Assembly (NCBI GenBank): GCA_963713825.1
Contig: CAVQNG010000026.1
Span: 1 to 24,448 of the forward strand
DNA length: 24,448 nt
From: an uncultured Acidobacteriota bacterium
GTDB taxonomy: Bacteria > Acidobacteriota > Thermoanaerobaculia > Multivoradales > JAHEKO01
Reading direction: 5' to 3'
A program made the position numbers and the translations under genes. The notes below the pieces were generated by a model. That model was not told where the DNA came from and did no database searches. It saw only the letters and a list, made by a program, of their open reading frames with translations. This document shows, one piece after another, positions 1-24,448 of the stretch (within the stretch, counting starts at the first letter, position 1; the number at the start of each line of letters is the position of its first letter).

Positions 1-1193
1 AGCGACATGGTGAATCCAACCCCGGCCAGACAACTGGCGCCCCAGATCTGTCCCCAGGTGACCCCGGACGGCAGGGCAGCCCGGCCGGACTTGATAGCCA
101 ACCAGCTGAACAAGAAGACGCCGATCTGCTTGCCGAGCACCAAACCCAGAACGATGCCGAGGCTCACCGGGTTGGCCAGGATCTGAAAGATATCTCCGCT
201 AATCGTGACCCCCGCATTGAAGAAAGCAAAGAGCGGCAGGATCAGAAACGCTTGCCCCAGGTGCAGGTAGCGCTCCAGGACCAGGCCCGGCGGCAACATG
301 TCGGTAGCCGCAAGATCGATCGTCCGTAAGGCCTCGTACTGCTCGTTGTTCGAAACCATGCTCTCCTGCGTCAGCGTGGAACTCTCGAGCTTGCGCCAAC
401 TCGTTTCGAGCATGTCCACGAACTGGTGCGGATCCAGCCGAGCGCGGACCGGCACCACCATGGCAACCAGGATGCCTGCGACCGTGGCGTGCACGCCCGA
501 GGCGAAGACCGCCAGCCAGACTCCGAGCAGGAGAAAGACGTAGACGCCAACTCGACGGACATTGGCCTTGGAAGCCGCAAGCAGCAGGAAGAGGAAGACC
601 GCAGCCACGATCAGCGCGCTCAGATTGACCTTCTCCGTATAGAACAGAGCGATCACCAGAACGGCACCCATGTCGTCGGCGATCGCCAGGGCGGTCAAAA
701 AGATCTTCAACCCGAGCGGTACCCGCTTGCCAAAGATCGCGAGAATACCCAGCGCAAACGCGATGTCGGTCGCCATGGGGATTCCCCATCCAGCCTCACC
801 TTCGCCGCCGACGTTGAACATGAGGTAGATCGCTGCTGGCACGACCATGCCGCCGATCGCCGCTGTCACCGGCAAGATCGCCTGCTTGAACGAAGAAAGC
901 TCACCGAGAACCATCTCCCGCTTGATCTCGAGACCGACCACGAAGAAGAAGACCGCCATCAGGAGGTCGTTGATCCAGTGCTGGAGCGACAACTTGAAGC
1001 CGTGGTCGCCCCAGGAGATGCCGACATAGGTCTGGGTCAGCTGCCGGTAGCTGTCGGCGGCCGGTGAGTTGGCCCAGATTAGCGCCAGGATCGTGCAAGC
1101 CAGCAGCACCACGCTGCCGGCCACTTCGGAATGGAGAAAGCGCTGGAAGAACCCGTGATTCGTTCTGCCCGCGGACTGTTCACCTTGACTCAT
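1..1193 (-). CDS. nhaA: Na+/H+ antiporter NhaA (3' end runs off the left edge of the window)
   Basis: Absent from the ORF track because there is no stop in the window. Manual translation from ATG at 1193 gives MSQGEQ...LIWANSP...WINDLLMAVFFFVVGLEIKRE...GWGIPMATDIAFALG...LTALAIADDMGAVLVIALFY...SGVHATVAG...LGKQIG...GVGFTMS, all hallmark NhaA motifs. Confidence 0.95.
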   Translation of the reverse strand, partial: MSQGEQSAGRTNHGFFQRFLHSEVAGSVVLLACTILALIWANSPAADSYRQLTQTYVGISWGDHGFKLSLQHWINDLLMAVFFFVVGLEIKREMVLGELSSFKQAILPVTAAIGGMVVPAAIYLMFNVGGEGEAGWGIPMATDIAFALGILAIFGKRVPLGLKIFLTALAIADDMGAVLVIALFYTEKVNLSALIVAAVFLFLLLAASKANVRRVGVYVFLLLGVWLAVFASGVHATVAGILVAMVVPVRARLDPHQFVDMLETSWRKLESSTLTQESMVSNNEQYEALRTIDLAATDMLPPGLVLERYLHLGQAFLILPLFAFFNAGVTISGDIFQILANPVSLGIVLGLVLGKQIGVFLFSWLAIKSGRAALPSGVTWGQIWGASCLAGVGFTMS

Positions 1194-1212
1194 GAAGTTC
1201 GCTGCCTTTCGA

Positions 1213-2631
1213 TCATGCCAGCGTGTATTCGCGATGGTGGTGCGCCACCTTGCCAATTGCCAGGATGTAGGCGGCCGTTCGAAGGTCGGGTACGTCGTGC
1301 CGCGAGCGCCACACCCCGCGAATGCCACCGTAGGCTTCGCGCATCGTGTCTTCGAGCCCTGAGAGAACCAGGTTGCGCTCATCCGCCTCCTGCTGAAAAG
1401 CCTTGGCAAACCCTTCAGGCACCTGCGTTTTGAGAACGGTCTCCAGTAGCTCCATGGCTGCTTCCGAGCGCATCTGCATGAGCCGACGCCCCATGCGGCC
1501 AAACCTCATGTGTGCGAGGTTCTTGGTCCACTCGAAGTAGGACACGGTCACGCCTCCGGCATTGACGTACATGTCCGGCAGGATCACCTTGCCCGCCTCG
1601 AGCAGCATGGAGTCGGCCTCGGCGGTGACGGGACCATTCGCCGCTTCGGCAATGAGCTTCGCCTCGATCCTCGACGCATTTTCACCCGTGATCTGTCCCT
1701 CGAGGGCCGCCGGGACCAGGATGTCGCATGCATCTTCGAGGGCCTTTGGTCCGTCTTCCAGATACTCCGCACCGGGGAAGCCCTTCACGCCGCCATTGGC
1801 CGTGATGTATTGGCGCACCTCTTCGACGGGTAGCCCATTGGGGCTGCGAAGGGCGCCATCACGCTCGATGATCGCCACGATCTTGGAGCCGTCCTCTTCT
1901 TCTAGGAACTTGGCGGCGTGATAGCCCACATTGCCCAGACCCTGAACCACCACCCTCTTACCGGCCAAGCCCCCCTCGAGACCCGCGGCTTCCACGTCCT
2001 GCGGATAACAGAAGAACTCGCGGAGCGCGTACTGCACGCCTCGTCCGGTCGCCTGCACCCTGCCCCGAATCCCACCCATCTCTGGGGGCTTGCCAGTGAT
2101 ACAGGCGATGGCGTCGATATCGTCGGGATGCAGCGTGCGGTAGGTGTCGGCCATCCAGGCCATCTCGCGAGCACCGGTACCCATGTCGGGGGCCGGCACA
2201 TTCTGGCTCGGACTGATGAAGCCCCGCTTGTCGAGCTCCAGGGTGAATCGGCGAGTGATCCGTTCCATCTGGTGGCGCTCGTACTTGCGGGGGTCGATCT
2301 TCAAGCCTCCTTTGGCCCCCCCGAAGGGGACATCCACGACAGCACACTTGAAGGTCATCAGGGTGGCCAGGGCCTCGACCTCTTCTTGATCGACCTCCGG
2401 GGCATAGCGGATACCGCCTTTGGTCGGCAGGAGATGCTCGCTGTGATTCGCTCGCCAGCCCTCGAAAATCTGCCATTTACCCGCAATCTTCACTGGGAAT
2501 CGCATCTGATAGACCGCTCGACAGCGCTGGAGAACCTCGCCCAGGCCGGGTGGTAGGTCCATCAGCCCAATGGCTCGATCCAACATCGATTCGACGCTGC
2601 TCAGGAATGTGGAAGTCTTCTTTGAGCTCAT
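1213..2631 (-). CDS. gdhA: Glu/Leu/Phe/Val dehydrogenase, most likely glutamate dehydrogenase
   Basis: KGGIRY, MTFKCAVVDVPFGGAKGG, VPAPDMGT, GLGNVG Rossmann motif, EAANGP and NAGGVTVSYFEW. Confidence 0.92.
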   Translation of the reverse strand: MSSKKTSTFLSSVESMLDRAIGLMDLPPGLGEVLQRCRAVYQMRFPVKIAGKWQIFEGWRANHSEHLLPTKGGIRYAPEVDQEEVEALATLMTFKCAVVDVPFGGAKGGLKIDPRKYERHQMERITRRFTLELDKRGFISPSQNVPAPDMGTGAREMAWMADTYRTLHPDDIDAIACITGKPPEMGGIRGRVQATGRGVQYALREFFCYPQDVEAAGLEGGLAGKRVVVQGLGNVGYHAAKFLEEEDGSKIVAIIERDGALRSPNGLPVEEVRQYITANGGVKGFPGAEYLEDGPKALEDACDILVPAALEGQITGENASRIEAKLIAEAANGPVTAEADSMLLEAGKVILPDMYVNAGGVTVSYFEWTKNLAHMRFGRMGRRLMQMRSEAAMELLETVLKTQVPEGFAKAFQQEADERNLVLSGLEDTMREAYGGIRGVWRSRHDVPDLRTAAYILAIGKVAHHHREYTLA

Positions 2632-2646
2632 CTTCGTTCTCCCTGT

Positions 2647-3348
2647 TCAGCTGTTCTTTGTGGACTCGTCGGCCCTGGCTGCCCCGTAGATTCGCCGCAT
2701 GTCCGGTAACTCGGTGCAGTAGTAGTGCACCCAGATATAGAGATGCGAGAAAACGGCCGACAGAAGCGCCGCCTTCGAGGCCCAGATCAGCCCCGGCAAC
2801 CACACGATCATCAGGCCGAAGGTGTACATCCCGTTTCGGGTGAACCGAAAGATGCCCTTCCGCACGAAGGGCTTGGCTCGGTAGGCGGGATCGAAGTGAT
2901 CGATGCCGAGAGCGCGTCGATAGCCGAAATACCGTGTCACCGAGAAAAAGGTGTAGAAGACAGGGATTGCCAACAAGAGGGCCAGAGCATTGAGTAGACC
3001 CCGATTGGCGTCCAGGCTGCCCTGATCAGCAACGGCCGTGGTGGTCAGGGTGAACAGCCGCGCCAAGGAGAGCAGCGCAAAACCGGCACCGTAGACCCTG
3101 AACCCCAGGGGTCCGAGACTCCGGCTGAGCCATTGGTAGTGAAGCTCCATTCGCCAACAGATCCAGACCCAGACCTGATGCAGAATGGGAAACAGAATCG
3201 AGAGCCAGAACCAGGTAGCTGTGGATACGCCCAGACAGCTGCCGTCGAGGAACCCTTCGGTGCGGCTGATCCAGCCTATGGGGAGCAGCAATGCCAGGAG
3301 CAGCAGGAAATGCATACCCTGGTTTTCATAGATGGAGTCTCGACTCAA
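2647..3348 (-). CDS. Membrane-bound phospholipid/isoprenylcysteine-type methyltransferase (PEMT/ICMT-like)
   Basis: Multi-TM protein with C-terminal LGIDHF...FVRKGIFRFTRNGMY...E-x-P-x-M motif typical of the PEMT/ICMT fold. The ORF-track start at 3726 overlaps the upstream gene. The true start is probably TTG 3348, 1 nt after the upstream stop, or ATG 3315. Confidence 0.7.
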   Translation of the reverse strand: MSRDSIYENQGMHFLLLLALLLPIGWISRTEGFLDGSCLGVSTATWFWLSILFPILHQVWVWICWRMELHYQWLSRSLGPLGFRVYGAGFALLSLARLFTLTTTAVADQGSLDANRGLLNALALLLAIPVFYTFFSVTRYFGYRRALGIDHFDPAYRAKPFVRKGIFRFTRNGMYTFGLMIVWLPGLIWASKAALLSAVFSHLYIWVHYYCTELPDMRRIYGAARADESTKNS

Positions 3349-3349
3349 A

Positions 3350-4087
3350 CTACCGGTCTTTCTGGAACGAAAAGACTCCGCCCGTGCGCGACCAACGGGC
3401 GTCACCATCGATCGTCGCTGGCTCGTGCCGCCACACCAGGATGGACTCGAGAACGGTAAAGACCGCCAGGGTGTTCTCGCCACCTTCTTCGACCACCGGG
3501 GTATAGGTCCTGCCCTGGGTATCGACCAGATAGGACACCTTGACGCGTTGTCCGACAAGAGCATTGCGTTTGCGGCTGGGTGAGGGAATGTCGGCTCGCT
3601 CCACGACCCGTGAGGGCTGAATCTCGCCGCCGTCCGAAGGCAGCCACTCACCTTCGGCCGACAGACGCTCGATCGCCGAGGGTTGATCGCGAAAGGGACT
3701 GGCATCGAACATACCCACCAGACCACTGTAGCTCTGGACCAGTTCGGCCCGCAGGTTCGGCACCATGATCTGAGCCATGTCCCAGTGCCAGAGCGCCTCC
3801 CGGTCCTGGTGCATTGTTGCCTCGGCGACCGCCTGCATGGCCAGGGCGTAGCCCATGGCGGTGCGCTCCTGACTCAGGCCGCGATTGAAGAGACCCCAGG
3901 CGATATCCCTGGCGTTGGAGCGGGTAATCACCGGGTTGCCGAAGAGTAGCTGTAGCGAGACCTCTCGCAGGGCCTTGCGGATCCTCTCGTCCTTGACCGC
4001 GTCGAGTGGAAGCTCGGCCGAAAGGCTGGCCGCCTGTCCTACCAGCAGAACGGCCAGGATCAGAATCGTCGTCAGTCGCGATTTCAC
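3350..4087 (-). CDS. Exported protein with a C-terminal TonB-like domain
   Basis: Signal peptide MKSRLTTILILAVLLVGQAASLSA, helical N-terminal part, and C-terminal IQPSRVVE...VKVSYLVDTQGR...WRHEPATIDG resembling the TonB C-terminal domain. Confidence 0.6.
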   Translation of the reverse strand: MKSRLTTILILAVLLVGQAASLSAELPLDAVKDERIRKALREVSLQLLFGNPVITRSNARDIAWGLFNRGLSQERTAMGYALAMQAVAEATMHQDREALWHWDMAQIMVPNLRAELVQSYSGLVGMFDASPFRDQPSAIERLSAEGEWLPSDGGEIQPSRVVERADIPSPSRKRNALVGQRVKVSYLVDTQGRTYTPVVEEGGENTLAVFTVLESILVWRHEPATIDGDARWSRTGGVFSFQKDR

Positions 4088-4149
4088 GGCGCTATGTTAC
4101 CTATCATGAGCGTTCTCGCCCAAGCCACCCCGCCCTGCTCGGGTCCTGT

Positions 4150-4198
4150 TTGTCGAGCAACGATCGCGCTGGTTAGAATCTCCTCCAAGAGCGAGGAG
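4150..4198 (+). promoter_or_regulatory. Putative sigma70 promoter and RBS for the metallophosphoesterase gene
   Basis: TTGTCG (4150-4155), 18 nt spacer, TAGAAT (4174-4179), then GAGGAG (4193-4198) 5 nt before ATG 4204. Confidence 0.4.
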
Positions 4199-4203
4199 AC
4201 TCT

Positions 4204-6129
4204 ATGTGTTTGCCAACAGGCCGCCTGTGGGCTGGCCCTGTGACCGAATGGATGTGGCGCCACCTGCTGTGCTGTCTTCTCGGTCTGTTCGCAGGATCGA
4301 GCTTGTGGGCTACCGGTGAGTCCCCGCAGTACGAATGGACCGGTGTGTCCCGCATCGTCGCCATCGGCGACGTTCACGGCTCCTACGACAAGCTGGTCTC
4401 TCTATTGAAGGGAACCGGCATCGTCGACGAGGCTCTGGCCTGGAGCGGTGGAGCGGCTCATTTGGTCCTGATGGGAGACCTGATCGACCGTGGGCCGCAG
4501 GAAATACCTGTCCTGGATCTCGTCAGGCGGCTAGAAGAGGAAGCCCCTTCCGCCGGCGGGCGAGTTCACGTCCTGCTGGGCAACCACGAGGTCATGAATC
4601 TTGTTCGCGACCTCAGATACGTGCCGGAGGAGGGCTTTCGGATCTTTGCTGCGGCCGAGAAGAAGAAGGACCGGACGAAGGCCTGGCAGCGCTTCCGAAC
4701 CGGGATGGCATCGCCAACGGTACCGCTCGGGGAGGTCAAAGCCGCTTTCGATCAGCGCTATCCACCAGGCTATCTGGCGCGGATTCGGGCCTTCGCTCCC
4801 GAGGGCGAGTACGGCTCCTGGATTCTCCAACATCCGGCCGTCATCAAGATCAACGATGTGGTGTTCTTGCACGGCGGGCTGACCGACATCGTCGCTAGTT
4901 TGGGTCTGGAAGCGATCAACAGCCAAGTTGCCGACGGCATCGTCGAGTTCGTCGCCACCATGGTCGCACTGGAAGGGGCGGTAGCCGGGCCCGCGGACTT
5001 CGAGGGGGTCTACAGCGCAGCGCTGGCACTGGTCGAGAAAGGGGGCCGGGATGCCAGGACCGAAGCGGCGAGAAACCTCCGGCGGCTCTATGGGTCTCTC
5101 GCCTTCAGCCCCACAGGACCCCTGTGGTATCGCGGCAACTCGCTGGAGAACGAAAGGGTCGAGAGAGCCAGCCTCGACCGATCCCTGACGGCGCTCGGTG
5201 CTCGTGCGGTCGTCGTGGCTCACACCCCTACCGGCTCAGGTCGCATCACCTCGCGCTTCAAAGGCCAGATCTTCCGAGCCGATGTGGGCATGGCCTATGG
5301 CCGGGAGCCGCTGGCGTTGGTCATCGAGGCAGACGACTTCGAGGTCTTCGACCCGACGATCGCAGCGTCGGCTCCACCAATCGTCGAGTTACCTCAGGGA
5401 GAGGGGTGGTCGAGGTTCAGCGAGCAGCTGACGGACACCCAGTTGGAGACCTTCCTGCGGCAAGCCGAAGTCGTAGCCTGCACCGTTGTCCACAAGCTCG
5501 ACCGCTCAGCGGACGTCTGCGATCTGGAGGGCGAGGGTCCCGAGTTGCGGGCCGTCTTCTTGAAGATCGACGAGGCGCCAGAACCCGGACAGCCCGCGGC
5601 AGCGGCCTTCCGCACCTACCGTCACGAGATCGCCGCCTATCGTCTCGACCGCCTTCTGGGTCTCGATCTGGTACCCGTCACCGTCGAGCGCAGCATCGAA
5701 GGCGTTCCAGGCTCGATGCAGGTCTTCCCTGAGGGTGCCGTTGATCTCACTCTCCTCGAGACCTACGACCAGATGCATCTCCTGGACGGGCTGGAAGATG
5801 AGAGGGTGATGGCAGATATCTTCAGCGCCCTGTTGGCAGTGGAGGAGCGCCATAATGCCGGCCAGATGTTCTTGCCCCAGGACCGACGTCTGGCCCTGGC
5901 CGACAGCACCAAGGCATTTCCAACTTCAGCTGAGCCGGGCTCGGGCCTGCCGAGTCCTTGCGGGCCTCTGGACCCCGAGCTCGAGATGGGCCTCAAGTCG
6001 CTGAGCCGGCGGCAGCTCGATGAGGCTGTCGGCACCCTGCTCTCGACGCAACAGATCGACGGGCTGCTCTTCCGGCGCGATAGGATTCTAGAGATATGCG
6101 ATGCTCCAGGACTGGAATCGGGAGAGTGA
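4204..6129 (+). CDS. Secreted calcineurin-like (Shewanella-like PPP) metallophosphoesterase fused to a C-terminal atypical kinase-like domain
   Basis: GDVHG, GDLIDRG, GNHE, HGG, GPLWYRG, AHT and D-x-G-M motifs. Signal-like segment MWRHLLCCLLGLFAGSSLWA (alternative ATG 4252). C-terminal HEIAAYRLDRLLGLDLVPVTVER...GSMQ resembles PI3/4K-, Fam20- or HipA-like kinase folds. Confidence 0.8.
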   Translation: MCLPTGRLWAGPVTEWMWRHLLCCLLGLFAGSSLWATGESPQYEWTGVSRIVAIGDVHGSYDKLVSLLKGTGIVDEALAWSGGAAHLVLMGDLIDRGPQEIPVLDLVRRLEEEAPSAGGRVHVLLGNHEVMNLVRDLRYVPEEGFRIFAAAEKKKDRTKAWQRFRTGMASPTVPLGEVKAAFDQRYPPGYLARIRAFAPEGEYGSWILQHPAVIKINDVVFLHGGLTDIVASLGLEAINSQVADGIVEFVATMVALEGAVAGPADFEGVYSAALALVEKGGRDARTEAARNLRRLYGSLAFSPTGPLWYRGNSLENERVERASLDRSLTALGARAVVVAHTPTGSGRITSRFKGQIFRADVGMAYGREPLALVIEADDFEVFDPTIAASAPPIVELPQGEGWSRFSEQLTDTQLETFLRQAEVVACTVVHKLDRSADVCDLEGEGPELRAVFLKIDEAPEPGQPAAAAFRTYRHEIAAYRLDRLLGLDLVPVTVERSIEGVPGSMQVFPEGAVDLTLLETYDQMHLLDGLEDERVMADIFSALLAVEERHNAGQMFLPQDRRLALADSTKAFPTSAEPGSGLPSPCGPLDPELEMGLKSLSRRQLDEAVGTLLSTQQIDGLLFRRDRILEICDAPGLESGE

Positions 6130-6130
6130 T

Positions 6131-6655
6131 ATGAAATTCGCCAAGTGTCTCGTCGCGCTGATGCTCATGCTGATGGCGGCCCATCTGCAGGCTGCCGTGG
6201 CAGTACAGGTGGCCAAGACGGTCGACTTCACGCAGTTCAAGACCTTCGCCTGGAGACAGGGCACTCCGGCACCCGACCCTGGAACCGAGACGATGATCCG
6301 GAACGCGATCCAGAAGGAGCTCCTGGCCAAGGGTCTTACCCGAGTCGACGGCGATGCCGATCTCCTGGTCTTGACGCACGCTCGGCAAGCCAGCGAGTTG
6401 CGCGAAGACGTGGACATCCTCGGCGTGCAGCAGCGTTGGCCTGACGATTCGGAGCCCGACGGGGTCTCCGGAGATACCCTTCGCGAGGTCGAGGTCGGAA
6501 CCCTGGTTGTCGACTTGCTGGACGGTAACAGTCGCTTGAACATCTGGCGCGGCACTGCCACCAGAACCCTGAGCGCAAGCCCGAAAGCTGCGCGCAAGCA
6601 GATCGACAAGGCCGTCAAGAAGATGTTCGAGAGCTTCCCTGCCAAGGCCGACTAG
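6131..6655 (+). CDS. DUF4136-like exported protein
   Basis: Signal peptide, DFTQFKTFAW, ELLAKGL...ADLLV, GTLVVDLLDG...IWRGTA and KMFESFP. ATG lies 1 nt after the upstream stop, preceded by GGAG. Confidence 0.8.
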   Translation: MKFAKCLVALMLMLMAAHLQAAVAVQVAKTVDFTQFKTFAWRQGTPAPDPGTETMIRNAIQKELLAKGLTRVDGDADLLVLTHARQASELREDVDILGVQQRWPDDSEPDGVSGDTLREVEVGTLVVDLLDGNSRLNIWRGTATRTLSASPKAARKQIDKAVKKMFESFPAKAD

Positions 6656-7371
6656 TCCGGATCACTCTTGCTTCTTGGCATCCGGAATTCATCGGTCCTA
6701 CCGAACATTCCGACCAGGCGGGCCAGGGTCACCGCCACGAAGAGTTGCCCGACCACGGCCTCCATCCAGGTAGCGGTCTGTGCTATCGGCGTCATGGGCA
6801 ACATGTCGCCGTACCCGAGGGTCGTCAGCGTCACGAAGCTGAAGTAGATGAAGAAGAACTCGGCGCCGAAGTTGACGTATTCCTCGAGCGTTTGGAAGTC
6901 CATGGCGTTCGCCGTGAAAGCGGTCTGATCGAACGCCGCGATGACGCCATAGCCGATCGCCCAGGCCAGGCCCAGCAGCAGGTAGACGTTGACTGCGGCC
7001 GCCAGCTTGTCAACGCTCACCCTGCCTGGCGCCAAAACGGTTCGATAGACCATGGCGATCACGAACCCGATGAAGAGCAGGCTCGAAATCGCCGCGACGA
7101 GCAGTGAGATTGGACTCGGAGCCGAGTAGGCGAGCATCTGGAGCAGAATCGCCGGAACGCCCAGGATCACTGTCCTCTGTCGATTGGCCTTCGTGGTCCC
7201 GAGGTTGATCGAAGCCAGGATCAACTCGACGACGAAGGCCAGTCGGTAAAAGCGGACCGCTCCGAACTCCACCGAGATCGGATAGAGCATGAACAGGACG
7301 ATCAGGGAGAACAGCAGCGTGACGTTGCGCTCTTCTCGCGAATACCGATGCCAGAAGCGATCACCCAGCAT
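6652..7371 (-). CDS. Potassium channel family protein (Ion_trans_2 pore with extra N-terminal TM helices)
   Basis: FIYFSFVTLTTLGYGDMLP pore helix and selectivity filter followed by EAVVGQLFVAVTLARLVG. Its stop overlaps the convergent gene's stop in CTAG (6652-6655). Confidence 0.88.
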   Translation of the reverse strand: MLGDRFWHRYSREERNVTLLFSLIVLFMLYPISVEFGAVRFYRLAFVVELILASINLGTTKANRQRTVILGVPAILLQMLAYSAPSPISLLVAAISSLLFIGFVIAMVYRTVLAPGRVSVDKLAAAVNVYLLLGLAWAIGYGVIAAFDQTAFTANAMDFQTLEEYVNFGAEFFFIYFSFVTLTTLGYGDMLPMTPIAQTATWMEAVVGQLFVAVTLARLVGMFGRTDEFRMPRSKSDPD

Positions 7372-7396
7372 TTCGACCCCTAAAGCTCCTCGGACT

Positions 7397-7936
7397 TCAA
7401 TTCTCTGGGAAGTGGGTGAACACCCGGCGCGTGGCTTTGGAGGCCTTCGCCCGGAGCTTCTCGAAAGTGCGAGCCAGCTCGGTCACCCAACCGCTCCAAA
7501 CCATCTCCTCGGTCGCGGTGTCGACGACTTCGAAGACCAAGGTTCCTTCCCGATAGGAGCGCATCGAATGGGCCTGAGGGTCGCCGATCCACTTGACCCC
7601 CGGTGCCAGCTGCTTCGTCACCCCCTCGATATCGGTCATGTCGGTGCCGAAGCCGACGTAGTTGATCATCAAGTCGGGCGACTGCTCCCGTTCGACCCGC
7701 TCATAGCCCTTGCGCTCGAGCTCGGCGTCAGCCGCCTTCTTGATCGTCACGTCGAGAGGAGAGCCGTCGGCCACCGGATGATCGCCCTCTACGTCGAGGT
7801 GCGGAGCCCATGCGTAGGTCGCGTACTTGGAGAAGCTCACTCCGTCTTTCGCGCGGATGTCCACATCTTGCGCCGCAACGCTGACGGCTACCATCAGGCA
7901 GATCACCGCGCAGATAACGATGGATCTCAGCATCAC
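7397..7936 (-). CDS. Second DUF4136-like exported protein
   Basis: Signal peptide, FSKYATYAW, ELERKGY...PDLMI, YREGTLVFEVVD...MVWSG and VFTHFP. Confidence 0.8.
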   Translation of the reverse strand: MMLRSIVICAVICLMVAVSVAAQDVDIRAKDGVSFSKYATYAWAPHLDVEGDHPVADGSPLDVTIKKAADAELERKGYERVEREQSPDLMINYVGFGTDMTDIEGVTKQLAPGVKWIGDPQAHSMRSYREGTLVFEVVDTATEEMVWSGWVTELARTFEKLRAKASKATRRVFTHFPEN

Positions 7937-8144
7937 TCTCTCCTCTCGCGGAATTCAGGCAATGGCGCCCGATTTCGGCAGACAGACGTTAGCACAAGGT
8001 TCCGCACTCCCCTGTCGCATCGCCGGCTTCGAGCTCCACGGAGTCACCGCCCTTCTCAGCACACGATCCGCCTTTCTTCGCCGGATTTCGGGCTACAATC
8101 CTTGGGGTCAATCGATCATGCGATCACAGGGTCACTGAAACACC

Positions 8145-9503
8145 ATGAATCGAAAACACTACGTGGTCATGGGGGCTGGCGAGGTGGGCTACCACCTGGC
8201 CCAGACCCTTTCCCAGCAGGGCGAAGATGTCACCGTCATCGAGCTGGACCCGGCCCGCCAGGAGCGCATTGACGAGGAGCTGGATGTGCGAGTGGTCGGC
8301 GGCAACGGCGCCCATCCGCCCGTTCTCGCGGCTGCCGGAGTCGAAGGCTGTGAGCTCTTCATGGCGGTCTCTTCGTCCGATGAGTCCAATCTGGCGGCAG
8401 CGAATCTCGCCAAGGCTCTCGGAGCTCAACGGACCGTTGTGCGGGTAGCGGTAGCCGAAGAGGTCATCACCTACCGTCGGCTCCTGGAGCAGGTATTCGC
8501 GGTCGACCTTCTGCTTTCCACCCAGCTCCTGACCACAACGCGCGTCCTCAACGAGATTCACGGTCATGCCACCATGGCGGTCGAGTATCTGGCGGCCGGC
8601 AAGGTCCAGCTTCGCAAGATCCACCTCGACGCCGACTCGCCGCTGGTCAAACAACCATTGCGGGATGTAGTGCTCCCCAGGAACTCCTTGGTCGCTGCGT
8701 TCTATCGTGGCGACGATCTCATCATTCCCGGTGGGGACGATCAGGCGCAGGAGGGCGATGACGCGCTGATTCTCGGCACTTCGGATGTCATCGAGCAAGC
8801 CGAACTGGCCGTCAGCAATCATCGAAAGGTGATCGGCAAGGTCGTCATCGCGGGCGGTGGCGAAACCGGCAGCTCCGTCGCCAGGGCCCTCGCCCCTTTG
8901 GAGATTCCCGTCAAGATCATCGAGATCGAGAAGAGTGTCGCTCAGCGACTCGCCGCCGAGTTTCCCCAATTCGAGATCATTCACGGCGACGCCACCGATC
9001 TGGCCTTGCTCAAGGCCGAGCGAATCGGCCTTGCCAAGAGCTTCGTCGGCCTCACGGCCAACGACGAGAGCAATCTGATGGCCTGCTTGTTGGCCCAGGA
9101 GCTCGGCGTCGAACAGGTCCTGGCGATGGTGCACCGGTCGGAGACGACGCAGCTCTGGAGACGACTCGGAATGCAGGAGGTCTTCAGTCCTCGGACGCTG
9201 GCCCGGGAGCGGATCGAGGAGTACATCGAAAGTGGATACAGCGCCAACATCGTGTCTCTGCACAAGGGTGCTGCCCAGGTCTTGGAGCGCAAGTTGGCCG
9301 AGGCGAGCCCCGCCTCCGGCGTCACCCTCGCCGAGATGAGCCCACCGCGCGGCATGATCGTGGGTGCTGTTATGCGGGGTGACGATGTCTTCGTGCCGCG
9401 CGGCAACGACCGGCTGGAGGCCGGGGATCTGGTGATCCTCTTCGTCCACGAATCCGAGCTGGATACTGTCCGCCTGCTGTTCCCGGGCCGCGAACGGTCG
9501 TGA
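8145..9503 (+). CDS. trkA: Trk K+ uptake system NAD/ATP-binding subunit TrkA (tandem RCK)
   Basis: 452 aa with two RCK_N domains (GAGEVG and GGGETG), SSDESN/NDESN motifs and two RCK_C domains, immediately upstream of trkH. Confidence 0.93.
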   Translation: MNRKHYVVMGAGEVGYHLAQTLSQQGEDVTVIELDPARQERIDEELDVRVVGGNGAHPPVLAAAGVEGCELFMAVSSSDESNLAAANLAKALGAQRTVVRVAVAEEVITYRRLLEQVFAVDLLLSTQLLTTTRVLNEIHGHATMAVEYLAAGKVQLRKIHLDADSPLVKQPLRDVVLPRNSLVAAFYRGDDLIIPGGDDQAQEGDDALILGTSDVIEQAELAVSNHRKVIGKVVIAGGGETGSSVARALAPLEIPVKIIEIEKSVAQRLAAEFPQFEIIHGDATDLALLKAERIGLAKSFVGLTANDESNLMACLLAQELGVEQVLAMVHRSETTQLWRRLGMQEVFSPRTLARERIEEYIESGYSANIVSLHKGAAQVLERKLAEASPASGVTLAEMSPPRGMIVGAVMRGDDVFVPRGNDRLEAGDLVILFVHESELDTVRLLFPGRERS

Positions 9504-9513
9504 GATTGCTCCG

Positions 9514-10962
9514 GTGAATTTTCGCGTTCCACTTCGCTTCCTCGGCAGACTTGTCTTGCTGCTGGCGGCCATGAACCTGGCCCCGGCGCTCTGCTCCGCC
9601 TTCTACGGTGAGTGGAAGGTGGTCATCGCCTTCCTGGTGTCCAGCCTGATCACCGCCATCGCGGGCGGCATCATGGTCGGCATCGGCGGCGAAAAGGGCG
9701 AGAGCTACCGCCGGGAGGGAATTCTCGTCGTGGTGGGCGGCTGGGTGTTGGCCTCGCTCTTCGGGGCGATCCCTTATCTGCTCGCTGGCACGTTCTTGAG
9801 TCCGATCGACGCGCTGTTCGAGTCGGCCTCCGGTTTCACGACAACCGGCGCCTCGGTGATGACCGCGATCGAGGGTCACGCCCTCGGCATCCTGTTCTGG
9901 CGCAGCTTCACCCAATGGCTGGGCGGCATGGGGATCATCGTCCTGTTCGTGGCGCTTCTCCCGGAGTTGGGCCCCGGCGCTCGCTTCCTCTACAAACTCG
10001 AGGTGCCCGGCCCGACTTCCGAGGCACTCGGGTCTCGAATTACCCACACCGCGGGGGTTCTCTGGAAGATCTACCTGCTGCTGTCCGGTGCCGAGACGGT
10101 CCTGCTGATGGCTTGCGGCATGAACCTGTACGACGCCCTGACCCACACCTTCTCCACGATGTCCACTGGCGGGTTCTCGCCACGCAACGCATCGGTGGCC
10201 GCGTTCCAGTCACCACTGGTGGAGATCGTCATCATCATCTTCATGGTCCTGGCCGGCACGAATTTTTCCCTTTTCTACGGCCTCAGGAAGCGCCGCGGCT
10301 GGAATCTCTATCGAGATCCCGAGTTCCGTCTCTATCTCAACGTCATGCTCGGTATCGCAGCGGTCATCACTTTCGACCTGCTGCGCAGGGGCGCCTACGA
10401 GAACGGGCCGCGGGCCGCCCTGGATTCCGCCTTCCAAACCGTCTCCATCATGACGACCACCGGTTTCGCCACCGCCGATTTCGACACCTGGCCCGTGCTG
10501 TCGCGCATGCTGATCGTCGGTCTTATGTTCGTCGGTGGCTGCGCTGGCTCGACGGGAGGCTCGATGAAGGTGATGCGCATGCTGATCGGCTTGCGCTCGG
10601 CGTTCCGTGAGGCGCGCCTGATCTTCAGTCCCAACACGATGATGGCGGTCTTCGTGGGTGGCAAGTCGGTGCCCGACGCCATCGTTCGCAGCGTGGCGGG
10701 TTTCTTTATCCTCTACCTGAGTATCTGGGGTCTCGGCACTTTGTTGCTGAGCATCTCGGGTCCTGATCTTGTAACCAGCGCCACCGCGTCCGCTGCCACA
10801 CTGGGCAATATCGGCCCGGGGCTCGCCATGGTCGGACCAACCCAGAACTTCGCCTTCTTCAGTGGCTGGGACAAGGCCCTGATGGTCCTGCTGATGTGGA
10901 TGGGGAGGCTCGAGATCTACTCGATCGTCGCCCTGTTCAGTCGTGCCTTCTGGCGACCCTGA
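9514..10962 (+). CDS. trkH: Trk K+ uptake membrane protein TrkH
   Basis: FESASGFTTTGAS, QWLGGMG, STMSTGGFS, TTTGF, FVGGCAGSTGGSMK, LGNIGPG and MGRLEI motifs, giving four P-loop repeats. GTG start. Confidence 0.95.
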   Translation: MNFRVPLRFLGRLVLLLAAMNLAPALCSAFYGEWKVVIAFLVSSLITAIAGGIMVGIGGEKGESYRREGILVVVGGWVLASLFGAIPYLLAGTFLSPIDALFESASGFTTTGASVMTAIEGHALGILFWRSFTQWLGGMGIIVLFVALLPELGPGARFLYKLEVPGPTSEALGSRITHTAGVLWKIYLLLSGAETVLLMACGMNLYDALTHTFSTMSTGGFSPRNASVAAFQSPLVEIVIIIFMVLAGTNFSLFYGLRKRRGWNLYRDPEFRLYLNVMLGIAAVITFDLLRRGAYENGPRAALDSAFQTVSIMTTTGFATADFDTWPVLSRMLIVGLMFVGGCAGSTGGSMKVMRMLIGLRSAFREARLIFSPNTMMAVFVGGKSVPDAIVRSVAGFFILYLSIWGLGTLLLSISGPDLVTSATASAATLGNIGPGLAMVGPTQNFAFFSGWDKALMVLLMWMGRLEIYSIVALFSRAFWRP

Positions 10963-10964
10963 GC

Positions 10965-12677
10965 TCAGGCGAACAGCGTTGGGGCTTTCGGCTCTGCCGG
11001 CGGCTTGTCCGCTTCCAACACCGTGCCATCGGATTTACGGTACTTGCCGCGACCCAGGTGCAACAGGCTGCGGTTGCGCCCCTGGCTCTTGGCCATCCTC
11101 AGGGCTTCGTCGGCCAGGACGAGCAACTCCTTGCCATCCTTGACGAACAGCTCAGGGTAGGCCGCGATGCCGGCGCTCAGGCGAAGATGAACCCTCTCGT
11201 CCTTCGCAGTGAACACCGTACGCTGTACTTCCAGGCGAAGTCGTTCCGCCACCCGTTGCGCCGTCTCTCCGTTGGTCTGATCCAGGACCACTGCAAACTC
11301 TTCGCCGCCATATCGGCAGCAGAGGTCGGTCTCGCGGCGGTGCTTCTCGAGCACTTCCGCGATTCGTAGGAGCGCCCGGTCACCGACGTCGTGCCCGTAG
11401 GTGTCGTTGACCTTCTTGAATCGATCCAGGTCGCACATGATGACCGCCATCGTGCCGCCTTCGTCGCGGATCGCCGAGAACACAGCCTCGAGCCGGGCCT
11501 CCAGAACCCCTCGATCGGCCAGGCCCGTCAGTGAGTCATGCTTGGCACGTCGATCGAGCAGCGCTCGATGGACCGAGGAGGCGACCTGTGGCAACAGGGA
11601 GTCCAACAGCTCCACCGAGGTGGGTTCGAGGCGCCGCGGGTCGCACCAGAACCGCACCCGCGCGATCGTCTCTCCATCACCCTTCAACTCGCGGCCGAGG
11701 ATCTTCCACGACGAGCGCCGGTGGATGCCGGGCATCGCGGGTGGGCTATCGGCCGGCTCGGGAAGACCCTCTTCGATTTGATCATCGGGCCCCGCGAACC
11801 AGCTCCTGGGGCCACCGTCTCCTTGCAGCAGCTCGAATTGGAACCAGGAGAACGGCACCACGTTGCGACACTCCTCCAGGACCTGGCCGACCATGCCGGC
11901 CAAATCGGGGCTGCGAAAAATGATTCGGTGGCCGGCTCGCGTCACCTCCCAGAGCTCCGAGACCTGACCGACCGCCCGCCGGCGCAGGTGGAGGTTCCTC
12001 GCCGTCTCGGCTGCCAGCAGGCCCAGGGCCAGAAGCGGCACGAGAGCCACGGGCCAGCCCAGGGTCGCCACCACCGGGACGAAGGCCATACCCACCAGCC
12101 AGCCGACGCAGTCGAGACTCGCCGACCCGGCCAGCTCCACCCATCGCAGTCCCACCAGTCGCCGCGCCCATTGGAGGTCCAGCAATTGCAGCGCCAAGAA
12201 CACCACGAGATAGGTGGCAACCGCCAGCAGCTGCCAGCCCAGGTTCTCGTTGGCTCTGCCGCCCTGCCAGACCCAACCCGCAGCAAGGGTTGCCAGTACG
12301 AGTCGGCCGCCCCCACCCACCGACTCCATCGACAGCCCTGTTCGGGCCGGACGGGCCGGCCTCGAAGGCAACAGGCGTAGCAGCACTTCCCTCGAGATGT
12401 AGGCAATCACCACCAGCCACGCGGCCAACGCACTGCCAAAGAAACCCACCGTCACGGGTAGGGCCATCGTCCCCAGGTTGAGGGTCCAGCGCTGCCTCGA
12501 TCCGTGCAGGCTAGCCGCGACGGCGACCATACATAGCACCAGGTATGGCCAGCGAGCCGTCGACTCTGGGGCCGGCAGCCAGCGCTCCCACAACGGCGCG
12601 GCCAGAAGCAGGGTCGCGGCGACCGCTGCTGGCACCAGTCCACGGAGAGTCTCGACGCGAGACGAAGATCGCTTCAT
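10965..12677 (-). CDS. Membrane-anchored diguanylate cyclase (GGDEF domain)
   Basis: About 7 N-terminal TM segments, a GAF-like linker, HDSLTGL, DLDRFKKVNDTYGHDVGD, I-site RETD and active site RYGGEEF. Confidence 0.9.
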   Translation of the reverse strand: MKRSSSRVETLRGLVPAAVAATLLLAAPLWERWLPAPESTARWPYLVLCMVAVAASLHGSRQRWTLNLGTMALPVTVGFFGSALAAWLVVIAYISREVLLRLLPSRPARPARTGLSMESVGGGGRLVLATLAAGWVWQGGRANENLGWQLLAVATYLVVFLALQLLDLQWARRLVGLRWVELAGSASLDCVGWLVGMAFVPVVATLGWPVALVPLLALGLLAAETARNLHLRRRAVGQVSELWEVTRAGHRIIFRSPDLAGMVGQVLEECRNVVPFSWFQFELLQGDGGPRSWFAGPDDQIEEGLPEPADSPPAMPGIHRRSSWKILGRELKGDGETIARVRFWCDPRRLEPTSVELLDSLLPQVASSVHRALLDRRAKHDSLTGLADRGVLEARLEAVFSAIRDEGGTMAVIMCDLDRFKKVNDTYGHDVGDRALLRIAEVLEKHRRETDLCCRYGGEEFAVVLDQTNGETAQRVAERLRLEVQRTVFTAKDERVHLRLSAGIAAYPELFVKDGKELLVLADEALRMAKSQGRNRSLLHLGRGKYRKSDGTVLEADKPPAEPKAPTLFA

Positions 12678-12758
12678 CGTTCTCAGACGGGCCGATCGTA
12701 TGCTGTCTGCCCCAGTTCCTCAATCGGCTCTGACACAATCGGCACCGACCAGCTTCTC

Positions 12759-13475
12759 ATGACCGATCTCAACCATCCACGGCGTACTCCCGAGCTCATG
12801 GACTCTCCAACGCTCTCCTTCGCCGAGACGGAGCGAGCGCTCGCCGATCTCGAGCGGATCAATCGATGGACGCTGGGACTGCTGGCGGCCCGCCGTGCAC
12901 TGAAACAGCGCCTTGTTCCTGACGGGCGAGGGCAGGTGCTGCTGGATATCGGCACTGGTTCCGGGCAGGTCTCCGCCGTCTTGGCCAGCGACAGTCGGTG
13001 CGGTGGGGTCGAGCTCAAAACCATCGGTGTCGACTTCAAGCTCTGCCATCTGGTGATCGGACGCCAACGCGGTCACCGTCAGCTGAGAGTCGTGGCCTCC
13101 GCAGAGCAGTTGCCGTTCCGCACCGGAGCTCTTGACTGGGTCCTGTCCAACCTCTTCTTTCACCACTTTGACGAGCCGGAAAATTCGACAATCCTGGCCG
13201 AAATGCGCCGTGTCTGCCGACGGGCTGCGCTCGTCGTCGATCTACGCCAGTCGCTGCTGGCTCGCCTACTCGCCCGACTACTGCTTCCGCTCCTCGGCGC
13301 GGGGCGTGTTGCGCTCTACGATGGAAAGCTGTCAGCAGACCAAGCTTGGCACTTGGACAGAATTCAGGAGTTGGCTGATGCCCAGGAAACCTCGGAGGTG
13401 CGAAAGCGCTTTCCCTTCCGTTTCTCCCTGGTGATGGCACCCGCGTCATCCAACATTGCGAGCGAGGAGCCCTGA
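12759..13475 (+). CDS. Class I SAM-dependent methyltransferase
   Basis: LLDIGTGSG motif I, GVD, AEQLPF, DWVLSNLFFHHF and N-terminal PELMD...LADLERINR. Confidence 0.85.
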   Translation: MTDLNHPRRTPELMDSPTLSFAETERALADLERINRWTLGLLAARRALKQRLVPDGRGQVLLDIGTGSGQVSAVLASDSRCGGVELKTIGVDFKLCHLVIGRQRGHRQLRVVASAEQLPFRTGALDWVLSNLFFHHFDEPENSTILAEMRRVCRRAALVVDLRQSLLARLLARLLLPLLGAGRVALYDGKLSADQAWHLDRIQELADAQETSEVRKRFPFRFSLVMAPASSNIASEEP

Positions 13476-13539
13476 GTATCTCCCATAGCTTGACTTCGTC
13501 GTGGTCGAGTCAAGCTCTGTAGGACGGTGCCCGCATGAA

Positions 13540-14541
13540 TCATGCGGGTCCAGCGAGATCGCTCCATGTCGGCAGCAGGTCGAAGCCGTCAGCCTTCTCG
13601 ATAGCGCGTACGATCGCCTGCGCCACGGCCATTTCAGCCAGGGTTCCGACCTGATGGAGATGCGCCGGCACATCCCCGGTGGCGAGAGTCACCACCAGGT
13701 CGCCATCGTAGAGGGAGAGCGCTGGAACGAAGCAGCGGTAGAAACCACCGAAGGCCATCTCACAGACCTTGCGCAGCGCCGCCTTGTCGAGATCGGCGTC
13801 GGTCATCACGACGGCCAGCGTCGTATTGGACTCCCAGGCATGGCCCAGGGTCGGCGGCAACGACATCATGACCCGGCGAGCATCGGCCGGGTCGAGTGAA
13901 TCAGGGGCCCTTCGACAGCCAGCGAGCCACTTCCCGGTGTCGGGGTGGCGCACATCCCCGAAAGCGTTGACAGCCACAGCCGCGGCCACGGTCGGCCCAT
14001 CTGGCAGGCTGAAGCTGACGAACCCGAAGCCGCCCTTCATGCCGCTGGCAGGCCCCAGAGCCTTGCCGACGGTGGCACCCGTCCCCGCCCCGAGGCTGCC
14101 CGAGGTGATCAGGCCGGAAGCGGCAGAAAACAGCGCCGCCTCCACCAGATCGGAGCCCGGACGGGCTGCCGGGTCACCGAAGCCCAAATCGAAGAGGATG
14201 GCAGTCGGTACCACCGGCACCACCCCGAGCCCGGTGTCGAATCCAAAGCCGCCGCGCTCCAGATGCTCGACGACCAGGTCGGCACACGACAGGCCGAAAC
14301 CACTGCCCCCCGCCAATACCACCGCGTGGGCCCTGCTCGCCAGGCTGTGGGTGAGCATCAGGGAGTCGAACTGTCGGGTACCGGTCGCGGTTCCCCGCAC
14401 CTCAGCGGCAGCGGTAGCTCCTTCCGGACAGAGAAGGACCGTCACGCCGGTCATGCCCTGGGTATCGGAGCCATGCCCGATGGTGAACCCGGGTATCGAG
14501 AGTCGGTCACCTGGCGTCGGTAGCGGGGCGAGCTTCGGCAT
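13540..14541 (-). CDS. P1/S58 (DmpA-like, DOM-fold) self-cleaving peptidase/amidohydrolase
   Basis: TGVTV, EVRG, LAGGSGFGL, VPVVPTAILFDL, GAGTGATVGK, KGGFG, VNAFGDV, the N-T-T cleavage/nucleophile site and DGD. Confidence 0.88.
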   Translation of the reverse strand: MPKLAPLPTPGDRLSIPGFTIGHGSDTQGMTGVTVLLCPEGATAAAEVRGTATGTRQFDSLMLTHSLASRAHAVVLAGGSGFGLSCADLVVEHLERGGFGFDTGLGVVPVVPTAILFDLGFGDPAARPGSDLVEAALFSAASGLITSGSLGAGTGATVGKALGPASGMKGGFGFVSFSLPDGPTVAAAVAVNAFGDVRHPDTGKWLAGCRRAPDSLDPADARRVMMSLPPTLGHAWESNTTLAVVMTDADLDKAALRKVCEMAFGGFYRCFVPALSLYDGDLVVTLATGDVPAHLHQVGTLAEMAVAQAIVRAIEKADGFDLLPTWSDLAGPA

Positions 14542-14619
14542 AGATAAGGATTGTACCGCCAGCCTCTAGTTCGCACCCCGTTTGCGGCCAGCTTCCACCA
14601 TCGGGCAGAATGACCCGAG

Positions 14620-15345
14620 GTGAAGACCTTCGACCTGCCCTCCCCACCCTGGATCCTGGCCCACCGCGGAGCCTCGGGAGAGGCCCCCGAGAACACACTC
14701 GAGAGCTTCCTGCTGGCGGTCGAGCAGGGTGCTGACGTCATCGAGCTCGACCTGTGGCTGACCCGTGACGGCCGACTCGTCGCCTTTCACGATGTCGAGC
14801 TGCGAGCCGGACTGCAGCGCAAGGCGCCCGTCGAATCTCTGACCCTGTACCGCTTTCAGCGAGCGCTAAGAAAGGGTAGTGGCATCGAGGCACCCACACT
14901 CCAGCAAATCCTCAGGGCCCTGCCGGAGTCCCAGCCCCTGATTCTCGACATCAAACGCCGCGGTGCCGATCCAAAGGCCATCAGCAACACCCTGGCCGCA
15001 GCCCTCGAGGGGCGACACCAGGTTCTGTTCTCCAGCTTCGATTGGTCTCTTCTGGCCGAGCTCAAGGCGTGGCTGCCTGAGTATCGGGTCGCACCGATCG
15101 GGGATCGCAAACCGGGCGCGCTCCTGGAAGCCGCGATCGAGTTGGACTCCTTCAGTGTGCATTGCCATCGCAAGCTCGCTCGTCGTGAGTTCTTGCTGGC
15201 GGCGGCCGAAGCCGGCAAACCACCCCTGGTCTACACGATCAACCGGCCATTCCTCGCCCGCAATGTACTGCACCGGGGTGCCGCCGGTATCTTTACCGAC
15301 TACCCCGGCAAGCTCCGCAAGAGTCTCGCCAGGTCAGCTCGATGA
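14620..15345 (+). CDS. Glycerophosphodiester phosphodiesterase (GDPD family)
   Basis: [22 protein letters not shown]...HD, SSFD, YTIN and GIFTDYP. Confidence 0.88.
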
Positions 15346-16763
15346 CCTCGGACGATCTCTCTCTGGCCGTTGTGGATCTCGGATCCACTCTCGCGAAGGG
15401 CGGGCTCTACTCCCTGGACGGAAGCTGCCGACTCAGCACATCCTTGCCGGTCGAGGTCTACGCCAACGGCGCGTCCTTCGAACACGATCCACATGCGCTG
15501 CTCGAGACAGTCGAGGCCCTATTGGCTCGGCTTCAAGAGGCCGGGCCTCTCTCTGCCATCGGCGTCACTTGCCAGCGATCTACTTGCCTGCTCTGGGAAC
15601 AGTCCAACGGCCGTGCGCTGACCCCGGCCATCTCCTGGCAGGACGGCAGTGCCACAGACGTTGTCGAGCGACTCGCCCTGCACGCCCCCGAAGTCGCCTC
15701 ACGCAGCGGTCTTCACCTGTCGCCCCACTACGCCGCACCAAAACTGAGTCGATTGTTGAGCTCCCAACCCGGTCTCCGCCGTCGTGCTGAAGCCGGCGAG
15801 GTCGTAGCGGGAACCCTCGATGCCTTTCTCATGCACCATCTTACGGGCGAGCCCTCGACCGAAGGTGGGCACGCCGGCCGCACCCTGCTCTACAACCTGG
15901 AGGCCGACGCCTGGGATCCGACCCTCTGTCACCTTTTCGAGATTCCTCGCGCTGCCTTGCCGCGGCTCAGGCCCTCGATCGGCTTTCGAGGCCAGTGGCA
16001 AGGCCTCCCCGTGACCGCAGTTGCTGGCGATCAACAAGCAGCCCTGCTGGCGCAGGGCGGTTGGGAGGAAGGAGTCACGGCGGCCCACTTTGGCACCGGC
16101 GCCTTTGTGCTCGCCGGCACCGGGGACCAACTCCGCCGTCATCCAGGTCTGCTCTCGGCGGTTGTCGCGAGCTCCTCGTCCGATCGGCACTTTCAGCTCG
16201 AAGGAGCCGTCAACAGCGCCGGCTCCGCCATGGATTGGATCTCGGGCGAAACCGGTCTCGGCCCCGAGGAATGGGGCCAGCGTCCCCTGGAGCCCGAACG
16301 CCTCCCACGCGTTTTGCCCGCTCTTGCCGGGCTCGGTACACCCTGGTGGCGCCCCGAGATCCGAACAGTCGTCCAGGAAACCGGTGCTCACACCTCGCCT
16401 CTTGAGCTTGCCGCTGGTGTGCTGGTCGGCGTGGCCATGCGGGTCGTGGATTGCTTCGAGACGCTTGCCGCTTCGGGAGCCGCAGCGGAAGTCTTCCGGC
16501 TGAGTGGGAAACTGACCCGCTGCAGGGCTCTCGTCGACCTGATCGCCAATCTCACTCAAATTCCGGTCGAGGTGTCGGCGGAAGAGGAGCCGGGGCTGGC
16601 CGGCATCGCCCGTCTCGCTGCCGTCGGTCTCGAGCCCGACTCGACGTCACTGAGCGGCGGTACTCCCGTGAGCTACACCCAAGACCCCGAATGGTCTTTC
16701 GACCGCGCCCACGCCGCCCGTTCCGACTGGCGCGACTTCGTCCACCGCGTCCTGAACAACTGA
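15342..16763 (+). CDS. FGGY-family carbohydrate kinase, glycerol-kinase-like
   Basis: VDLGST, CQRST, AISWQD, YAAPKL, GTLDAFL, GDQQAAL, FGTGAF, LEG and GLGTPWW. ATGA overlap with the GDPD gene indicates translational coupling. Confidence 0.85.
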
Positions 16764-16770
16764 CCATCGT

Positions 16771-16809
16771 GAGGCCCGTCCGGGTGGCTCGCAGGGGGAC
16801 GGCGTCGGC
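16771..16809 (+). repeat. 39-bp dispersed repeat, copy 1 (inverted relative to 22628-22666)
   Basis: GAGGCCCGTCCGGGTGGCTCGCAGGGGGACGGCGTCGGC. Its reverse complement matches 22628-22666 at 36/39 positions. Confidence 0.85.
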
Positions 16810-17136
16810 TACTCAGACTGCAATGGGGGGCCGCCACCTTGTCTCGTCATCGCGCCTCAGCTCTTGTGCTCTTTGATGGCCCTTGCGCTGCGCTCGACTC
16901 GGCACCCCCTGACGAACCACCTGACGAACCTCGGGCACCGATGAAGGCAATAGGGCCTTAGCTTATAGGGGCGCAAGGGCACAAGGGGTGAGTCAGCAGT
17001 CGGACTCACGAATGCGTCACGAGGGTGGTAGATCGGGCCATGGGTCTCCCTCGTCGGAGGGGCTGGTCGCGTGAGGCCGCAGACGAGGAAGATCCCTGGT
17101 CCGATCGGCCGGCTCAACCCTCGAGCGCCTCAGCCC

Positions 17137-17694
17137 CTATTGCCCTACCCCCGGCTCGTGCCAGCCGGGGCGAGACCAGCTGTTGGGCTCGTTCGGTACG
17201 GGTTTGAGGCCGGCGGATTCGAGGCGCTCGCCGAGCAGGTCGAGAAACGAGTGGCGTCCGTCTACGACCGCCAGGTTCAGGAAGAACTCGCGGCCCTGGC
17301 CGAGCTTCTTCTCGTGCACGATGCGCAGTGATTCTGTCTCCTTGCGAGGCGCACTGGAGAGCACGCGAGCATAGGGAATCCGGCGCACACGGAAAGTGTG
17401 CAGGGGTTGGTAGGAAAGGAAGTTCCTCCCGACCAGAACGGCCGGCTTGCCAGCCGTCCACCAGATCTTGAAGAGCGTCAACCAGAACAGCACACCGTAG
17501 AACAGCAGCACCCCGAAGGCACGGCCGAGTGGTGCGGAGCCCGGGGTCTTGAAGAACCAGGCCACCCCACCCAGAAGCGCCACGACCCCGACTCCCCAGA
17601 CCATCGCCTTCCGACAGCTGCGTCGCACCCAGGGACGGAAGGCAAAGGCCACCCGCTCGGCTGTGGCTCCCTCTCGATTCGGCTCTTCCGACAT
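17137..17694 (-). CDS. Hypothetical membrane protein (2 TM plus a soluble, possibly bacterial PH-like domain)
   Basis: Two hydrophobic helices followed by a beta-rich soluble region. ATG 17694 is preceded by GGAGAG, and the ORF track gives an alternative start at 17715. Confidence 0.65.
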   Translation of the reverse strand: MSEEPNREGATAERVAFAFRPWVRRSCRKAMVWGVGVVALLGGVAWFFKTPGSAPLGRAFGVLLFYGVLFWLTLFKIWWTAGKPAVLVGRNFLSYQPLHTFRVRRIPYARVLSSAPRKETESLRIVHEKKLGQGREFFLNLAVVDGRHSFLDLLGERLESAGLKPVPNEPNSWSRPGWHEPGVGQ

Positions 17695-17780
17695 GGCTCG
17701 CTCTCCGGGCGGCACTCTACCTCAGGGCAGCGACCGAGATAGACTCGTGCACTGATTGCAACCTTCCCCGAGGAGTCTCC

Positions 17781-18899
17781 ATGACCGCTGACAAGATCCG
17801 CCGCATCGCCGTCAACACGGGAGGCGGAGACGCGCCCGGGCTCAATGCCGTTCTTCGGGCCATCGTGTTGTCCAGCATTCGGCGTGGTTGGGAGGTGGTC
17901 GGCATTCAGAAGGGCTACGCCGGGCTTCTCGACACCAGCAAGATCGAGACCCTCGATCATGGTCGCGTGCGCGGCATCACGCACCTGGGGGGCACGATCC
18001 TGGGCACGGCCAACAAGGGCGATCCGTTCGAGATGCCGATGAAGCTGCCCGATGGCACCGAGACCACGATCGACCGGTCCGACGAATTGGTGGAGAACTT
18101 TCACCGGCTCGGCCTCGACGCCATGATCGCCATCGGGGGTGATGGCTCGATGCGCATCGCACACCGCCTGGCGGACAAAGGCATCCCGATCGTCGGAGTG
18201 CCCAAGACCATCGACAACGATCTGGCAGGCACTGTCGTAGCCTTCGGTTTCGATACTGCCGTCACGGTGGCCACCGAAGCCGTGGATCGCCTCCACTCGA
18301 CCGCCGAGGCCCATGAGAGGGTCTTCACCGTCGAGGTCATGGGACGCTACGCGGGGTGGATCGCCTTACACTCCGCCATCGCCGGAGGTGCCGACGTGGC
18401 CCTCATCCCAGAGATTCCGTTCGACATCGACATCGTCTGCCGGAAGATCATGAGCCGCGAAGCGAGGGGGCGTCGCTTCAGCCTGGTGGTGGTGGCCGAA
18501 GGTGCTCGACCCGTGGACGGCGAGATGGTGGCCCAGGGCCCCAAAGAACTGGGCCGGGAGATCCAACTCGGTGGCATCGGTGTGCAGGTCGCCCTTCAGA
18601 TCGCCGAACGCACCGGCAAAGAGACTCGCAACGTGGTCCTGGGACACCTGCAGCGGGGGGGCACTCCCACCCCCCGCGACCGGATCCTGGCCCTGCGATT
18701 CGGAGCAGCCGCGGTCCGGGTCCTGGCGGAGGGTCAGACCAACGTCATGGTGGCCCTCGACCCGCCGACGGTCAAGACCGTCCCCCTGACTGATGCGACG
18801 AGTCGCATGAAGACCGTTCCCCTGGACTCCGACACCGTATGCACCGCCCGGGAGCTCGGTATGTGTCTGGGCGACGAGTGGGAGGGTGCCAACTACTAA
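17781..18899 (+). CDS. pfkA: 6-phosphofructokinase, PfkA family (group III-like, probably ATP-dependent)
   Basis: GGGDAPGLNA, GGTILGT, IGGDGS, VPKTIDND, EVMGR and LGHLQRGG. RBS GAGGAG upstream. Confidence 0.92.
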   Translation: MTADKIRRIAVNTGGGDAPGLNAVLRAIVLSSIRRGWEVVGIQKGYAGLLDTSKIETLDHGRVRGITHLGGTILGTANKGDPFEMPMKLPDGTETTIDRSDELVENFHRLGLDAMIAIGGDGSMRIAHRLADKGIPIVGVPKTIDNDLAGTVVAFGFDTAVTVATEAVDRLHSTAEAHERVFTVEVMGRYAGWIALHSAIAGGADVALIPEIPFDIDIVCRKIMSREARGRRFSLVVVAEGARPVDGEMVAQGPKELGREIQLGGIGVQVALQIAERTGKETRNVVLGHLQRGGTPTPRDRILALRFGAAAVRVLAEGQTNVMVALDPPTVKTVPLTDATSRMKTVPLDSDTVCTARELGMCLGDEWEGANY

Positions 18900-18926
18900 C
18901 TGGTCAGTCCCGCGTGGAGCCATCTC

Positions 18927-19811
18927 ATGAAGGCTTTCCTCGGCATCGCCCGCGCCAAGTTTTTGCTGCTACCGGTCACCCTGGTAGCGGTGGGTACCGC
19001 CGCTGCAGCCTACGACGGCACTTTCGACTTCATCAACACGCTGCTCGCTCTGGTCGGTTTGACGGCCATGCACGTGTCGGTCAATTCGCTGAATGAGTAC
19101 AGCGACTTCCGCCGTGGCATCGATCTGGCCACGGAGCGCACCCCGTTCAGCGGCGGCAGCGGCACTCTGCCATCTGGAGCACTCCCGGCCAGCGCGGCTC
19201 TCTACCTGGGCCTCGGGGCAGCTCTGCTGGGACTGGGGATCGGCATCTACTTCTTCTTTGAGTTCGGTTGGAAGCTGCTGCCGATCTTCGTGCTGGGCGC
19301 CGTCAGCGTGCTGGGCTACAGCGAGCTGCTCGCCCGGGCCTACGTCGGCGAGATCTTCGCTGGTCTCGGGCTGGGGACCCTTCCCGTCCTGGGCACCGCC
19401 ATGGTTCAAGGTGGCGAGCTCGGGGCCGCGGCCGTGGCAGCCTCGATCCCCCCGTTCTTCATGACTTTCAATCTCCTTCTGCTCAACGAATTTCCCGACG
19501 AGAAAGCTGACCAGGAAGGCGGGCGCAGGAATCTGGTGCGTCTCATGGGGCGTGTTGGCGCCGCACGAACTTATGTAGTGTTCGGGTGGGCGGTGCCGCT
19601 CTGCCTTCTTGCCGCGGTGGCTATCGGTTCCCTGCCCGTCCTCTGTCTTCTGGCCTGCCTGCCCAGTCTGGCGCTGATCGGACCGAGCCGATGGGCCCTC
19701 ACCACACCGCTCGAACCAGTACCTCTGCCGGCGCTCGGCGCCAATGTGATCTGGAACCTGACCACCAACACGGTGCTCGCCCTCTGCCTGGCGATCGCCA
19801 TGATCCTCTAG
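18927..19811 (+). CDS. UbiA-superfamily prenyltransferase, MenA/UBIAD1-like
   Basis: NEYSDFRRGID and NEFPDEKADQEGGRR Asp-rich motifs, FSGGSG, and 8-9 TM helices. Confidence 0.82.
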   Translation: MKAFLGIARAKFLLLPVTLVAVGTAAAAYDGTFDFINTLLALVGLTAMHVSVNSLNEYSDFRRGIDLATERTPFSGGSGTLPSGALPASAALYLGLGAALLGLGIGIYFFFEFGWKLLPIFVLGAVSVLGYSELLARAYVGEIFAGLGLGTLPVLGTAMVQGGELGAAAVAASIPPFFMTFNLLLLNEFPDEKADQEGGRRNLVRLMGRVGAARTYVVFGWAVPLCLLAAVAIGSLPVLCLLACLPSLALIGPSRWALTTPLEPVPLPALGANVIWNLTTNTVLALCLAIAMIL

Positions 19812-19827
19812 CAAGCGGGGAATTCCG

Positions 19828-21195
19828 ATGACACTCGAGAGCCTGAATCCTGTTTCCGGCGAGCGGATCGCCACATACGAAGAGATGACTCCTGACGAGG
19901 TGGGAGAAATTCTCGTCACCTGCCATGAGACCTTTCTCCAGTGGAGCCGTACCGACCTCCAGCACCGAGCGAGGCTTCTGAAGCGGGTCGGTGGTCTTCT
20001 TCGCGAGCGTCGAGACGGACTCGCCGAGCTCATGACGATCGAGATGGGAAAACCCATCACCCAGGCCCGGGCCGAGGTCGACAAGTGCGCCTGGGTCTGT
20101 GACTACTACGCGGAGAATGCCGAGAGTCATCTGTCGTCCGAGATCGTCGAGACGGATGCCACCAAGAGCTACGTCTGCTTCGAGCCTCTCGGCGTGGTGC
20201 TCGCTGTAATGCCCTGGAACTTCCCGTTCTGGCAGGTGCTGCGCTTCGCAGCTCCGGCGCTGATGGCCGGCAACACGGCAGCGCTCAAGCACGCGAGCAA
20301 CGTGCAGGGTTGTGCTCTCGCCATCGAGGACCTCTTCCGGGAGGCTGGAGCTCCCGAAGGCGCCTTTCGCACCCTGGTCCTAGGTAGCCGGGCCGCCAGC
20401 GTCGCCATCGAGCATCCGCGAGTCGCGGCGGTCACTCTCACGGGCAGCACGCCGGCCGGGCGCCAGGTCGCGGCGATGGCTGGATCCCTTCTCAAGAAGA
20501 CCGTCCTGGAGTTGGGAGGTAGCGACCCTTATGTGATTCTCGAGGATGCCGATCTGGAACTTGCAGTGGCAGCCTGTGTGACTGGCCGCATCCTCAATAC
20601 AGGCCAGAGCTGCATCGCCGCCAAGCGCTTCATTGTTCCTGATGCGGTGCGCGGAGAGTTCGAGAAGCGGCTCGTAGAGCTCATGGGGCGTCAGAGTGTT
20701 GGCGACCCCATGCAGGAGGAGACCGAAGTCGGGCCCATGGCCAGGGCCGACCTGCGCGACGAGTTGCACGACCAGGTCGAGCGCAGTCTCCAGGGCGGAG
20801 CACGCTGTCTGCTGGGAGGCGAGGTCCCAGAAGGCCCCGGCGCCTTCTATCCTCCGACCGTGCTCACGGACGTGACGGCGGGAATGGCCGCCTACGAGGA
20901 GGAGCTCTTCGGACCCGTGGCCGCTGTTGTGCCCGTGGCCGATGAAGAGGAGGCCATCCGCGTCGCCAACGACACGCCTTTCGGGTTGGGGGCGGCGGTA
21001 TTCACGCGAGATGTCGCGCGAGGAGAGGAGATTGCAGCGCAGCGACTTCAGGCCGGCTCCTGCTTCGTCAACACCTTCGTGAAGTCGGACCCGCGCTTGC
21101 CTTTCGGCGGCATCAAGGGCTCAGGCTACGGTCGTGAGCTCGGCTCGTTCGGTATCCGCGAGTTCGTCAACATCAAGACGGTCTATGTCGCGTAG
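19828..21195 (+). CDS. NAD(P)-dependent succinate-semialdehyde dehydrogenase (Sad/GabD1-like aldehyde dehydrogenase)
   Basis: [46 protein letters not shown] and [15 protein letters not shown]. Confidence 0.88.
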
Positions 21196-21212
21196 CCCGG
21201 CTGTGCCGGGCT
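21194..21212 (+). terminator. Stem-loop at the SSADH stop codon (possible terminator or stability hairpin)
   Basis: AGCCCGGC-TGT-GCCGGGCT. There is no U-tract, so intrinsic termination is uncertain. Confidence 0.35.
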
Positions 21213-21359
21213 CGCTCGGGGGTTGAACCGTCCGGGCCTTTGAGGGCTTGGGGGTTGAGGCGGCCGGTCGTACCTTCCGGCCGATCTTTGGGGCAATGGG
21301 GCCCCCGACCCTGCTATCTCCGAGTCTTCCCGATGTAGATGTAGATACGGTCTTGAGAA

Positions 21360-22343
21360 TCAAGTTTCCTCATAGTGTGGGTTGAAGGGTTGCTGGTGTA
21401 GGAGTACTCCGTAGACGAGGTGTAGGAGTTTCCTCATGGCGGCGACGAGAGCGCTTTTCTTGGCGAGTCCTTGTTGGAGTTTGCGTTCATAGAAGGTCTT
21501 GAGGATGGGGTTCCATCGCACGCCGACAAGCGCTGCCATATAGAGGGCACGCCGGAGTCGCCAGTTGCCCTGCTTGGAGATGCGGGGTCGTTTCCGCACC
21601 GAGGATCCAGACTCAAACAGGATCGGTTCCAGTCCAGCGTAGCGGGTCAGTTGTTTCGGGTTGGCTTGGAGGAGTTGGGGCCCATACTCGGCCAGTAGGG
21701 TGAGCGCGGTTTTGGGTCCGATGCCTGGGATCGAGAGCAGCAGTCGGTAGGACTGTCGTGTCTGAGGGTCGTGTTGCACGAGGTCGTGAGCCTCTCGCTC
21801 GACTTGGTCGAGCTCGAGCTTCAAGGCGTCGAGCAGGCTCTGGAGCCTGGTGGCGAGCTGAGTCGGTAGCTGGGGATCGGCCAAGGCCTTTTCCTGCCGG
21901 TCACGGGCTCGGTCCAGCAAGCCCTGCAGCTCCAGGTGATGGCGCCATAGGGCCCGCAGGGTCTGGGCGCGCCGGGATTTCGGCGGCTCGAGAGCCGGTG
22001 GAAAGGTTTCGGCAAAGTGCACCAGCAAAGCGGCATCGATGGCGTCGGTCTTGCTGCGTTCGGGCGAGGCTTTGGCAAAGTCGCGTAGCCGCCGGGGATT
22101 GATGCAGGCGTAGGGGATCGAGGGTTCGAGACCGTCGAGCCAGCGGGCCACAGGCAGCCAGTAAGGTCCTGTGGCCTCAAAGACGATGCCGAGCCCTGAG
22201 GTCTTCGGCAGCCACTGCTGAAAAGCCTCAAAGCCTTCCTCCGTCATGGGGAAGCACTGCGTCTCGAAGTCAGTCTGGGATCGTTGCGCGGCGACGAAGT
22301 CCTGTTTTGCGATGTCGATGCCAATCCAGGTGATGGGCTGCAT
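21360..22343 (-). CDS. IS110-family transposase / bridge recombinase
   Basis: DEDD RuvC-like N-domain (GIDIAK, FEATG, SKTDAIDA), coiled-coil linker, and Tnp domain (SIPGIG, YAGLEP, ESGSS catalytic Ser, GNWRLRRALY, MRKLL). RBS GAGGAGG at 22349-22355. Confidence 0.96.
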   Translation of the reverse strand: MQPITWIGIDIAKQDFVAAQRSQTDFETQCFPMTEEGFEAFQQWLPKTSGLGIVFEATGPYWLPVARWLDGLEPSIPYACINPRRLRDFAKASPERSKTDAIDAALLVHFAETFPPALEPPKSRRAQTLRALWRHHLELQGLLDRARDRQEKALADPQLPTQLATRLQSLLDALKLELDQVEREAHDLVQHDPQTRQSYRLLLSIPGIGPKTALTLLAEYGPQLLQANPKQLTRYAGLEPILFESGSSVRKRPRISKQGNWRLRRALYMAALVGVRWNPILKTFYERKLQQGLAKKSALVAAMRKLLHLVYGVLLHQQPFNPHYEET

Positions 22344-22355
22344 GCTTACCTCCTC

Positions 22356-22560
22356 GCAGTTTCAGTAAACTGGGAGGGTCAAGAGGTCGGTGCCTACCTT
22401 GCACATACAGGCTCAGTACGGCCTTCGATACGGTGCGGCATCGGCGGGGGCGCTTATCTACTCGCTCAGGCTCTACGGCCGTCGGGAGGGAGCAGCGTCT
22501 AATCCCCGCTGCCTCTTGACCTTGAGAGCCCTCCGTACCAGAGGGCTCTCTGTTTCTGAG
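22356..22560 (-). ncRNA. Putative IS110 bridge RNA (5' hairpin, target-binding loop, donor-binding loop)
   Basis: 5' hairpin GAGAGCCCTC/GAGGGCTCTC (22524-22550). The target loop is closed by GCGGGG/CCCCGC and holds CCCTCCC (22484-22490) and GTAG (22458-22461). The donor loop is closed by TGCC/GGCA and holds ACCGTATC (22427-22434) and GTGCAAG (22398-22404). RNA ends are estimates. Confidence 0.85.
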
Positions 22561-22566
22561 GAGATA

Positions 22567-22572
22567 AAGATA
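22567..22572 (-). promoter_or_regulatory. -10 box (TATCTT) of the circle-junction promoter, with -35 (TTGATT) at 21358-21363
   Basis: Joining the right end to the left end through one CT core gives TTGATT-ctcaagaccgtatcttg(17 nt)-TATCTT, directed into the ncRNA and recombinase. Confidence 0.75.
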
Positions 22573-22574
22573 CA

Positions 22575-22624
22575 AGGGGAGGGGCTTGCCCCCTCCCGCG
22601 GGAGCCCGCAAGGGGCTCCCCTAC
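22575..22624. repeat. GTAG-type REP doublet (REPIN/BIME-like) interrupted by the IS110
   Basis: The pre-insertion plus strand reads GTAG-GGGAGGGG-CTTGC-CCCCTCCC-gc-GGGAGCCC-GCAAG-GGGCTCCC-CTAC. These are two inverted palindromic units, each led by GTAG, and the first GT now lies at 21341-21342. Confidence 0.75.
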
Positions 22625-22627
22625 AAG

Positions 22628-22666
22628 GCCGACGCCGTCCCCCTGCGAACCACCCGGATGGACCTC
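22628..22666 (-). repeat. 39-bp dispersed repeat, copy 2
   Basis: GCCGACGCCGTCCCCCTGCGAACCACCCGGATGGACCTC, 36/39 identical to the reverse complement of 16771-16809. Confidence 0.85.
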
Positions 22667-22808
22667 CGGCTTACAACCTCGTTGGAGAGCAGGACGATCG
22701 GCCAGGAGAGGCGCCACCCGACTGAACCCCTACCCCCTTAGACCCCTACTGCCCTATGCCCCTGTTACCCAGGACCCAAGCCCCAAGCCGGATGGGAGGG
22801 CGGGCAGA

Positions 22809-24448
22809 TCAGGGAGAGGGAGTCGCGGCCTCGACAAGGGGCCGGCCATCGACTTCATCCGGAATCGGGATGCCCATCAGGTGCGCGAGCGTCGGTGCCA
22901 GGTCGACCGTCCTGGCGGGAACCTCCAGCGTCTCGGGTTTCAGGCCCGGAGCCAGAACAACGAAAGGAACGTGGGTGTCGTACTCGTACGGCGACCCATG
23001 GGTGGTGACATTGCCCACCGACGGCATGAAGTACTCCTCGAACTGGATCAGGAAGTCGGCGCTGCGCTCTGGGTAATAGCTGTTCGCAAACAGCCACCGG
23101 AAGTGCTCATTCTCGTCGACCTCTTGCTGCAGATCCGAGCTGGTCCAGACCGCCTCGACCGCGGGACATTGCTCGAGTAGACCAGCGGTTTCCTCCTCCA
23201 GTTCGACCCGTGGTCGACCTGTCAGCTCGATCAGGTCCGGGACCAACCTTGGCCCTGGCACCAGCCAGCTGTCCACTCCGTACTTCTTTGCCAGTTGCGC
23301 TCCGACCTGCTGCAGACAGACCACCGTTTCCGAGTCCACCCGCCGGCCTGTCAGACCCTGGTCGTGGCGTACCTCGGGCACCGGGACCACGCCATGATCG
23401 GCGCTGAATCCAACGACCATATTCTCGAGTCCCACTCTCTCGTCGAGGTAGTCGAGAAGCGAGCCCACCGTACGATCCAGGCGCAGTAGGGTATCGATGT
23501 ACTCCCTGCTGTTCGGCCCATGATCGTGCCCCACATAGTCCGGCGCCGAGAAGCTCAGAGCCAAAAGGTCCGGGCTGCCATCGGACCCCAGGTCCTCGGC
23601 TTCGATGAGCACGCGGGCGAACTGAGCCAGGTACGCATCCCACCACGGGGAGTCGCGAATCGCAGAGTAGAAGCTCTCATCGGGAGCGGGTCGTGGTGGG
23701 CCGAAGGTGATGGGTAGCTCTTTATGGAATGGTCCGAAGTCGAGCTCCTCCAATTGAAGCTCCTCGATGGACTCGGGTGCCAACGGAAGGGGCTCCCACA
23801 CCTCGCCGAATCTCACGTCGAGGAGTTTCCTGTCGTCAAAATCCCGGAGCCATTCCGGCTCGACGTAATACTCCGAGGTTTCATATCCGCCAATTTCATC
23901 GTCGAACCAGTACGCGCCATCGGCTCCCTTTCCGCCCATCAGAATGGCTGCCCGATCCTTGCCGCTGGCTGCGAAGACCTTGGCTTCCGGGTAGGTAGCC
24001 TTGATCCACTCTCCGAGGGTCGTTCGCTCGAGCTCCTGGGGCGACTCGTCGTAGACATCGTCATCGATGGCCCACCGGCTCTCCACGCTGCCTTCTTCGA
24101 TCCACCAATTGCTGACGATGCCGTGGTGGCGAGGAAAGCAGCCGGTGGCGAGGGTGGCATGCCCAGGAGCGGTCTCGGTGAGAGCGTGGGCGTGATGCGC
24201 CTGTGTAAAGCTCACCCCTCGATCCAGAAGGGTGCGAAAACCGCCGGTGAAGAGCGGAGAAACTCGCTCCAGGTCATCGGCGCTGAATTGATCCACCACC
24301 AGGAGGAGGACGAGCCGTGGCGTGCCCTCTGGTGGCGTCTTGCCGCTGGGTGCCTGGTCTGCTTTCTCGACGGCTCCCGGCTGACAGGCAGACATCGCCA
24401 GGCTGGCAGCTAGTGCCAGCCCAGCGAAGAATCGCCAAGATATGAATC
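22809..24448 (-). CDS. Alkaline phosphatase superfamily protein (PafA/PhoK-like), probable lipoprotein, 5' end beyond the right edge
   Basis: VVDQF, TETAPGHATLATG (Thr nucleophile), SGKDR, PDYVGH, SADHG and THGSPY. The frame stays open upstream of ATG 24395 as FISWRFFAGLALAASLAMSA-C, a signal peptide with a lipobox. Confidence 0.88.
   Translation of the reverse strand, partial: FISWRFFAGLALAASLAMSACQPGAVEKADQAPSGKTPPEGTPRLVLLLVVDQFSADDLERVSPLFTGGFRTLLDRGVSFTQAHHAHALTETAPGHATLATGCFPRHHGIVSNWWIEEGSVESRWAIDDDVYDESPQELERTTLGEWIKATYPEAKVFAASGKDRAAILMGGKGADGAYWFDDEIGGYETSEYYVEPEWLRDFDDRKLLDVRFGEVWEPLPLAPESIEELQLEELDFGPFHKELPITFGPPRPAPDESFYSAIRDSPWWDAYLAQFARVLIEAEDLGSDGSPDLLALSFSAPDYVGHDHGPNSREYIDTLLRLDRTVGSLLDYLDERVGLENMVVGFSADHGVVPVPEVRHDQGLTGRRVDSETVVCLQQVGAQLAKKYGVDSWLVPGPRLVPDLIELTGRPRVELEEETAGLLEQCPAVEAVWTSSDLQQEVDENEHFRWLFANSYYPERSADFLIQFEEYFMPSVGNVTTHGSPYEYDTHVPFVVLAPGLKPETLEVPARTVDLAPTLAHLMGIPIPDEVDGRPLVEAATPSP

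Follow-up and report, generated by a model that had tools for sequence, protein, structure and literature searches.

Among the closest described systems to the locus reported here is IS621 of Escherichia coli, whose bridge RNA carries four guides and whose recombinase structure is available as 8wt6 (PMC11208160, PMC11208158). Core pairing on both strands is strongly preferred by IS621; the 'CT core guides' of PMC11208160 are a subset chosen in the paper, and the core rule belongs to IS621 rather than defining the family. The two loops of one IS621 synaptic complex are described as coming from two separate RNA molecules. More broadly, covariance models predict bridge RNAs in 85.7% of ISfinder IS110-group elements, and guide covariation has been shown over 5,511 RNA-target pairs (PMC11208160). 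The IS1111 group with its seekRNA shares the recombinase family and the RNA-guided mechanism (PMC11208160), the RNA lying in a long right end and the ends bearing long subterminal inverted repeats of 7–17 bp. Further systems of relevance are ISCro4 (PDB 9t56), the engineered system IS622 (preprint 10.1101/2025.05.14.653916) and ISPpu10 of Pseudomonas putida (10.64898/2026.03.19.712850).

The window (the whole 24,448-nucleotide stretch that was analysed) carries on its minus strand an element that we read, with a probability of roughly 0.9, as an intact and probably still mobile IS110-group insertion sequence working like IS621. It is an ordinary new member of the described IS110/IS621 class, and opens no new question because the class, mechanism and life cycle have already been described. 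The 14-letter donor of the element had no match in the papers searched, and the ortholog tables in the supplements of PMC11208160 and the IS622 preprint may contain it. The locus provides a natural bridge-recombinase system from Acidobacteriota in which recombinase, RNA, donor, target, handshake and a candidate split promoter can be assigned from sequence.

Recombinase and element layout

The original prediction had proposed an intact IS110 recombinase accompanied by a four-guide RNA of the IS621 type; for the recombinase, domain matches and alignment to IS621 bear this out. The recombinase (Table 1) matches PF01548, the N-terminal RuvC-like DEDD domain, at 67.8 bits (cut-off 29), PF02371, the C-terminal Tnp domain with the catalytic Ser, at 88.8 bits (cut-off 21.3), and the NCBIfam model NF033542, 'IS110 family RNA-guided transposase', at 201 bits (curated cut-off 140). 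The IS621 chain 8wt6_A aligns with residues 4–321 (E = 1.7e-41), its 145.8 bits over the whole length marking a distant protein and no close ortholog. Both domains and the five catalytic residues are nevertheless shared with IS621: D10, E56, D100, D103 and S245 are invariant across 20 recombinase sequences and align with residues 13, 62, 104, 107 and 243 of 8wt6_A, which correspond to the published D11, E60, D102, D105 and S241 given that the chain numbering is offset by 2 (PMC11208158/PMC11208160). In the alignment, S245-G246 stands opposite IS621 S241-G242. Comparison with four relatives gave dN/dS values of 0.08–0.13.

The noncoding left end (22574–22344, minus strand) is 231 nt long and the right end (21359–21345, minus strand) 15 nt. 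This long-left, short-right arrangement is that of IS621 and the IS110 group and the reverse of that in IS1111, and with the RNA in the left end the element falls outside the IS1111 group.

Table 1 Features of the element and its insertion site in the window.
Feature	Position	Strand	Basis or remark
Whole IS110-group element	21345..22576	(-)	left core CT, 231-nt left end, recombinase gene, 15-nt right end
Second core copy CT	21344-21343	(-)	outside the element span, at the right junction
Left donor half-site ACCGTAT (element right end)	21345..21351	(-)	homolog right ends
Right donor half-site TGTAT (element left end)	22570..22574	(-)	homolog left ends
Right junction	21339..21344	(-)	core CT (21344-21343) and right target ACAT
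REP-like repeat with insertion site	22577..22667	(-)	second hairpin has the left target CCCTCCC (22583-22577) as its 3' arm
Recombinase gene, 327 aa, RuvC-like DEDD domain and Tnp domain with catalytic Ser	21360..22343	(-)	ORF
Ribosome-binding site GAGGAGG	22349..22355	(-)	sequence
Predicted bridge RNA	22377..22560	(-)	5' end placed from the candidate -10 box; 3' end at least to the end of the closing helix
5' hairpin	22524..22550	(-)	9 pairs, 3 of which vary in both partners
Closing helix, 5' strand GGUCAAGAGG	22512..22521	(-)	pairs with 22386-22377
Closing helix, 3' strand CCUCUUGACC	22377..22386	(-)	fold and homolog pairing
Target-binding arm	22442..22511	(-)	two basal stems, internal loop, distal stem-loop
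Distal stem-loop of target arm	22468..22481	(-)	holds the non-guide GUAG (22476-22473)
Left target guide (LTG) CCCUCCC	22484..22490	(-)	equals flank 22583-22577 letter for letter
Right target guide (RTG) GUAG	22461-22458	(-)	complementary to CT-AC; 3' strand of loop
Handshake guide AU after RTG	22457-22456	(-)	IS621-like position
Donor-binding arm	22391..22440	(-)	basal and distal stem
Left donor guide (LDG) ACCGUAUC	22427..22434	(-)	identical to right end plus first core base
Right donor guide (RDG), split	22396..22406	(-)	AU (22406-22405), 3-nt variable bulge, CAAG (22401-22398), then handshake
Handshake guide GU after RDG	22397-22396	(-)	first base G
Candidate -10 box TATCTT	22567..22572	(-)	in left end, 17 nt from -35 once the ends join
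Candidate -35 box TTGATT	21358..21363	(-)	in right end, overlaps the stop codon

Boundaries and insertion site

The boundaries of the element are fixed because uninterrupted copies of the flanking repeat read CCCTCCC-CT-ACAT, and a second basis is provided by the agreement of element ends among homologs. In the same genome the uninterrupted copies run ...GCAAGCCCCTCCC-CT-ACAT..., with seven of them reading ...CCCCTCCCCT-ACAT and the eighth (L009) ...CCCCTCCCCT-TCAT. Free sites read CCCCTCCCCTACAT, and the CT core, which IS621 also has, is found at both element junctions and once in the free sites; donor and target share this dinucleotide, and no further duplication of the target was counted. 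The proposed donor ACCGTAT-CT-TGTAT and target CCCTCCC-CT-AC, the latter setting the element apart from IS621, are thus upheld by empty sites as well as by the covariation of guides and flanks in homologs. The empty sites used are these same-genome repeat copies and not orthologous loci of the genus: the orthologous intergenic region lacks the element in G003, G004 and G005, but the repeats at these loci differ in number and orientation, and none is a letter-perfect empty site. Nothing stated here draws on the unpublished genome G006.

At the right junction the CTACAT hexamer is doubled, with a second copy at 21338–21333 (minus strand), and the right flank departs from the usual continuation of the repeat; both observations count against our preferred reading.

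A query with the element region returned 38 matches in the same genome, all except the self-match lying within the flank repeat, and this REP-like repeat is abundant in five of five same-genus genomes. Insertion into REP-type repeats is a further likeness to IS621. The left target forms the 3' arm of an 8-bp GC-rich hairpin whose last base directly precedes the core, and targets at a hairpin foot also occur, with other stem sequences, in six of eight lineages. The ISPpu10 target likewise adjoins a GC-rich stem-loop within a repetitive intergenic element (10.64898/2026.03.19.712850), a likeness in target setting.

Fold of the predicted bridge RNA

The leader had been predicted to fold into a 5' hairpin and two stems with internal loops, and this structure, which has the parts of the IS621 RNA (5' hairpin, target arm, donor arm), was confirmed by both folding energy and compensatory pairs in homologs. 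The 233-nt leader has a minimum free energy (MFE) of -102.1 kcal/mol (z = -5.06; an equally good fold came from 0 of 200 shuffles). Across 14 homologs the hand-drawn structure reaches 91.2% pairing, which falls to 33–48% once partners are slid by 1–3 columns. Compensatory changes occur in 13 of 35 pairs in the 14 sequences, a level reached by 0 of 500 shuffles. Helix 2 of the target arm contributes four of its eight pairs and the basal stem of the donor arm a single one (G-C to A-U in L025), while helix 3 of the target arm and the distal stem of the donor arm are invariant. The hand-drawn structure was used in place of an RNAalifold result for the full left end, in which the first left-end letters paired with the RDG; this is the complementarity between guide and donor, not an RNA helix.

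The RNA core has diverged by 0.047–0.082 (JC), compared with dS values of 0.20–0.63 in the adjoining recombinase gene, so that it evolves 4–10 times more slowly than synonymous sites. RNA model R1 matches the left end at 159.4 bits. Rfam models gave no family at gathering score over positions 21000–23000, a result that is not informative either way on a bridge RNA; the best match, Corio-PBP (24.4 bits against a gathering score of 63.5), lies on the plus strand in the flanking repeat.

Both arms, which are 1 nt apart, are enclosed by a 10-bp closing helix with compensatory changes in seven of its ten pairs (14 sequences). The 1-nt linker, the closing helix and the handshake guides were not part of the original prediction. 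In IS621 a flexible linker, about 11 nt long, lies between the arms (TBL 34–98, DBL 110–177), and its 177-nt RNA cannot form such a helix because, as described, it ends with the donor arm. Across the clade, taken as the recombinases at least 49% identical to that of the window among the loci examined, the bridge RNA might form a closed three-way junction that, together with the hairpin-foot target, would set the system apart in structure and perhaps make it more self-contained, a reading we regard as unlikely. Were it true, a different stoichiometry or geometry may follow, in which both loops come from a single RNA, provided that the arms are stacked end to end. The closing helix is not claimed to be general because its high pairing in a 58-row alignment of distant model matches, many of which align over one arm only (2–14 nt of the target arm), is partly a fitting artefact.

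Target and donor guides

The four strings quoted in the original prediction are all present at the places it gave (minus-strand coordinates), and in most respects their roles stand. In each loop, as in IS621, the 5' strand repeats the top strand of the DNA, the 3' strand is the complement of core and right half, and each loop strand has a bulged A and a leading G. Guide orientation is likewise as expected, the target being read by the first loop and the donor by the second, with 5' strands directed to the bottom strand and 3' strands to the top; among homologs, L022 (LDG) and L024 (LTG register) are misfits.

CCCUCCC (22490–22484) was correctly taken as the LTG, its letters being those of the 7 nt that adjoin the element on the left (22583–22577). 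By arithmetic, chance would give a 7-mer match within a 12-nt loop strand, or an 8-mer match within another, at <1e-3 each. The longest identical run between LTG and own flank averages 6.8 over 12 loci, compared with 3.9 over 122 pairs of guides and differing flanks. For the RTG, GUAG was proposed without specifying which of its two copies in the target arm was meant: the copy at 22461–22458 is the guide, whereas that at 22476–22473 is not, its loop reading CGUAGA, CAUAGA or CAUCGA regardless of flank. The RTG changes along with the right flank in eight lineages (GAAG, GGAG, GUGUAG, CGUAG), and the covariation of guides and targets that the prediction had put forward as a check is therefore present among homologs. 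In a permutation test over the eight lineages, which differ in insertion site, 1 of 40320 permutations attained the own-pair sum in the case of the LTG and 2 of 40320 in that of the RTG, figures that overstate independence because the lineages are related. Two loci fit less well, L024 requiring a 1-nt shift and one mismatch between LTG and flank and L025 a G-U pair.

The donor-loop sequence ACCGTATC at 22434–22427 is, as proposed, the right end ACCGTAT (21351–21345) plus core C (21344), an 8-nt LDG as in IS621. In L108 and L109, whose right end is ACAGTAT, the LDG reads ACAGUAUC instead; L022 is a misfit, with ACUGUAU against a right end of ACAGTAT. The predicted RDG, GUGCAAG (22404–22398), is indeed complementary to CTTGTAT (22576–22570) with two G-T wobbles, and its location stands, but the contiguous reading does not, since L021 and L103 have GAGCAAG with the same donor. 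A split reading of invariant AU plus CAAG, as in IS621, fits 12 of 12 loci, and CAAG becomes CUAG in L024 and L105, where the left end is CTAGTAT. The handshake guide AU follows the RTG at the IS621 position (PMC11208158), and the one after the RDG begins with G, also as in IS621; at 11 of 12 loci the pairing partner of this first handshake base in the donor loop is target position 7.

Core coverage departs from IS621. Core bases are included in the RTG (..AG), the RDG (..AG) and the LDG (first core base), but the letters after the LTG are GA instead of CU in 8 of 12 loci, the window among them. The LTG therefore leaves the core unpaired, and the IS621 rule that all four guides include the core does not hold for it here.

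It is very improbable that the leader is solely a cis-regulatory 5' UTR, acting on translation or stability, with the flank matches as by-products of the insertion site. In the MFE fold the leader segment AUCUCCUC pairs with GAGGAGG, the ribosome-binding site, which would suit such a role, as would the probable sharing of one transcript by RNA and gene from the junction promoter. That pairing is, however, limited to the nearest relatives, the loop letters vary with the flanks over eight lineages while the stems stay constant, a handshake base that tracks the target is unpredicted by a UTR model, and the layout agrees part by part with the solved IS621 RNA.

Proposed junction promoter and transposition cycle

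A split promoter across the circle junction is a candidate likeness to IS621. Of 16 right ends, 15 carry a TTGAnn hexamer at 12–14 nt from the core, and in the joined ends of homolog loci the spacer from TTGAnn to the left-end TATnnT is 16–18 nt. By analogy with IS621, from which the junction promoter, RNA ends, circle and catalysis are carried over, the element would leave the chromosome as a circle in which the -35 TTGATT of the right end and the -10 TATCTT of the left end come together on either side of the CT core as a putative sigma-70-type promoter. Transcription from this junction would first copy the left end into a bridge RNA of about 185 nt and then continue into the recombinase mRNA. 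This bridge RNA would present its 5' hairpin and two internal-loop arms, with a two-letter handshake guide after each 3' guide, and a tetramer of the DEDD/Ser recombinase on the RNA loops would exchange strands at the CT core, so that the circle may insert at CCCTCCC-CT-AC, the 3' foot of the GC-rich hairpin in the REP-like repeat. The element is probably active, and its bridge RNA may be expressed.

RNA library X3 contained one 168-letter contig 100% identical to 22393–22528; it carries no strand information and DNA carry-over is possible, and it gives a faint hint of RNA from the bridge-RNA region. The loose letters on both sides of this contig we take to be Illumina adapter. Runs X1, X2 and X4 gave contigs 88–99% alike, which come from relatives and in which RNA ends are not visible; gaps in their coverage carry no meaning. 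An X2 contig joining 21262 to 22575 was set aside, having only 25 letters on one side, within repeats. The 14-mer of the predicted circle junction has 0 occurrences in the assembly, where rare circles would not show.

Copy number and mobility

In the search for other genomic copies that the prediction had suggested, neither blastn nor tblastn found a further full copy in the 96%-complete genome, which thus holds one in total; beyond it, the sole traces are two left-end fragments, both truncated. An origin of these fragments by recombination at guide-coding DNA, acting as a half-site mimic, was rejected, as the break points miss those motifs.

A single full copy beside 32 free perfect CCCTCCCCTAC sites (about 6 expected) might indicate a resident relic whose gene and RNA look intact while the copy has little or no activity, for instance through an LTG that leaves the core unpaired or through changes private to the window copy; the truncated left ends would then be the decay of sister copies. 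Compatible with this are the GA in place of CU after the LTG, given the IS621 preference for core pairing, the LDG match of 8 nt in the window against 9 nt in relatives (GCACCG vs GGACCG), and the C-U first pair of the distal stem in the window's target arm. We nevertheless consider a relic unlikely. The low dN/dS, the retention of all catalytic residues and the slow evolution of the RNA core argue against it, and the recombinase gene is found 97% identical at another site in another sample (L101), while relatives at 89–92% protein identity (L102, L103, L029) occupy other copies of the same repeat, in other samples. GA is moreover the commonest state after the LTG in the clade, whose other members have also inserted independently, so it is not a private defect. 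IS110 elements are, besides, usually low-copy.

Relation to described systems

The element, preferred here as intact and probably mobile, shows two variations of note, the closing helix with its near-absent linker and the LTG with the core unpaired, and differs from IS621 also in its host, a Thermoanaerobaculia-type Acidobacteriota. Guides of its relatives have drifted to at least eight targets on a constant scaffold, which provides a natural reprogramming series for bridge-recombinase engineering. ISCro4 and IS622 may be one and the same element. ISCro4, compared by protein only, belongs to the same family and matches the recombinase as strongly as IS621 does (chain 9t56_A, E = 1.1e-40), though it is no close relative. 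In donor sequence, IS621 with ACAGTATCTTGTAT (oligo in PMC13396178) and the present element with ACCGTAT-CT-TGTAT are one letter apart.

Recombinase and boundaries of the element

The minus-strand element encodes a recombinase with both IS110 transposase domains, PF01548 (67.8 bits) and PF02371 (88.8 bits), which scored 201 bits against the NCBI curated model NF033542 ('IS110 family RNA-guided transposase', cut-off 140). Sequence comparison matched it to the IS621 recombinase (8wt6_A, E=1.7e-41, residues 4–321 on 7–319) and to ISCro4 (9t56_A, E=1.1e-40). Residues D10, E56, D100, D103 and S245-G246 lie opposite 8wt6_A residues 13, 62, 104, 107 and 243–244 which, allowing for two extra N-terminal residues, are the IS621 active-site residues D11, E60, D102, D105 and S241-G242 (PMC11208158). 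D10, E56, D100, D103 and S245 are invariant among 20 aligned homologues (down to 39% identity), and dN/dS against four relatives of equal length was 0.08–0.13.

The 46 nt flanking the element on its left are part of a REP-like repeat. In the genome holding the window (38 contigs, 96% complete), seven uninterrupted copies of this repeat have the sequence ...GGCAAGCCCCTCCC-CT-ACAT..., with ...-CT-TCAT... in an eighth (L009). A genome-wide count gave 32 free CCCTCCCCTAC sites against ~6 expected from composition, with AT following in 18 of the 32 (0.23 expected). The uninterrupted copies and free-site counts together fix the ends as tabulated, exactly the span originally predicted. The genome contains a single full copy of the element. 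Of the 38 matches to the query, all except self fall within the left-flank repeat stretch. Three relatives (L102, L103 and L029; recombinases 89–92% identical) have inserted elsewhere among the copies of this repeat, next to different right flanks. In three same-genus genomes the genes that border the element lie side by side with no element between them; since the intervening repeats differ, none of these is an exact empty site.

The element lies between genes and disrupts none. The two neighbouring ORFs, convergent on its intergenic region, we take by eye to encode an aldehyde dehydrogenase (455 aa) and a phosphatase-like protein (528 aa). The REP-like repeat (window 22577–22667; L004–L012) comprises two GC-rich hairpins, GGGAGCCC..GGGCTCCC and GGGAGGGG..CCCCTCCC, bounded by TGTAG and CTACA, with dozens of copies in each of five same-genus genomes; in one of them (G004) the orthologous locus has the hairpin pair in reverse orientation with respect to its neighbouring genes. 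Between the putative aldehyde dehydrogenase gene and the element lies another short repeat, distinct from this one (window ~21235–21306), with 23–63 matches in each of the five.

Features of the element, its surroundings and its fragments
Feature	Position	Strand	Details
Whole element	22576-21345	minus	CT-TGTAT...ACCGTAT, then CT-ACAT; second core at 21344-21343
Recombinase ORF	22343-21360	minus	327 aa
Neighbouring ORF	19828-21195	plus	455 aa
Neighbouring ORF	22809-24395	minus	528 aa
Candidate -10-like box	22572-22567	minus	TATCTT, left end
Candidate -35-like box	21363-21358	minus	TTGATT, overlaps stop codon
5' hairpin	22550-22524	minus	3/9 pairs compensatory
Closing helix, 10 bp	22521-22512 with 22386-22377	minus	encloses both arms; 7/10 pairs compensatory
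Left donor guide (LDG)	22434-22427	minus	ACCGUAUC, right end plus first core base
Right donor guide (RDG)	22401-22398	minus	CAAG, pairs with CT-TG
Handshake guide	22457-22456	minus	AU after right target guide; can pair with last AT of ACCGTAT
Left-end fragment L002	C3:471722-471865		143 nt
Left-end fragment L003	C3:966902-966804		99 nt

Conserved structure of the predicted bridge RNA

Folding of the 233 nt that precede the start codon is far stronger than that of shuffled sequences (z = -5.06). Left ends from 11 loci (recombinases 49–90% identical) were aligned with the window, and a structure was written by hand, comprising a closing helix, a target arm of two basal stems, an internal loop and a distal stem-loop, and a similar donor arm. 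This structure paired 88.8% of cells in the MAFFT alignment and, after 14 sequences were aligned with a covariance model built from that alignment, 91.2%, against 33–48% with partners slid by 1–3 columns; 13 of 35 pairs changed on both sides, a number reached by none of 500 shuffles. Covariation among homologous left ends, including guides that change with their flanks, bears out the predicted RNA architecture. Comparison of the RNA core with four close relatives gave 0.047–0.082 substitutions per site, against 0.20–0.63 at synonymous sites of the adjacent gene, so the non-coding left end is under selection.

In the minimum-free-energy fold, leader ..UUUAUCUCCUC (22556–22567) pairs with the recombinase ribosome-binding site GAGGAGGUAAG (22345–22355, minus strand), a pairing limited to the nearest relatives that could mask translation on a long transcript.

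Guides follow their targets and donors

For 15 loci we compiled the two flanks, the two element ends and the four loop strands. The left target guide (LTG) equals the left flank in the window, L102 and L103 (CCCUCCC with CCCTCCC), L021 (CCCGCCC), L108 and L109 (UCGGCCG with TCGGCCG) and L023, L104 and L106 (UGUGCGCCC with TGTGCGCCC), matches over CGGCCG in L022 and CGCCCC in L105, and is GGUUGCCC with flank GGTCGCCC in L025–L027 (one G-U). The longest identical run averaged 6.8 with the own flank (12 loci) against 3.9 in different-flank pairs (122 pairs); with one locus for each of eight lineages, only 1 of 40320 permutations, the true assignment, reached the observed sum. L025–L027, identical copies in one Acidobacteriota MAG of a 49%-identical relative, occupy three sites sharing GGGTCGCCC-CT-ACG; this multi-copy sister element is evidently active, its guides needing one G-U pair.

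The 3' strand of the target loop tracks the right flank (GUAG for CT-AC, GUGUAG for CT-ACAC, CGUAG for CT-ACG, GAAG, UUGAAG or GGGAAG for CT-TC.., GAGGAG for CT-CCTC; observed sum reached by 2 of 40320 permutations, eight lineages), which places the right target guide (RTG) of the window at 22461–22458. The original prediction named CCCUCCC and GUAG as target guides; the other GUAG (22476–22473) lies in the distal hairpin loop, where homologues with other flanks carry CAUAGA or CAUCGA.

In the donor loop, the proposed identity of LDG with the right end plus first core base held: L108 and L109, with right end ACAGTAT, have ACAGUAUC as their LDG, and L022 is a misfit (ACUGUAU against ACAGTAT). 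The contiguous RDG GUGCAAG would mismatch in L021 and L103, and a split guide fits better. L024 and L105, with left ends starting CT-AG, carry CUAG in place of CAAG, and RNAalifold scored the RDG/left-end complementarity as 'pair' with two double changes. An invariant AU (22406–22405) upstream, separated from CAAG by three freely varying letters (GUG, GAG, CGA, UUG, GUA), is able to pair with donor positions 13–14 (A, T), matching the interrupted guide seen in the IS621 structure (A157-U158 and C162–G165; PMC11208158). The AU after RTG could pair in the way that IS621 A81/U82 do (PMC11208158). In 11 of 12 loci the base that follows CAAG/CUAG pairs with the final left-target letter; it is C instead of G in L022, L108 and L109, whose targets end in G. 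A donor-loop base that tracks the target is hard to explain other than by a handshake mechanism. Apart from these RTG and RDG corrections, the predicted IS110 recombinase, guide RNA, donor and target were right.

Comparison with described systems

The class, mechanism and life cycle of IS110 bridge recombinases are published (PMC11208160, PMC11208158, PMC13626964) and bridge RNAs are predicted for most IS110 elements (PMC11208160), so the element belongs to an already described class; its donor 14-mer had no match in the papers searched, supplementary ortholog tables lying outside that search. Only 1 nt (an A in each of the 16 close loci) separates the two arms, which the closing helix encloses. 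In IS621 the arms occupy nt 34–98 and 110–177 of the 177-nt RNA, are joined by a flexible linker and leave no space for a helix of this kind (PMC11208158); seven more distant loci with both arms model-aligned have linkers of 11–15 nt. In 8 of 12 loci GA rather than CU comes after LTG, which hence leaves the core unpaired, whereas IS621 prefers core pairing on both strands (PMC11208160). An 8-bp GC-rich hairpin, whose last base directly precedes the core, supplies the left target as its 3' arm; in six of eight lineages a hairpin of different sequence occupies the same place. This arrangement is reminiscent of the stem-loop described at the ISPpu10 target (10.64898/2026.03.19.712850).

Expression and activity

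In 15 of 16 right ends a TTGAnn hexamer stands 12–14 nt away from the core (L104 has TTGTTT), and joining the ends would set it 16–18 nt from the left-end TATnnT (17 in 9 of 11); by analogy with IS110 circles (PMC11208160), the two may form a split promoter across the circle junction. Four RNA-labelled runs match parts of the stretch, three yielding contigs of relatives only. The fourth (X3) gave a 168-letter contig identical to 22393–22528 with loose letters, presumably sequencing adapter, on both sides, which would be a short insert spanning most of both arms. As the contigs carry no strand and the library may contain DNA, it offers only a hint of bridge RNA expression.

Counting against activity are the one copy despite 32 free sites, the absence of a circle junction from the genome assembly, two truncated left ends in the same REP-like repeat (contig C3) and a tandem CTACAT. 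The latter (core plus right target) occurs twice at the right junction (21333–21344, minus strand) and once at free sites (C4:299806, C5:204751; CCCCTCCCCTACATCGG); slippage or a trace of an earlier event are candidate causes. The truncated copies, L002 and L003, are solo left ends, 92% identical, each at ...CCCCTCCC-CT in a repeat copy and followed by no recombinase gene. L002 keeps the 5' hairpin and whole target arm, breaking just before LDG; the break in L003 falls within the distal stem of that arm.
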